Shown here piece by piece: positions 1 through 64,000 of a DNA stretch of 64,000 nucleotides. The stretch comes from an uncultured Bifidobacteriaceae bacterium (lineage in GTDB: Bacteria > Verrucomicrobiota > Verrucomicrobiia > Limisphaerales > UBA11358). The position numbers were made by a program, and so were the translations under genes. Where the stretch lies: the NCBI GenBank assembly GCA_964532525.1, contig CAZHIM010000006.1, forward strand, positions 46,309 to 110,308, given 5' to 3'. Position 1 is the first letter of the stretch; each line of letters begins with the position of its first letter. The notes beneath the pieces were generated by a model. That model saw only the letters and a list, made by a program, of their open reading frames with translations. It was not told the origin of the DNA and did not search any database.

Positions 1-350
1 AGGTAAAACACCGCCGCCACCTTCACAAACTTTTGCAGCATTTTCGCCTGTTTCAGGTTGCGCGGTATTCCATCCAGCACCAGCGTGTCCGTGGCCGCAT
101 GAAACCGCCCGGAGGCCACGAGCCCCTGCACATACTGCTGCCACAGTTCAATCGTCGGCTCGTCCGGCACCAGCTCGCCCCGGCCCGAATACTCCACAAA
201 CACCTTCCCCAGCGGGGTCTCCGGACTCAAATGGCGAAACACCTCCCCGCAACTGCAATGCAGGTATCCCGGAATGGCCCCCAGGATCTTGCCATGGGTG
301 CCCTTGCCCGAACCGGGCGCGCCAAACATGAGAATCGTCCGGTATTTCAC
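1..350 (-). CDS. adenylate kinase-like nucleoside monophosphate kinase, N-terminal part (gene runs off left edge)
   Basis: Own minus-strand translation from GTG at 350 gives VKYRTILMFGAPGSGKGTHGKILG...LVLDGIPRN. It has the P-loop GxPGxGKGT typical of the adenylate kinase family. GTGA overlap with the stop of the upstream ORF 347..1342. Confidence 0.6.
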   Translation of the reverse strand, partial: MKYRTILMFGAPGSGKGTHGKILGAIPGYLHCSCGEVFRHLSPETPLGKVFVEYSGRGELVPDEPTIELWQQYVQGLVASGRFHAATDTLVLDGIPRNLKQAKMLQKFVKVAAVFY

Positions 351-1342
351 GCGGCTTTGGGAATCAGTTTGATCTCCTGGATACTCGAGAACGGCACCGT
401 CACCTGCCCGTTCGGCGTCTCCAATATCGCCTCCAGCGCCGCCAACTGCTTGATGGATTCCACGGCTATGGTTTCCTTCGCCGTCTTGATCTGCATCGAA
501 AAGGTCTTGCCCTCGCCCTTGGGCTCGCCAATGAACCCCGCAAACCGCGTCTCAATGAACCGCCGGTTCAGCGTGAATTTGCCCCGCGCAAACACCTGCG
601 GCTCCGGCTGCTTGACCTCCGGTTCCGTCTGCCAGGTCGGCACCACCTGGATGTCGCCGGAGGCCGACGACGGCACGTTGCCGGCCGGCGCCGCGCCCGC
701 ACCCGTCGCCGACGGGCTGCTCTGCGGACGGGCACCCGCTGCGGGCGCTGCCGCTGGCGCCGCCGTGGCCGGCGCACCGCCGCTTGCCGCCGGCTCGGCC
801 GGCGCCGCTTCTTCCGCCGCATCCGACTGCTCCCGCTGACACAGGAAAATGATTGGCCCCGCCACCGGCAGCACCGCCGCCACCCCCATCACCAGCGGCA
901 CCGGCTTGCCCCGCACCACCGCGATTTCAAACGCCGCGTAAAGATTCGTCGCGTACACCACCAGCAGGAGGAACAGCCCCAGCGACGATTCAAACAGCCC
1001 GCCGATCAGCGACGGGTGCTCCGGCAGCACCATCCGGCTCACCGCGTTCACCTTGATTTCCGGCTTGGCCGGACGTTCCGCAGCCGAGGGCTCAATAAAC
1101 GGTTCCACGAAGCCCCGATACTTGGGAATCCCGGCCAACTGCTTCAGCGCGTCCTGCGAGAATTGCGCCCACAGCAGGTTCGTATAATTGTCCCCGGGCG
1201 TGCGGACCATCACGCCGCTGTCGTCGGATTTCACAATTTCGCCGGTCACGGACGTGCCATCGGTCAGCGTCAACGTCTCCGCCGCCAGCACACACGCCGT
1301 CAAACCCAGCCAAAGGCTGAAAAAAACCAGGAACTTTCGCAC
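347..1342 (-). CDS. hypothetical secreted/membrane protein with Ala/Pro-rich linker
   Basis: 331-aa ORF with a signal-peptide-like N-terminus (RKFLVFFSLWLGLTACVLAAE), central hydrophobic helices and a low-complexity AAPAEPAASGG linker. No family recognised. GTG start. Confidence 0.55.
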   Translation of the reverse strand: MRKFLVFFSLWLGLTACVLAAETLTLTDGTSVTGEIVKSDDSGVMVRTPGDNYTNLLWAQFSQDALKQLAGIPKYRGFVEPFIEPSAAERPAKPEIKVNAVSRMVLPEHPSLIGGLFESSLGLFLLLVVYATNLYAAFEIAVVRGKPVPLVMGVAAVLPVAGPIIFLCQREQSDAAEEAAPAEPAASGGAPATAAPAAAPAAGARPQSSPSATGAGAAPAGNVPSSASGDIQVVPTWQTEPEVKQPEPQVFARGKFTLNRRFIETRFAGFIGEPKGEGKTFSMQIKTAKETIAVESIKQLAALEAILETPNGQVTVPFSSIQEIKLIPKAA

Positions 1343-1404
1343 GACGATTTTCTAGCAGACACCACGCCCAGACGAAAGCAAATTCAACCGGGCTTATTCA
1401 GGCA

Positions 1405-3879
1405 TTAGTTCGTTTTCGAGCCTGCCAGCACCCGCCCATCCATCGTCCGCAACCGCCACCCGGACCGGTCCGTGATGATCGTCACCGCCCCCGCCGTCCG
1501 CGTGTAGAGCACCGGCAGCTTCGCCCGGTCCAGCCGCTCCCGCAGCGGCCGCCCCGCCCGGCGCCCCGCCGGCAGCTCCGCATCCGCAATCACCACCACC
1601 TGCGGCCGCACCGCCGCCAGCAACGCGTCGCACACCGGCTCGCCTTCGTCCGGCAGCCCGGCAATCGCAATCTCCGCCCGCAAATCATTCGTCTGCGCCA
1701 GCAGTTCACTCTGCCCCGCCCGGCTCAAATCCGACAGCAGCAGGATTCGCGTCCCGTGAAAATCCCCGCGCAGCACCAGCGCCGCGTCGCCGGCCCGCGA
1801 AACATTCTCCGTGGCCGCCGGAAACAACACCCGCCAGCAGCCATTCGTGTCGCCCCAATGCAAAATGTGATGGCGCGAACCCTGCCCCCGGCCTCCCGGC
1901 GCCCCCTCGCCGGCTTCAAACCGGGCCACCGCATCCCGGTATGCCGCAGACCGGAACTGCACCCCGCTGGTCCACAGGCCGCCGACGCCGAAGAGGTCAT
2001 CCGCCAACCCCGCTCCGCCGAAATTGCGCGCGCTGCCATCGGCCAGCACCAGTCGCGGCAGCGAATTCACGCCCTGCCCGCGCAAATAATCTTTCAGCGT
2101 GAAGCTCACCGCGTCCTCGCTGCCGCAATTGATTAGACATTCATTATCCCGCCCGCCGCCGGCCACATACACCGCGTGTCCGCCCCCCAGCGGCAGCACC
2201 GTCAGGTGCGTTTCCCCGCGCGCGGCCTGCCAGTGCCAGCCGTAACCGGCCGCGATGACCAGCAGCACCGCCGCGCTGGCCAGTTTCCGCCGCCGCGTCC
2301 GAAACCACCCGCTGAACGCCGCGATGATGACCCCGTAATACAGCGCCACCGTCGCCAGCGACGGTTCCGCCACATAACAATACGCCCCCGGCAGCCGCGC
2401 CGCCTCCACGCTCACCCACGTCATCGCTGACATGAAAAACCACGCCGCGTGATTAAACAGCTCCGTGCACCATGGCAGCCAGTGCCCGCACAGGAGCGAC
2501 CCGAGATTCGCCATGAGCGCGAACGCCCCCAGCGGCACGGCGACCATGTTTGCCGGCGTGGACACCGGACTGAAAAGATGAAAATACTTCGCCGCCAGCG
2601 GCGCCGCCCCCACCCACGCCACGAACGACAGCCCGCAAAAATGCGCCAGCCGCCGCGCCCAGACCACCCCGGTTTTCCGCCAGCCCGGCACCAGTTCAGC
2701 CGGCAGCAGCGGATCCGGCGCCAGCCACCGGGCGATCAGCGCGTCCGAGAATTCATTCACCGGCGGCAGCAGCACCCCAATCACCAACACCACGAAAAAT
2801 GAAAGCTGAAAGCCCGCCTCCAACAGTTGCCTCGGGTCCGCCACCAGGATGATGATCGCCGCCGCCGCCAGCGAATTCAGCAAATCCACCGGCCGCCTGG
2901 CCATCCAGCCCCCAATGACGATCGTCATCATCACCGACGCCCGCATGGCCGAGGGCTCCCAGCCCGTCGCCGCCGTGTAAAACCAGAACAGCGGAATCGC
3001 CAGCGCCCCGCACCCGGCCCGCGGCAGCCGCAGCATCCGGAACAACATCACCAGCATGCCGCTCACCAACGCAATCCGCAGCCCATCGATTGCGAATAAG
3101 TGCATCGTACCCGCCCTCAGATAGGGTTCGCTGATGTCCCCGGTGAATGCCGTCCGCCAGCCCAGCGTCATCGCCCACAGCAACCGCAGTGGTTCGTCCT
3201 CCGCCGGCAGCCCCAGCGCCAGCGTGCCCCGCGACCAGTTCAGGAACCGGTCCGTCAAGGGGGCCTTTCCCCGGCGCGGCTCCAGGATTTTCCAGTCGTT
3301 CGTGGACTCCACCCGCACCTGGTAATAAATTCCCCGCGTCTCCAGGTAATCCCGAAAATCGAACAGCCCCTCCGCCACCGGCAACGGCGGTTGCGCCGCC
3401 ACCCCGGCCACCTCCACCCGCTGCCCCGCGAAATACTCCGGCCCCAGCACGGCCGGCGTGCTCACCACCACCTCGCCCGCCGCCGGCTGAAAGTCGCCTT
3501 CCCGCCGCAGCTCGCCCACGCGCACGCGCGCCACGCTCCGCCATTTCTCCCGCCCGTCCCGCTCGCTGATTTTCAGCCGGGGCGTCTCCGCCAGCACGCC
3601 CCGCACCGTCGCCACCGCCGGCTCGCCGCCCAACAGCACGCGCAAATCCGCCGGCGACACCACCGCCGTGCGCACGGCAAAATTGGTCCACCCCGCCGCG
3701 AGCAGCAACGGCCACAGGAGAATCCCACGAACCTTACGGAAGATCAGCATGCCCGCCAGCAGCACCGCCAGCCCGCCAAACAGGAACGCCAGCCCTGGAT
3801 GAAACCATTGCGCCGGCAGCACGCCCAGGCCATAAGCCGCCACCACCGCCACCAGCGGATGTTTCCGCGTGAAGCTCAC
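1405..3879 (-). CDS. comEC: ComEC/Rec2 DNA internalisation competence protein with C-terminal metallo-beta-lactamase domain
   Basis: 824 aa and polytopic. Competence-domain motif LRAGTMHLFAIDGLRIALVSG, then a C-terminal MBL-like part (HLTVLPLGGGHAVYV ... VLRGDFHGTRILLLSD). GTG start. Confidence 0.85.
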   Translation of the reverse strand: MSFTRKHPLVAVVAAYGLGVLPAQWFHPGLAFLFGGLAVLLAGMLIFRKVRGILLWPLLLAAGWTNFAVRTAVVSPADLRVLLGGEPAVATVRGVLAETPRLKISERDGREKWRSVARVRVGELRREGDFQPAAGEVVVSTPAVLGPEYFAGQRVEVAGVAAQPPLPVAEGLFDFRDYLETRGIYYQVRVESTNDWKILEPRRGKAPLTDRFLNWSRGTLALGLPAEDEPLRLLWAMTLGWRTAFTGDISEPYLRAGTMHLFAIDGLRIALVSGMLVMLFRMLRLPRAGCGALAIPLFWFYTAATGWEPSAMRASVMMTIVIGGWMARRPVDLLNSLAAAAIIILVADPRQLLEAGFQLSFFVVLVIGVLLPPVNEFSDALIARWLAPDPLLPAELVPGWRKTGVVWARRLAHFCGLSFVAWVGAAPLAAKYFHLFSPVSTPANMVAVPLGAFALMANLGSLLCGHWLPWCTELFNHAAWFFMSAMTWVSVEAARLPGAYCYVAEPSLATVALYYGVIIAAFSGWFRTRRRKLASAAVLLVIAAGYGWHWQAARGETHLTVLPLGGGHAVYVAGGGRDNECLINCGSEDAVSFTLKDYLRGQGVNSLPRLVLADGSARNFGGAGLADDLFGVGGLWTSGVQFRSAAYRDAVARFEAGEGAPGGRGQGSRHHILHWGDTNGCWRVLFPAATENVSRAGDAALVLRGDFHGTRILLLSDLSRAGQSELLAQTNDLRAEIAIAGLPDEGEPVCDALLAAVRPQVVVIADAELPAGRRAGRPLRERLDRAKLPVLYTRTAGAVTIITDRSGWRLRTMDGRVLAGSKTN

Positions 3880-4029
3880 TTAACCCAAGCCCCCACGCGA
3901 AGCCATGGCGCCAGATGCTTCATAGGTTTATTCCGTTCTGATGCCGCCATTCAACCAACTCCCGCCCCGCCCGCAACTGAAAAAAACAATCGCACCCGCC
4001 CCCAATCCCCGCTTTGCCCCACTCGCCCC

Positions 4030-4168
4030 CGCAATTCCGACGCGCCCGGCAACCCCGTTCGCGTCTTGGACTGCGCCGGCAAAGCGCCAGCGGCGACGGC
4101 GCTTTCGCACGCGCGCGCGGGCCGCGAGCTTTTGAAGTCCGTCATACGCACGAAAGCGGCGTGGCGCT
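4030..4168. repeat. interspersed GC-rich repeat unit (family B), inverted copy of 12430..12568
   Basis: Aligned by hand. gcaattccgacgcgcccggc...gtcttggactgcgccggcaaagcg...cgaaagcggcgtggcgc matches the reverse complement of 12430..12568 over about 140 nt with scattered mismatches. Confidence 0.75.
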
Positions 4169-4175
4169 AAAATTC

Positions 4176-5096
4176 ATGGTGGACAACATTAATCCACCCT
4201 TGCTAGGGTCGCTTCCAGTGAAAGAATCAGGCTGCGAAATCCCGGGAACAGGCTGCGAAATCCGCCGCCCGTTCGGTGCGATTCGCTGCTCTCCGCACTG
4301 TCCAATTGATCTGACAAGCAACTTCAAAGCCACCGACGGCTTCACGCTGATCGAGTTGCTGGTTGTGATCGCTGTCATTGCCATACTCGCCGCATTGTTA
4401 TTGCCGGTCTTGAGTCGTGCGAAAGCCAACGCACAGCGAACGGTCTGCCTGAATAACCTGCGGCAAATCAACCTGGGAGTGCGAATGTATTCGGACGACT
4501 CAAATGACAAGGCGCCCCAACCCGCCGTTGCGGTTTCGAATCCGTACGCTGGTTACCGGGAACTGATGAAAAGCTATGTGGGTATGGGAGGCACATCCTC
4601 CAATCAAGGCAAGTTGTTCGCTTGCCCAGCCGACACTTTTTATTGCGATTATTTCCTGGGACATTATCCGTCTTCCGCTCCCATGGTGGGATATGTGTCA
4701 GGGAACATCTGGGCCCGCCCCGATTGTGACTATTCAAGTTATGCCTTCAACGCGGGGAATCTGATCGCCGACAATGTGAGCCCAAACGGCAGGCCGGGCA
4801 TTGCCGGTGTGCCCCTCGGTTTCATCAAACACCCCGCGAGGACGGCTGTGGTGGCCGAGGTGTCGGCCTTCGTTCCGTTTTCCTGGCACACGCCGAAGCG
4901 GCCTCCGTACGTTCTTTCCAACCTCATCTTTGACAATGCTATGAACATGATTAGTTTCGTGGACGGGCATGTCAGCTATGTCAAGGTGTTTTGGAAAGCT
5001 TCCTGGCCGCTAACCTCCAGTTACGATCCGCCAGGGGGCTATGCCGGCAATTACGATCCACCGGATGGCTATGAGTACCAGTGGAGCGCAAATTGA
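4176..5096 (+). CDS. prepilin-type N-terminal cleavage/methylation domain protein (pseudopilin-like, FxDGHV C-terminal motif)
   Basis: [23 protein letters not shown] leader/methylation motif and C-terminal [11 protein letters not shown]. This is typical of the expanded Verrucomicrobia/Planctomycetes family. ATG at 4176 chosen because the longer ORF from 4014 runs through the repeat. Confidence 0.8.
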
Positions 5097-5200
5097 TTTG
5101 CTGTTCGCGTCGTCGCGGAACGAGGTGCGGCGTCAAGCGCCTGCCAAGTGGTAATTTAAAAACGCTTGAACAAGTTTCGTGATGGTGGGTCGAACCTTCG

Positions 5201-5908
5201 ATGAACATTACCGCCGTCCGCGTCCGCCACTGGTGGCAACAGGAAATCCGTCCTTTGCTGATTCTTGCCCTGGTGCTGTTTTCCATCCGGTCCTCCTTGG
5301 CGGACTGGAATGACGTGCCGTCCGGCTCCATGCAGCCAACGATTCTGGTGGGCGACCGCATTTTCGTAAACAAGCTGGCTTATGATCTCAAGCTCCCGTT
5401 CACCACCTGGCACCTGGCCGAGTGGGCGAATCCGCGGCGGGGCGACATTGTGGTGTTCTTCTCGCCCCACGACGGCACCCGGCTGGTGAAACGCGTGGTG
5501 GGCTTGCCGGGCGACACGGTCGAATTGCGGAACGAGCAGTTGCTCATCAACGGCACCCCGGTTGATTACACCCCGTTGAGCGCGGAGTTATCGGACCAGT
5601 TGCCCACGGCGGAGCGGCCGGGCAGCGAATTCGCGACGGAGAAATTGCCCGGCCACGACCATGTGGTCATGGCCAGGCCCAGCCTGCCCGCCAAACGGAC
5701 CTTTGGACCGGTGGCGGTGCCCGCGGACTCCTACTTCATGATGGGCGACAATCGGGACAACAGTTTTGATTCCCGGTATTTTGGCACCGTTGAACGGCGG
5801 CGGATCGTGGGCCAGGCGACAACCGTCATGTTATCGCTCAACCGGGATGATTATTGGATGCCGCGGCTGCAACGCACCTTGAGACCGCTGGATTCGACGA
5901 CGAAGTAG
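5201..5908 (+). CDS. lepB: signal peptidase I (S26 family)
   Basis: Motifs SGSMQPTI (catalytic Ser), GDIVVF, VKRVVGLPGD, YFMMGDNRDNSFDSRYFG. Confidence 0.9.
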   Translation: MNITAVRVRHWWQQEIRPLLILALVLFSIRSSLADWNDVPSGSMQPTILVGDRIFVNKLAYDLKLPFTTWHLAEWANPRRGDIVVFFSPHDGTRLVKRVVGLPGDTVELRNEQLLINGTPVDYTPLSAELSDQLPTAERPGSEFATEKLPGHDHVVMARPSLPAKRTFGPVAVPADSYFMMGDNRDNSFDSRYFGTVERRRIVGQATTVMLSLNRDDYWMPRLQRTLRPLDSTTK

Positions 5909-6004
5909 CGAGTGGAGACATGCCGTAAATTCGTCCTGCCGGAACACCGTAGATTCAACCGGCCAACCAGACGTTTTGCCGGCAGTACGCACCTCCATCT
6001 ATTA

Positions 6005-6658
6005 GGGCCGCAGGCCCGTCATGTTACAGCCCGGGCTGAAGGGCCGGGTTGTCCGTCCCCGCGGATTCTCCAAGGCCTGTAAGGCCGCCACTTTATGTCA
6101 CAATCCCTCGCCAACCTTGTGATCCACCTCGTGTTTAGCACGAAGGGACGTCGCCAGCTTTTGCGTGATGAAGAGCGAGGCCAGCTTCACGCCTACATCA
6201 CCGGTGTCCTCAAGAACCATGATTCATCGTTGATTGAGATCAATTCCGTTCGTGACCACGTCCATATTCTGTTTAGGCAATCGAAGAACCACGCGCCGGC
6301 AAAGATCGTTGAGCAGGTGAAAACCGCCTCGTCGGCTTGGATCAAGACTCTTGACGCGTCGTATTCGGATTTCGCGTGGCAGAGCGGCTATGGCGAGTTT
6401 ACTGTCAGCCCAATGCACATCGAACCGGTGCGGAACTATATTCGTAATCAGGCGGCGCATCACACGCGGGAGGATTTTCAAACGGAGTTTCGGCGGATTT
6501 GCGAGAAGAATGGCGAACGGTTGAACGAACGTTACGCGTGGGATTGAATTTGATTTTTGAATTGGCGTAGTGGTTCCGGCCTTACAGGCCTGGCAGGTTT
6601 TTGGGTGACGGGTTCCTGGGCCTTCAGCCCAGGCTATAACATTGCGGGCTTTCAGCCC
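6005..6658 (+). mobile_element. IS200-like/RAYT-like unit: Y1 transposase gene flanked by inverted REP-like hairpin motifs
   Basis: The left flank carries agcccgggctgaagggcc (6028..6045) and ggcctgtaaggcc (6074..6086). The right flank carries their reverse complements, ggccttacaggcc (6578..6590) and gggccttcagcccaggct (6618..6635). There is an extra gggctttcagccc at 6646..6658. Confidence 0.65.
6095..6547 (+). CDS. IS200/IS605-family Y1 (HUH) transposase, REP-associated tyrosine transposase-like
   Basis: 150 aa. HUH motif in DHVHILF, conserved tyrosine context WQSGYGEFTVS. Size and layout are typical of IS200-like TnpA/RAYT. Confidence 0.8.
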   Translation: MSQSLANLVIHLVFSTKGRRQLLRDEERGQLHAYITGVLKNHDSSLIEINSVRDHVHILFRQSKNHAPAKIVEQVKTASSAWIKTLDASYSDFAWQSGYGEFTVSPMHIEPVRNYIRNQAAHHTREDFQTEFRRICEKNGERLNERYAWD

Positions 6659-6676
6659 GCGCACACAGTCATGACG

Positions 6677-6724
6677 CCGTCTGCCCGGCACCGCCATGCC
6701 ACAGCCAGAGCAGCAGCAAACCCA
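6677..6724. repeat. 48-nt copy of the 3' end of the VanZ gene (direct repeat partner of 11443..11490)
   Basis: ccgtctgcccggcAccgccatgCcacagccagagcagcagcaaaccca against 11443..11490 gives 46 of 48 identical by hand alignment, same orientation. Confidence 0.8.
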
Positions 6725-7008
6725 CCCGGAGGGAGCCAGGACGGGCACCATCCCGCCTGCTCCTTTCGGTTCCAAATTGGAGCCCCGGCAACATCAGCCC
6801 GCAACGCGCTGGAACCAGATGTCAGACAGGTCGGATCGCCGCGCGCGGTCCGATTCAAGTGTAATTCATAATACTACAATCTGAAGTTCCTTCAATTTGC
6901 TCAACCATCTGACGATTTTTTCGCAATAAATCACGTAAATGGTGTGGTTTTCAGGATTATTTGGAGCTTATATCCGTTTCTAAACCTAACGCAAAGGTGA
7001 TTATTTGT

Positions 7009-7038
7009 TTGACAAACTATTTTCTTTTGCTTTATTTG
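7009..7038 (+). promoter_or_regulatory. possible sigma70-like promoter in AT-rich leader of the large secreted protein gene
   Basis: TTGACA at 7009..7014, then a T/A-rich hexamer (ttattt/tatttg) 17-18 nt downstream. It sits inside a markedly AT-rich 250-nt intergenic region. Confidence 0.25.
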
Positions 7039-7142
7039 TACTACATCATTTCCCCCAGCCGATGCGTGATTGCGCGCTTTTGAGTCGGAAAATGGCTGTG
7101 GACAATCAGTTGTGCCGGAAACCTGAAAAACTGAAACGAGTC

Positions 7143-10100
7143 ATGAAAATCAAAACCGTCTCTAAAAACACCAGCGCAGGCAGTCAACTATGTCGTTTGG
7201 GGAAACGCGCCGTATTCAGCGCGATCTGCGGGCTGGGCCTTTGGTCCAGCGCCTCCGGCCAGACGGTCCTCCTGCTGGATCTCGGCAGCAACGAGTCGGC
7301 GGCGAATGCTCCGGATTTTACCAAGGTAGGGCTTAACAATTATTCCTGGAACAATGGCACCTACTACGAATGGGATTATGTCGCGGGCACCAGTTTCACG
7401 CTTTCGATGACCAATGTCGGCGACTGGTCGCCGGGAAGCGAATCGCTGGCCAGTGACGGGTTTTATAATCTGTCCGCCACCGGCCCCGCTTATTTCACCT
7501 TGAGCGGGCTGCCGGCGGGCCAGACGGTGACGATTTATGCCTGCTATGGTTGGGATGGAGCCACCCGCGGCGCGGTAATGGAATATGGGGGCGAAACGAA
7601 TATCATCAGCAACCCGGGCACCACCGCCAACCCCGGCACCGCCACGCTGCAAAACCTGGGCCGGGCCCTGGTGGATGCGAATGGCTCGGTGAACGGCCGC
7701 TGGTATGGTCAGACCGGCTTTGACAGCGAGGGCCAGGTGGGGGCAATGATTTTTGACGTCGAGCCCTGCCAGCCAGTGCTCACGCTGAATGGAGCGAATC
7801 CGATGATCATTCCCATCAACTCCACTTTTACCGATCCGGGAGCCACGGCGGTGGAATCCTGCTCCGACACCGCGCTCACGGTCACCACCACCGGGAGGGT
7901 GACCAACACGGTTCTCGGCACGTACACCTTGACTTACAGTGCGCTGGCGGATGGCATCAACAATTCCATCACCCGCACGGTCAATGTGGTGAGCAGCGAT
8001 TTTCTTAACCTGGATCTGGCGGAAAACGGCAGTGGCGTGCCCACGCCCGCCGGTTTCAACCGCCTCAATTGGTATGGCAACAACATGAGTTTTGCCGGCG
8101 AGCAGAGCGTTGCCGGGGGCGCTTATACGGTGGCGTTCACGAACATCAGCGGCACCTGGAGCCCGGGCGGCACCACCCTTGACAAGGACGGTTTCTATGA
8201 AAATGCCGGCCAGACAGCGGGTTTCTCGGTGTCCGGCCTGCCCACCGGAAGTTTGGTCACGTTATACGCCTGCTGGGCGTGGGATGGAGCCGCCAATGCG
8301 GCCACGATTACCTATGCCGGATCGGCCACCACGCTCGCGGTGGGGTCGGGCATCACGGATCCATCGAGCACCACGTTGCAAAATGTCGGCACGGCCGTGG
8401 CTGACAGCAGCGGCACGGTGAGCGGCACTTGGACGGGGGGAACGCATCAGGGTCAAGTGGGGGGCATGATATTCGGCATTCAAGCGCCCGTCGGCCATAG
8501 CCTCTCGGTTTTGCCGCCCGGCTTCACCAATAACTGCCCGGCGGCGGTAACCTTCACCGCGGCGGCGGAGGCCGGCGCCAATTTGCAATGGTATAATAAT
8601 CTTAATCAGCCCATATCCGGCGCCACCAACGCCTCGCTTGTCTTGACCAATTTGCATCCGTCCGCCAGCGGCAATTTCGAGGTGGTGGCTTCCGGCGCCG
8701 GCTGGTCGGTCACCAACCTGGTGCCCGTCAGCATTATTGATGTCGCCGCGCCCGTCATGACGATGAACGGCAATGCCACCATGTTGGTGCCGCTGAACAG
8801 CCGGTGGGTTGACCCGGGCGTAACCGCGTTTGATGTCTGTGCCGGCGGCAGCCTGACCGTGAGCATGAGCGGCACGGTGGATACCAGCGCGGCCGGAGAG
8901 TACGACCTGACGTATTCGGCCACGACGGGCGATGGCGTGCCGGGCAGCTTGACCCGGGCGGTCATCGTGATTGACCCCGCCAATCTCCAACCGGACGTGC
9001 AGGTGGCACTGGACTTCCAGTCCTTATCCGACTACCAAGGCACTGCGAGCGGCTTCACCGCGCTGCAACTGTTTGACATCTCTTACGGCTTGTTTGGCAG
9101 CACTTCCGTCCAGGACCCCACCGGCAGCGGTCTCGGCTACACGTTGAATTTCGGGAATATCAGCTCCTGGGACCAGTCGCCTTACCTGGGTTACAATGAT
9201 ATTTCGACGGCTGGTTTCTATAACTACGGCGGCAATCCGGCGACTTTCTCATTGACCGGTTTGCCCACGGGCATGCAGGTGCAAATCTATGCAGTCTATG
9301 GCTGGAACGGGCCGGCCGACGCCGCCCAGATTATCTACGGCGGCGCAACCAACCAATTGACCACTGGCATCACGACCAACTCGCCAAACCCGCCCACCGA
9401 AGCTGACTTTCAGTTGGTGGGGTCGGCCGTGGTGGTGGATGGCACGGTCAGCGGCATCTGGTATGGTCCCACCGGCCCCACCTCGGAAGGTCAAATCGGT
9501 GGCATGATTATCAACCTCCAGTCCGTGCTGGTCCATGATGTGGCGGTTACTCCCGCCGTGACCATGCCGCTGTGCGGCAGCAACGTCACCTTTGTGGCCA
9601 GCGCCGCCGGTTATGGGCCGTTCACTTATCAGTGGTACGACAACCACACCAACCTGATTACCGGCGCCACCAACGCGACCTATACGTTGGCGAACGTGCG
9701 GGCAACCAACGCGGGCAATTACACGGTGGTGGTGCATAACCTCAACAACGCCGGTGCCGCGACCAACCTGGTGTTCATCGAGGGAGTCTCGGATTCAGGA
9801 GCGCCGGTGATGACGCTCAACGGCTTGAATCCGGCCAATGTCTTGGTGAACAGCGGTGCGTATGTGGATGCCGGGGCCACCGCGTATGATCTTTGCGGCG
9901 AGGCGTTCGTGCCCGTCCATTCCAACAATGCCGTGAATGTCGCGGTCGTGGGCTCCTATACCGTGACTTATACCGCAACGACCGGGAACGGCAATCCCGG
10001 CAGCATCACGCGCACGGTGAATGTGGTCCCCAACCAGACGCTGGACCTGGACTTCGCGCCGACGGGTGAAGTGGAGCCCGCTCCCGCTGGCTTCACCAAG

Positions 10101-11051
10101 ATCCAGAACGGGGCGGCGTTGACGCCTGGAAATTACGATTTCCCCGCGGTGGCGGGCTCGCTCTTTGACCTGAGCTTCACCAACATCGGCAGTTACAATA
10201 CCGCCAATACCAATGAGCCGCTGACGACGGACGGGTTTTATTCTTATGCGGCGGACGGGCCGGCTTACTTCACCCTGGGCAGTCTGCCGCCAGGCTCGAA
10301 AGTGGCGCTCTATGCGATTTATGCCTGGGATGGCGCGCCCAAGTACGCAGACGTCTTTTTCGGCGGCACCAATGTTCAAATTGTTTACACCACGGACCCC
10401 GGCACGGCTCCGACTTTGAGCAGCTTTACGCGCATTGGAGCGAGCATGGTCGGTTCGAGCGGGACGCTGGGTGGTTATTGGCAGGGACCCGGCGGGCCCA
10501 ACACCGAAGGCCAGGTGGGCGCCATGGTAATCATGATCGGAACCAATACCCCGCCGCGGGCCGTTCCCATGTCCCTGAACGCGACCAACGGTGTGCCGGC
10601 CACGTTGCAGATGGTTGGCAACCCCGCGGGGCCGAGCGACCCGGACGGTGATCCGCTGACCGTGACAGCGGTGCAAAGTCCGACACCCCACGGTGGCTCG
10701 GTGATCAATGGCGGAACCGGCGTCACCTATACGTCCGCGGCCGCGTTTGCCGGCACGGATACGTTCACTTATTCGGTAGGCGACGGCTTTGGTGGATTTG
10801 CCACCAATCTCGTTACGGTTTCCGTGGCGGCCTTCGTGGCCAACAACCCCACGAATATTACCTTCGGCGTCAGCGGCTCCACGCTCAAGCTGGACTGGCC
10901 GGCGGATCATTCGGCGTGGATTCTCCAGGCCCAAACCAACGGTCTCTTGAGCAACAACTGGTTCGACGTGGGCAGCGGCGGCGGGACGAACGCAGCCATC
11001 AGCATCAATCCGTTGAACAAGACGGTGTTCTATCGCCTGCGCCATCCGTGA
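7143..11051 (+). CDS. large secreted repeat protein: 4x unrecognised ~165-aa module alternating with Ig-like (DUF5011-like and I-set-like) domains, cadherin/Ig-like domain, C-terminal FYR-ending module
   Basis: Signal-like N-terminus (MKIKTVSKN...[18 protein letters not shown]). Four internal repeats share FTN(I/V), DGFY, GLPxG, (I/L)YAxYxWDG and EGQ(V/I)G(A/G)MI. The Ig-like units fit PV(L/M)T(L/M)NG...DPG(A/V)TA...YT(L/V)TY...[11 protein letters not shown] at 7143 chosen over the ORF start at 7005. Confidence 0.8.
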
Positions 11052-11260
11052 TTGGCGGCGGGAGTTTCGCGGATTGCCTTGGAGCCTTTCTGAAAATTGA
11101 AAGGGGGTCGGCGGCCGGGGATTTTGGCTGTGGCCCAGGCGGCAAGAGCCGCCCATCCCCGCAGCGGGCTGGCAGAATCGAGCCAACGCCGGTCACAGCC
11201 AAAAGACCTGCCGCCGGAGAGTTTGCGCGAAGAGCCGGTTTGCCTTTCCATGAACCTGGA

Positions 11261-11358
11261 AAACATTCAACATTCGACAATCAACTTCCAACCCTGAACG
11301 AAGGCAGCAGCGCGAGCCCCTTCGATATTGGGCGTTGAATGTGGAATGTTGAATGTTT
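11261..11358. repeat. inverted repeat (25-nt arms, 48-nt spacer) between convergent genes
   Basis: The left arm is aaacattcaacattcgacaatcaac (11261..11285). The right arm is gttgaatgtggaatgttgaatgttt (11334..11358). The reverse complement of the right arm differs from the left arm at 2 of 25 positions. Confidence 0.7.
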
Positions 11359-11404
11359 CTTTTGCAGTCCAGGGGTTCAATGCGCGAACGCTTTAGGGGA
11401 AATC

Positions 11405-12019
11405 TCACCCCGCCCGGGATAGTTTCCGCCGCAGCCAGGACACCGTCTGCCCGGCGCCGCCATGGCACAGCCAGAGCAGCAGCAAACCCATCGCGCCGCC
11501 CGACGTGTCAATCATCACATCCGTAACCAGCGGCGTCCGGCCCGGCACAAAGATCTGGTGAAACTCATCGCTCGCCGCATAGGCGAAAACCACCGCCAGG
11601 GCCAGCCCCGCCTCCCCCCAACTCCACGGCCGCGGATCATGCCACACCGGCCGGCGGACAGCCCGCCAGAACAGCCAGAACAGCACCGCATATTCGGTGC
11701 AATGGCATGATTTGCGGAAAAGATGATGCAGCACCTCAATCGTCACCATGGACATCCCGGGAAACAGCCAGTGCAGCAACGGCTCAAAGAGCGCCGAAGA
11801 GTGGTGATAAGATTGCCGGTCGGCCGAGGCGGTGAAGACCAGCGACATCCAAATCAATACCGGCAGCCAATAGCGCAGAAAACTGGCGATTGGCTTGGCC
11901 GCATTGGATTGCACGACAGAGATCGGCACGCAATAATGTTGTACCGTATTTGCCCGCCAAAGTCCATCCGCCAGTCGAGAATTCACAGAAATGAAACCTG
12001 GGCGCTCATTCCCCGGCAA
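11405..12019 (-). CDS. VanZ family membrane protein
   Basis: Motifs HLFRKSCHCTEYAVLFWLFW and SDEFHQIFVPGRTPLVTDVMIDTSGGAMGLLL. Start uncertain: TTG at 12019 or in-frame GTG at 11914. Confidence 0.7.
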   Translation of the reverse strand: MPGNERPGFISVNSRLADGLWRANTVQHYCVPISVVQSNAAKPIASFLRYWLPVLIWMSLVFTASADRQSYHHSSALFEPLLHWLFPGMSMVTIEVLHHLFRKSCHCTEYAVLFWLFWRAVRRPVWHDPRPWSWGEAGLALAVVFAYAASDEFHQIFVPGRTPLVTDVMIDTSGGAMGLLLLWLCHGGAGQTVSWLRRKLSRAG

Positions 12020-12254
12020 ACGGGGAATTGTCGCGAAGCGACAGCGGAAATTAGTCCTCTGAGAATGTGGCCCATTCTGCCAGCCGCGAGTTTCAGCCCA
12101 AAGATTTCCGTCTCTAAAATTTCGCGTAAATTCGAAATTCGCGTCACAATTTCCCTATCCCTCAACACCTTACGCATTTTCCGTTAGCCGCTAACTTTGT
12201 GAATCCGCCGCCAAACCATCCCGGCAACGGGGAACGGCGACGGCGCATCCTCAT

Positions 12255-12600
12255 AGCGCGGAGCGTCATGGACCGCGGCTGTGTCCCGCGCGGCGCGGGA
12301 TCAGCCGCAGCGCGTCGGGCCCGCAAGCCGTGTTGAGTATCTCCGACGCGGTCATTCCTGCGAAGCTGCTGCGGCTGGTCTGCGACACAGCCGCGGTCCG
12401 GGCGCGGGGCGTCATGCACTGCGGCGGGAAGCGCCACGCCGCTTTCGCTCGGACAACCGTGCTCAAAAGCTCGCCGCTCGCGCGTGCGGGCGAAAGCGCC
12501 GTCGCCGCTTCGCTTTGCCGGCGCAGTCCAAGACGCGACCGGGTTGGCCGGGCGCGTCGGAATTGCGCGGAGCGTCATGAACCGCGGCGGCGTGTCACCG
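12255..12600. repeat. composite of interspersed GC-rich repeat units (family A long hairpin, family B unit, partial second A)
   Basis: Family A arms: ggaccgcggctgtgtc (near 12270) and gacacagccgcggtcc (near 12385) are exact reverse complements. gcggagcgtcatg(g/a)accgcggc recurs at 12259 and 12568. Family B at 12430..12568 matches 4030..4168 inverted. Confidence 0.75.
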
Positions 12601-12698
12601 CTTTCCCACACGATGGGCTTCCATCCTTCCTGCTCAATGCCCCGGTTTCCGCACTTTTTGCTTTTGCCCGCGCGGATTTGCCGTTTCAATTCCCCGCC

Positions 12699-14780
12699 AT
12701 GCCGCACGAATATGTTTTGAAACCGTTCACACCGGAAGTCCGGCTGAACATTGACTATCCGCGCGAGCTCAACGAACAGCAGTTGGCCGCCGTCACGGCC
12801 GCGCCCGGACCGGCCCTCGTCATCGCCGGCGCCGGCTCCGGCAAGACCCGCACCCTCACCTACCGCGTGGCCTACCTGCTGGAACAGGGCATCCCCGCCG
12901 ACCGCATCCTCCTGCTCACCTTCACCAACAAGGCCGCCGGCGAAATGATGCGCCGCGTCAGCGACCTCCTGGGCCACGAACTCCGCGCCCTCTGGGGCGG
13001 CACCTTCCATTCCATCGGCGCCCGCATCCTCCGCCTCCATGCGGACACCCTCGGCTATCGCCGCGATTTCACCATCCTCGACCGTGACGACGCCAAGGAC
13101 CTCATCAAGGCCTGCATCACCGACGCCAAAATCGTGACCAAGGGCACCCACTTCCCCAAGCTCGACGTTCTGAACGAGATCTTTTCCCTCGCCGGCAACA
13201 CCCACACGAGCATCCAAGATCTGCTCGCCGGGCAATTCGAATTCTGCTCCGAGTTCGCCGACCAGATCGCCGCCCTGGCCCGGGCCTATACCGCCCGCAA
13301 ACGCGCCACCAACGCCATGGATTTCGACGATCTCCTCGTGCTCTGGCTCAAGCTGCTGCAGGACCATCCCGAAATCTGCGAGCATTACCAGCGGCGTTTC
13401 CAGTTCATCCTCGTGGACGAATACCAGGACACCAACAAGCTCCAGGGCGACCTGATTGATCTCCTCGCCGCCCGCCACCACAACGTGACCGTGGTGGGCG
13501 ACGACGCGCAGAGCATCTACGCCTGGCGCGGCGCCAATTTCGCCAACATCCTCAACTTCCCCAAGCGCTACCCCGGCGCGCGGGTCTTCAAGATCGAAAC
13601 CAATTACCGCAGTACGCCCGAGATCCTCGAGGTGGCCAACGCCGCCATCGCCGCCAACGTCAAGCAGTTCGCCAAGGCGTTGGCCCCCGCCCGCAAATCC
13701 GGCCTCAAGCCCGCCCTCGTGCAATGCCACGACGCCGGCCAGCAGGCCGCCTTCATCGCCCAGCGCGCCCTCGAACTCCGGGACGAAGGCACCAGCCTCA
13801 ACCACATCGCCGTGCTCTATCGCTCCCACTTTCACGCGCTCGAACTCCAGCTCGAGCTCACCCGCCAGCAGATCCCCTTCTCCATCACCAGCGGCATTCG
13901 CTTCTTCGAGCAGGCCCACATCAAGGACGCCACCGCCTATCTCAAGTTCGTGGCCAACCCGCGCGACGAAGTCGCCTTCAAGCGCCTCGTCCAGATCCTC
14001 CCCGGCGTGGCCGCCAAGGGCGCCGACAAGTTGTGGAAAAATTTCAGTCTCCAATTCGCTGACGCCCTCAAGCGCGCCGGCGCCGAACCGGACCAGCCCA
14101 ACGCCGCCGCCGCGGCTCCCGGCGCGCCGGCCGCCGCCAGCCCCGAGCGCCGCCTCAAATGGCCCATCGCCGCCGCGCTCCAGGCCGCCATCGCCGCCGT
14201 CCCCAAAAAGGCTCTCACCGATTGGGCGCAATTCTCCGCCACCATTTCCCAACTGGAGGAAACCGAGGTCCGCCAGAGCCCCGCAAAAATGCTGCGTCTC
14301 ATCCTGGACGCCGGCTACAAGGAATATCTCCAGGAAACCTACGACAACCACGAGCGCCGCCTGAACGACATCCAGGAACTCGCCGAGTTCGCCTTCCAAT
14401 TCGGCAACGTCGAGGATTTCCTCACCCAGCTCGCCCTGCTCACCAATGTCGAGGCCGAGGAGGATCCGAAGGACGACACCGAACGCATCCATCTCTCCAC
14501 CATTCACCAGGCCAAGGGCCTCGAGTTCGACGTGGTCTTCGTGATCATGCTCTGCGACGGCATGTTTCCCTCCGGCCGTTCCACCGAAAGCCCCGATGGC
14601 GAGGAGGAGGAGCGGCGGCTGTTCTATGTGGCGATCACCCGGGCGAAAAACGAGTTATACCTGAGTTACCCGATGGTGCGCGGCGGCTTCGGCGCCTCCG
14701 GCGTGGACGCGTATCAATCACCGTCGCGCTTCCTGGCGGAAATCCCCGAAGCACTGGTAAACAAATGGACTTTGCGTTAG
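12699..14780 (+). CDS. UvrD/PcrA/Rep-family ATP-dependent DNA helicase
   Basis: LNEQQLAAV...VIAGAGSGKTRTLTYRVAYLL (Walker A), ILVDEYQDTN, VVGDDAQSIYAWRGA, NYRS, STIHQAKGLEFDVVF, RLFYVAITRAK. ATG at 12699 chosen because the upstream part of the ORF lies in repeats. Confidence 0.9.
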   Translation: MPHEYVLKPFTPEVRLNIDYPRELNEQQLAAVTAAPGPALVIAGAGSGKTRTLTYRVAYLLEQGIPADRILLLTFTNKAAGEMMRRVSDLLGHELRALWGGTFHSIGARILRLHADTLGYRRDFTILDRDDAKDLIKACITDAKIVTKGTHFPKLDVLNEIFSLAGNTHTSIQDLLAGQFEFCSEFADQIAALARAYTARKRATNAMDFDDLLVLWLKLLQDHPEICEHYQRRFQFILVDEYQDTNKLQGDLIDLLAARHHNVTVVGDDAQSIYAWRGANFANILNFPKRYPGARVFKIETNYRSTPEILEVANAAIAANVKQFAKALAPARKSGLKPALVQCHDAGQQAAFIAQRALELRDEGTSLNHIAVLYRSHFHALELQLELTRQQIPFSITSGIRFFEQAHIKDATAYLKFVANPRDEVAFKRLVQILPGVAAKGADKLWKNFSLQFADALKRAGAEPDQPNAAAAAPGAPAAASPERRLKWPIAAALQAAIAAVPKKALTDWAQFSATISQLEETEVRQSPAKMLRLILDAGYKEYLQETYDNHERRLNDIQELAEFAFQFGNVEDFLTQLALLTNVEAEEDPKDDTERIHLSTIHQAKGLEFDVVFVIMLCDGMFPSGRSTESPDGEEEERRLFYVAITRAKNELYLSYPMVRGGFGASGVDAYQSPSRFLAEIPEALVNKWTLR

Positions 14781-14832
14781 CAGCCTGGTGGCATGGCCAC
14801 CGTGCCAGCCGAACCGGGCGATTCAAAAATGT

Positions 14833-15267
14833 TTATTTCGCCGCCTGCCGTATGACCCATCCAAATTTCAGATTCATCCAGAAATTCCACAGGCTGGCCA
14901 CAAATATGGCGACCATGTTTGCCAGATAAATATTCAGATGCAGAAAATGAACCTGACCATCCAGCAGCAAAACGCTGATGCCAATCCCGGCCAGGCAAAT
15001 GAGGTTGAACCGGCCAAAGCGCCGTGTCCGCTCGCCCCAACCATTTTGCCGCGCGGCAATATCTTGAAAAGTCCAGCGGTCGTTCCAGATGAAGTTGTTT
15101 GCAATGGCGGTTTCGGCGGCGAACATTTTGCTCACGGTCAGCGCCCATCCGAGCATTCTGGGGTCGGCCAGCAAAAACAGCATCCCCATGTCCACCACCA
15201 CGCCGCTGGCACCCACCAGGCCAAAGCGGATGAGTCGTTTGCAGGTCTGGAGGTGTGAAGGCTTCAC
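14833..15267 (-). CDS. GtrA family membrane protein
   Basis: 144 aa with RFGLVGASGVVVDMGMLFLL and AIANNFIWNDRWTF, the usual GtrA-like pattern. Confidence 0.75.
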   Translation of the reverse strand: MKPSHLQTCKRLIRFGLVGASGVVVDMGMLFLLADPRMLGWALTVSKMFAAETAIANNFIWNDRWTFQDIAARQNGWGERTRRFGRFNLICLAGIGISVLLLDGQVHFLHLNIYLANMVAIFVASLWNFWMNLKFGWVIRQAAK

Positions 15268-15464
15268 GTCAATTTGTGCCCTGCGTGTGTTCCCAGCGCT
15301 TTAGGCAGCCGTGCCCGGTCCTGCCGCATGTCCGATGATTTGATCATTGATGCTCCATATTTGGACCAAGCAGGTTTTACAGGATGGATGGTCCTTGTCA
15401 AATATCTTTGCATACGCAAAGGCGTCTTGATTCCATAGTTCATTTCCAGCAGCATTCGGCAGCC

Positions 15465-17486
15465 ATGTCCCCGCTCCCGCTCTCCAAAAACCAACTGCGC
15501 GGTATGATCTGCCTGATGCTGGCGGTGGGCACCTTGGTTCTCTACTGGCCGATGACTCATCATGATTTCATCAACGTTGATGATCCGCGTTTTGTCCTTC
15601 AAAACCCGCATGTGCAGGGCGGTTTCACCTGGCAGTCGTTCGTCTGGGCTTTTAAAAGTTTATACGTCGAGACCTGGCAGCCAGTGACCTGGTTCACGCA
15701 CATGTTTGACTGCCAGATGTATGGGCTGAAAGCCGGTGGGCATCATCTGACCAGCCTCCTGTTTCACCTGGCCAGTTCATTGCTCCTGTTCCTCTGGCTG
15801 GACAATCTCACGAGGGCCACCGGACGCAGCGCCTTGGTGGCGGCTTTATTTGCCTGGCATCCGCTCCATGTCGAATCCGTCGCGTGGATCTGTGAGCGCA
15901 AGGACATGGTGAGCGCATTTTTCTGGCTGCTGGCTTTGCTGGCCTACGCCCGTTATGCGAGGAAACCGGGCGCGGGAGGCTATCTGCTGGTCCTGGGATT
16001 GTTCGCGATGGGGCTGATGTCCAAACCCATGGTGGTAACCTTGCCCTGTGTTTTGCTCCTGCTCGATTTCTGGCCTTTGAACCGGTTTGGGCTGATACGG
16101 ACTGCGGACGAGGAGAAAACCCCAAGACCGGATGCGGTCCCGAATCCGGCGGCAAACATCAATTTCCCAGCCCTGGTTCGAAAAACCATCGCTTTGACCA
16201 TCGAGAAAATTCCGTTTTTCGTCCTCGGCTTGGCGATGACCATGGCCACCATTTACGCGGAAAAGGCCGGTGGCACGCTGGTATCGCTTGCCAGCCTGCC
16301 GCTCCGCACCCGCGTGGCCAACGCGCTGATGAGCTACCAAAGTTATCTGACCGAGACGTTCTGGCCGGCCGGTCTGGCTTTTTTTTATCCCTACTCGTCC
16401 GATCTCCCGCTGGCTTTGGTTCTCGGCGCGGCGCTGTTGCTGCTGATCTGGACGGGCCTGTTTGCCATGCGCGCCCGCCAGCAACCGTACCTGCTGACCG
16501 GATGGCTCTACTTTTTGGGAACGCTGGCTCCAACCATTGGCTTGATTCAATACTGCACGCAATCCAAGGCCGACCGCTACATGTACATCCCCAGCATCGG
16601 ATTGTTTATTGTGATCGTGTGGGGCGTGAACGATCTGTTTGGGCGCTGGCGCGCCGGCCGAAAATTTCTTCCGGTGCTGGGCAGCCTGGCACTCGCCGGC
16701 TGCTTTGCCGTCACCTCCATCCAGCTTTCCTACTGGCAAAACAGCGTCACGCTGTCCGCCCACGCCATTGACGTCACCCGCAACAATTACGTGGCCTACG
16801 AAAGCCTCGGCCGCGCCTTCTATGAACGCGGCGACAAAACCAAGGCGTACGCCTGTTACGCCCAATCCATCAAGCTCGAACCGGACTTTCCCCAGTCCCA
16901 ATACAATTACGCCCTGCTCCTGCGCGAATTCGGCCGCCTCCCCGAGGCCGCCGAACACTTCGCCGCCACCGTCAAACTCGTCCCCGACCGTTACGAAGCC
17001 CGCACCGCGCTCGGCTCCACCCTCCTGTTGATGCCCGGCCGGCCGGCTGAAGCCGCCGCCCAATTCGCCGCCGCCGTCCGCCTGAAGCCCGACTCCGCCG
17101 AAGCCCATCACGGCCTCGCCCTGGCCCTCGCCCGCCAAGGCGACCTCACCAACGCCCTCCCCGAATTCGCCGCCGCCGCCCGCCTGGCCCCCACCGATCC
17201 GAATATGTGCTTCGATCTCGGCCTCACGCTGCTCAACACCCGGCAGCCCAAAGCCGCCGCCGCCGAATTCACCGCGGAACTCCAGCTCGCACCCAACGAA
17301 ACCCGGGCCCATTTCCGGCTCGCCCAAGCGCTGGAACAGCAAAACCAGTTCGCCGGCGCCCTTGCCCATTATCAGGCCGCCTTGAACCTCACCACCAATT
17401 TCCCCGAAGCCGCCGCCGCCCTCGCCCGGATCCGCGCCGCCCATCCCGATTTGCCGCCGCGCGATCCGCTCGACATCCCCCGCTGA
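15465..17486 (+). CDS. TMTC/PMT-like membrane glycosyltransferase fused to C-terminal TPR repeats
   Basis: Polytopic N-terminus with the DDP...N motif (FINVDDPRFVLQNPHV) and GGHHLTSLLFH, then multiple TPR units (AEAHHGLALALARQGDL, ARTALGSTLL). Divergent from the GtrA gene. Confidence 0.7.
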   Translation: MSPLPLSKNQLRGMICLMLAVGTLVLYWPMTHHDFINVDDPRFVLQNPHVQGGFTWQSFVWAFKSLYVETWQPVTWFTHMFDCQMYGLKAGGHHLTSLLFHLASSLLLFLWLDNLTRATGRSALVAALFAWHPLHVESVAWICERKDMVSAFFWLLALLAYARYARKPGAGGYLLVLGLFAMGLMSKPMVVTLPCVLLLLDFWPLNRFGLIRTADEEKTPRPDAVPNPAANINFPALVRKTIALTIEKIPFFVLGLAMTMATIYAEKAGGTLVSLASLPLRTRVANALMSYQSYLTETFWPAGLAFFYPYSSDLPLALVLGAALLLLIWTGLFAMRARQQPYLLTGWLYFLGTLAPTIGLIQYCTQSKADRYMYIPSIGLFIVIVWGVNDLFGRWRAGRKFLPVLGSLALAGCFAVTSIQLSYWQNSVTLSAHAIDVTRNNYVAYESLGRAFYERGDKTKAYACYAQSIKLEPDFPQSQYNYALLLREFGRLPEAAEHFAATVKLVPDRYEARTALGSTLLLMPGRPAEAAAQFAAAVRLKPDSAEAHHGLALALARQGDLTNALPEFAAAARLAPTDPNMCFDLGLTLLNTRQPKAAAAEFTAELQLAPNETRAHFRLAQALEQQNQFAGALAHYQAALNLTTNFPEAAAALARIRAAHPDLPPRDPLDIPR

Positions 17487-17506
17487 TTCTGAAAGACTGC
17501 GCGCCC

Positions 17507-18109
17507 GTGAAACAGTCAATTGTCACCTTGGACATGGAAGGCGTGCTGACGCCCGAAATCTGGATCGCCGTCGCCGAAAAGACCCGGATTCCCGAGCTCC
17601 GCCGCACCACCCGCGACGAGCCGGACTACGACAAGCTCATGCGCGGCCGGCTCGCCATCCTCGATCAGCACGGCATCAAGCTTTCCGAGATTCAGAACGT
17701 CATCGGCTCCCTCCGTCCGCTGCCCGGCGCCAAGGAATTCCTCGACCAGCTCCGTTCGCTCGTCCAGGTCATCATCCTCTCCGACACCTTCGAGCAATTC
17801 GCCGCGCCGCTGCTGCGCCAGTTGAATTATCCCACGCTCCTCTGCCACCGGCTCGTCGTGGAAAACGACCGCATCGTCAATTACCAGCTCCGCCTCCCCG
17901 AACAAAAGCGCGAGGCCGTGGCCGCCTTCCGCCGCCTGAATTACCACGTCATCTCCGCCGGCGATTCCTACAACGACACCGCCATGCTCAAGGCAGCCAA
18001 CGTCGGCTTCCTCATCCACGCGCCGGACAACGTGAAAAAAGAGTTTCCCCAGTTCCCCGCCGTGGAGTCCCACGCCGAATTGCTCAAGCTCATCCAAGGA
18101 GCCCTGTAA
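17507..18109 (+). CDS. thrH: phosphoserine phosphatase / homoserine phosphotransferase ThrH (HAD family)
   Basis: Colinear with Pseudomonas ThrH as I remember it: LDMEGVLTPEIWIAVAEKT, TTRDEPDYDKLM, VIILSDTFEQFAAPLLRQLNYPTLLCH, AGDSYNDTAML, EFPQFPAV. GTG start at 17507 fits the ThrH N-terminus. Confidence 0.8.
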   Translation: MKQSIVTLDMEGVLTPEIWIAVAEKTRIPELRRTTRDEPDYDKLMRGRLAILDQHGIKLSEIQNVIGSLRPLPGAKEFLDQLRSLVQVIILSDTFEQFAAPLLRQLNYPTLLCHRLVVENDRIVNYQLRLPEQKREAVAAFRRLNYHVISAGDSYNDTAMLKAANVGFLIHAPDNVKKEFPQFPAVESHAELLKLIQGAL

Positions 18110-19032
18110 TGCCCACCCGCCGCGGCTCATTCAAAATCTTTTCGCTCGCCGGCATTGGCGTTTACGTCCACTGGCTGTGGTTCCTCGTGGCCGTCTATTC
18201 CATCCAGTTCCGCACGCACGAGTATTCCTCCCTGGTCTGGAATGTGGCGGAATACCTCGCCCTGTTCCTCATCGTCTTGATTCACGAATTCGGCCATCAA
18301 TTCGCCTGCCGCTCCGTCGGCGGCCAAACCCACGACATCATCCTCTGGCCCCTCGGCGGCGTGGCGTACGTCACCCCGCCGCAGCGTCCGGGCGCCCAGC
18401 TCTGGAGCATCGCCGCCGGGCCGCTCGTCAACGTCATTCTCGTCCCGGTCCTGACCGTGCTCCTGGTTCTGGCCGGCGGCCATCTGAGCCTCACCTCGGA
18501 GCCAAATGAACTCGCCTTGTTCCTGAACAACGTCTGGTTCATCAATTTCGTGCTGCTCGTTTTCAATCTCATGCCCGTGTATCCGCTCGACGGTGGACAG
18601 ATTTTGCGCTCGCTCCTGTGGTTTGTCTTTGGCCGGGCCAACAGCTTGTTCGCCGCCAGCATCATCGGCTTGTTCGGCGTGGCGGGCTTGGTCCTGCTCG
18701 CCATTCTGGATCGCTCCATCTGGCTGGGCATCATGGCGGCGTTCATCCTCATGAACTGCTGGAGCGGTTTGACGCAGGCCCGCGCCCTCGCCCGCATCGC
18801 CAAGCTCCCCCGCCGCGCAGGCTTCGCCTGTCCCTCCTGCAAAACCCCGCCCCCGCTCGGGGAGCTCTGGCGCTGCGGCCAGTGCGGCCAGCCCTTCGAT
18901 ACCTTCCTCACCCAGGGCCTCTGCCCGCATTGCGGCGCCCACTACCAAGCCACCCAATGCCTCGATTGCGGCAGTTCCGCCCCCTTCGCCGCCTGGAACC
19001 CCGCCAGCGCGGAGTCCGTGCGGAACCAGTGA
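18109..19032 (+). CDS. M50 (site-2 protease family) zinc metalloprotease with C-terminal double zinc-ribbon
   Basis: HEFGHQFA (HExxH), MPVYPLDGGQILRSLLW. The C-terminus has CPSCK...CGQCG and CPHCG...CLDCG. TAATG overlap with the thrH stop. Confidence 0.8.
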   Translation: MPTRRGSFKIFSLAGIGVYVHWLWFLVAVYSIQFRTHEYSSLVWNVAEYLALFLIVLIHEFGHQFACRSVGGQTHDIILWPLGGVAYVTPPQRPGAQLWSIAAGPLVNVILVPVLTVLLVLAGGHLSLTSEPNELALFLNNVWFINFVLLVFNLMPVYPLDGGQILRSLLWFVFGRANSLFAASIIGLFGVAGLVLLAILDRSIWLGIMAAFILMNCWSGLTQARALARIAKLPRRAGFACPSCKTPPPLGELWRCGQCGQPFDTFLTQGLCPHCGAHYQATQCLDCGSSAPFAAWNPASAESVRNQ

Positions 19033-19033
19033 A

Positions 19034-20011
19034 TCAGTCTTCCGCCTTGAACGCCCGCGAAATCAAATCCCGCACCGCCTGCCGCGGATTCTTGCCCTCG
19101 TATAGCATCGCGTAAACCTCGTCAATCACCGGCGTGGACACATTCTTCTGCCGCGCCAGCCGGTACGCCGAACGCGTCGTGGGATAGCCCTCCGCCAGTT
19201 TCGGATGCGACTCCATAATGGCCGCCAGCGATTCGCCCCGCCCCAGCCGCTCGCCCAAATCGTGGTTGCGGCTTTGCCGCGAAAAACACGTCAGCATCAG
19301 GTCCCCCAGGCCGCTCAAGCCCGAAAACGTCTCCGGCTGCGCGCCGCAAGCCACCCCCAGCCGCCGCAGCTCCGCCAGCGACCGCGTCACCAGCCCCGCC
19401 TTGGTATTGTCGCCGTACCCCAGCCCGTCGCTCACCCCGGCCCCAATCGCGATGATGTTCTTCAGCGCCCCGCCGTACTCCACGCCCACCACGTCCCGGC
19501 TCCGGTAAATCCGGAATTCCGGCCGGTGAAACAGCCCCTGCACCGTCTTGGCCGTCCCCTCGCTCTCGCACGCGCACACCACCGACGTCGGCACGCCCAG
19601 CGCCACTTCCCGCGCAAAACTCGGACCCGACAGCGCCGCCACCCGGTCCGGCGGCGCCAGCTCGCGCAAAATCCGGCTCATCGTCTCCCCCGTCTCGTAC
19701 TCGATCCCCTTGGTCACGCTCACAAACACCGCCGGGTGCCCCTTCAACCGCGCCGCCACCGCGCGGAAAAATTGCGAGGGAATCGCCAGCACCAGCACTT
19801 CGCGGCCGCCAACCGCCTTGGCAAAATCCGGTTCCGTCTGCCAATCCGTCGGCAGCGCCACGCCCGGCAGCAGCTTTTCGCTGCGGCCCTGCTGCAACTC
19901 GGCCAGCAGCGGCGCGTTGATGTCCCACAACGCCACGGAATTGCCGTTTTCGTGCAGGACCTTGGCCAGCGCCGCGCCCCACGCGCCCGCGCCCAGAACA
20001 CAGATTTTCAT
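19034..20011 (-). CDS. gpsA: NAD(P)H-dependent glycerol-3-phosphate dehydrogenase
   Basis: MKICVLGAGAWGAALAKVL Rossmann motif, GALKNIIAIGAG and other GpsA-typical blocks. Immediately downstream of plsY. Confidence 0.9.
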   Translation of the reverse strand: MKICVLGAGAWGAALAKVLHENGNSVALWDINAPLLAELQQGRSEKLLPGVALPTDWQTEPDFAKAVGGREVLVLAIPSQFFRAVAARLKGHPAVFVSVTKGIEYETGETMSRILRELAPPDRVAALSGPSFAREVALGVPTSVVCACESEGTAKTVQGLFHRPEFRIYRSRDVVGVEYGGALKNIIAIGAGVSDGLGYGDNTKAGLVTRSLAELRRLGVACGAQPETFSGLSGLGDLMLTCFSRQSRNHDLGERLGRGESLAAIMESHPKLAEGYPTTRSAYRLARQKNVSTPVIDEVYAMLYEGKNPRQAVRDLISRAFKAED

Positions 20012-20018
20012 AGTTAAA

Positions 20019-20693
20019 TTATTTTGCCGCTTCCGACTTTTTGCCAAACCGGTTTTCCGTGCCGGCCAGGAGCCGTTGAATGTTGGATTTGTGCTTGTAG
20101 ATCGCCAGTGCCCCCAGCGCCGTCGTCACGCTCCCCAGCAGCACATTGTGCGGCGGCATGGCCCAGACCGCCGCCGGCAGCGCCACCGCCGCGGCGATGG
20201 ACCCCACGGAAATATACCGCGTGGCCACGACCGCCAGGAGGAACACCACCAGCGCAATCAGCAACGCCCACGGCGCCAGCGCCAGAAACACCCCCGCCGT
20301 CGTGGCAATGCCCTTCCCGCCCTTGAATTTCAGCCAGCACGTGTAGTTGTGCCCCAGCACCGCAAAAACACCGCCCAGCACGTAAAATCGCATCTGCAGC
20401 TCCGCCGGCTCATTTTGAAAATAAACCGCCAGTCCGGAAGCATGCGCCGCAAATTGATTGAATATCCAGGGCGGCAGACCGGCGCACGCCACGTAACCCT
20501 TCGCCGCATCCAGCAGCAGCACCAGCACGCCCACCGGCTTGCCCAGCACGCGCATGGCGTTGGTGGCGCCGATATTGCCGCTGCCCACCGTGCGAATATC
20601 AATGCCCCTGGCCTTGGCGGCCAAAAACCCAAACGGTATCGAGCCCAGCAAATAGGCCCCCACCGCCACCGCTATGTAACAAAAAACCGGCAC
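20019..20693 (-). CDS. plsY: glycerol-3-phosphate acyltransferase PlsY
   Basis: GSIPFGFL, RTVGSGNIGATNAMRVLG, LLDAAKG, GHNYTCWLKFKGGKGIAT. GTG start. Confidence 0.9.
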   Translation of the reverse strand: MPVFCYIAVAVGAYLLGSIPFGFLAAKARGIDIRTVGSGNIGATNAMRVLGKPVGVLVLLLDAAKGYVACAGLPPWIFNQFAAHASGLAVYFQNEPAELQMRFYVLGGVFAVLGHNYTCWLKFKGGKGIATTAGVFLALAPWALLIALVVFLLAVVATRYISVGSIAAAVALPAAVWAMPPHNVLLGSVTTALGALAIYKHKSNIQRLLAGTENRFGKKSEAAK

Positions 20694-20839
20694 AACCGAT
20701 TCTATGAACCCCGCCTCCCAACTTCAAAGTCCAAAGTTGCCACCCGGTTCGGATACGCTGCCAAAAACGCAATCGAAAATCTGTCGTAAAATTCGGTTTG
20801 CAAAGCACAGTCAATTTTGTATAGGAGTAACCGTTACCT

Positions 20840-22303
20840 ATGACGGATGGCCCCAATAGCCTGCTTCCCATCTTCACGTTTGACGGAAATGACGGTTGGG
20901 ATGAATTGAAACAGTTGGCGCAGCCGGAGCTGGATAGCGGCGGCACGGCGCGTTTAATGTCCGCCTTGGGCGAAAAGGCCAAAGCCGTGGCGGTTGAACG
21001 TCACTACATTGACAAAGATTACCGGGACACGTTTTCCAATTTTCATTCCAAGCGATTTAGCACACCTAATTCTCGTTGCTTACGGCTTCACTTTTTTAGC
21101 AAAGCAGTCACTCGTGAGGACATTCGGCACGCCGAGAATATTCAGTCAGATTATCTCGGGTATGCAATCATTCGGCCGACTCGCCCCAACTGTCTCGGTC
21201 GCACTCTGTTGAAGCCGGAATCCCGCAGCAGAGTTTCAGGTTCCATGCGCCTTTGTAAAGAAACGCTTACCCTGCAAGGCACAGAATTAACGGTTCAGGG
21301 GTTTCCGTTCATCAGTCAGGACGCAGACGTGACCGTTTGCGCTCAGTCTGCCCTGTGGATGTTGGTCCGCTATTATAGCAACCGCTACCCGCTTTACCCA
21401 GAAACGTTTCCTTATCAGTTGGCAAAGCTCACCGAGGATTATTCCCTTGGCCGGGTTTATCCATCATCGGGACTTTATCTTTGGCAAATGACCGAGTCGC
21501 TGCGACGGCTCGGCTTCAGCCCTGTCACCTATACTCGCGACCGGTTCAAGAACGATTTTGACCACTTGCTTTATACCTACATTGAATCAGGAATCCCGGT
21601 TTTGGCGGCGACAGAACGGCATGTGGTCGTTGCTTTCGGTCACAAATCGGAATACGTCAAGCCCGATCCATTGCCAACGGAAATTTCCTTTTCGTCACAA
21701 TTCAACCACGCGCTCGTGGTAAACGATGATAATCGGATTCCGTATCAGTTGTTGCGCAAAAAGAAGGTGAAAACGCCTGATGAGTCAAATTACGAGTTTG
21801 ACGACATCACGTCCTTCGTTGCGCCATTGGCTGAAAAAATATTTCTGTCAGCGGAAAGTTTTCAGAAGGTCGTGACGACCATACTCAATCGGGGCGACGT
21901 TGGATACAAGGCACTGTCGGCAACGCTTTCGTCGGAACCGTTGGTTTTGCGATTATTCCTGACCACGGGGAGGTCGTTCAAAAAGCGTTTGACCGAACGC
22001 GGGATGGGCAACGTTTTGGTCGAGCAAGTATATCGAAATCTTCCGCTTCCCCACTTCTTTTGGGTCTGCGAGATTTCGCACGTGGAGGCATACTTGCAGC
22101 ATCGGATTTATGGCGAAATTCTGTGGGACGCGACCCGCAATGCGTCCGAGCCGGACGGCTGGATCGCACTCCACTATCCTGAAGTGCTTGTGGTGGATGT
22201 GGGCTCAGCCCTGAACGAAAGCCAAAAACTCAAAAAATATTCTTTGCAAAATTCCGAAATTTATCCACTTTATCGCAGTAATTTAACAGACATCCAGCTA
22301 TGA
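20840..22303 (+). CDS. hypothetical cytosolic protein with central papain-fold C39-like cysteine peptidase core and unrecognised N- and C-terminal domains
   Basis: 487 aa with no signal peptide or TM segment visible. Motif order is Q160-x6-C167 (ISQDADVTVCAQSALWML), H261 (ERHVVVAFGH), N295-D296-D297 (VVNDDN). AGGAG lies 12 nt upstream of the ATG. Local GC is far below that of the neighbours. Confidence 0.6.
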   Translation: MTDGPNSLLPIFTFDGNDGWDELKQLAQPELDSGGTARLMSALGEKAKAVAVERHYIDKDYRDTFSNFHSKRFSTPNSRCLRLHFFSKAVTREDIRHAENIQSDYLGYAIIRPTRPNCLGRTLLKPESRSRVSGSMRLCKETLTLQGTELTVQGFPFISQDADVTVCAQSALWMLVRYYSNRYPLYPETFPYQLAKLTEDYSLGRVYPSSGLYLWQMTESLRRLGFSPVTYTRDRFKNDFDHLLYTYIESGIPVLAATERHVVVAFGHKSEYVKPDPLPTEISFSSQFNHALVVNDDNRIPYQLLRKKKVKTPDESNYEFDDITSFVAPLAEKIFLSAESFQKVVTTILNRGDVGYKALSATLSSEPLVLRLFLTTGRSFKKRLTERGMGNVLVEQVYRNLPLPHFFWVCEISHVEAYLQHRIYGEILWDATRNASEPDGWIALHYPEVLVVDVGSALNESQKLKKYSLQNSEIYPLYRSNLTDIQL

Positions 22304-22482
22304 ACGACCAGCTTGAATTGATCCCCGGGCAGGGAAAACCGCCGGAGCCGCTGTTCAAATCCGAGCACGACTATCAAGAGTTTCGTCGTACTTACACTGA
22401 GGAAATCGCACCCCGCTTGGAACAACTTCGCGAGGCTCGCCGCCAAAGTGAGGAGCAGTCCAAAAAGCATTGGATGAGCTGA
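22300..22482 (+). CDS. small charged hypothetical protein (60 aa), translationally coupled to the peptidase-like gene
   Basis: ATGA start/stop overlap with the upstream gene, same low-GC composition, and a hairpin plus T7 terminator follows. No family recognised. Confidence 0.45.
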   Translation: MNDQLELIPGQGKPPEPLFKSEHDYQEFRRTYTEEIAPRLEQLREARRQSEEQSKKHWMS

Positions 22483-22506
22483 AACCGTCGCATCTTTTTT
22501 ATACCC

Positions 22507-22535
22507 GGCAGCTAATCGAACGGCTGCCTTTTTTT
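22507..22535 (+). terminator. rho-independent terminator of the low-GC two-gene cassette
   Basis: The stem is ggcagc (22507..22512) paired with gctgcc (22523..22528). The loop is 10 nt, followed by ttttttt (22529..22535). Confidence 0.6.
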
Positions 22536-22553
22536 GGAAACAGACCGTTACCC

Positions 22554-25160
22554 CTACCGGACCAGCACCGTCCGGTAAAACTGCGCCGCCGGGCTCCCCG
22601 CCGCGGGCAGGTTGAAATCAAACACCCCGTTGACCGGTGAATTCGTGCTCACACTGGTCCAGCTCACCAAATCCGGCGAAGCTTGGACCGCGTAATCATG
22701 CCCGTCATACCCGCTGAATTCCACCTGCACCTGTCCGTTGGCCGAAACCATTGTCCCCCAGGGGTCCATCCGTAACCGTGGCAGGAGCTGACTCGGAATC
22801 GCTTCGTAGGCCTGATCGTTAATCGCGTATTCCTGCTGTGCCGCCGGATTCACATTTAGAAACGGCGATTCCACTGTCAATTGCGGCGCCGCCAGAATAT
22901 CGCCAATCCCGTGGAACACCTGACCGAGGAACACCGCCTTCGCCGATTCTATGGCGTCCGCAATCATCACCGCCTGCGCCGAATTGGACGAAATCACGAT
23001 CGGACTGAATTCGGGGGAGATGTAGGCGCCCGGATACTCCACGATGTTGGTCAAGGCAGTAAGCCCATCCAGCTCCATCGCCCAAGCATTGGGATCCGGA
23101 TCGCTCACTGGAAACTGGGTCCGTAAATCATTCGTGTTGAGGACTGCCGCCAGCAAACTCACCAACTGCCAGTCGTACACGGGCGCGGATTCCGTCGCAT
23201 CCAGGTATGCGCCCGTGGCTGCATCTTGCAGCAGGTCGCCGGTCCATGCCGCCCACGTCACCAGACCGGTTGGAAAACCACTATTAGAGTAAGCCAGGAT
23301 ATTCGTGGATTTGAGATAAATCGTCTGCCACGGCGTGCCGCGATGCACTTGGCCAAGCCAGCTCAGATTCCACGTCTGCCCCGTTGGAAAGTTCCAACCA
23401 TCCGCGGTCCAAACCAACGGGTCTTTGTAAGCCAGGTTGTACGCGTTTTGATCCACTGTCGCGCCCATTGCCGCCATCTGCCCAAGCTGGCCCCATGGCT
23501 GGTAACGCCCTTTGAGGGGCGTTGCTGGCGGCGTTGGCATCGGCTGCGTGGCGCCCGGATCGTCACTGTGCGTCCACACACAGTTGGTCGCCACCTGCTG
23601 CGCGGCCCAGATGGCCCGCGTGCCGGTCTGTCCGTTCAAATCGCTGGCCAGATAGTGCACCAGCGGATCATTTGCTTGCAAAAGCAAGGACACATACACT
23701 GTTCGCGTTGGCGTGTACGGCGCCTGCATGCTCATCTGGCGGTTCACATACGTCTTTCCCTGATAGTCGAAACTGGCCGTAAAAAACCCATCGAAGAAAG
23801 CCGCTTCTGCGCCCGGCGTGATTAGCCCCATCACCGTGAGCGCAGTGCTCCATTGCCCCCCAAGCGGTATTTCCGAAACCGGTGTCGGACCCCCGGGAGC
23901 CGGCGGATGGCCCGATATGTACAGTTGGTTGAGTACCCCAAACGGAACCGTTGACGCGGTTCCGAGAGTATTTGTGCTCCATTGATAATAGACGTTACCG
24001 ACCTGGGGATAATTCCAGTCCGCCAATGCCTGGTTCAAACCGCCGCACACGGCCGAACAAAGCTCCACGTAATCTATCACGTTGCCGCCATCCAAAATAT
24101 ACCCCTGCAAGTAATTCGTAACCGACAGTCCAATCTGATCCAAATTGCTCATCTCGGGGTTGAAGCATGTGTAGTTCAAGAAATTGTGGGTGGCGAAATC
24201 ATAGGCCAGCGGGCTCTGGTACAGTACGCCCCAATTAAAGGAGAAAAAGGACGACATCTGTGGCAGCATGTTCGGCGGGGTGCCGCTCCATTGTGAACCC
24301 GGCCACGCATTGATCACTACATTTGTGTAAAAATTGGTGGGCGAAGCGTCCGAGTGCAAAGGCCATACGTGATACCCATTGGTCATGAATTCGTTCAGGG
24401 AGTCCGACACCACCACTTGCAACGGCCGCGGGTAGGCCGAACTGTACGGGTTCCAGAACGAAATCCCCACCTCGTTCGTGATGGGACCGATGATATACTC
24501 CTGGTTCGTGCTATAACTGGCCGTGGCGACGTCCAATGACGTGCGCGTCAATTCCAGCTTTCGCGTCACTTGCGCGGCGCTAATCAGGGAAAGTTGGTTA
24601 AAATTCGGCAGGCCCTGCTTGGCCCCGATGACCCAAGGCACGCCATACACATTCACCAGGCCGTTGCCGTCGGCAACCGGGTCCATCCCGGCAAAATCCA
24701 CCAGCTCCGCCGGCGCATACGGAGTGGCCAACTGCGGGTCGGACGGCCCGGACACATTCGTCACCTGCGCATAACCGCAAATATAAACGTCGCCGGCCGC
24801 ATCGGCCGCAAACAGCGGCCGGAAGACGCTCGGGTAAAAATTCGTGTTTTCCGCGTCCAGAATATTGGCCGTCACCTGCAGCAGCCGATGCACCGCCGGC
24901 GTGTATTGATTCGTGGGATAAATTTGAAGCTGGGTGAGATTGACGTTCAACTGCGCCGACAACAACCGGCTGGCCACATTCGTAAAGAAACTGATCGGGG
25001 TGGTCGTATCGAACGTGGGATCGGCCGCCGCCGGCCCCGGCCGGAAGAGGAGGATCGCCACGCCCAGCGTGAGCCCAAGCCAACGCCAGCCCCGCACGCC
25101 ACGGTTGTCCCGGGGCCAACTTCTGATTTTCTCCGGTGCGTTGCCGGCGCCGTTGCGCAT
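22554..25160 (-). CDS. large secreted hypothetical protein with C-terminal FYR-ending module
   Basis: 868 aa from the ATG at 25160, with a signal-like RGWRWLGLTLGVAILLFRPGPAAA. No enzymatic motif recognised. The C-terminus VQVEFSG...YAVQASPDLVSWTSV...AQFYRTVLVR resembles the C-terminus of the 7143..11051 protein. Confidence 0.65.
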   Translation of the reverse strand: MRNGAGNAPEKIRSWPRDNRGVRGWRWLGLTLGVAILLFRPGPAAADPTFDTTTPISFFTNVASRLLSAQLNVNLTQLQIYPTNQYTPAVHRLLQVTANILDAENTNFYPSVFRPLFAADAAGDVYICGYAQVTNVSGPSDPQLATPYAPAELVDFAGMDPVADGNGLVNVYGVPWVIGAKQGLPNFNQLSLISAAQVTRKLELTRTSLDVATASYSTNQEYIIGPITNEVGISFWNPYSSAYPRPLQVVVSDSLNEFMTNGYHVWPLHSDASPTNFYTNVVINAWPGSQWSGTPPNMLPQMSSFFSFNWGVLYQSPLAYDFATHNFLNYTCFNPEMSNLDQIGLSVTNYLQGYILDGGNVIDYVELCSAVCGGLNQALADWNYPQVGNVYYQWSTNTLGTASTVPFGVLNQLYISGHPPAPGGPTPVSEIPLGGQWSTALTVMGLITPGAEAAFFDGFFTASFDYQGKTYVNRQMSMQAPYTPTRTVYVSLLLQANDPLVHYLASDLNGQTGTRAIWAAQQVATNCVWTHSDDPGATQPMPTPPATPLKGRYQPWGQLGQMAAMGATVDQNAYNLAYKDPLVWTADGWNFPTGQTWNLSWLGQVHRGTPWQTIYLKSTNILAYSNSGFPTGLVTWAAWTGDLLQDAATGAYLDATESAPVYDWQLVSLLAAVLNTNDLRTQFPVSDPDPNAWAMELDGLTALTNIVEYPGAYISPEFSPIVISSNSAQAVMIADAIESAKAVFLGQVFHGIGDILAAPQLTVESPFLNVNPAAQQEYAINDQAYEAIPSQLLPRLRMDPWGTMVSANGQVQVEFSGYDGHDYAVQASPDLVSWTSVSTNSPVNGVFDFNLPAAGSPAAQFYRTVLVR

Positions 25161-25666
25161 TTGAAGCCCATTGAATCCCACCCCCCGGATAAAGCAATCG
25201 AATTTCGCCACTCCGCAAGCCTCCCCGGCCATCCAGAACGGGTCGAATTCTCGCTTGAACCGTACTTTTGGACGTGGCGTCCACGGCCGATTGTTAGCCG
25301 CTAACGAAAAATCGTCCAAACGACACATTTTTCGCTCCCGACGGCCGTTGACGGCCCTCAAAACCTGTTAAACTTCCCTTGGCGGGACCGCTTCCCGCCA
25401 CGATGGAAATGCCTCGTGCCATCGTCGAAATCGGCATGGCGGCTCTCCCCGCCAGCGCTCCCTCGTTGTTTTCTTCCCCCCGCATGGCCGGCGCGCTCAA
25501 CCGCGCCGTAAGCCCCGAAAAACCCCCGAAAAGCCAAGGCAAAAATTTTGCAAAACCCCTGCAAAAACCCCCATCGTCAACCCCCGTCAACCCTAAAAAT
25601 CTTTTGCCTCTCCCGGCCGGCGGCGCCGGCTTCCCGGACCGACCGGCCCGCACCCGCCATTCCGAC

Positions 25667-26842
25667 TTGGGAATTTTTTGGGCCACCTTCGTGTTGTGCC
25701 TGGCCCTTTGCACCTGCGGACACTGCGCCGAGCCGTCGCTCGCTCCGGATGCCGCCCGCCTAGCCCGTTGGATCCTCGCCCAGCAATGCACCAACTCCGC
25801 GCTCCCCAGCTACGGCGGCGTGAAAGCCTCGCCCGACCCCGCGGCCATCGGCCCGGATGGCCAGCCTTACTGCGGTATCAGCCCGTATTTTGCCAATCTC
25901 GCCATGCGCGGCCTCCTGCGCGCCCATGCCCCCGGTGCCGTCCGCGCGGCGGATTTGTGGCTCCGCTGGTACCTTGCGCACCTCGATCCCCCAAGCGCTC
26001 CCGACGGCGTTCCCTGCGACCATTTCTGCCGTCCGGATGGCACCAGCGAAACCAACTGCGTCAAGTCCGGCGACCCGCTGCTGTGCCGTCATAACGACGC
26101 CACGGACAGCGCCGCCGCCACGTTCTTCTCGGTCCTTTGGGCCGCGCATCAAGCCGGCCAGCCCGCCGCCCCTTCCACGCCGGACCAGAAGCGGCGGGTG
26201 GAAGCGCTCGCCGCCGTGCTCCTGAAATTGCAGCAGCCCGATGGCCTGTGCCGGGCCAAAGCCGATTACCGGGTGAAATACTTGGAAGACAACAGCGAAG
26301 TGTTTGCCGGCCTGCGCGATCTCGCGGCCTGGGAACGCGCGGCCGGGCACGATTCCGCACATGCCGCGCTCTATCAGCGGGCCGCCGACCGCGTCCAACG
26401 CGGCATTCTCAGCGAACTCTGGGACCCGTCAGCCCAACTGTTCCGGGTGGCCAAGTTTGAAGACGACCGCCGACCGGACACCGATCTCGATAGGTGGTAT
26501 CCGGACACCCAGGCCCAGTTCTGGCCCGTGCTCTTTGAAGTGGTGGCCGCGGACGCTCCTTCCACCCGGGCCGTGGTGGCCGCCGTCAACGCCCGTTGGA
26601 ATGGCCGTCAGAAGCCGGACTGGGCGGCGGATCCGGGACAGGTCAACCAGGGCTGGCTCGAAGCCGGCGTTGCCTGCGCCATGCTGCGCAGCGGCCAGGT
26701 TCTGCCGGTCCAGACGTTCGTTGCCGCCGCCCGGCCCCTGAAATTCCGCGCCGCCGGTTTTGCCGGTCCCTTCAACGTGGCCGACGCCGCCTGGCTTTTG
26801 CAGATTTTGACGCAATTGTCCCCACAATCCGCGCCCCAATGA
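25667..26842 (+). CDS. hypothetical secreted protein, possibly (alpha/alpha)6-barrel glycosidase-like
   Basis: Helical-repeat character (ARWILAQQ...YGGVKAS, LLKLQQPDGLCRA, YLEDNSEVFAGLRDL, WYPDTQAQFWPV). The start is uncertain. TTG at 25667 precedes a signal-like LGIFWATFVLCLALCTCG, and the ORF is open from 25379. Confidence 0.4.
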   Translation: MGIFWATFVLCLALCTCGHCAEPSLAPDAARLARWILAQQCTNSALPSYGGVKASPDPAAIGPDGQPYCGISPYFANLAMRGLLRAHAPGAVRAADLWLRWYLAHLDPPSAPDGVPCDHFCRPDGTSETNCVKSGDPLLCRHNDATDSAAATFFSVLWAAHQAGQPAAPSTPDQKRRVEALAAVLLKLQQPDGLCRAKADYRVKYLEDNSEVFAGLRDLAAWERAAGHDSAHAALYQRAADRVQRGILSELWDPSAQLFRVAKFEDDRRPDTDLDRWYPDTQAQFWPVLFEVVAADAPSTRAVVAAVNARWNGRQKPDWAADPGQVNQGWLEAGVACAMLRSGQVLPVQTFVAAARPLKFRAAGFAGPFNVADAAWLLQILTQLSPQSAPQ

Positions 26843-26916
26843 ACCCGTGTCCCGCCTCCTTGGTAATTTTGAACGGGCGCCCCGCGCCCTTCCCGAAAAG
26901 CTTTGCCGAATCACCC

Positions 26917-27315
26917 TCAGTTGGGCTTCGGCTCGTAAGCCGCCTTCGACTCAAAATGGAGCAATTCGCCGATTCGCTTTTCCAGGCGGCTCAAGTCGAG
27001 CGGCTTGGTGAAGAAATCCTCCGCCTGCATCGTGGCGCTGCGTTTGGTGACGTCCCCGGTGAGGGCGCTCATGAAGATGATCGGGATCTTCTTGGTGGCC
27101 GGCTGGCGCCGCAGGATCTCGCACACGGACAGTCCATCCAAGTCCGGCAGGAGGATGTCCAACAGGATGAGATGGGGCTTCAACGTTCGCGCCTGGCTCA
27201 GGGCATGCACCCCGTCATTGGCCACAATCAGCTCGTAGCCGTGGCCCGCGAGCTTGTATTGCAACAACTCGATAAAGTCGTTTTCGTCATCCACGATGAG
27301 TATGCGCGGAACCAT
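26917..27315 (-). CDS. stand-alone response regulator receiver (CheY-like)
   Basis: ILIVDDE, LILLDILLPDLDG (phospho-acceptor Asp context), PIIFMSA, FFTKP. Confidence 0.85.
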   Translation of the reverse strand: MVPRILIVDDENDFIELLQYKLAGHGYELIVANDGVHALSQARTLKPHLILLDILLPDLDGLSVCEILRRQPATKKIPIIFMSALTGDVTKRSATMQAEDFFTKPLDLSRLEKRIGELLHFESKAAYEPKPN

Positions 27316-27503
27316 GTTTGGAATCTAGCTTATGCCCGGCGAATTACAAAGTCGGCCAGGTTAATTATGCGTTACGAACAGGTAACGGAAACCGATGGGA
27401 AGATTCAGAAAATTTAATCGGGCCCGCCGGTCGCTCTCGCCTTTCGTCCTGTGCCGGCGGCAGTTGCGCGCCGGCACGGCTCTTCCGCGGTCCGGCCCGC
27501 GCC

Positions 27504-28538
27504 TCACGCTTTCTGGTTCTGCACCTGCCGCGTGATTTCAAAGGCCAGGTCCAGCGCGCGCCGGGCGGACTCGCCGCTGACGATGGGCACCTGCCGTTCC
27601 CGGACGCATTCCACAAAGCTCTGCAATTCCAGCTTGAGCGGCTCGTCCTTGGCGATGGGCACCGGTTCCCGCACGATCTTCTTGCCCATGAACTCGGTCA
27701 CGATGGCCGAGTCCTTGCCCACGCCCAGCTTGGCGGCGAGGATCTTCTTCAACAGCGGCGTGGCCGGCTCGCTGTCGCGGGCGATGCGGGTGATGAACCC
27801 TTCCTGCGCCCGGTAATCCAGCGAGATGTAGCACGGATTCGTGGGGCCGCTGAACACGCGGATTTTCCGCATCCGCTCGGGGCTGATGCGGCTGGCGGTG
27901 AGGTTGGCGATGCAGCCGTTGGCGAAATGGAGGCGCGCGTTGGCGATGTCCGCGCTCTTGCTCAGCACCGGAATGCCCACCCCTTCCACGCTGATGACCG
28001 GCGACTTCACCAGCGCCAGCACCACGTCGAGATCGTGGATCATCAGGTCCAGCACCACGCCAATGTCCGTGGAGCGGGCCGGAAAGGGCGACAGCCGGTG
28101 GCACTCGATGAACTTGGGCTCGGTGGCCGCCTTTTCGAGATATTTCAAAATCGGGTTGAAGCGCTCCACGTGGCCCACCTGCAACAAGCAATGGTTCCGC
28201 TGCGCCAGTTCGCACAGCTCGGCCGCCTGCTCCGAATCGTCGGTCATCGGCTTCTCCAGCAGGATGTGCTTGCCTTGGGCCAGCAGCCCGCGGGCGATCT
28301 CAAAGTGCGTGGACGTGGGCGTGGCGATGTTCAAGGCGTCGCTGGCGGCGGCGGCTTCGGCGATCGAGGCGAACACCTTCAGCTTGTGCTTCTCGGCAAT
28401 CTTGCGGGCGGTTTCGGCGTTGGCGTCGAATATGCCGGTCAGTTCCACCTGCCCGGCGGCTTGAAGTTCGGAATAAATGCGGGCGTGATGCTGGCCGAGC
28501 GAACCGGTGCCCAGCACGGCGACTTTGACTTTGACCAT
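27504..28538 (-). CDS. Gfo/Idh/MocA family NAD(P)-dependent oxidoreductase
   Basis: VKVAVLGTGSLGQHHARIY Rossmann start, HILLEKPM, and a C-terminal alpha/beta domain. ATG at 28538 chosen. Confidence 0.8.
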   Translation of the reverse strand: MVKVKVAVLGTGSLGQHHARIYSELQAAGQVELTGIFDANAETARKIAEKHKLKVFASIAEAAAASDALNIATPTSTHFEIARGLLAQGKHILLEKPMTDDSEQAAELCELAQRNHCLLQVGHVERFNPILKYLEKAATEPKFIECHRLSPFPARSTDIGVVLDLMIHDLDVVLALVKSPVISVEGVGIPVLSKSADIANARLHFANGCIANLTASRISPERMRKIRVFSGPTNPCYISLDYRAQEGFITRIARDSEPATPLLKKILAAKLGVGKDSAIVTEFMGKKIVREPVPIAKDEPLKLELQSFVECVRERQVPIVSGESARRALDLAFEITRQVQNQKA

Positions 28539-28664
28539 GGGCGGAGTTTGCCAGAATCGCCACAGCCCGGCAAATCGTTCCCGCGCGCGCGGCGGATGTT
28601 TGAGTCTCCCCGCGCCGGGCGGTACACTCCCGGCCGAAGCAACACACGAAACCAAGCTACCTGC

Positions 28665-29687
28665 ATGAGCATGAAATTATTTACGGCCGGCGCCCTCCTC
28701 GCGGGGGCCATCCGGTTGGCCGGCGCGGCGGACTGGGTGAACATCTCCGATCCGCTCGTCGCGGCCGTGGCCAAAGACGGCCCGGCCATTCCCTGGCCGG
28801 GCAACACCGCCGGCGTGGCCGTGGATCGCACCCGCGGCACGCTGTACGTGGATGTCTGCAACGTGGGCCTGTGGCAAAGCGCCGATCATGGCCAAACTTT
28901 TCAACGCGTGGCGCCGGGGCAAATCAGCGGACGCTGCGAGTTCGGCTGCGCGCTCAACTGTGATCCCGCCGGCGGGCGCCTGGCCTGCCTGCTGCTCGAC
29001 GGCAAAGGCGGCCTGACCTTGGACGGCGGCCTGACCTGGCAGCCCTTCGCTCCCATGGGCCGCAATTGGGATTATGGCGCGGTGGACTGGTCCGATCCCC
29101 GGGCGCGCGCCATCTTTGCCGCCCGCCATGAAAGCGACGGCGAGACCTACGTGTCCGCCGACGCGGGAGCGTCCTGGCGGTTCATCGGCAAGCATCCGGA
29201 GTTCACCTCGCTGGGAATTTTTGACGCCCGCACGCTGGTGGCCGGCACCGCGTCCGGCATTTTGCGCAGCACGGACGCCGGCGAGACCTGGACCAATATT
29301 TCCGCGCTCCATCCCGCGGGCCGGCTGGCCGTTTATTTCAACGGGGCGACTTACTGGCTGGCGGCCGAGGGACTCATTGTCAGCCGGGACAAGGGCGCGA
29401 CCTGGCAAACGCTCGGGGCACCGGTGGACGCCGGCTGGGGACCGCTCTTTGGCAAGGATGCGCAGCACATCGTGGTGGCGGACTTCCAGGGCTTCCTGCA
29501 AAGCGCCGACGGCGGCCAGACCTGGCGGCGCCTCGCGCCGTTGCCGCCATTCGCGGGAGGATTGGTGCCGAAGCTGCCGGGGCAGTTCCTGGGCATCGCG
29601 TGGGATCCAAACGCGAACCTGCTTTATGCGTCGCGCATGGGGAGTGCCGCCTACCGGCTTCAGCTTGACGCGACGGCGAAACGGTGA
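28665..29687 (+). CDS. secreted BNR/Asp-box repeat beta-propeller protein
   Basis: Signal-like MSMKLFTAGALLAGAIRLAGA. Six Asp-box-like motifs: SADHGQTF, TLDGGLTW, SADAGASW, STDAGETW, SRDKGATW, SADGGQTW. Confidence 0.75.
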   Translation: MSMKLFTAGALLAGAIRLAGAADWVNISDPLVAAVAKDGPAIPWPGNTAGVAVDRTRGTLYVDVCNVGLWQSADHGQTFQRVAPGQISGRCEFGCALNCDPAGGRLACLLLDGKGGLTLDGGLTWQPFAPMGRNWDYGAVDWSDPRARAIFAARHESDGETYVSADAGASWRFIGKHPEFTSLGIFDARTLVAGTASGILRSTDAGETWTNISALHPAGRLAVYFNGATYWLAAEGLIVSRDKGATWQTLGAPVDAGWGPLFGKDAQHIVVADFQGFLQSADGGQTWRRLAPLPPFAGGLVPKLPGQFLGIAWDPNANLLYASRMGSAAYRLQLDATAKR

Positions 29688-29756
29688 ATTTGACGATGGG
29701 CCAATTTTTGCAAATGACGTGGCGGCCGGGACCGGATTTGCTAAATTCAACGGGCA

Positions 29757-32030
29757 ATGAACCCACACACACCCTCGAACATTGACCCGGCAACCCGCCG
29801 CGTCAAAATTCATTTTGGAAAACTCTCCACCCTGCCGTGGCGCGCGGCGGTGCTCGCGCTCAGCCTGGCGCTGCTGCCCGCGGCGCAGGCGGAACTGAAG
29901 CTGCCGAACGTCATCGCCGACCACATGGTCTTGCAGCAGCAACAGGCCAACCCGATCTGGGGCTGGGACAATCCTGGCACCAAGATCACGGTGACCTTCG
30001 CGGGCAAGAGCTATGACACCACGGCGGGCGAGGACGGCAAATGGCAGGTGAGCCTGGATCCGCAACCGGCCAACGCCGCCGCCCAGACGCTCACCGTGGC
30101 CGGCACGACGACGCGCGAAGTCCAGGACGTGCTGATTGGCGAGGTTTGGCTGTGCTCGGGCCAGTCGAACATGGAAATGGGCATCGGCATGGCGGCGAAC
30201 GGCGCCGATGAAATCGCGCATGCCGGCCATCCCGAAATCCGCCTGTTGATGGTGCCCAACCGCTGGACGCCGGAGCCGCAAACGAACATGGACGGAAATT
30301 GGAAGGTGTGTTCTCCCAAAACGGTGGCGGAAGGCGGCTGGAATGGTTTTTCCGCGGCGGCCTATTACTTCGGCCGGGAACTTCATGCCAAGCTGGGCGT
30401 GCCGGTGGGGTTGATCGAGCCGGATTGGGGCGGCACGCGCATCGAATCATGGACGCCGCCGGAGGGTTTTGCCGCCGAGCCGGCGTTGAAGCACGATTAT
30501 GAGTTGGTGGAGCTCGGCAACGCCCACACGGCGGTGCACCAGCAGCGGCTGGCGCTGTTTCTCGGGCAGACGGCGGAATGGCTGGAGGCGGCGCGCACGG
30601 CTTTGACCAACCAGACGCTCGTGCCCCAGATGCCGGCGTATCCCTCCGAGTTGCTGCCGCCGCACGACCTGCAAAATGCCACGGCGCTGTACAACGGCAT
30701 GGTTTTCCCGGTGCATCCGTTTGGCATCCGCGGCGCCATCTGGTATCAGGGCGAAGCGAACCTGGGCGAGGGCATGCTGTACGACACGCGGATGAAGGCG
30801 CTGGTGGGCGGCTGGCGGCAAGTTTGGAACGAAGGCGCGTTCCCGTTCTATTTCGTGCAAATCGCGCCGTTTAATTACGGGGACCATCCGCAGGCGGAGC
30901 CCGAGCTCTGGGAGGCGCAGGCCGCCGCGGCCAGGGAGATTCCCAACTGCGGCATGGCGGTGATCAATGACATCGGCAACCTGACGAACATTCATCCCAC
31001 GAACAAGCAGGAGGTGGGCCGGCGGCTCGCCTTGCTCGCCCTGGCCCAAACCTACGGGCAGACCAACCTGGTTTACAGCGGGCCCACCTTCAAGGATCTG
31101 GCACTTGAAGCCGGCAAGCTGCGCGTCAATTTCGATCATGCGGACGGGTTGGCCAGCCGCGACGGCAAGCCGCTGACGAATTTTGAAATCATTGATGCCA
31201 CGGACGGCGGATTCGTGAAGGCCGATGCCCAGATCGAAGGCTCGTCGGTGGTGTTGTCGGCCCCCGGCGTGGAGCATCCGGTGGCGATGCGGTTTGCGTG
31301 GAATCAACTGGCTGAACCCAACCTGATAAACGCGGCCGGCCTGCCCACCAGCGCCTTCCGCGCCGGCACCTTGCCCGCGCACGATTTTCTCAAAAATCAC
31401 GTGCCGGAAGCGCAGGGTTACCAACTGGTGTACGACCTCGACCTGAACCAACTGGGCGCGGACATCCACTGGCAGGTGGACAATCGCAGCCAGATTCACG
31501 GGGCGTTCGACCGCGTGGCCTATTGCCTGGAGCTGGGCGATGCGAACGGCGCCTGCCACGCAGTGTATGTTTCGATGGACGCCTTCACGGATTCGCCGGA
31601 TAAGATCGGCGTGCCGACATTCCAATCGGGCGCGCACTTTCAACAAAATGTGACGAACCTGACGGTGATTTCCGACGTCAAGGGGATCGTCACCGGCACC
31701 CATCTGGCGGGCGGCAACATCGAGTTCTGGCCGAACAATTACGGGCCGGAAAACTCGGCCAAAGTGCCGAACGCCTCGTCGTCCACGTTTGACTTCGGCG
31801 ACCAGCCGAACGACCCGGCCGACGGCTACGGCTCCATGCAGGTCCACAACCACGACGCCCGGCAGACCCTGTTCGCCATCAACCACTGGCGCGAAGGCAG
31901 CCATGCGGATATCGGCATTGGCAACGCGCCCACGGGCAACCCGGACTGGACCTTTGCGGGCAACGCCGGCAGCTACCAGACCAAGCGCCTGCGCATCCTG
32001 GTGCATTACGCGGGATCCTCGAATCCCTGA
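29757..32030 (+). CDS. sialate O-acetylesterase-like SGNH hydrolase with extra C-terminal domain
   Basis: LKLPNVIADHMVLQQ, GEVWLCSGQSNMEMG (GQSNM catalytic block), GAIWYQGEAN, VINDIGNLTNIHPTNKQEVGRRLA. The C-terminal ~230 aa was not recognised. Confidence 0.8.
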   Translation: MNPHTPSNIDPATRRVKIHFGKLSTLPWRAAVLALSLALLPAAQAELKLPNVIADHMVLQQQQANPIWGWDNPGTKITVTFAGKSYDTTAGEDGKWQVSLDPQPANAAAQTLTVAGTTTREVQDVLIGEVWLCSGQSNMEMGIGMAANGADEIAHAGHPEIRLLMVPNRWTPEPQTNMDGNWKVCSPKTVAEGGWNGFSAAAYYFGRELHAKLGVPVGLIEPDWGGTRIESWTPPEGFAAEPALKHDYELVELGNAHTAVHQQRLALFLGQTAEWLEAARTALTNQTLVPQMPAYPSELLPPHDLQNATALYNGMVFPVHPFGIRGAIWYQGEANLGEGMLYDTRMKALVGGWRQVWNEGAFPFYFVQIAPFNYGDHPQAEPELWEAQAAAAREIPNCGMAVINDIGNLTNIHPTNKQEVGRRLALLALAQTYGQTNLVYSGPTFKDLALEAGKLRVNFDHADGLASRDGKPLTNFEIIDATDGGFVKADAQIEGSSVVLSAPGVEHPVAMRFAWNQLAEPNLINAAGLPTSAFRAGTLPAHDFLKNHVPEAQGYQLVYDLDLNQLGADIHWQVDNRSQIHGAFDRVAYCLELGDANGACHAVYVSMDAFTDSPDKIGVPTFQSGAHFQQNVTNLTVISDVKGIVTGTHLAGGNIEFWPNNYGPENSAKVPNASSSTFDFGDQPNDPADGYGSMQVHNHDARQTLFAINHWREGSHADIGIGNAPTGNPDWTFAGNAGSYQTKRLRILVHYAGSSNP

Positions 32031-32087
32031 ACGAATTCCACCTCCGCCGGCGCCGGGACGCGAATGCGGTTCCCGGCGCCGGCGTTT

Positions 32088-33278
32088 TTATTTTAATTTC
32101 TTGAGGATGTCTTCCAAGCCGCCTTCAACGGCCTCGATCTCGAGGGGTTGGCCGGGCTGGGGCGCTTCGGCGGCTTTGGGGCTGGCGGCGGAGCGACGGG
32201 GTTTGGCGACGGAGTGCACCAGCAGGGGCGCGGGATAGGCGGGAGGCTCGGCCGCCTCGGTGTCCGGCGGTTCGGCGTTCTGGCCGGGGATGAACCATTG
32301 CGTGCGGGCGTCCAGCCAGCGGGTGTATCGCTGGAAGGTCCACATGTCGTGGTCGGCGCCGGTTTCCAGGGCGGAGACGATTTTGAAGAATTCGCGGGTG
32401 CGAATAAAATTTTTCACAGCGTGCGTGGGCAGCAGAATTTCGCATTCCGGCACGCGGATGTTCAATTCCGGACGGAAGCGGAGGCGCTGCGAAACGACCC
32501 CGACCAGGCAGTCGGCCAACTGGGCGCTGATGCCGCCCTGAATTTCCGCGGGGAAGGAGGACACGATGCGCTGCAAGGCTTCGGCGCAGGTGGAAGAGTG
32601 GACGGTGGCCAGGACCAGGTGGCCGGTTTCGGCGGCGTTCAGCGTCAGGCGCATGGTCTCGGGCTCGCGCATTTCGCCGATCATGAGCACATCCGGATCT
32701 TCCCGCAGGGCGTCGAGCAGGGCCTGCTCGAAGCCGGGGGTGTCGCGGCCCACCTCGCGCTGGCGGATGTAGGAGCGGCGCGGCTGGAAGGAGTACTCAA
32801 TGGGGCTTTCGATGGTGATGATATGGCGGGCTTCCGCGAGATTGATCTCCTGAATCAAGGCGGCCAGCGTGGAGGACTTGCCGCTGCCGGTGGGGCCGCA
32901 GACGAGAATCAGGCCGTTGGTGTGCTTGGTGAGTTTCTTGAGGTCGGGGTGCAGGTTGAGCTTGTCCACCGTGGCTTGAAAGGCGGAGAGCAACCGGATG
33001 GCCAGGCCGATGCCGCGCGAGGTTTGCAGGACATTGATCCGGCAACGCACGCCCTGGATGGTTTTGGACAGGTCAAAGGAACGCCGCTCTAGAAAAACCG
33101 CCCATTGGTCTTCGCCCAGGAGGGAACGGGCCATTTGCGCAATGTCCGGCGCCGGCACCGGCTCACCGGCGATGCGCAAGGCGCCGCGGACGCGGGTGGC
33201 CGCGGGCAGGCGCGATTCCAAGTGCAGGTCGCTGGCGCCGGCGGCGGAGGCGGCGCTGATTAACGATTCGAGATCCAT
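32088..33278 (-). CDS. pilT: type IV pilus retraction ATPase PilT/PilU family, with C-terminal extension
   Basis: GLILVCGPTGSGKSSTLAALI (Walker A), HIITIESPIEY, REVGRDT, LREDPDVLMIGEMRE, TGHLVLATVHS. Confidence 0.85.
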   Translation of the reverse strand: MDLESLISAASAAGASDLHLESRLPAATRVRGALRIAGEPVPAPDIAQMARSLLGEDQWAVFLERRSFDLSKTIQGVRCRINVLQTSRGIGLAIRLLSAFQATVDKLNLHPDLKKLTKHTNGLILVCGPTGSGKSSTLAALIQEINLAEARHIITIESPIEYSFQPRRSYIRQREVGRDTPGFEQALLDALREDPDVLMIGEMREPETMRLTLNAAETGHLVLATVHSSTCAEALQRIVSSFPAEIQGGISAQLADCLVGVVSQRLRFRPELNIRVPECEILLPTHAVKNFIRTREFFKIVSALETGADHDMWTFQRYTRWLDARTQWFIPGQNAEPPDTEAAEPPAYPAPLLVHSVAKPRRSAASPKAAEAPQPGQPLEIEAVEGGLEDILKKLK

Positions 33279-33303
33279 GGTTGGTCCACTGGGTTAGTCA
33301 ACA

Positions 33304-34089
33304 CTACTCAGGCTTGAAAGTTGCCACACCCAGGGAATTTTTCCAACCGGCAACGGCGGAGCGGATTTCCGCCGCACAGTTGGCGCGGGGCTTCACAAAA
33401 CGCGGCGTGAACCAGGGGAATGAGCCGATCAAATCGGGCGTCACCAGAATCTGGCCGTCGCAGTCGGGTCCGCTGCCGATGCCGATGGTGGGAACGGAGA
33501 TTTGTCGCGAAATTTCCCGGGCGACCGGCGGGCTCACCAGCTCCAGCACGATGGCAAAGGCGCCGGCCGCGGCGAGGGCCTGGGCGTCCTCGATCAGGGC
33601 CTGTTGTTCGGCCTCTATTTTGCCCTTGATGTGGTAGCCGCCTTCTTCCAGCACGCGCTGGGGCAGCATGCCCAAGTGACCGCAGAAGGGGATGCCGGCG
33701 GCAACGATGGCTTGCACTTGGGGCAGGATGTCGCGTCCGCCCTCGGCCTTGATGAATTCGGCGCCGGCGGCGGCGAGCTGGCGGGCATTGGCCAGGGCGG
33801 CGTCCGGCGTGTCATAGGTTTTGAAGGGCAAGTCGGCGCCGAGCAGGGCGCGGGGCTTGGCGCGGGCGGCGGCGCGCGTGTGATGGATCATTTCCGCCAG
33901 CGTCACCTGGGTGGTATCCGGATAGCCGAGCACGACCATGCCGACGGAATCGCCCACCAACAGGAGGGGCACGCCGCATTCGTCCAGCAGCCGGGCCATG
34001 GGGTAATCGTATGCGGTGAGGGCGGGGATTTTTTCGCCCCGGGTTTTCATGGCGCGGATTTCGGCGACAGTGACTTTTTGAGCATTCAT
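33304..34089 (-). CDS. panB: 3-methyl-2-oxobutanoate hydroxymethyltransferase
   Basis: ALTAYDYPMARLLDE, LLLVGDSVGMVVLGY, FIKAEGG, GHLGMLPQ. ATG at 34089 chosen. Confidence 0.9.
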   Translation of the reverse strand: MNAQKVTVAEIRAMKTRGEKIPALTAYDYPMARLLDECGVPLLLVGDSVGMVVLGYPDTTQVTLAEMIHHTRAAARAKPRALLGADLPFKTYDTPDAALANARQLAAAGAEFIKAEGGRDILPQVQAIVAAGIPFCGHLGMLPQRVLEEGGYHIKGKIEAEQQALIEDAQALAAAGAFAIVLELVSPPVAREISRQISVPTIGIGSGPDCDGQILVTPDLIGSFPWFTPRFVKPRANCAAEIRSAVAGWKNSLGVATFKPE

Positions 34090-34314
34090 TTTTACCACGA
34101 GTGAGGGAAGGTTAACAAAAGGGATCAATTCTTGTCATGGTATTCCTGATCATTAGCGGCAAGGATTCTTGACGCCGGCGGGGCGGAAGCGACGAGCGTA
34201 TCCGCAGGAATCTGGACCCAAGCCACCCAGGTTGTCCAATTTGTGACGATAAAACCTTGCTTTTGTGAAACCGGAGGCTTTCTTGGTGCGGCCGTGAATG
34301 CAGCGGAAAACAAA

Positions 34315-34998
34315 ATGAACGGGAAACCGCCGGTGGTGAATTATTGGCGCCTCTGGCTGTTTAATGCCGTGCTGGTGAGCGCCGGGATGCTGGGCTGGCT
34401 GGCGACGCAATATGGCACCTGGGAATTCTTCGGGGTGGCATGCCTGATGGCGTTGCTGCCATTCATCCCGGCCCTCGTGCTAGTGGGCGGCGGCGGCAGC
34501 ACCGTCTTCATCCTGACCCGGGTGAGGATCGAGAAGCGCTCGTTGCCGGCGGCCGCGGCGCGGGCGTTGTTGCTGGGGCCGGGGCTGGTTGTGTTTCTGG
34601 TATTTGTGCTGCTGGCCGCCGGCCAATCGCCGGAGCGCCGGCTGGCCTACATTTGCCACGGGCACGCGCCGGCGGCGCCCAGCCAGGTGCGGGTGGCCGG
34701 CTATTCCACTTTCCTCAACGAAGAATGGCTGGCGGTGTTCAACGTGGGGCCAACAGAATTTCAAACACTGGTCGCCCAGGCGGAACTGGTGCCAGCCGAC
34801 GCCTTTGAATTCAAAACCGTGATCGAGCGGTCGTCGCTCAAAAACAGCAAGTTGCTGCGGAGCTTTCCGTCACCCGACGAGTTGCTGTGTTACCGGCGCG
34901 TCTTCAAGCCGGGCGAGGAACATGAGCGCGGCAGCCTGTACGCCGTGTTTGACCGGGCCACTGCCACGGCGGCGGTGTTCCGGGAATGCCACGATTGA
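34315..34998 (+). CDS. hypothetical membrane protein
   Basis: 227 aa with three hydrophobic helices at the N-terminus, then a soluble C-terminal part. No family recognised. Confidence 0.45.
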   Translation: MNGKPPVVNYWRLWLFNAVLVSAGMLGWLATQYGTWEFFGVACLMALLPFIPALVLVGGGGSTVFILTRVRIEKRSLPAAAARALLLGPGLVVFLVFVLLAAGQSPERRLAYICHGHAPAAPSQVRVAGYSTFLNEEWLAVFNVGPTEFQTLVAQAELVPADAFEFKTVIERSSLKNSKLLRSFPSPDELLCYRRVFKPGEEHERGSLYAVFDRATATAAVFRECHD

Positions 34999-35021
34999 CA
35001 GGCGCGCCCGGCCGCTCGCCG

Positions 35022-36035
35022 TCAGGATGCGAAGCTGGCGAGCAATTCGGCCGGCGTGGTGATGGCGGTGCCGACCTTGCCGACGACGATGCCGGCGGCG
35101 TGGTTGGACAGAATGGCGGCCTCCATGGACGACGCGCCGGCGGCAATCGCCAGCGTAAAGGTGGCAATGACGGTGTCGCCCGCGCCGGAGACATCGAACA
35201 CTTCCTGGGCCACGGTGGGAATATGAAACGGCGCCTGGCCGCGCTGGCAGAGCAGCATGCCCAGCTCGCCGAGGGTGACGAGCAGCAGGGCGGGATGCAA
35301 TTCGCTGAGCAGCCGCTCGGCCACGAGCAGGAGATTCTTGTCCGCGAGCGGATCGGCATTCTTCGTGTCGTCGGGCAGGTTGGCCAGCTCAAAGGCCTCC
35401 TTGCGGTTGGGCGTGATGAGCGAAAGGCCGGCCAGGTTCAAACGATGCACCGGCTTGGGGTCCACGCTCAGCCAGATGCCGCGCTCGTGGCAGGTCTGTT
35501 TGATCTCATCCAGCAGCGGCTGCACCACCACGCCCTTGCCGTAGTCGCCGACGATGACGGCGTCCGCGCGGGTGATTTTTTTCTGGAATTCCGCGAGCAA
35601 GGCGGCGGTGGTCTTGCCATCCAAGCCGCCGCGGGTTTCGCGGTCCACGCGGACGACCTGCTGCTGGTGGGCGACGATGCGGGTTTTGACGCTGGTGTGG
35701 CGGGCGGAATTTTTTACGAGGCCGTCGCAGCCGATGTTTTGTTCGGACAGCAACCCCAGGAGCCGGCGGGCGGCATCGTCCTGGCCGATGACGCCGAACA
35801 ATTCGGCGGGGGTGTCCAGCGAGACGAGATTGCGGGCGACGTTGGCGGCGCCGCCGGGCATGAAGCTCTCGCGCGTAAAATCCAGGACCGGCACGGGGGC
35901 CTCGGGCGAGATGCGCGAGACGCTGCCCCAGATGAACTGGTCGAGCATGACGTCGCCCACCACGAGCACTCGGGTTTTTTGCGCGGCGGACAGGATCTGA
36001 CGGACACGGGCGGCGGAAAGTTTTTTAGCGTTCAT
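35022..36035 (-). CDS. hldA: D-glycero-beta-D-manno-heptose-7-phosphate kinase (RfaE domain I-like, PfkB family)
   Basis: VLVVGDVMLDQFIWGSVSRISPEAPVPVL, PGGAANVARNL, DVSGAGDTVIA (PfkB signature). Confidence 0.8.
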   Translation of the reverse strand: MNAKKLSAARVRQILSAAQKTRVLVVGDVMLDQFIWGSVSRISPEAPVPVLDFTRESFMPGGAANVARNLVSLDTPAELFGVIGQDDAARRLLGLLSEQNIGCDGLVKNSARHTSVKTRIVAHQQQVVRVDRETRGGLDGKTTAALLAEFQKKITRADAVIVGDYGKGVVVQPLLDEIKQTCHERGIWLSVDPKPVHRLNLAGLSLITPNRKEAFELANLPDDTKNADPLADKNLLLVAERLLSELHPALLLVTLGELGMLLCQRGQAPFHIPTVAQEVFDVSGAGDTVIATFTLAIAAGASSMEAAILSNHAAGIVVGKVGTAITTPAELLASFAS

Positions 36036-36181
36036 ATTTTGACCCGGGGCAAACGGATGACAAAAGGCAGAGCGGCGTTAACATTCCCCTGCGGCGCCCG
36101 GATTTCCTTCTAAATCATCGGCCAGAGTCATGGCCAGAAAATGTCAGCAGTCGCCTGGGAAGTCAACCCGGCGGAAACCGG

Positions 36182-36970
36182 TCAATCCAGGAACCCGGTC
36201 AAGGGGCTGGTGGCGCTGGCGGTGTCGCCGGGAGCGGCGAGGCCGCATTCAAAGGCGGCGCGGCCGGCTTCGACGGCGGTCTTGAACGCCACGGCCATCT
36301 TGCTGGGGTCGGAGGCGACGGCGATGGCGGTGTTGACGAGCACGGCGTCGGCACCCATTTCCATGGCTTCGGCGGCGTGGCTGGGGGCACCAAGCCCGGC
36401 GTCCACCACGACCGGCACGGTGGCCTGTTCGATGATGAGGCGGATCTGGTCGCGGGTCTGGATGCCGCGATTGGAGCCGATGGGCGAGCCCAGCGGCATG
36501 ACGGTGGCGCAACCGGCGTCCTGCAAGCGCTTGGCCAGGACGGGGTCGGCATTGATGTAGGGCAGCACCGTGAAGCCTTCCTTGATGAGGATTTCCGCGG
36601 CGCGAAAGGTCTCGATGGGATCGGGGAGCAAATAGCGGGGGTCGGGATGGATCTCGAGTTTGATCCACTTGGGCAGGCCGGCGGCGGCGGCCAGGCGCGC
36701 CAAGCGGACGGCTTCCTCGGCGTTGATGGCGCCGCTGGTATTGGGCAGCAGCAGGTATTTTTGCGGGTCAATGAATTCGAGGATGTTCGCGAAAGGATCT
36801 TTTTTGCCGCTCAAATCGGCGCGGCGCAGGGCGACAGTGACGAGTTCGGCGCCGCTGGCGGCCAGGGCGTCGCGCATGGTTTCGGGCGCGGAGAATTTGC
36901 CGGTGCCCAGAATGAGGCGCGACCGGAAAGTTCTCCCTGCGATGACCAGAGGATGACTGACAGACGACAT
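36182..36970 (-). CDS. thiG: thiazole synthase
   Basis: [78 protein letters not shown] at 36970 chosen. Confidence 0.9.
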
Positions 36971-37170
36971 TGGAAATAAGGTAAGAAAACACGGCGGATT
37001 GTCGAGGCGGGAACACGGCAGGTGGAGTCTGGCAAACTGCGCGTTCAGGACGCATGAATTCGTTTGGCGCGAGACCAGCCACTTCGTGGCTAATATCCGC
37101 TGTCGCTTCGCGACCCAACTCAAACCGAAGGCACAACCGGAGATTAGTGGTTCAACTGCCGTTCAACGAT

Positions 37171-40083
37171 TTACTGCCTGCCGGTGGTCACCGAGACGTT
37201 TTCGAAGAGCGTGGAATTTAACAGGCTGTTATTGTGCGCGGTGAGGGCGAGGCCGGCGGATATTTTTTTGTTGAGGTCAACGGTCACACTGCCGGCGGCG
37301 GTCCAGTTGGCACCGTCGGCGGACAGGTAGCCGCGGAAAAGGTTGCCGGCGCGCGTGAGCTTGAGCCAGTGCGGGGGCTTGGTTTCCGGACCGTCGGCGC
37401 TGGCGGTGGAAGCGCCGGTGGCGGCGCGGGATTGCAGCACGGAACCGCCGTTGCCGGTGAGGCCGAAGAAAACATATTTCGCGCCGGGAGCGTCCGATTC
37501 GCGCAGCATCACGCCGGCCTTGGCCCACGGGTCGGTGTACTGGATGGAAACGACGCGCGCCACGATGGCGCCGTCGCCGGAAAGCGGGCGGCTGGCGAAG
37601 TGGAATGAATCGGCGGTCTCCCAGATATCGCCGCCGGAGGCGAGCAAATTGAAACGGCCGTTGAGAAAATCAGCCTCGCCGGCCACGCCCACCTTGCCAA
37701 TATCGGCGCTGCTCCAGCCCTTGGGCAGCTCGGGCGGGCGGACCGGCAGCGACAGGATCCATTCGCCGATGGCGGCGACGGCGTTGGTATCCACCAGACT
37801 CCGGGCGAGCGGCGGCATCTGGTTCTCGCCAGTGATGCTGAGGCGGTGGAAAATGAGGGAGTGGATGAGGTCGCCGGGCGTGATCACCCGCGCGCCGGGA
37901 ATGCCCAACTGGTTCGCGACGGCGCCGTTGACAAGGTTTTGCCGGGCGAGGGGCGTGTCGAAGCGGGCATCGAAGAAGACGCTGGCGGCGCCGGGGCGAT
38001 GGCACATGGAACAGTTCGCATCGAGGTAGGAGCGGGCGCGCAATTCGAGCGCCGCGCCGGCATTGGTCACGTTGACGAGATGCGGGTAACGCGAAAGCTG
38101 CCGCGCATCGAACGCGGCGTCAAAAACCCCGATGTGGCCGAGCGTCCGGAGCTGGTTGGCGGTGACGCCGTCGGGATAGGTGAAATCGCCATTGAGTTGG
38201 CGGGTCTTGATGCCGAGCACGCCGCCGGACGCAAACGTGTGGCACGTGAGACAATCCTGCCGGCCCGGGTAAAACCAGTGTTGCATGCGCGTGCCGTCGG
38301 CCGTGCGGATGGGGATGTCCTCGATGAAACCGTTGGTGACGAGGTCGGCGTCGGAATTATCGGTCCGCCATTTGTAGGTGGCGCCATACACGTAGCCGTT
38401 GGTGTCGCGGACGAGCAGGCGGGTTTCGAGCCGGCGGAGCGCCTGCGGATTTGTGTCGTCCTCGGGCAGCGCGAAATTTTTCACAAAGACGCTGCCCGCG
38501 GGGAAGGTCCATTCGCCGGTCGCGGCAAAGCTGATCGTTTGGCCCGTGGGCACGGCGAACCAGCGGGTTTTGGCGGCGCCGTCCGACCAGAGTGGGGAAT
38601 TCACGGTGTACGGCAGGAGAAAATCCGCCGGCTGCAAATCGGGCAGGCTCTTGAAGAGGCCCGTCTGGGACAGGTGCAGCGGCAGGGTCTTGGCGGGGGG
38701 CGGCGGGCCGCCGCGCCGGAGCTTGAAAATGCGCCCGCCAATGCTGCTCATCTGGCAGAAATAGATTTCACCCTCCGCATCCGTGCCGAACGACGAGAGG
38801 CCGGTGTAATCGGTGCCCGCGTTGGGGCCGGTGCCCTTGGGCATGACGCAGAGGAGGGTCTTGTTGATGGGCGTGGCGGACTCATCGAGCGCCCAGACGA
38901 TGCGGAAGACGTTATCGCCGAATATATATTTGCCGCCGAGGTCCCGCGCGAATTCGCGGCCGCGATAGAGATAGCCGCCGATCACCGCCCGGCCATCCGT
39001 GTGCGGATAATCCAGCAGCGGGCCGCGGCTGATGCCGATGTAGGGCGGCTGCATGGTGCCCAGGTTGCCCTCGCAGCGGTTCCATTGGAAATTCAGGCCA
39101 GATTCGCCCGGCTCGATGACATCAATCTCCTCGCGCGAACTTTCGCCGACGTCGCCGATGAAAATCCGGCCGCTCGGCCCGTCAAAGGTCATGCGATGGG
39201 GATTGCGCAGGCCGAGGCAGAAGAATTCCTCCAGGACATTGGACTGGCCCACGAACGGGTTGTCGTTGGGGATGAAATAATTGGCGGTGAACCCGCCGGT
39301 GGGCTGGCGGGGCGGCGGATGGCTTACGCTGCCGCCACGGCAATCCACGTCCACGCGAAAGACGCCGGAGTAGAGGCTTTTGGTGATGATCTGAGCGTTG
39401 TCGCCCACGGAATTATCGCCATCGGTCCAGTAGAGAAAGCCGTTGGTGGGATGGAAGAACATGCCGCCGCCGTGGTGCCAGACGGTCTGGTTGGTGAGGT
39501 CCACGAAGACCTTCACCGAAGCGGGAAGGGCCACGCCGTTGGCGTCGAGCGTGTAGCGTTCCAGGCGGTCATGGTAGGTGTCCGGGAGATTCGGCACGGG
39601 GCGGGCGGTGGGCGAACCGGTGACGCCGCCGGGCTTGACCCAAGTATAATATACGAACAGGAAATGGTTGGTGGCAAAGCCGGGGGGAAAGGCGATGCCG
39701 AGCAGGCCGGAATCATCCCAGCCCTGGCACTGGTTGCTGACGTCGAGCACGAGCTTTTTTTGCGCGGCGCCCGGGGAATTCTGGAACATCCAGACGCGGC
39801 CTTCACGCTCCCAGACGCACAATTGACCGGTGCCCGGGACGGCCGTGAGGCCCACGGAATTAGTGAAGAGCAGATTGGTGAAGGCCACGACGGCCGACCA
39901 GTTGCCGGAAATGGAGGGAGCGACTTCGGGCAGGGTATTGTTGAGAAAGGCCCCGACAGGCGGGCGGGCAGTCAGGCCGTAGGGACGGGCGCCTGCCGAG
40001 CAAATGAAAGTGCCCCACAATGCGAGAACGAGCAACGTCCGGCACTGATTACGAAATCGAAACTGGAAGTTTCGTACCAACAA
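37171..40083 (-). CDS. secreted multidomain protein: PQQ-dependent sugar dehydrogenase-like beta-propeller, two CxxCH haem-c motifs, C-terminal ConA/LamG-like (DUF1349-like) domain
   Basis: GLLGIAFPPGFATNHFLFVYYT and FIGDVGESSREEID (SGDH-like). CLTCH and CSMCH. The C-terminus has DIWETADSFHFA...WAKAGVMLRE...WLKLTRAGNLFRGYLSADGANW. TTG start with a signal-like N-terminus. Confidence 0.7.
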   Translation of the reverse strand: MLVRNFQFRFRNQCRTLLVLALWGTFICSAGARPYGLTARPPVGAFLNNTLPEVAPSISGNWSAVVAFTNLLFTNSVGLTAVPGTGQLCVWEREGRVWMFQNSPGAAQKKLVLDVSNQCQGWDDSGLLGIAFPPGFATNHFLFVYYTWVKPGGVTGSPTARPVPNLPDTYHDRLERYTLDANGVALPASVKVFVDLTNQTVWHHGGGMFFHPTNGFLYWTDGDNSVGDNAQIITKSLYSGVFRVDVDCRGGSVSHPPPRQPTGGFTANYFIPNDNPFVGQSNVLEEFFCLGLRNPHRMTFDGPSGRIFIGDVGESSREEIDVIEPGESGLNFQWNRCEGNLGTMQPPYIGISRGPLLDYPHTDGRAVIGGYLYRGREFARDLGGKYIFGDNVFRIVWALDESATPINKTLLCVMPKGTGPNAGTDYTGLSSFGTDAEGEIYFCQMSSIGGRIFKLRRGGPPPPAKTLPLHLSQTGLFKSLPDLQPADFLLPYTVNSPLWSDGAAKTRWFAVPTGQTISFAATGEWTFPAGSVFVKNFALPEDDTNPQALRRLETRLLVRDTNGYVYGATYKWRTDNSDADLVTNGFIEDIPIRTADGTRMQHWFYPGRQDCLTCHTFASGGVLGIKTRQLNGDFTYPDGVTANQLRTLGHIGVFDAAFDARQLSRYPHLVNVTNAGAALELRARSYLDANCSMCHRPGAASVFFDARFDTPLARQNLVNGAVANQLGIPGARVITPGDLIHSLIFHRLSITGENQMPPLARSLVDTNAVAAIGEWILSLPVRPPELPKGWSSADIGKVGVAGEADFLNGRFNLLASGGDIWETADSFHFASRPLSGDGAIVARVVSIQYTDPWAKAGVMLRESDAPGAKYVFFGLTGNGGSVLQSRAATGASTASADGPETKPPHWLKLTRAGNLFRGYLSADGANWTAAGSVTVDLNKKISAGLALTAHNNSLLNSTLFENVSVTTGRQ

Positions 40084-40201
40084 AGCGACGATAAGATTCT
40101 TCTGCAGTCGCGAACAGTCAAAGTTTTTATGTCAGATTGACAAGGCGGGCGCGGCGGCTATGATTTTGCGCGGCGCTGCGCAACGAGGGACCGGCGCAGT
40201 T

Positions 40202-40275
40202 GCGGGTGTAGTTCAATGGTAGAACGGCAGCCTTCCAAGCTGCATACGTGGGTCCGATTCCCATCACCCGCTCCA
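40202..40275 (+). tRNA. tRNA-Gly (anticodon UCC), CCA encoded
   Basis: Hand-folded cloverleaf. The acceptor stem is gcgggtg paired with cacccgc, and the D arm is gttc-aatggta-gaac. The anticodon arm is gcagc-cttccaa-gctgc and the T arm is gtggg-tccgatt-cccat, followed by tcca. Confidence 0.9.
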
Positions 40276-40580
40276 ATCTTCACAGTTCATCGCGATCAAA
40301 ATGGGCTTCATTGTCAAATAAGAAAAAGATCCGGAGTCCCTGCGCCTGGCTGAGGAACTCGCCACCACGTTGACCCAACACGATTGGGAAGTGCTTTATC
40401 AGTGGCTTCGGGTGTCAAAACTCGAAATCATCGAAAGAGCGACTGCTTCCGAAATTGATGTCCGCCACCTGCCAGATGCGGCCAACGGTCGAATGATCCC
40501 ATTCGTGGAAGTCTTTCCGTTTGGCTTGCTCTTCTATTTTGAGCGGCAGGGTGCGGTTTGGGCGGCGGTCTTCCCGCTCT

Positions 40581-41603
40581 TTACTTTCCGCCGGTTGTTT
40601 CATGGCTTGCCCTGCGGACTTTCGCCGCCGCGGCGATTCTGGCCATCGCGGCAGGGCTCATTTTCCGCTTGGCCGGCTGACGTCGCGCCGCCGGTTTCGT
40701 GGCTTTGGCCCAACGCGCCCGCGCGGCTGCCGCCATCTTTGCCCTGGCCGCTGCACTGATCCGGCGCTTGGGCTTTTTCGCCGGCTTGGCTGTTGGCGTT
40801 GGAACGGCTGCCGGCGGGGCCAGCGGTTTTGGCGACTCCGCCGGTTTTGTCATTTTCGCAGCCGGCTGGACCGGGACTTGTGCGTCAGCCAATTCAATGC
40901 CGAAAACATCCGTCAACTCCTTGTCCGTCAATGCCGGTGCGCCGTCGGTCCCCGCCGTTTGGCGGACGGCTTCGGCGGCGGAAGCTTGACTGATCAGGTC
41001 GGCGGGATCCACGCCGCGCAGCAGAAAAAGCAGTTCGGGACTTTGATCCAGCCGCGCGCCCACACCATACAACGAAGCGGCGACGTGTTTGCACAAATCG
41101 GCCCAATCGGGGCAGGAGCAATCCAAGTCAATTTCTTTGGGGGTCGGAAAAAGCCCGCCCGCGGGGCGGGTCACTATTTGCATCACCGACGAGGAGAGTT
41201 TGCCCTGGAGCAATTCCATGAGGGAATCAATTTTCCCGGCGCATTCGGTCTGGATGGATTTCCAGAGGCTGGCCGCCAGCGGCTTGATTTTGATTTCGAT
41301 CTGGTACAGCTCCGAGCCGGAAACTTGGGCGACTACTTTGCCCCGGCTGATCTGGAGATCCACCACCGAGCCGTTGCGGACATAGGTGCGGCCGCGGGGC
41401 AGGCGGTTGGCATAATCGCTGTATGCCTCCAAATTATCGCACCACGCCTTGCCCCAAAAAGTGCTGGCAATCTTGCGGCTCTCCAAGCGGACCGGCGAGG
41501 CAACCGCGCCGGTCTTTTTGGCCAGCTTGGCCAGTTCACGCGCGGCCCGGGCGCGGCGTTCCGCCACCGGCACATACGGCCGCCATTCAAAGCCCCAACT
41601 CAT
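40581..41603 (-). CDS. SWIM zinc-finger protein with basic Ala/Lys/Arg-rich C-terminal tail
   Basis: SWIM CxCx(n)CxH signature in DLDCSCPDWADLCKHVAASLYGV. Sits immediately downstream of the SNF2 helicase gene on the same strand. Confidence 0.8.
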   Translation of the reverse strand: MSWGFEWRPYVPVAERRARAARELAKLAKKTGAVASPVRLESRKIASTFWGKAWCDNLEAYSDYANRLPRGRTYVRNGSVVDLQISRGKVVAQVSGSELYQIEIKIKPLAASLWKSIQTECAGKIDSLMELLQGKLSSSVMQIVTRPAGGLFPTPKEIDLDCSCPDWADLCKHVAASLYGVGARLDQSPELLFLLRGVDPADLISQASAAEAVRQTAGTDGAPALTDKELTDVFGIELADAQVPVQPAAKMTKPAESPKPLAPPAAVPTPTAKPAKKPKRRISAAARAKMAAAARARWAKATKPAARRQPAKRKMSPAAMARIAAAAKVRRASHETTGGK

Positions 41604-41644
41604 GGTTTCTCCTGGAAAAGGGTCATCCGCATTCGCCGGAATTT

Positions 41645-44377
41645 CTAATCTTCGGCGGCAGCTTTTATATCCAACGCCACAAAACGAAGCAATTCGGAAT
41701 TGTTCATTTCCGTCATCAAGCGTTCCGCGCCTTCACCCAAGATGTCCTCGGCCAGCGCGCTTTTGCCGGCAAGGATGTCGTGAATGCGTTCTTCCAGCGT
41801 GCCGCGGCAGGTGAATTTGTGGACCATGACATTGCGCTTTTGGCCGATCCGGAAGGCGCGGTCGGTGGCTTGGTTTTCGACGGCCGGATTCCACCAGCGG
41901 TCGAAATGAATCACGTGCGAGGCGGCGGTCAGGTTGAGGCCGGTGCCGCCGGCTTTGAGCGAGAGGACAAAAAAAGGCGGACCGCCATCGCGCTGAAAGG
42001 CATCCACCAGTTCCTTGCGCTTGGCCACCGGTATTCCGCCGTGGAGCACCACCCCGGGTTGGCCAAAGACGGATTCCAAATAGCGCGCCAACGGGTCCGT
42101 GACTTCCCGGTATTGGGTGAACACCAAAACCTTCTCCTGCTTGGAGGCGATCTCTTCGCACAGTTCCCGCAGCCGATGGAATTTGCCGCTGTCTGCCGGG
42201 GCATAGGCCCCATCGCCGAGCCATTGCGATGGATGATTGCAAATCTGTTTGAAGCGGGTCAGGAAGGCCAGGATGATGCCCCGCCGCTGGATGCCCTCGG
42301 TTTCCGGCGCCCCCAGCCGCTCGGCCAGTTCCTCCACGGATTGCTGATAGAGCGCGGCTTGGCGGCGGGTCAGCGGGCAAAAGGCGGTCACCTCGGTCTT
42401 TTCCGGCAGATCGCTGATGATGCGTTTGTCCGTTTTGAGCCGGCGCAAAATGTAGGGCCGCACCAATCGGCGCAACGGGGCAAATTGGTTCTGGTCCCCC
42501 TGGGCGCGGCTTTTCAAAAACGCCGCGAACTCTTTGGCGCCGCCCAGCAGCCCGGGACAAAGGAAGTCGAAGAGCGACCACAAATCCGAAAGCCGGTTTT
42601 CGATCGGCGTGCCACTGAGCGCGATGCGGTGCCGGCAACGCAGTTCCTTGACCGCGCGGCTCTGGCGCGCCCCGGCATTTTTGATGGCCTGGGCTTCATC
42701 CAGGATGACCAGGTTCCAAGTCATCTCCTTGAGCCAGGCCAGGCGCACGGCCATCGCATAGCTGGTAATCACCAGTTCGCTGCCGGCCAGGGCCAGGGCC
42801 GGATTTCGGGAGACCGCCGCCAGCTGTTCCGTGGAGGTTTCCGCCGGATGCGCGTAGCGGACCGACAACGACGGCGAAAACTTTTGAATTTCGGCTTTCC
42901 AGTTGGCGATGAGCGATGCCGGCACAATCAGCAAACTCGGCCGGGACTCATCGGCGTTTTTCGCGGCGCTCCGCCGGCGCCTGAGGGCGAGCAGCAGCGC
43001 GATCACTTGAATCGTTTTGCCCAAACCCATGTCATCGGCCAGACACGCGCCGAGACCGAGCTGGTTCATGAACCAGAGCCAGTGCAGGCCCTGCCGTTGG
43101 TACGGACGCAACGTCGCGTGTAAATCGCTTCCCGGATCGGATTCGGCGGAGGCTTCCGGTTGCTGCATTTCCTCGAGCAAGGTTTTTAATTGGCGGCCCG
43201 CGATGACGCTCGACCAATCGGCCCGCGCCGCTTCCGCTTCCGGCTCGACTCCCTGGCCGGGTTGAAAACCAGACAGCAGCCGCAATCCGTCCAACAACGG
43301 CAAGCCGGCCGGCCCGGCGGCGGCTTGGACTTTTTTCCAGTGTTCCAGGACCTGTTGGAGTTTGTCCCGGTCCACTTCCACCCATTTGCCCTTGAGCAAC
43401 GTCAGACCGCTGGTGGATTGCAGGATCGCCCGCAATTCCGATTCCGTCAGCGGTTCGCCCTCCAGCGAAATACCCACTTGGAAGTCCAACAGGCTGTCCT
43501 TGCCCAGAAGATTTCCCTTGGCTTCGCCAATGCGCACGCTCACCTGCGGGCGGGGCGGACGGCCCGCCTTCCACCAATCGGGAATGCGAACCACCAAACC
43601 GCTTTGCTCGAACAGCGGAATCTCCTTCAAAAAAGCGAAGGCCTGGTCCGGCCGCCACACCTGCGGATGAAAAATGGCGCGGGAATCCAGCATTTGGCGG
43701 GCGACTTTGCTCGTTTCGGCGGCGCGTTGAACCGGCGAGAGCAAGGCCGCCAGCGCCGCCCGGTTTTTGGCCCCGGCATATTCCTCCAACGCCCGGCCCA
43801 GCGGCAGATGCTGCACCTTGCCTTGCTCGGAAACCCGATTGGTATAGGTGGCCAAAAACGCGAACGGATGGGCCGGATTGCGCTTGTTTTCCGCCAGATG
43901 AAACGTCACCCGCCCCACCGAGTTCCAGAGCGGATTGCAACTTTTGAGGTAAGCCGCCGTCCCACCGGACGTTCGGGCGATGGCGGCATGAACCTGAGCG
44001 TCCAATTCATCCCACAATCGCGCCAGGGTGGGGCCGTTTAAATGATCGAGCCCCTTCATCGGCGGCGCCGATTCGGCCAGCGCCGCAAAATCCGTCTCCG
44101 TGGGTTTGGCAATCGTCAGGTGGGACGCACCATTGAGATCCGGATGGTGGCAGAGTGCCGTGAACAGCCGCTGGGCAAACCCGCGCCAGAACCCGAAGGT
44201 CGGTGGCAGCGGTTCCCGCAGGAAATCCGACGCCAGCGTTTCCAAGCCGCGCGCCGTCGAGACAGCAAAAGCCTCGTTGAGCCGCGCGCCGGCCGCGGCG
44301 CTGAGTTTCGGCTCCGCCTGGTCGTCGGGTTCGAGGAATAAATGTCCGGCTGGTGACAGCGCCAATGCGTGCGACAC
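41645..44377 (-). CDS. SNF2-family helicase/ATPase (HelZ-like, long N-terminal SNF2-associated region)
   Basis: LRPYQRQGLHWL, CLADDMGLGKTIQ (motif I), ILDEAQAIKN (motif II), LSGTPIENRLSDLWSLFDF, SLKAGGTGLNLTAASHVIHFDRWWNP, QATDRAFRIGQ. Confidence 0.9.
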   Translation of the reverse strand: MSHALALSPAGHLFLEPDDQAEPKLSAAAGARLNEAFAVSTARGLETLASDFLREPLPPTFGFWRGFAQRLFTALCHHPDLNGASHLTIAKPTETDFAALAESAPPMKGLDHLNGPTLARLWDELDAQVHAAIARTSGGTAAYLKSCNPLWNSVGRVTFHLAENKRNPAHPFAFLATYTNRVSEQGKVQHLPLGRALEEYAGAKNRAALAALLSPVQRAAETSKVARQMLDSRAIFHPQVWRPDQAFAFLKEIPLFEQSGLVVRIPDWWKAGRPPRPQVSVRIGEAKGNLLGKDSLLDFQVGISLEGEPLTESELRAILQSTSGLTLLKGKWVEVDRDKLQQVLEHWKKVQAAAGPAGLPLLDGLRLLSGFQPGQGVEPEAEAARADWSSVIAGRQLKTLLEEMQQPEASAESDPGSDLHATLRPYQRQGLHWLWFMNQLGLGACLADDMGLGKTIQVIALLLALRRRRSAAKNADESRPSLLIVPASLIANWKAEIQKFSPSLSVRYAHPAETSTEQLAAVSRNPALALAGSELVITSYAMAVRLAWLKEMTWNLVILDEAQAIKNAGARQSRAVKELRCRHRIALSGTPIENRLSDLWSLFDFLCPGLLGGAKEFAAFLKSRAQGDQNQFAPLRRLVRPYILRRLKTDKRIISDLPEKTEVTAFCPLTRRQAALYQQSVEELAERLGAPETEGIQRRGIILAFLTRFKQICNHPSQWLGDGAYAPADSGKFHRLRELCEEIASKQEKVLVFTQYREVTDPLARYLESVFGQPGVVLHGGIPVAKRKELVDAFQRDGGPPFFVLSLKAGGTGLNLTAASHVIHFDRWWNPAVENQATDRAFRIGQKRNVMVHKFTCRGTLEERIHDILAGKSALAEDILGEGAERLMTEMNNSELLRFVALDIKAAAED

Positions 44378-44419
44378 GCTGGCGAATATACTGCGACTCC
44401 AGGCAGTGCCGAGCGAAAA

Positions 44420-45421
44420 ATGGCCATGCCTTGGCGGACTAAATCCTGGGACATGGCTTTCCGGAGGCTTCTAAAAGGCCTCGTTTTTTCTGGCGCCATC
44501 GGTGATTCTGTCCACGTGCCGGTTCCTGAGACAACGTCTGCCGAGGCCTTCGAGCGTTATGTGGGCGGAAAATGTCTGCGGGTGGGCCGCGGCGAAGCCT
44601 GGCGGGACATCAAGGCGTGGACCGTCGCCCTGCCGCGCGTCGCCGATGTCTTGCACCTTCCCTCCGTCAGCGAACCGTTTCTCGCCTGGACCATTTCGGG
44701 TGAGGTGGAATTCCAGGAACGGGAAGACCACGGGCCTTGGATGACGCGGCGGATTACGAAGGGTTCTTTCTTTCTCACGACGGGAGGCGCTCCCTATGAT
44801 TGCCGCTGGAAAGCGGTGACCGCCGAGCCCTTTGAATCCATGGCGGTCTTCATCGCGCTGCCGCTGGTTCAGCGCGCCTTGGCGGAAGTTTTCGGGGAAG
44901 CCGCGGATCACGCCCGGCTGCGGAATATCTCCGGGTTCACCGATGTGGCGTTGAATTCCTGGATGGAGCGGCTGCGCGAGGAGTTGCTGCGCCGGCACGC
45001 CAGTCCACTTTTTCTGGAAGGCATCGCGCAAGCCATCGCCATCCATCTGGCGCGCAACTATGCCGAAACGGCCAAGGAGTCGCCCAGCGGCAGCCCGTCC
45101 CTGCCAGGTTTCAAGCTCCAGCAAATATCCAACTGGATGGCGGAACACCTGGCCGAAGACTTCAGCCTGGAGCAACTGGCGGCCCAGGCGGGGGTCAGCA
45201 AGTTTTACTTCACCCGCCTGTTCAAGAATGCCATGGGCGTGTCGCCCTCACGCCACCTGCTGACCTTGCGGATGGACGAAGCCAAACGCCTGCTCCGTGA
45301 AACAAAACGGAGCGTGGTGGACATCGCCCTGGATGTCGGCTACGCCAATCCCAGCCACTTCGCCCGGTTCTTCCGCCGCGAAACCGGCCTGGCTCCCAGC
45401 GATTATCGCCAGCAGCGTTGA
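44420..45421 (+). CDS. AraC family transcriptional regulator
   Basis: The C-terminal double HTH reads FSLEQLAAQAGVSKFYFTRLFKNAMGVSPSRHLL...IALDVGYANPSHFARFFRRETGLAPSDYR. The start is uncertain, ATG at 44420 or 44453. Confidence 0.85.
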   Translation: MAMPWRTKSWDMAFRRLLKGLVFSGAIGDSVHVPVPETTSAEAFERYVGGKCLRVGRGEAWRDIKAWTVALPRVADVLHLPSVSEPFLAWTISGEVEFQEREDHGPWMTRRITKGSFFLTTGGAPYDCRWKAVTAEPFESMAVFIALPLVQRALAEVFGEAADHARLRNISGFTDVALNSWMERLREELLRRHASPLFLEGIAQAIAIHLARNYAETAKESPSGSPSLPGFKLQQISNWMAEHLAEDFSLEQLAAQAGVSKFYFTRLFKNAMGVSPSRHLLTLRMDEAKRLLRETKRSVVDIALDVGYANPSHFARFFRRETGLAPSDYRQQR

Positions 45422-45657
45422 CGCCGCCGCGCGGGGATTTGGCCGTGAAACGGTTTGGAAATGCCATTCCGGAACTTGGGGGGTAACACCGTATATCTTC
45501 ACACAACCCGCCTGATATCATCCAAAGCATGAATGATCAGGTTTTCGCCGGGCCACACTTTTGAGCAATATCAGAACAGGTGGAGCAACCCCGTGTGCGA
45601 CAGCCGGGCCATCGTGGCGTAGAGTCGTTTCAACATTTGAATGCAAAGATTGAAATT

Positions 45658-48793
<3,136 letters not shown>

Positions 48794-48816
48794 GACCGAA
48801 ACCGGACGAGCGTACG

Positions 48817-49413
48817 ATGACCAACATCCTCATTCTCGGCGCCCACGGCCAGATTGCCCGCGTGGCCACCGGCCTGTTCTTGAAGCACACCGACGCGCGG
48901 CTGACGCTTTACCTGCGCCATGCCCGGCGGCTCAAGTTAACGGGCCGCGCCGACCGCGTGCGCGTGGTGGAAGGCGATGTCCTGGACGCGAAAACGCTGG
49001 AATCGGCCATGGCCGGCCAGGATGTCGTGTATGCCAACCTTGCCGGTCAGTTGGAGCAACAGGCCCGGTGTATCGTGACGGCGATGAAGAAAGCCGGCCT
49101 CAAGCGTCTGATCTTCATCAGCTCGATGGGCATTTATGACGAGATTCCAGGGGAACGGCATGGCAGCATTCTTGAACCCTACTGCAAGTCAGCCAGCATC
49201 GTCGAGGCATCCGGGCTCGACTACACCATCCTGCGGCCCGCATGGCTGAATAACTTGGACGAAATCGCCTACGGGACAACCCGAAAAGGCGAGCCATTCA
49301 AAAACGCTGCCGAGGTGGTTTCGCGCAAGAGCGTGGCCGATCTTGTCGTCAAACTGGCGACGACACCGGGGCTCGAAATCCGGAGCAGTTTGGGCGTGCA
49401 CAAAACACCTTGA
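48817..49413 (+). CDS. NAD(P)H-binding atypical SDR (NmrA-like)
   Basis: ILILGAHGQIARVATGLFL glycine-rich start, YTILRPAWL. About 198 aa. ATG at 48817 chosen. Confidence 0.7.
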   Translation: MTNILILGAHGQIARVATGLFLKHTDARLTLYLRHARRLKLTGRADRVRVVEGDVLDAKTLESAMAGQDVVYANLAGQLEQQARCIVTAMKKAGLKRLIFISSMGIYDEIPGERHGSILEPYCKSASIVEASGLDYTILRPAWLNNLDEIAYGTTRKGEPFKNAAEVVSRKSVADLVVKLATTPGLEIRSSLGVHKTP

Positions 49414-49466
49414 GGCAATCAGCCGAGGCGCACAGGAATAAATTCACCAATCAAAACGACTAAATT

Positions 49467-49862
49467 ATGGAAATAAAACGAAATGGCTCACAGCCATCCC
49501 AAAAAGGCCCGGCTGACTGGTTCACCGGCACGGTGCGTGTTGACTCACCGTTCAAGGGGAGCGATGCCGCGCGGGTCAGCGGCGCAATCGTCACCTTTGA
49601 ACCCGGTGCCCGCACCGCGTGGCACACGCATCCGCTGGGGCAAACGCTCATCGTGACCGCCGGCTGTGGACGCGTGCAGCGCGCAGGCGGACCAATTGAA
49701 TCAATTCATCCCGGAGATATTGTCTGGTTTCCGCCCGGCGAAAAACATTGGCATGGCGCCGCCCCCACCACGGCCATGACGCACATCGCCATTGCGGAGT
49801 TGCTCGACGGCAAGGCCGTGGACTGGATGGAAAAGGTCACGGACGAACAATACGGCGCTTGA
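49467..49862 (+). CDS. cupin domain protein
   Basis: 131 aa with the cupin motifs [15 protein letters not shown] and [10 protein letters not shown]. Confidence 0.8.
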
Positions 49863-49918
49863 GCGGTGCCTTCGCCGCCTTTCGCGCAGGCTTTCCTTGC
49901 TTTAAACTGTCGAACTAA

Positions 49919-50509
49919 ATGAAAATACTAATTATCAACGCTCACCTCACGTATCCCGGATGGTCTGAGGGCAAACTGAACCTTGCCTTCATGGAGCTTG
50001 CGAAGGCGTTTTTCGTGAAACGCGGGCACCAGGTCGCCGAGACTTTTATCGAGCGGGGCTATAAACCAGAAGAAGAGGTGAACAAACACCTTGCCGCCGA
50101 CATGGTCATCCTCCAGACGCCAGTGAACTGGTTCTCTGCACCCTGGATTTACAAAAAATACGTGGACGAGGTCTTCAATGTCGGCCTGTCCACAAAGATC
50201 CTGCTCGAAGGCGATGGTCGCACGCGCAAGGATCCCAGCCGGCAGTATGGCACGGGCGGGAAAATGCAGGGGAGGAAATTCATGATCTCCGCGACCTGGA
50301 ATGCGCCGAGAGAAGCTTTCGATAACCCCAACGGCAAATTATACGGTGGCAAGGGGACGGCCGACCTGTTCCTCCACATCACTTCCAACTACAAATTCTG
50401 CGGCTACGACATTCTGCCGGCTTTTGGGATTTTCGATATTTTCAAGAACCCGGACGTCCCGCGTGCACTGGAAGATTACAAGCGGCATTTGGAGAAGCAC
50501 TGTCTCTGA
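49919..50509 (+). CDS. mdaB: NAD(P)H:quinone oxidoreductase, MdaB-like flavodoxin-fold protein
   Basis: Colinear with E. coli MdaB as I remember it: ILIINA, QTPVNWFSAPWIYKKYVDEVF, DGRTRKDPSRQYGTGGKMQGRKFM, TWNAP. Confidence 0.75.
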   Translation: MKILIINAHLTYPGWSEGKLNLAFMELAKAFFVKRGHQVAETFIERGYKPEEEVNKHLAADMVILQTPVNWFSAPWIYKKYVDEVFNVGLSTKILLEGDGRTRKDPSRQYGTGGKMQGRKFMISATWNAPREAFDNPNGKLYGGKGTADLFLHITSNYKFCGYDILPAFGIFDIFKNPDVPRALEDYKRHLEKHCL

Positions 50510-50556
50510 TCGGTTTCATAGGGAACATCTCTTACCCTCAGTAAACGCCAAACATC

Positions 50557-51369
50557 ATGAAAACAATTCACCTCACCAAGAACGCCGTCAGGAACCACGA
50601 GGAGCTGTTCCCAAATTACGAATCCAAACTGCAAAAGACGGACCCGGAATTCATCGCGCTGTTCGACAACTGGGCGTTCGACGAAGTCATCCGCCAGAGC
50701 CGGTTGGACACCAAAACCCGGGTGATGATGATTCTGGCGTCAACCATCGCTTCGCAGGCGCTCGGCGAATACAAGGTCATGGTCGGCGCGGCGCTCAACG
50801 TCGGCCTGACGCCGGTGGTGATCAAAGAGATTCTGTATCAGTCCGCGCCCTACGTCGGCGTGGCGAAGGTTTTCGACTTCTTGCACGCCACCAACGCTGT
50901 CTTCCAAGAAAAGGGAATTGGACTTCCCCTGGAAGGCCAGTCCACCACCACGCCCGAGACACGCTTTGAGAAGGGAGTCGCGGCGCAGAAGGCAATCTTT
51001 GGCGAGGCAATTGATAAGATGCGGCAGCAGGCACCCCAGGACCAGTTGCATATCCAGGACTTTCTCGCAGCCAACTGCTTTGGCGATTATTACACTCGCA
51101 ACGGGATTGATCTCAAAACGCGGGAACTGCTGACGTTTGCCATGCTGATCTCGCTCGGCGGCTGCGAGCCGCAGGTCAAGGGCCATGTGACCGGCAATCT
51201 CAAGGTTGGCAACGACCGCGCACGGTTGATTGACGTTGTCACCCAATTGCTGCCATACATTGGCTATCCTCGCACACTCAACGCGCTGCGGGTCATAGAT
51301 GAAGTCGTCCCGGCCAAGAACCCGGCCAGTGCCGCGCACCGACCATTAAAACAAAAAAACCCACTATGA
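50557..51369 (+). CDS. carboxymuconolactone decarboxylase (CMD/AhpD-like) family protein, two-domain
   Basis: Two CMD-like halves (LDTKTRVMMILASTIA..., LKTRELLTFAMLISLGGCEPQVKGHV). Confidence 0.7.
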   Translation: MKTIHLTKNAVRNHEELFPNYESKLQKTDPEFIALFDNWAFDEVIRQSRLDTKTRVMMILASTIASQALGEYKVMVGAALNVGLTPVVIKEILYQSAPYVGVAKVFDFLHATNAVFQEKGIGLPLEGQSTTTPETRFEKGVAAQKAIFGEAIDKMRQQAPQDQLHIQDFLAANCFGDYYTRNGIDLKTRELLTFAMLISLGGCEPQVKGHVTGNLKVGNDRARLIDVVTQLLPYIGYPRTLNALRVIDEVVPAKNPASAAHRPLKQKNPL

Positions 51370-52208
51370 AACAACGCACCTGGTTTATCACCGGAGTCAG
51401 CAGCGGCTTTGGCCGTCAACTCACCGAGCAACTCTTGCATCGCGGCGACCGCGTAATCGGCACCGTTCGCGACACCAAGAAAATCACCGATTTGATCGAG
51501 CGTTATCCGCAGACTTTCCACGCGGAACTGCTTGAAATGACCGACCCGGCGGCAATTCATGCGGTGGTCGAACGCTCGTTCGCGCAGCACGGGCGGATTG
51601 ACGTGCTCATCAGCAACGCCGGTTACGGCTTGTTCGGCGCGGCCGAGGAACTCACCGACGAGCAAGTCGAACACCTCGTGGCCACCAATCTGGTCGGCCC
51701 CATCCACTTCATCCGCGCGGCGCTGCCGCACCTGCGCGCCCAGGGCGGCGGACGGGTCATTCAGATTTCCTCCTACGGCGGGCAGGTCGCCTTCCCGGGA
51801 AACTCGCTTTACCACGCCTCCAAATGGGGCATTGAAGGGTTCGTGGAATCCATCGCGCAGGAAGTCGCGGCTTTCGGCATCGGCATGACCATCGTCGAGC
51901 CCGGCGGCGCGCGCACCGAGTTCCGCTACGGCAGCGCACAGGTCGCGAAACTCACGTCCACCTACGACCAGACTCCCGCCCATGGTTTCTTGCGGATGTT
52001 GGATCCCAAAAACGGACTGGCTCCCGGTGACCCGGCCCGAATGGCGGCGCGCATTATCGAGAGCGTTGACGTCGAGCCTGCGCCGCTGCGCATGGTGCTC
52101 GGCTCACAGGCGCTGGAGGGCACCCTGGCGACTCTGCGCAAACGGATCGCCGGCTTCGAAGCCCAGACTGAACTCGCCGCTTCGACGGACTTCCCGCCTG
52201 GAGCGTGA
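51366..52208 (+). CDS. short-chain dehydrogenase/reductase (SDR)
   Basis: FITGVSSGFG, NAGYG, and YHASK (YxxxK) after the SSYGG serine. ATGA overlap with the preceding gene. Confidence 0.85.
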   Translation: MKQRTWFITGVSSGFGRQLTEQLLHRGDRVIGTVRDTKKITDLIERYPQTFHAELLEMTDPAAIHAVVERSFAQHGRIDVLISNAGYGLFGAAEELTDEQVEHLVATNLVGPIHFIRAALPHLRAQGGGRVIQISSYGGQVAFPGNSLYHASKWGIEGFVESIAQEVAAFGIGMTIVEPGGARTEFRYGSAQVAKLTSTYDQTPAHGFLRMLDPKNGLAPGDPARMAARIIESVDVEPAPLRMVLGSQALEGTLATLRKRIAGFEAQTELAASTDFPPGA

Positions 52209-52359
52209 CGGCGCAAGTTATCAGGCCGTGTTCGCACTGGAGCGCCAAGCGGATACCCCGCGCGGGCGAGCCCAGATGTGCGCCCACCATCAATCCATCC
52301 GGCGGGCTGCATGGTCGTGGCGACGGTGGTTCCGTCGCGCAGGCATGGCGGCCCGGCGG

Positions 52360-55300
52360 TCACGACGGTTTGCCCCGGGCCGCTCGGAATAGTCCCGCCA
52401 GCCCGCCCAGGGCGGCCGGAGGCTTCACCCGGCGTTGGGCGGCCCGATCCAGAATCTGTTGGATATGCACCTCCACCTGTGTGATGAACGACGGCCCAAC
52501 CGCGTAACCGTCACTCTCGTAGGTCAGGATGGGCATGCCTTGCTGGATGCTGAGCGGCTTGAGCACGGCTTCGGAGATGCGGTAGGGCAGACAATTGAAG
52601 GGCCCAATGACGATCAGTCCTTCGTAACCCTGGTCGGCGGCCTCCAGTCCCTTGCCGATGGTCGGAATCACTTCACCGTAAAGCGCCGGCGAGACATGTT
52701 CGGAAGCCTTTTCAAATTGCAAAGGAATCTGGTTGGTGTCGCCCACCAGCAGGCCGGTTTTGCGGAAAAGATTGCGGTAATAGACGTCCGCCTTGCTTTC
52801 CGCCTGGTAACTCAACCAGTGCTGCAAATACTCCTTTCCGTCTGGCTGGAACATCCGGGTGCAAGCCTTGGCAAAGGCCCCGGCTCCGGGTTTCATCCCC
52901 CAGTCATGGGCGGCGCCAGCCACCCCTTGATAGGCCGCGTACAGCAGCAGATCGCTCACGTCCACCGGTTTGAGAATGATCCCGCGCTGGGCGTAAAGCT
53001 CCGTGATGCCTTCCATGAAAAACGGACTGAACCGCGTGAAAAAATCCCCCGTGACCGCCACCCGCGGGCAGCCCAGCGGATCTCGCGTGCGCGGCAGCGC
53101 CGTCAATTGATCAATGAATGCCGGAAGTTGCGCCTGAAACTGGCCATAGGTGCCCGTGGTGGCCGCCAATTGCTCCCACGCCCGCACCAGATGCTTGCCG
53201 CTGCCATTGACACCCACGACGCGGAGGACGTGCTCGATTTCCACGAGCATGTCCGCCACGGGCACCGCCGCGGACAAATTCCGCGTCAAGTCGGGCAGGC
53301 CGAAGCCGCAATAGGCGTTGTCCTCCCGCAGATCAAACATGAAAACGTCCGGCAACTGGTGCTCGGTAATGAATCGTTCAAAGTAGTCCATGTAGGAATC
53401 CACCACGCAAGGCGCGCCGCCCCGCACCATGAAAAACCCCAGGATCTCGCCGGGCTGGCGGCGATCAATGGCTTGTAGCAATTGCCCCAGGCAGATCGGC
53501 AGGGGCAGGCACTCGCGGCCCGAAGTGTGTTGCAGACCGCGATCAATCTGGCTGCGCTCCAATGGCATCACCTCCGCCGGATGCAACCCCAGCCAGCGCG
53601 CCACCATCGCCAAAGCCTGCGTGTGAATCTGCGAAAAGTTGGGAATGACAATGCGCACGCGCGGATCGGTGATCGCCACCGTTTCGCCGCTCGACCGGAC
53701 GACGTAGCCGCCGGAGGCCAGCCGGCACGGAATAAAGGACCGGGCCCGCGTCGTTTCTCCGGCCTGATGATTCCGGATAATGTCGAGAAACGCCTCCAAG
53801 CGCGTCTGCACGCCCGCGTCGGCCGTGTGGGCGTCAATCTCCAGAATCAGATGGGGTTTCGAGCCCAGCTCGGAACTCAGCCTCGCCTGGGTAAAGGCGT
53901 CAATGGTGCAGCTAAAATTGCTCACGCACAGCAGGAAGAGGTTGGGGTATTCGCGGGCGAGGGCGGTGGCATTGAGAATCTGATTTGCAAAATGCCACGC
54001 AGTCGGCCCTTTCCCCACGGGTGCCAGGCAGTCCGCGGGAATCACCGTGATGCCCATGCTGGAAAGTTTTCTGCCAACCGATTGCGACGCCTCCGGGGTG
54101 AACGCATTGTAGCTGTGGCCGGCGAGCAGGATCGCCGGTTTTCCCTCCGCGATGGCTTGCGCCAAGGCCGCCTGGCCCAACTGACGCAGCGCGCTTTCCA
54201 CTTCCGTCTGGGCGCGCACCGCCGCCGCCCACGCCTGTTCCGCAAGCACACGCGGCGTTCCCAAATCCCGCACGGCCATCTCGACCAGCGCCAGACAGGG
54301 CGCGTAGCCGCGGGTGAAATCCAGCACCGGAGACAAGAAACGGATTTGCGGAAACGCCTTCGCCAGAAAATACGGGCCAGCCTGGGTGATCGGACACAAA
54401 TAGGAATCCCGGCATTCGCCGGCCTGCGGCATCCGCGTGACATGCGGCAGAAAAACCAGATCCAAGCCGCGCCGGGCCAGATCCATGACCGCGCCGTGCG
54501 CAATTTGCGCCGGAAAGCAAAAGCCGGAGTTCGATTTCAATTCGCCCCGCGGGTCCACTTCGGACAACACCAAGTCCAGGCCTAGTCCGTCAAAGAACGT
54601 CGCATACAGCGGGTGCAGCGAGTGCGTGGTCAGCGCCCGGGGCAGGCCGATGCGCCGCCGGCCGCCATTGGGTTTGTCCTGGGCGCCATCGAAGAGCAAC
54701 CCGGCCCGCCGCTCCACCAGATCGGCCGCGGCCGCCGTGCGGGCCTTTCGTTTCCACACATTCTCGTACAAGCTGCAGCGGCCGCCAAACGGGAATCGCC
54801 GGCCCGCAACCTCGAACCGGTCAATGCTGCAATACAGCTTGCACGCCCGGCAGGTGAACCGGCTGACGAGCTTCATTTCCGGCGCCGCCAGATTCAGCAA
54901 CTCCATCGCGCTCGACGGGGTCGCAGCCGGCCCCGATGGCAGCTTCGTCCGGTCGAGCGCCAGCAACGCCGCCCCCAGCGCGCCGAGCAATTCCGGATGC
55001 GGCGGAATGACGACCGGCCGGCCCGCATAATGGGCAAAGGCATGGCCGAGCGCGCGGTTCAGCGCCACCCCGCCTTGCAGGAAAACCTTTTTGCCCACCG
55101 GCCGTTGTCCTTTGACCTTGGTGAGATAATTGGCGGCGATGGCATAAACCAGCCCGGCGACAATGTTTTCCCGGGAATGACCTTCCTGCTGGGCCAGGCG
55201 AATATCCGAGTTGATGAAGGCCGCGCACGTCGCTTTGAATTGCACGGGGGCCGGTGCCGTCAAGGCGATGTCCGCAATGTCCGTGACGGCGATGCCCAGA

Positions 55301-56571
55301 TCGCCCAGCGCGCTTTCTTCCAGAAACGAGCCGGTGCCGGCGGAACACGCGTTGTTCATGGCGTAGTCAATCGGCACGCCGTTGCGGAGACGAATGTATT
55401 TTGCGTCTTGGCCGCCAATCTCAAAAATCGTGTCCACGTCGGGGGCGAAATGGCTGGCCCCGGCGGCCTGCGCCGAGATTTCGTTAAAGACGTATTCCGT
55501 GCCCAGATAGGCGCCCACCAACTCCCGCGCGGAACCCGTGGTGGCGGCCAGACCCACCCGCCGGTTGCCCGCTTGCTTCACCAGGGCGTGGAGACACTCG
55601 CGCGCCGCCGCCACGGGATCGCCCTGTGTGCGCGTGTAATGCGCGGCCACCACCACGCGGGTCGCCGGGTCGAGCAGCACCGCCTTGGTGGTGGTGGATC
55701 CCGCATCCAAACCCAGCGCCAGCGCCCCGGCCGGCGCCGCCGGCCGGGGCGGCGCGGCGATGACTTGCACGAGCCCGGCGTGGGTACTGAGCGGCGGAAG
55801 TTGACCAAGTCCCGGCTGAACCGAAAGCCGGGGCGTCTGATAAAGCGGCTGATCCCGCGTCAACCAGGCGCTGCCCCACGCCTCAAACCAGGGGCTTTCC
55901 GGCCGCACCACGAACTCCGTGCCGGGCTGCTGCCGGCGCAACGCCGCCAGCATGGCCGCATTGCGGGTCATGCCGCCGATTAACAGCACCCGCTTGCAAT
56001 CGCGCTGGCCTTTCTCCAAAAGCGCGATCACCTTGCCGGCCATGCTGTCGTGCAGCGTATGCAAAATATCTTCCGGCGTGGCCTCCTTCCGGTTGAGCTT
56101 GTGGGTGATGTCGGATTTGCAGTGCACCGAGCAGCGGGACGCCAGCGGCACCACCCGGCCCGCAAACGAACGCCGGATCGCCTCCTCCAGGCTCAGTCCC
56201 ATCCGGCCAATCTGCTGCACAAAAAACTCGCCGCTGCCGGCGGCGCATTTGTTGTGGGAAATCACATTGCTGATTCTCTTATTGGTGATCAGGTAAACCA
56301 GGAACGACTCTCCGCCCAACGAAACCACGGCGTCGAAATTTTCAGGGAGCTCGCGCAACGCCCGTTGAATGGCCGCCACTTCCGAAAGGTGCCCCAGATG
56401 CCCGGACACGCCAAAGAAATGGCCGCCCCGGAAGCCGGCTTCCGCGAGCATGGTTTTGAGAACCTCCAACGGCCGGCCCAGATGCGGCCGGACTTGGGCC
56501 ACCGGGTCGTCACCGCGCAACATCACCACTTTCACGGTGAGCGCGCCGATGTTTATCCCCACGCAGGCCAT
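52360..56571 (-). CDS. acyl-CoA dehydratase activase-related giant protein (two BadF/BadG/BcrA/BcrD-type ATPase domains plus dehydratase-D-component-like domains)
   Basis: 1403 aa. Two actin-fold ATPase units (GINIGALTVKVV...NKCAAGSGEFF and GLDAGSTTTKAVL...NNACSAGTGSFLEE). Downstream are Cys-rich and DUF2229-like regions typical of CoA-substrate-specific enzyme activase fusions. Confidence 0.8.
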   Translation of the reverse strand: MACVGINIGALTVKVVMLRGDDPVAQVRPHLGRPLEVLKTMLAEAGFRGGHFFGVSGHLGHLSEVAAIQRALRELPENFDAVVSLGGESFLVYLITNKRISNVISHNKCAAGSGEFFVQQIGRMGLSLEEAIRRSFAGRVVPLASRCSVHCKSDITHKLNRKEATPEDILHTLHDSMAGKVIALLEKGQRDCKRVLLIGGMTRNAAMLAALRRQQPGTEFVVRPESPWFEAWGSAWLTRDQPLYQTPRLSVQPGLGQLPPLSTHAGLVQVIAAPPRPAAPAGALALGLDAGSTTTKAVLLDPATRVVVAAHYTRTQGDPVAAARECLHALVKQAGNRRVGLAATTGSARELVGAYLGTEYVFNEISAQAAGASHFAPDVDTIFEIGGQDAKYIRLRNGVPIDYAMNNACSAGTGSFLEESALGDLGIAVTDIADIALTAPAPVQFKATCAAFINSDIRLAQQEGHSRENIVAGLVYAIAANYLTKVKGQRPVGKKVFLQGGVALNRALGHAFAHYAGRPVVIPPHPELLGALGAALLALDRTKLPSGPAATPSSAMELLNLAAPEMKLVSRFTCRACKLYCSIDRFEVAGRRFPFGGRCSLYENVWKRKARTAAAADLVERRAGLLFDGAQDKPNGGRRRIGLPRALTTHSLHPLYATFFDGLGLDLVLSEVDPRGELKSNSGFCFPAQIAHGAVMDLARRGLDLVFLPHVTRMPQAGECRDSYLCPITQAGPYFLAKAFPQIRFLSPVLDFTRGYAPCLALVEMAVRDLGTPRVLAEQAWAAAVRAQTEVESALRQLGQAALAQAIAEGKPAILLAGHSYNAFTPEASQSVGRKLSSMGITVIPADCLAPVGKGPTAWHFANQILNATALAREYPNLFLLCVSNFSCTIDAFTQARLSSELGSKPHLILEIDAHTADAGVQTRLEAFLDIIRNHQAGETTRARSFIPCRLASGGYVVRSSGETVAITDPRVRIVIPNFSQIHTQALAMVARWLGLHPAEVMPLERSQIDRGLQHTSGRECLPLPICLGQLLQAIDRRQPGEILGFFMVRGGAPCVVDSYMDYFERFITEHQLPDVFMFDLREDNAYCGFGLPDLTRNLSAAVPVADMLVEIEHVLRVVGVNGSGKHLVRAWEQLAATTGTYGQFQAQLPAFIDQLTALPRTRDPLGCPRVAVTGDFFTRFSPFFMEGITELYAQRGIILKPVDVSDLLLYAAYQGVAGAAHDWGMKPGAGAFAKACTRMFQPDGKEYLQHWLSYQAESKADVYYRNLFRKTGLLVGDTNQIPLQFEKASEHVSPALYGEVIPTIGKGLEAADQGYEGLIVIGPFNCLPYRISEAVLKPLSIQQGMPILTYESDGYAVGPSFITQVEVHIQQILDRAAQRRVKPPAALGGLAGLFRAARGKPS

Positions 56572-56773
56572 CGCGTTTTCTTTTGGCTGCCCCTGGTCCG
56601 GAACGGAGGAGGCGTTGTTTCTGATGGTCCAACCTAAGCCCGGAAATCACCGGTGTCCAAGACTGATTGGCGGAAAAATTCCACCGGACACTCGGTGGCG
56701 GCTGGAAGCGAAGCTCCGGCCGGCCTTGGCTGCCGCCAACCAACCTGGCGCCGTGTCCCTCAATGCCAAACCT

Positions 56774-59143
56774 CTATTTTGGAACGCTCCATTTCCAGTC
56801 GCGGATTTCCGGCATGTCTTCCCCGTGTTTATCAATGTATTGCTTGTGCTCGATCAACTTGTCCCGGAGTTGTTGCTTCAGGTAGATGCCCGCGTCGCCG
56901 GTCTGCGGCAGGCGGTCAACGGCATCCATCACCAAATGAAAACGATCGAGATCGTTCAGCACGGTCATGTCGAATGGCGTGGTGATCGTGCCTTCCTCCT
57001 TGTAGCCGCGAACGTGGATGTTGTCGTGGTTGGTGCGGCGGTACGTCAGCTGGTGGATCAGCCACGGGTAGGCGTGGAAGGCGAAGATGACCGGCTTGTC
57101 TTTGGTGAAAAGCTCGTCGAAATCGAGATCACTCAGGCCATGCGGGTGTTCGGATTGCGGTTGCAGCCGCATCAGATCCACCACGTTGACCACCCGGATT
57201 TTCAGGCTGGGCAGGTGTTCGCGCAGGATGGCGACGGCCGCGAGCGTTTCCAGCGTGGGCACATCGCCGCAGCAGGCCATGACCACGTCCGGCGTGACAT
57301 TCTGGTCATTGCTGGCCCATTGCCAGATGCCAATGCCCTCGGTGCAGTGCTTCACCGCGGCGTCCATCGTCAGCCATTGCGGCGACGGATGTTTGCCCGC
57401 GATGACGACGTTGACGTAATGGCGGCTGCGCAGGCAATGATCCATGACTGACAGCAGGCAGTTCGCATCCGGTGGCAGATAGACCCGGACGACCGAGGCC
57501 TTTTTGTTCACGACATGATCAATGAAACCGGGGTCCTGATGCGTGAAACCGTTGTGGTCCTGGCGCCAGACGTGCGAGGCCAGCAGATAGTTCAGCGAAG
57601 CGATCTTTTGCCGCCAAGGCAGATGCGAGGTGATCTTGAGCCACTTGGCGTGCTGGTTGAACATCGAGTCCACGATGTGGATGAACGCTTCATAACAGTT
57701 GAACAAGCCATGCCGGCCGGTGAGGAGATAACCTTCCAACCAGCCTTCGCATTGATGTTCGCTCAGCATCTCCATCACGCGTCCGGCCGGCGCAAGAAAT
57801 TCATCGTTGGGCACGGTCGCGGCGTCCCATTGTCGTTTGGTGACTTCAAACAAAGCTTCCAGGCCATTGGAGAGGGTTTCGTCCGGGCCAAAGACCCGGA
57901 AGTTCCGCTGGCTTTGATTCAACTTGGCCACATCGCGCAAAAAGGGGCCAAGCACATGCGTGTCGCCGATGCCGCGAGCCCCCGGCGCCGGCACGGCTTC
58001 CGCGTAATCGCGGAAATCCGGCATGCGCAGATCCCGGAGCAACCTGCCGCCGTTGGCATGCGGATTCGCGCCCATGCGCCGGTCGCCGGTTGGCGCCAGT
58101 TCAGCCAGCTCTGGCTTCAACCGGCCTGAATCTTCAAAAAGTTCTTCCGGCCGGTAGCTTTTCAGCCAATCCTCCAATAATTTGAGATGTTCGGGATGGG
58201 TGGCCGGGTCGGAGAGCGGCACTTGGTGCGCCCGGAAGGTGCCTTCCACTTGCAGGCCGTCCACGACCTTCGGCCCCGTCCAGCCCTTGGGCGAATTGAG
58301 CACGATCATCGGCCAGCGCGGGCGCGTCGGGTTGCCGTTCACGCGGGCATCGTGCTGGATTCTTTTGATCTCCTCCACCGCCGCATCCAGGGTCGCGGCC
58401 ATGGCCTCGTGCATCAGCGCCGGTTCGTGGCCTTCCACGAAGTAAGGCGTCCAGCCGTAGCCGCGCAATAATTGCTCCAATTCCTCGCGGGTGATCCGGG
58501 CGAGCACGGTGGGGTTGGAAATCTTGTAGCCGTTGAGATGCAGGATGGGCAGCACCGCGCCGTCGGTGACCGGATCGAGAAATTTGTTGGAATGCCACGC
58601 CGTCGCCAGCGGCCCGGTTTCCGCCTCGCCATCGCCCACCACGCAGGCCACGACGAGCTCCGGGTTGTCGAAGACCGCCCCGAACGAATGACTCAGCGAG
58701 TAGCCCAGCTCGCCGCCTTCGTGAATCGAGCCCGGACATTCCGGCGACGCATGGCTGGGAATGCCGCCGGGAAACGAAAATTGGATAAAGAGCTTCCGCA
58801 GCCCGGCTTCGTCCTGGCTGATGTCGGGATAGATTTCGCTGTAAGTGCCTTCGAGATACGTATTGCCCACCACGGCCGGGCCGCCGTGGCCGGGACCGGA
58901 AACGTAAATCATGTCGAGGTCATATTCTTTGATGACCCGGTTCAGGTGGGCGTAAATGAAATTCTGCCCGGGCGTGGTGCCCCAATGCCCCAGCAGCATG
59001 TGCTTCACGTCCGCCAGCGCCAGCGGCCGCTTCAACAGCGGATTGTCGTAAAGATAAATCTGGCCGACTGACAGATAATTGGCGGCGCGCCAATAGGCGT
59101 CCATCTTTTGCAGCAGCTCCGGGGTCAGCGTGTTGGTTTTCAT
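56774..59143 (-). CDS. xfp: phosphoketolase (xylulose-5-P/fructose-6-P)
   Basis: [51 protein letters not shown], with the full-length 789-aa phosphoketolase layout. Confidence 0.95.
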
Positions 59144-59174
59144 AAGTCAATTTGGTTGGAGAGAGGATTACTTT

Positions 59175-60350
59175 TCAGGTTGCACCATGAGGCAAAGTTG
59201 CCCGGGCAATCATCAGCTCTTCGTCGGTACGAATGACGCGAACCTTCACCCGGCTGGTGTCGGCCGAAATCACCGCCGCGTTTTCCGCGTTCCGCGGCCC
59301 GTTCAGTTCAATGCCCAGAAAGCCAAGCCCGTCACAGATGCGGGCGCGAATGGGCGGACAGTTTTCCCCAATGCCGGCGGAGAAAACCAGCGTGTCCACG
59401 CCGCCGAGCGCGGCGGCGAATGCGCCAATCCACTTCTTCGTCTGATAACAAAACAGGGCCACCGCTTCCGCCGCCCGCACGTCCTTGGATTCCTGCGCCA
59501 GCAGATCGCGCATGTCGGAGCTGGTTTCCGAAACCCCCAGCAGTCCCGACTCGTGGTTGACCATGTGATAAAATTGTTGGTTGGTCATTTGCTCCGTTCG
59601 CGCGAGATACGGCGCGAGGCCGGGATCCAAATCGCCCGTGCGGGTGCTCATCACCAATCCGGCTGTCGGCGTGAAGCCCATGCTGGTATCCATGCTTTTG
59701 CCGTCGCGCACCGCCGCCAGGCTCGCGCCGTTGCCGAGATGCGCCAGGATGATGCGGCCGGTGGTGGCCGCCGGGTCGCCCAGGCGCGCGAGCTCCGCCA
59801 TCAGATAGGCATAGGACAAGCCGTGAAAACCGTAGCGCTGGACGCCCTTGGCGTCGAACCGGCGGGGCAGGGGCAGCAGCTTGGCCACCCGCGGCATGCT
59901 CTGGTGAAAAGCCGTGTCAAAGCACGCCACCTGCGGCAGTTTCGAATGCCGCTGACGGAACACCTCGATCAGTTCAATCTCGCGCGGCAGATGGTCCGGG
60001 TCGTAGGGGCGGAGGCGGTGAAGTTCATCCAGCAAATCCTGGGTCACCACTTCGGGCTGAATGTGTTTCATCCCGTGGACCACCCGGTGTCCAATCGCCT
60101 TGACCGAAGCGAAATCGGGCCGGCCTTCGAGCCAATCGATCAGGAAATTCGCCGCGGATCGGTGATCGGCGGCGGCCAGACTGAGGCTCTCGGCCTGCGG
60201 CTTCGCCGCCTCATTAAAGGTGAGGTTTGTCCCGCTCAACCCGATGCGGTCCAAATTCCCATGCAGCCCGCGCCGGGGCGGTTCGGCCGCCTCATAGAGC
60301 GCGAACTTGATGCTCGAGGATCCGCCATTGATGATCAGGACGGAGTGCAT
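59175..60350 (-). CDS. ackA: acetate kinase
   Basis: VLIINGGSSSIKFALY, HRVVHG, RYGFHGLSY, AHLGNGAS, GLLGVSETSSDMRDL, FSAGIGEN. Confidence 0.95.
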   Translation of the reverse strand: MHSVLIINGGSSSIKFALYEAAEPPRRGLHGNLDRIGLSGTNLTFNEAAKPQAESLSLAAADHRSAANFLIDWLEGRPDFASVKAIGHRVVHGMKHIQPEVVTQDLLDELHRLRPYDPDHLPREIELIEVFRQRHSKLPQVACFDTAFHQSMPRVAKLLPLPRRFDAKGVQRYGFHGLSYAYLMAELARLGDPAATTGRIILAHLGNGASLAAVRDGKSMDTSMGFTPTAGLVMSTRTGDLDPGLAPYLARTEQMTNQQFYHMVNHESGLLGVSETSSDMRDLLAQESKDVRAAEAVALFCYQTKKWIGAFAAALGGVDTLVFSAGIGENCPPIRARICDGLGFLGIELNGPRNAENAAVISADTSRVKVRVIRTDEELMIARATLPHGAT

Positions 60351-60766
60351 TGTCTATATTTGGATCGGGTCTCGCTTGGCCACTACGAATTATAAGTTGA
60401 ATTTCGTTTAACGGCAACTTCAAGAGGCCTTCCCGGGATGGCATGCGGGGGTTTCCTCTCGTTCCGACCGCAGAGCATCCGCTGGCGGGACTGCGAATGC
60501 CATGGGGTGAAACCCGAATCCTGTATCCTCAATCCCCCCTTTTGCGGCCGCGGCTCCACCCAATCTTTATTGGCCCAATGTCTAGCACACAAATATTGCC
60601 ATCAAGAGGCCAAGCAATGGCTAGGCAGAAATCCAACAATTCTTGACAAGGTCTCGCGCAGGGTATCTATTATTCTTGGCTGATTTGCAACCGTCTTATC
60701 TCGCCTCATTTCGAGTTTCCGAGCCGCGATTCCATTCCGCCTCAAGAGAGTGTCCAGGCAAAGTCT

Positions 60767-62713
60767 ATGAGCAAAAAAGTATTGTTGACCAGCGTCTGTC
60801 GTCCCATGGGTCCGCATCAAGGGGATGCGGCTTCCGTGGGCTACGAACTGCTTTACCGCCAAGTCACCCGGGCCCAGGGAATTTTCAGCCCGCGCACGGT
60901 GAACGTCCATTTTGGTCTGGACTACATTGCCGAGAATCTCGACACCCCGGCGGTGGTGCTGCAATACCCGTCCAAGCGCGAACTCATCAAGGAACTCAAG
61001 CAGGGCTACGATTACGTGGGCATCAGCTTCATGATGGCGCTGATGCACAAGATGAAGGAGATCGTCGCCCTGATCCGCCAATACGCGCCCAACAGCAAGA
61101 TCGTCCTGGGCGGCTACGGGACGGTCTTGAAGGATGACGTGCTCAAGCCGTATGCCGACTTCATCTGCCGCGAGGAGGGCGTGGCCTATTTTCGCCGCCT
61201 GCTGGGCGAGCCGGAAATTCCCATGCCCTACCGGCACCCATTGATGGTCAGCTACCTGAAAGTGTTCGGCTGGAAAGTGTCCGGCACGGGCAAAATCTTT
61301 GCCGGACTCGGCTGCCCCAACGGCTGCGACTTCTGCTGCACCTCGCATTTCTTTTCGCGCAAGCACATCAAGCTGCTGCCCAGCGGGCGCGATATTTACA
61401 ACGTGGTGCAACGCTATTTCGATCTGGATCCCAGCCTGGTCTTCCTGATTCTGGACGAGGACTTCCTGCTCAACAAAAAACGCGCCATGGAATTTCGCGA
61501 GTGCGTTTTGCAGGGCGCCAAGAAGCCCTCGATCTTCGCCTTCTCCAGCATCAAGGCCATCAGCCAATACACCGTCGAGGAAATCCTGGAGATGGGCATT
61601 GACGGCTTTTGGATCGGCTACGAAGGCACGCGGTCGAATTATGCCAAGCAACAAGGCCGGCCGGTGGAGGACATCCTCGCCGAATTCCGCGCGCACGGCA
61701 TCACTGTGCTGACCTCGATGATCGTCGGCTTTGATTACCAGACGCCGGAAGTCGTCGCGCAGGAACTGGACGGGCTGATGAAGCTCAAGCCCGACCTCGC
61801 CCAGTTCTTGATATACGGCCCGGTGCCCGGCACGCCGTTTTACGAACGCGTCATCAAGGAGAATTTGCTGCAGGACGTTTACACCAGCGACAAGGATCTG
61901 TTTTATCGGCGCGCGGACGGCTTCCACACCATGATCAAACATCCCACGCTCTCGCCGGCGGAGATTGAGCAGCTCCAGACCTGGTGTTTTGAGCAGGATT
62001 TTCAACGGCTCGGCCCCAGCATCTACCGGGTGCTGGAAACACGTTTCCTCGGCTACCTGAAACTCAAGGATTCCTCCAATCCGGTTTTGCGGCAGAAGGC
62101 CGAATACTATGCCCGGGAATTGCGCTTCGCGTATCCGGTGTTTCTCGCCGGCCGGCTGCTGGGACCGAATGCCGCCGTGCGCAAATGGATCGGCGATCTG
62201 GAGCGGCGCATCCGCGCGGAACTGGGGCAACCGAGCCTCGCCCAGCGATTAAAATCCGTCCTGGCCGTGGGGGCGGCGATCTGGACGGGAGTCACTTTGC
62301 GATTCGATTTCTTGCAGCATCCCAAATTGCAGCGGACGACCTACCGCCTGCCGGAAAAGGGTTGGAGCGCCTTTGAGCTGTGGGAACAATTCCAAAAGAA
62401 GCATTCCGCCCGGAATTTTTCCATTCAGGTCGAGTTGCAACACGCCAAGCAGCAAGTCTGGATGCGCCTGGAAGGCGGTCTATCTTCGTCGGACGCGGAA
62501 CACCTCGGCGTGCGGCTGCGCGATTCCCTGGCCCGGAGCAAGAACCGGCTGGTGCTCGATTTGCACAAGCTGCACTGGGACAAGGCGGAAGATCTCCGGC
62601 CGTTGACTGAAAAGCTTGCCGCCTATCGCTCGCGCATCCGGGTGGTGTTGCCCAAACTATCGGCGGCCCACCCCGAACTGCTCCTGCTGGCCAGCATGTT
62701 TCATCATTACTGA
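60767..62713 (+). CDS. B12-binding-domain radical SAM protein with STAS-like C-terminal domain
   Basis: N-terminal B12-binding-like region (YDYVGISFMMALMH...IVLGGYG). Radical SAM cluster motif CPNGCDFC. The C-terminal ~100 aa FSIQVELQHAKQQVWMRLEGGLSSSDAEHLGVRLRDSLARSKNRLVLDLHKLHWDKAEDLRPL fits a SpoIIAA/STAS-like pattern. Confidence 0.75.
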   Translation: MSKKVLLTSVCRPMGPHQGDAASVGYELLYRQVTRAQGIFSPRTVNVHFGLDYIAENLDTPAVVLQYPSKRELIKELKQGYDYVGISFMMALMHKMKEIVALIRQYAPNSKIVLGGYGTVLKDDVLKPYADFICREEGVAYFRRLLGEPEIPMPYRHPLMVSYLKVFGWKVSGTGKIFAGLGCPNGCDFCCTSHFFSRKHIKLLPSGRDIYNVVQRYFDLDPSLVFLILDEDFLLNKKRAMEFRECVLQGAKKPSIFAFSSIKAISQYTVEEILEMGIDGFWIGYEGTRSNYAKQQGRPVEDILAEFRAHGITVLTSMIVGFDYQTPEVVAQELDGLMKLKPDLAQFLIYGPVPGTPFYERVIKENLLQDVYTSDKDLFYRRADGFHTMIKHPTLSPAEIEQLQTWCFEQDFQRLGPSIYRVLETRFLGYLKLKDSSNPVLRQKAEYYARELRFAYPVFLAGRLLGPNAAVRKWIGDLERRIRAELGQPSLAQRLKSVLAVGAAIWTGVTLRFDFLQHPKLQRTTYRLPEKGWSAFELWEQFQKKHSARNFSIQVELQHAKQQVWMRLEGGLSSSDAEHLGVRLRDSLARSKNRLVLDLHKLHWDKAEDLRPLTEKLAAYRSRIRVVLPKLSAAHPELLLLASMFHHY

Positions 62714-63051
62714 CCTGGCAGTTTAACCCCGTGGCTCGGTAACTGGCGCCATATTGCAGGGCGTGCCGTTGGTGGTCAGGGATTCGACGGGATGTGGCAA
62801 ATCGCTTCCCAGAAGACATTGCTGCGCTCTGCTCCGATGCGTGGCAGGGTTTGATTTCAAGCGGCGCCGTATGCAAATGCACGCATCCGCAAGGTGATGC
62901 GCCGAGGTTCCCAGGGTTCGCTTTTCTTCACCCGCCACGGTAGCCACAACGATGCACGGCTCGATTCAAGGCCGAAAGATTCGCGCATTCAGCCATGCTC
63001 CAATCGTGACATTTTCCATCAATTCAGCCCATACTCATATCCTTGAATGTC

Positions 63052-64000
63052 ATGGGCGACGAAAGCGCAGCTTTGCCAGCCGGCCGGGAGCCAAAAGCTC
63101 TGGGCGAAAGGCTGGTTTCCATCTTGGACGGAGGATTTTTCCGTCCCTTGTCGCGCCCAACGGCCGCCATCTACATTGACTGCGCCGACCGGCTGGCCGA
63201 GGCGGCGGATGAGGGCGGGCAGATCCCCCACGCCGAGGCCCGGGCGCTGATCCGGGAGGTGTTGTCGCAGCATCCGGACCTTGAACTGGACGCGGACGAG
63301 GGCGGGCAGTTTCGCGATCTGAACCAGCGGGCCAGCCAGTTTTTTAACAAGCTCATCGAAGTTCACTGGCTGGAGCCGCGCCGGGTCAGCCTGGACGAAT
63401 ATTACGTGCTGATCGTTCCGGCCCTCCGGCAACTGCTGCGCCTGCTGCGCGAACTGGCGGAAAACCGCCCCGCCGAACTCAAGGATTTCGCAGCCACCCT
63501 GCGCTCGCTCTGCCGCGATTTGCTGACCGAAAAGGCGCTCGATCCGGCCCAACTGGGCCCGGAGGAAATGCGCCAAACCATCAAGGATCTGCTGGAACGC
63601 ACGGGGCGCGCCGGGGACCAGATGCACGCGGTGGAGACGCTCGTGCTCCAGCACGCCACCGCGCAACGCACGAGCCTTTCCGCCCAACAGACGCTGCAAC
63701 GCTTTCTGGTGGATTTCCACCTGGGCGAACACATGGTCTGCTACGACGCCTTGCAGGAGGCCGGTCTGCTGCCGCGCCTGAATCAAGCCCGCACCGTCGC
63801 CCAAGACGCGCTTTACGATCCGTTCACCAAACAACGACTGGCCGAAGGCCTGGCAAAGCACCTCAATCTCGGTGCCACCGCCGCCTTTGAAGAAGCCGAG
63901 CGCTGGCTCGTCCGCCTGGACCGTCAGCTCGCGGCCATTCCGGTCAAGCAGCGGCTCATTGACGGGCGCATGGCGGAGTTCAGCCGCCTGTCCGCAGCGC
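63052..64000 (+). CDS. hypothetical alpha-helical protein, 5' part (runs off right edge)
   Basis: Own translation from the ATG at 63052 is open to the window end (316 codons): MGDESAALPAGREPKALGERLVSILDGGFFRPLSRPTAAIYIDCADRLAEAADEGG...NKLIEVHWLEPRRVSLDEYYVLIVPALRQLLRLL. It is absent from the ORF track because it has no stop in the window. Confidence 0.6.
   Translation, partial: MGDESAALPAGREPKALGERLVSILDGGFFRPLSRPTAAIYIDCADRLAEAADEGGQIPHAEARALIREVLSQHPDLELDADEGGQFRDLNQRASQFFNKLIEVHWLEPRRVSLDEYYVLIVPALRQLLRLLRELAENRPAELKDFAATLRSLCRDLLTEKALDPAQLGPEEMRQTIKDLLERTGRAGDQMHAVETLVLQHATAQRTSLSAQQTLQRFLVDFHLGEHMVCYDALQEAGLLPRLNQARTVAQDALYDPFTKQRLAEGLAKHLNLGATAAFEEAERWLVRLDRQLAAIPVKQRLIDGRMAEFSRLSAA

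Follow-up and report, generated by a model that had tools for sequence, protein, structure and literature searches.

An apparently mobile two-gene cassette couples a predicted C39-like papain-fold enzyme to a small helical protein

Organization of the cassette

Two adjacent genes on the + strand of a 64-kb stretch of bacterial DNA (the window) form a compact cassette. The first (20840..22303) encodes a protein of 487 residues, which its homologues and an AF2 model resolve into three domains and which is predicted to be cytoplasmic. The second (22300..22482) encodes an acidic protein of 60 residues (pI 5.6). The two open reading frames share the four nucleotides ATGA (22300..22303), an overlap of start and stop codons indicative of translational coupling. 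A ribosome-binding site, AGGAG, can be read at 20823-20827, ending 12 nt 5' of the ATG of the large gene. It lies within an upstream region (20786..20839, + strand) that is carried by the cassette: some 55–70 nt 5' of the ATG align among non-syntenic copies (the window, L048 and L050), while the sequences farther upstream are unrelated. A simple sigma-70 scan detected no + strand promoter in 20786..20839, and we propose this region as a candidate promoter/operator only. Downstream of the small gene is an intrinsic terminator (22507..22535, + strand), a stem–loop at 22507..22528 with a 7-bp stem (five G–C pairs) and an 8-nt loop, followed by seven T residues. Between copies of the cassette, homology stops at the stop codon of the small gene, and therefore every copy has its own 3' end. 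The cassette comes with a conserved upstream region and a terminator of its own.

What surrounds the cassette? Upstream, on the opposite strand, are plsY (G3P_acyltransf) and gpsA (NAD_Gly3P_dh); downstream is a convergent gene of about 924–935 codons without a Pfam match. These surroundings are housekeeping genes, not a defence island, and no Bub genes (BubA, E2, ThiF E1, BubE/DUF6527) flank the cassette in the window. The first-pass annotation had placed the AGGAG before the ATG at 20840, the ATGA overlap with a 60-aa ORF, the hairpin–T7 terminator and the cassette itself, between plsY/gpsA and a large convergent gene, just as we find them from the ORFs, the Pfam matches and the letters themselves. 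An Rfam search of 20400-22800 returned no RNA family, and the neighbouring 935-aa protein, used as a query against the genome collection for an empty-site comparison, returned no relatives. A 9-nt direct repeat, ACCGTTACC, brackets the cassette and was considered as a target-site duplication; it is probably a chance repeat, because the other copies do not keep it.

A papain-fold core between two novel domains

What kind of protein does the large gene encode? The AF2 model is of high confidence (pLDDT 90.3, pTM 0.91). An N-terminal alpha/beta domain (aa 1–153; 20840..21298) is followed by a central C39-like papain-fold domain (aa 154–300; 21299..21739), identified by Pfam, Foldseek and residue conservation, and by a C-terminal domain (aa 301–487; 21740..22300); all three are encoded on the + strand. 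The catalytic residues are Q160 (codon 21317-21319), C167 (21338-21340), H261 (21620-21622) and the triplet D296/D297/N298 (21725-21733). Every one of these is invariant in 45 close homologues. Among 52 distant relatives Q160, H261 and D297 are again invariant and C167 is present in 51, so that the Cys and His motifs are kept through the whole family. Conservation extends into the flanking domains. The invariant residues of the N-terminal domain in the close set are E53, Y56, D58, D60, R62, R82, H84, F86, G107, Y108, R112, G120, R121 and T122, and those of the C-terminal domain include R371, T375, P404-H405-F406, W408, E411 and the motif W429-D-A-T-R-N434.

The only family match is to Peptidase_C39_2 (PF13529), over aa 154-270, at E = 3.8e-4 and 21.5 bits, below the cut-off of 24; the Pfam search gave no match to PF03412 (Peptidase C39). 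Twelve of the 52 relatives also match Peptidase_C39_2, a distant plasmid relative alone scores above the cut-off (24.7 bits), and four relatives weakly match Peptidase_C10. Searches of NCBIfam, PADLOC and PDB sequences returned nothing, leaving no confident homology to a housekeeping enzyme. In structure space, Foldseek ranks PCAT1, ComA and the AMS/PCAT double-glycine protease (6mpz) first, each matched in its peptidase domain, with probabilities of 0.99–1.0 but E-values of only ~2e-3. Next come ZUFSP/ZUP1, Mug105 and UfSP2, all weak (E ~1e-2, query TM-score ~0.25), and prostaphopain B is also among the matches. All are confined to the protease core, and none reaches the N- or C-terminal domain. 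These two domains have no match in Pfam, NCBIfam, PADLOC or PDB sequences, or by Foldseek and BFVD; Foldseek against BFVD gave weak papain-core matches only, and PDB sequence searches with the large protein, with the family profile and with the extra C-terminal part of the 720-aa plasmid relatives gave nothing meaningful. Low-probability ‘beta clamp’ alignments from Foldseek were dismissed as noise.

How close is this protein to the C39 domains of the peptidase-containing ABC transporters (PCAT1, ComA, 6mpz; PF03412, PF13529)? The papain fold is the same, as is the order of the oxyanion Gln, the nucleophilic Cys at the start of a helix, the His and the Asp. The cassette protein, however, is free-standing, with neither a fused nor a neighbouring ABC transporter, its core is buried between extra conserved domains of ~150 and ~190 aa, and no double-glycine substrate is seen; the sub-threshold HMM score and the Foldseek E-value of ~2e-3 set it apart as well. 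No ABC transporter domain was found within it, and with a maximal 19-residue Kyte–Doolittle mean of 1.09 it has neither a transmembrane segment nor a hydrophobic N-terminus. A papain-fold order of Q, C, H and N/D, a C39-like fold with novel flanking domains and the lack of transporter and transmembrane segments had all been proposed on first inspection, and conservation, model and searches agree with that description. We conclude from sequence and model that the large protein is a C39-like enzyme of the papain fold, in which the Q-C-H-D active site is intact and activity is predicted. The papain fold can also serve non-proteolytic chemistry.

Co-inheritance with a small partner

Is the 60-aa ORF a gene? 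It is, because an HMM built from it recovers the gene directly after the large gene in PVC-type loci, in 36 of the 36 that have an intact 3' flank, with E-values of 1e-17 to 1e-31. A small ORF also lies 3' of the large gene in 69 of 80 Bacteroidota loci, which were collected with the sub-family alignment A5, and in the Desulfobacterota loci examined. The four distant plasmid copies (4/4) have it upstream of the large gene instead. The PVC and the Bacteroidota small proteins could not be shown to be homologous (hhalign P = 0.058).

In the AF2 model (pLDDT 87) the small protein starts with an extended tail (LELIP..PLF) and continues as a single long helix (residues 22–59) with the motif EARRQSEE. 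The protein is hydrophilic and conserved over its full length, with 23 invariant columns in 29 relatives. Its divergence is correlated with that of the large protein (Mantel r = 0.705, a value reached in 0 of 2000 permutations). No fusion of the large and small proteins occurs among the longer homologues inspected, which have N-terminal extensions or an insertion. From these alignments we conclude that the two genes make up a co-inherited, translationally coupled unit whose small helical partner evolves rapidly.

Composition, mobility and distribution

If the neighbours of the cassette are housekeeping genes, does it share their composition? It does not. Its GC content is 0.507, as against 0.618 ± 0.030 in the other non-overlapping windows of its size within the 64-kb window (z = −3.6; lowest elsewhere 0.537), and its tetranucleotide distance has z = 4.4. 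GC3 is 0.58 in the cassette and 0.71–0.86 in plsY, gpsA, an M50 peptidase gene and the 935-aa gene. The cassette is thus the strongest compositional outlier of the window, an extreme value and not an ordinary dip, as its initial description as the sharpest discontinuity implied. Homologues of 80–87% identity occupy unrelated, non-syntenic genomic contexts, and horizontal acquisition, suggested at the outset, is therefore well supported; from both lines of evidence we regard the cassette as horizontally acquired and mobile.

How large is the family? A word-indexed search returned 324 homologues of the large protein, and clusters at 50% identity number 3820 at E ≤ 1e-3, 2751 at 1e-10 and 657 at 1e-30. 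They are spread patchily over Verrucomicrobiota, Planctomycetota, Bacteroidota, Desulfobacterota, Pseudomonadota and other phyla. The family occurs in 4 of 72,556 plasmid records, is absent from the phage record collection and is nearly absent from IMG/VR. The sources name it only generically. No earlier description was found in the literature searched in full text, the coverage of which is incomplete, so that a prior description is possible. Apart from the weak Peptidase_C39_2 match, neither protein matches a known toxin or antitoxin family in Pfam, NCBIfam or PADLOC. PADLOC-DB v2 matched none of the window proteins and, of ten relatives, only P0147, through a fused TIR domain alone.

Which genes accompany the pair elsewhere? 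Most of its nearest neighbours have ordinary metabolic functions (118 neighbours with 171 Pfam families), and association with defence is therefore limited to a minority of loci. In both clades the commonest neighbour families are N6_Mtase, Methylase_S, Eco57I, ResIII and MmeI_Mtase, and in three loci a type IIG-like methyltransferase gene stops 16–19 nt 5' of the pair. Other loci have Cas, caspase-family, CHAT, nSTAND, integrase or transposase genes near the pair. Genes of RM, Bub and Cas systems, together with caspase-family and nSTAND genes, come up repeatedly in its neighbourhood, in a minority of loci by raw count. The layout of the cassette itself is TA-like: adjacent, ATGA-overlapping and co-inherited genes, patchily distributed and compositionally anomalous.

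A possible conflict module

What, then, might the pair do? The first-pass annotation had offered toxin–antitoxin (TA), anti-phage and peptide-maturation systems as possibilities. Genomic context favours a TA-like or anti-phage role, whereas peptide maturation looks unlikely for the reasons given below. Our preferred reading, to which we assign a probability of about one half, is that the pair forms a mobile, self-contained conflict module, either toxin–antitoxin or abortive-infection in type. The protease would be the effector. The small protein, produced in step with it, would be its cognate regulator, most likely a tight-binding inhibitor or pseudosubstrate, and the N- and C-terminal domains may sense the trigger or gate activation. 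Once a phage infects or the partner is lost, the protease would cut host or phage proteins, and growth or phage replication would stop.

The gene order has a precedent. In the staphopain–staphostatin pairs (sspB–sspC, scpA–scpB), and in SpeB–Spi, a papain-fold protease is co-transcribed with its specific inhibitor, the small gene directly following the protease gene and its product restraining the enzyme in the cytoplasm of the producer. The cassette shares this logic of a protease gene and then a small gene, and the small protein may likewise inhibit. The parallel does not extend to the proteins. Staphopains and SpeB are secreted virulence factors with propeptides, whereas the large protein lacks both a hydrophobic N-terminus and any transmembrane segment; staphostatins are eight-stranded beta-barrels of ~105 aa, whereas the partner modelled here is a single helix of a 60-aa protein with an extended tail and no beta-barrel.

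A second precedent concerns position. The anticodon nuclease PrrC (prr locus) is a latent abortive-infection effector inside a type I RM operon, and a site between or right after hsd genes is the classic place for such cargo. In one locus (L002) the pair lies inside a type I RM operon in the order hsdM–hsdS–[pair]–...–hsdR, and in Desulfurivibrio alkaliphilus AHT2 (CP001940.1, about 2351631-2353278 for the pair) the order is hsdR–ygjP–[pair]; in both it is on the same strand as the hsd genes, as PrrC is. HsdM and HsdR genes also lie near a further copy (P0016). Unlike PrrC, the pair comprises a protease, not an anticodon nuclease, with a small partner of its own, and most copies lie outside RM operons. 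An intracellular protease under regulation, acting as the output of immunity, is a concept that the pair would share with the CHAT and caspase-like proteases of type III CRISPR and gasdermin systems and with the Lit peptidase. The cassette differs from these, and from the TIR effectors of Thoeris and other systems, in its protease clan and in sharing no accessory genes with them; no cyclic-nucleotide sensor, gasdermin or CRISPR gene is linked to it.

Could the pair serve addiction alone? A protease toxin and a labile small antitoxin would then stabilize the DNA that carries them, with no anti-phage role. The coupled two-gene unit, its mobility and the co-divergence of its products suit such a plain TA system as well as they suit a conflict module. 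TA genes do occur nearby. One copy of the large gene has its start overlapped by a UPF0175 antitoxin-like gene, and in two plasmid loci AbiEi and RelE/ParE genes lie near the pair. We nevertheless think it rather unlikely, since the family is very rare on plasmids (the 4 of 72,556 records), models of known TA families do not match, and recurrent embedding in RM operons and beside Bub operons is more typical of defence cargo.

The Bub operons suggest another alternative, a Ubl-specific (DUB-like) peptidase that works with or against Bub-type conjugation, the small protein being its adaptor or substrate. The core resembles the Ubl-specific cysteine proteases ZUFSP/ZUP1, Mug105 and UfSP2, which rank just under C39 in the structure search, and Bub operons of type I or II (Multi_ubiq/Prok-E2_E, ThiF, DUF6527) directly adjoin the pair in 8 of ~130 loci, distributed over three phyla: Verrucomicrobiota, Pseudomonadota (Alpha- and Gammaproteobacteria) and Bacteroidota. 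Against the sparse distribution of Bub operons in general (bioRxiv 10.1101/2024.11.21.623953), eight such loci are a large excess. But more than 90% of loci, the window included, have no E1, E2 or Ubl gene nearby, and where Bub is present the orientation varies (convergent, divergent or tandem), which suits neighbours in an island and not members of one operon. Bub operons are, moreover, already supplied with peptidases of their own, JAB and BubE (bioRxiv 10.1101/2024.11.21.623953), and the Foldseek matches that prompt the comparison are weak (E ~1e-2). On balance this role seems improbable.

A peptide-maturation pair, in which the small ORF would be a precursor whose leader the C39-like peptidase removes, is the natural suggestion of the top Foldseek matches: C39 domains process double-glycine leaders, and a peptidase gene with a 60-aa ORF resembles a protease/precursor pair. 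We judge it very unlikely, because throughout its clade the small protein has no conserved Gly-Gly or Gly-Ala/Ser, because the loci examined contain neither an ABC transporter nor a modification enzyme, an immunity gene or a signal peptide, and because the small protein is conserved from end to end, hydrophilic and built around one long helix; the precursor-like gene is also downstream and translationally coupled. Finally, the large protein could be an ordinary housekeeping or metabolic enzyme that uses a papain scaffold, for example as an amidase or transferase, its low GC being incidental. Such an enzyme would suit the neighbours in the source genome and the non-protease activities possible on this fold (one study reports a C39-like glycosidase; PMC13642728), yet it is scarcely credible given the patchy spread, the lack of synteny even at 80–87% identity, the compositional anomaly and the absence of conserved metabolic neighbours.

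Should the conflict-module reading hold and the pair be a defence or TA system, a large family (at least 657 clusters at 50% identity) would join the known conflict systems, with a protease clan new to such systems and two domains without structural relatives. Its spread over many phyla includes culturable Bacteroidota (strains of Chitinophaga, Pedobacter and Indibacter), Desulfurivibrio and Pseudomonas, the last with a copy on the P. aeruginosa plasmid p4782_002. Even a mere addiction module would be a new toxin class, a papain-fold protease. The recurrent adjacency to Bub is a concrete, testable lead. A bolder proposal, which we offer as a long shot, is that the pair founds a widespread, unnamed protease-based immune module, in which the two flanking domains would represent new types of infection sensor or gate and the small partner a fast-evolving keeper, and which in part of the family would be wired to Bub operons, for example as a missing effector or a protease specific for Ubl conjugates.

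What becomes of the pair in a TIR-fused relative? The sole TIR-fused relative, P0147, a single case on a 2.3-kb contig, bears at its N-terminus a TIR domain recognized by the Thoeris and Aga TIR models of PADLOC-DB v2, carries the substitutions C167S, A168P and N298K, and has no small ORF. The joint loss of the catalytic Cys and the small ORF fits a protease that would act as effector and a small protein that would be its keeper.

Organization and limits of the cassette

Both genes lie on the + strand, the large ORF (487 aa) at 20840..22303 and the small ORF (60 aa) at 22300..22482, the stop of the former overlapping the start of the latter in an ATGA. The sequence AGGAG (20823-20827) lies upstream of the large-gene ATG, while a G+C-rich hairpin of 7 bp (22507..22528), followed by seven T, lies downstream of the small gene. 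The GC content of the cassette is 0.507, compared with 0.618 ± 0.030 in equal-sized windows elsewhere (z = -3.6), of which the lowest is at 0.537. Its GC3 is 0.58, as against 0.71-0.86 in the flanking genes, and its tetranucleotide distance has a z of 4.4. The opposite strand carries plsY and gpsA upstream, and from downstream a 935-aa gene (22554-25361, -) converges on the cassette. The product of the latter appears to be a lineage-restricted large protein, a Pfam search giving no match and six peptide patterns no relatives in a species-representative genome collection. In the window, the cassette is an isolated insertion amid housekeeping genes. Since the ORFs, signals, composition and neighbours all check out, the description in the first-pass annotation is confirmed in every item: the AGGAG, the ATGA overlap and the hairpin-T7 at their places, the low-GC discontinuity, and the position between plsY-gpsA and a convergent large gene. 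A separate compositional feature, the AT-skew spike at 40501-41000 (-0.478), is ordinary; it contains no tandem repeat and corresponds to the Ala/Lys/Pro-rich C-terminal tail of a 340-aa protein (40581-41603, -).

How far does the transferable unit extend? Copies of 87% and 80% identity lie in wholly different neighbourhoods, as expected from the horizontal acquisition proposed earlier. Between non-syntenic copies the 55-70 nt before the large-gene ATG are conserved (20786-20839 in the window; about 5950-6000 in the related loci L048 and L050), with the pattern AAATTC.GT.TGCAAA ... TTT.G.ATA. A sigma-70 consensus scan of 20786-20839 detected no + strand promoter; the stretch looks like a candidate cassette-borne promoter or operator. 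Because this stretch is conserved and homology between copies ends at the small-gene stop codon, we place the probable unit at about 20786-22540, in close agreement with the 20790-22545 first assigned. An exact 9-nt direct repeat, ACCGTTACC, flanks the cassette, before the ATG (20830-20838) and after the terminator (22544-22552). It is probably a chance occurrence and not a target-site duplication, since other copies do not conserve it.

The large protein

The Pfam model Peptidase_C39_2 matches residues 154-270 with E = 3.8e-4 and 21.5 bits, below its cut-off of 24. NCBIfam, PADLOC and PDB sequences gave no match to the large protein, nor did any toxin-antitoxin (TA) or defence family model to the cassette. 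The AF2 model built from 45 homologues is a confident single body (pLDDT 90.3, pTM 0.91), of which Foldseek against the PDB aligns the central domain only. Ranked first, at probabilities of 0.99-1.0 (E about 2e-3), are peptidase domains from PCAT1, from ComA and from the AMS/PCAT double-glycine protease (6mpz). Behind them stand ZUFSP/Mug105 and UfSP2, which are Ubl-specific proteases, and then pseudomurein endoisopeptidase, phytochelatin synthase and calpain. A BFVD structure search added nothing further. The C39-like fold proposed from sequence is thus upheld. However, C39 peptidases are defined by an ABC exporter and a double-glycine substrate, a link that the cassette lacks, and by the curated HMM threshold that the large protein misses.

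Is the enzyme intact? Q160, C167, H261 and D296-D297-N298 are unchanged throughout the close homologues; in a distant set reaching down to 25% identity, no member departs from Q160, H261 or D297, and 51 of 52 retain C167. Of the papain-order residues named at first pass, Q160, C167, H261 and D297 are thus kept in close and distant relatives alike, so that the protein is very probably an active enzyme. The flanking domains, roughly 150 aa (N-terminal) and 190 aa (C-terminal), equal or exceed the catalytic core in conservation and carry the motifs E-x2-Y-x-D-x-D-Y-R, R-x-H-F-F, G-Y-x3-R-P, G-R-T, P-H-F-x-W-x2-E and W-D-A-T-R-N. As the annotation had it, they match no family, nor any fold, in the libraries searched, and no transmembrane segment was detected. 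Relatives of about 720 aa on Pseudomonas aeruginosa and Shewanella plasmids (L052:6830-9010, L053:6974-9133) are extended at the C-terminus by a further domain of about 200 aa, in which they share GHP[ST][ML]TG..AARI[AG]GE and YSGRYS. This domain has no Pfam or PDB match and may be an added effector domain.

Genomic neighbourhood and proposed role

In the related loci most neighbours are unrelated metabolic genes; those that recur are defence or mobile-element genes. In an Opitutaceae genome the pair sits between hsdS and hsdR of a type I restriction-modification (RM) system. In 3 of 33 PVC-type loci (the clade that includes the window copy) the pair has HsdM and HsdS as its nearest neighbours, and one further copy has hsd genes nearby. 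In Desulfurivibrio alkaliphilus AHT2 (CP001940.1; L135:3044-8648) the pair comes directly after hsdR and a YgjP-like gene, all on one strand and with a gap of 12 nt; a transposase and an nSTAND NTPase are found upstream. In three Bacteroidota loci an MmeI/Eco57I-like methyltransferase (type IIG RM) stops 16-19 nt upstream. Large helicases, HTH-ImmA/IrrE regulators, integrases, transposases, and Cas, caspase-family, CHAT and nSTAND genes are also among the neighbours. Latent effectors such as PrrC lie embedded in type I RM loci, and the position of the pair is similar to theirs.

The reading with the best support is a mobile module of the TA-like or abortive-infection type; we rate the cassette a protease-centred two-gene conflict module. 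The cytoplasmic papain-fold protease would be the effector, its N- and C-terminal domains two new domains with a regulatory or sensing role, and the small protein a co-evolving keeper produced through translational coupling. The analysis shows how the unit is built, that it is mobile, that its active site is intact and that defence genes recur beside it; that the small protein inhibits the protease, and what the trigger and the substrates are, we infer. Of the TA, anti-phage or peptide-maturation roles first suggested, the last is disfavoured. The module merits experimental testing, for which culturable hosts exist; strain AHT2, cultured and with a complete genome, offers a convenient system. 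A pure addiction module, sharing the mobile two-gene unit, is a rival reading.

Another rival makes the large protein a Ubl-specific peptidase tied to bacterial ubiquitination-like (Bub) operons, in line with its second-rank structural matches. Type I or II Bub operons, identified by Multi_ubiq/Prok-E2_E, ThiF and DUF6527, directly adjoin the pair in eight loci (L001/L010, L051, L052, L068, L072, L105, L120, L134) from three phyla, Verrucomicrobiota, Pseudomonadota (Alpha- and Gammaproteobacteria) and Bacteroidota, in convergent, divergent or tandem orientation. Such operons have a sparse distribution and an unsettled role (bioRxiv 10.1101/2024.11.21.623953, 10.1101/2024.11.21.623966). Judged against this sparseness the adjacency is far above expectation; either a functional link or common residence in defence islands could account for it.

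The small partner

What ties the small gene to the large one? In each PVC-type locus whose large gene is complete and whose 3' sequence is available (33 loci at species level, the window copy and two copies from metagenomes), the small-protein HMM identifies the gene immediately 3' of the large gene, at -3 to +15 nt, so that the small gene is part of the unit there throughout. Downstream placement extends to Bacteroidota (an ORF of roughly 65 aa in 69 of 80 loci, median -10 nt) and Desulfobacterota (a basic 57-aa ORF, 2 nt after the large gene) but not to four distant plasmid copies, where an ORF of 52-60 aa lies 55-85 nt upstream instead. Across clades the partners are alike in size, position and predicted helical character; homology between them is not demonstrable (hhalign P = 0.058).

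The small protein is acidic and strongly hydrophilic, and is predicted by AF2 (pLDDT 87) to form an extended N-terminal tail (LELIP..PLF) and one long helix, residues 22-59. Among 29 close relatives 23 of its 60 columns are invariant. Its pairwise divergence is correlated with that of the large protein (Mantel r = 0.705, reached in 0 of 2000 permutations), and it evolves faster (mean p-distance 0.62 versus 0.48). In its gene logic the cassette is similar to protease-inhibitor operons such as that of staphopain and staphostatin. If the pair served peptide maturation, the small protein would be the substrate; this is disfavoured because a GG motif, an exporter and a modification enzyme are all missing and because the small protein is conserved over its whole length.

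One relative, P0147 (L138:161-2285), bears an N-terminal TIR domain matching Thoeris and Aga TIR models, a fusion unique among 422 relatives. Its active site is degenerate (C167S, A168P, N298K), the sole such case among the family members examined, and no small ORF fits into the 208 nt that follow the gene. Its closest relatives (60-62% identity) are unfused and ordinary. Only this one case, from a contig of 2.3 kb, shows the loss of both the cysteine and the small ORF; such a joint loss is to be expected if the module normally acts by proteolysis and the small protein serves to control it.

Family size and distribution

With sequences clustered at 50% identity, an exhaustive HMMER search returned 3820 clusters at E ≤ 1e-3, 2751 at E ≤ 1e-10 and 657 at E ≤ 1e-30. 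Nearly all of the best 150 matches span most of the query, the exceptions being mostly truncated proteins. Source annotations read 'hypothetical' or at best 'papain-like cysteine protease family protein', and a description of the family was not found in a paper library of incomplete coverage. Members occur in Verrucomicrobiota, Planctomycetota, Hydrogenedentota, Chloroflexota, Fibrobacterota, Gammaproteobacteria and Desulfobacterota, and, by a single-pattern match (203 species), in Bacteroidota, Chlorobiota, Spirochaetota and Bacillota. They were present on 4 of 72,556 plasmids, at six loci only in IMG/VR and in no record of the phage collection. That the large protein is a housekeeping enzyme is disfavoured by this patchy distribution and the absence of synteny. 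In two Planctomycetota MAGs (L033 and L043) the large-protein match ends at residue 355 and 239, respectively, while the contigs run on; no small ORF was detected in either, and both may represent cassettes in decay.
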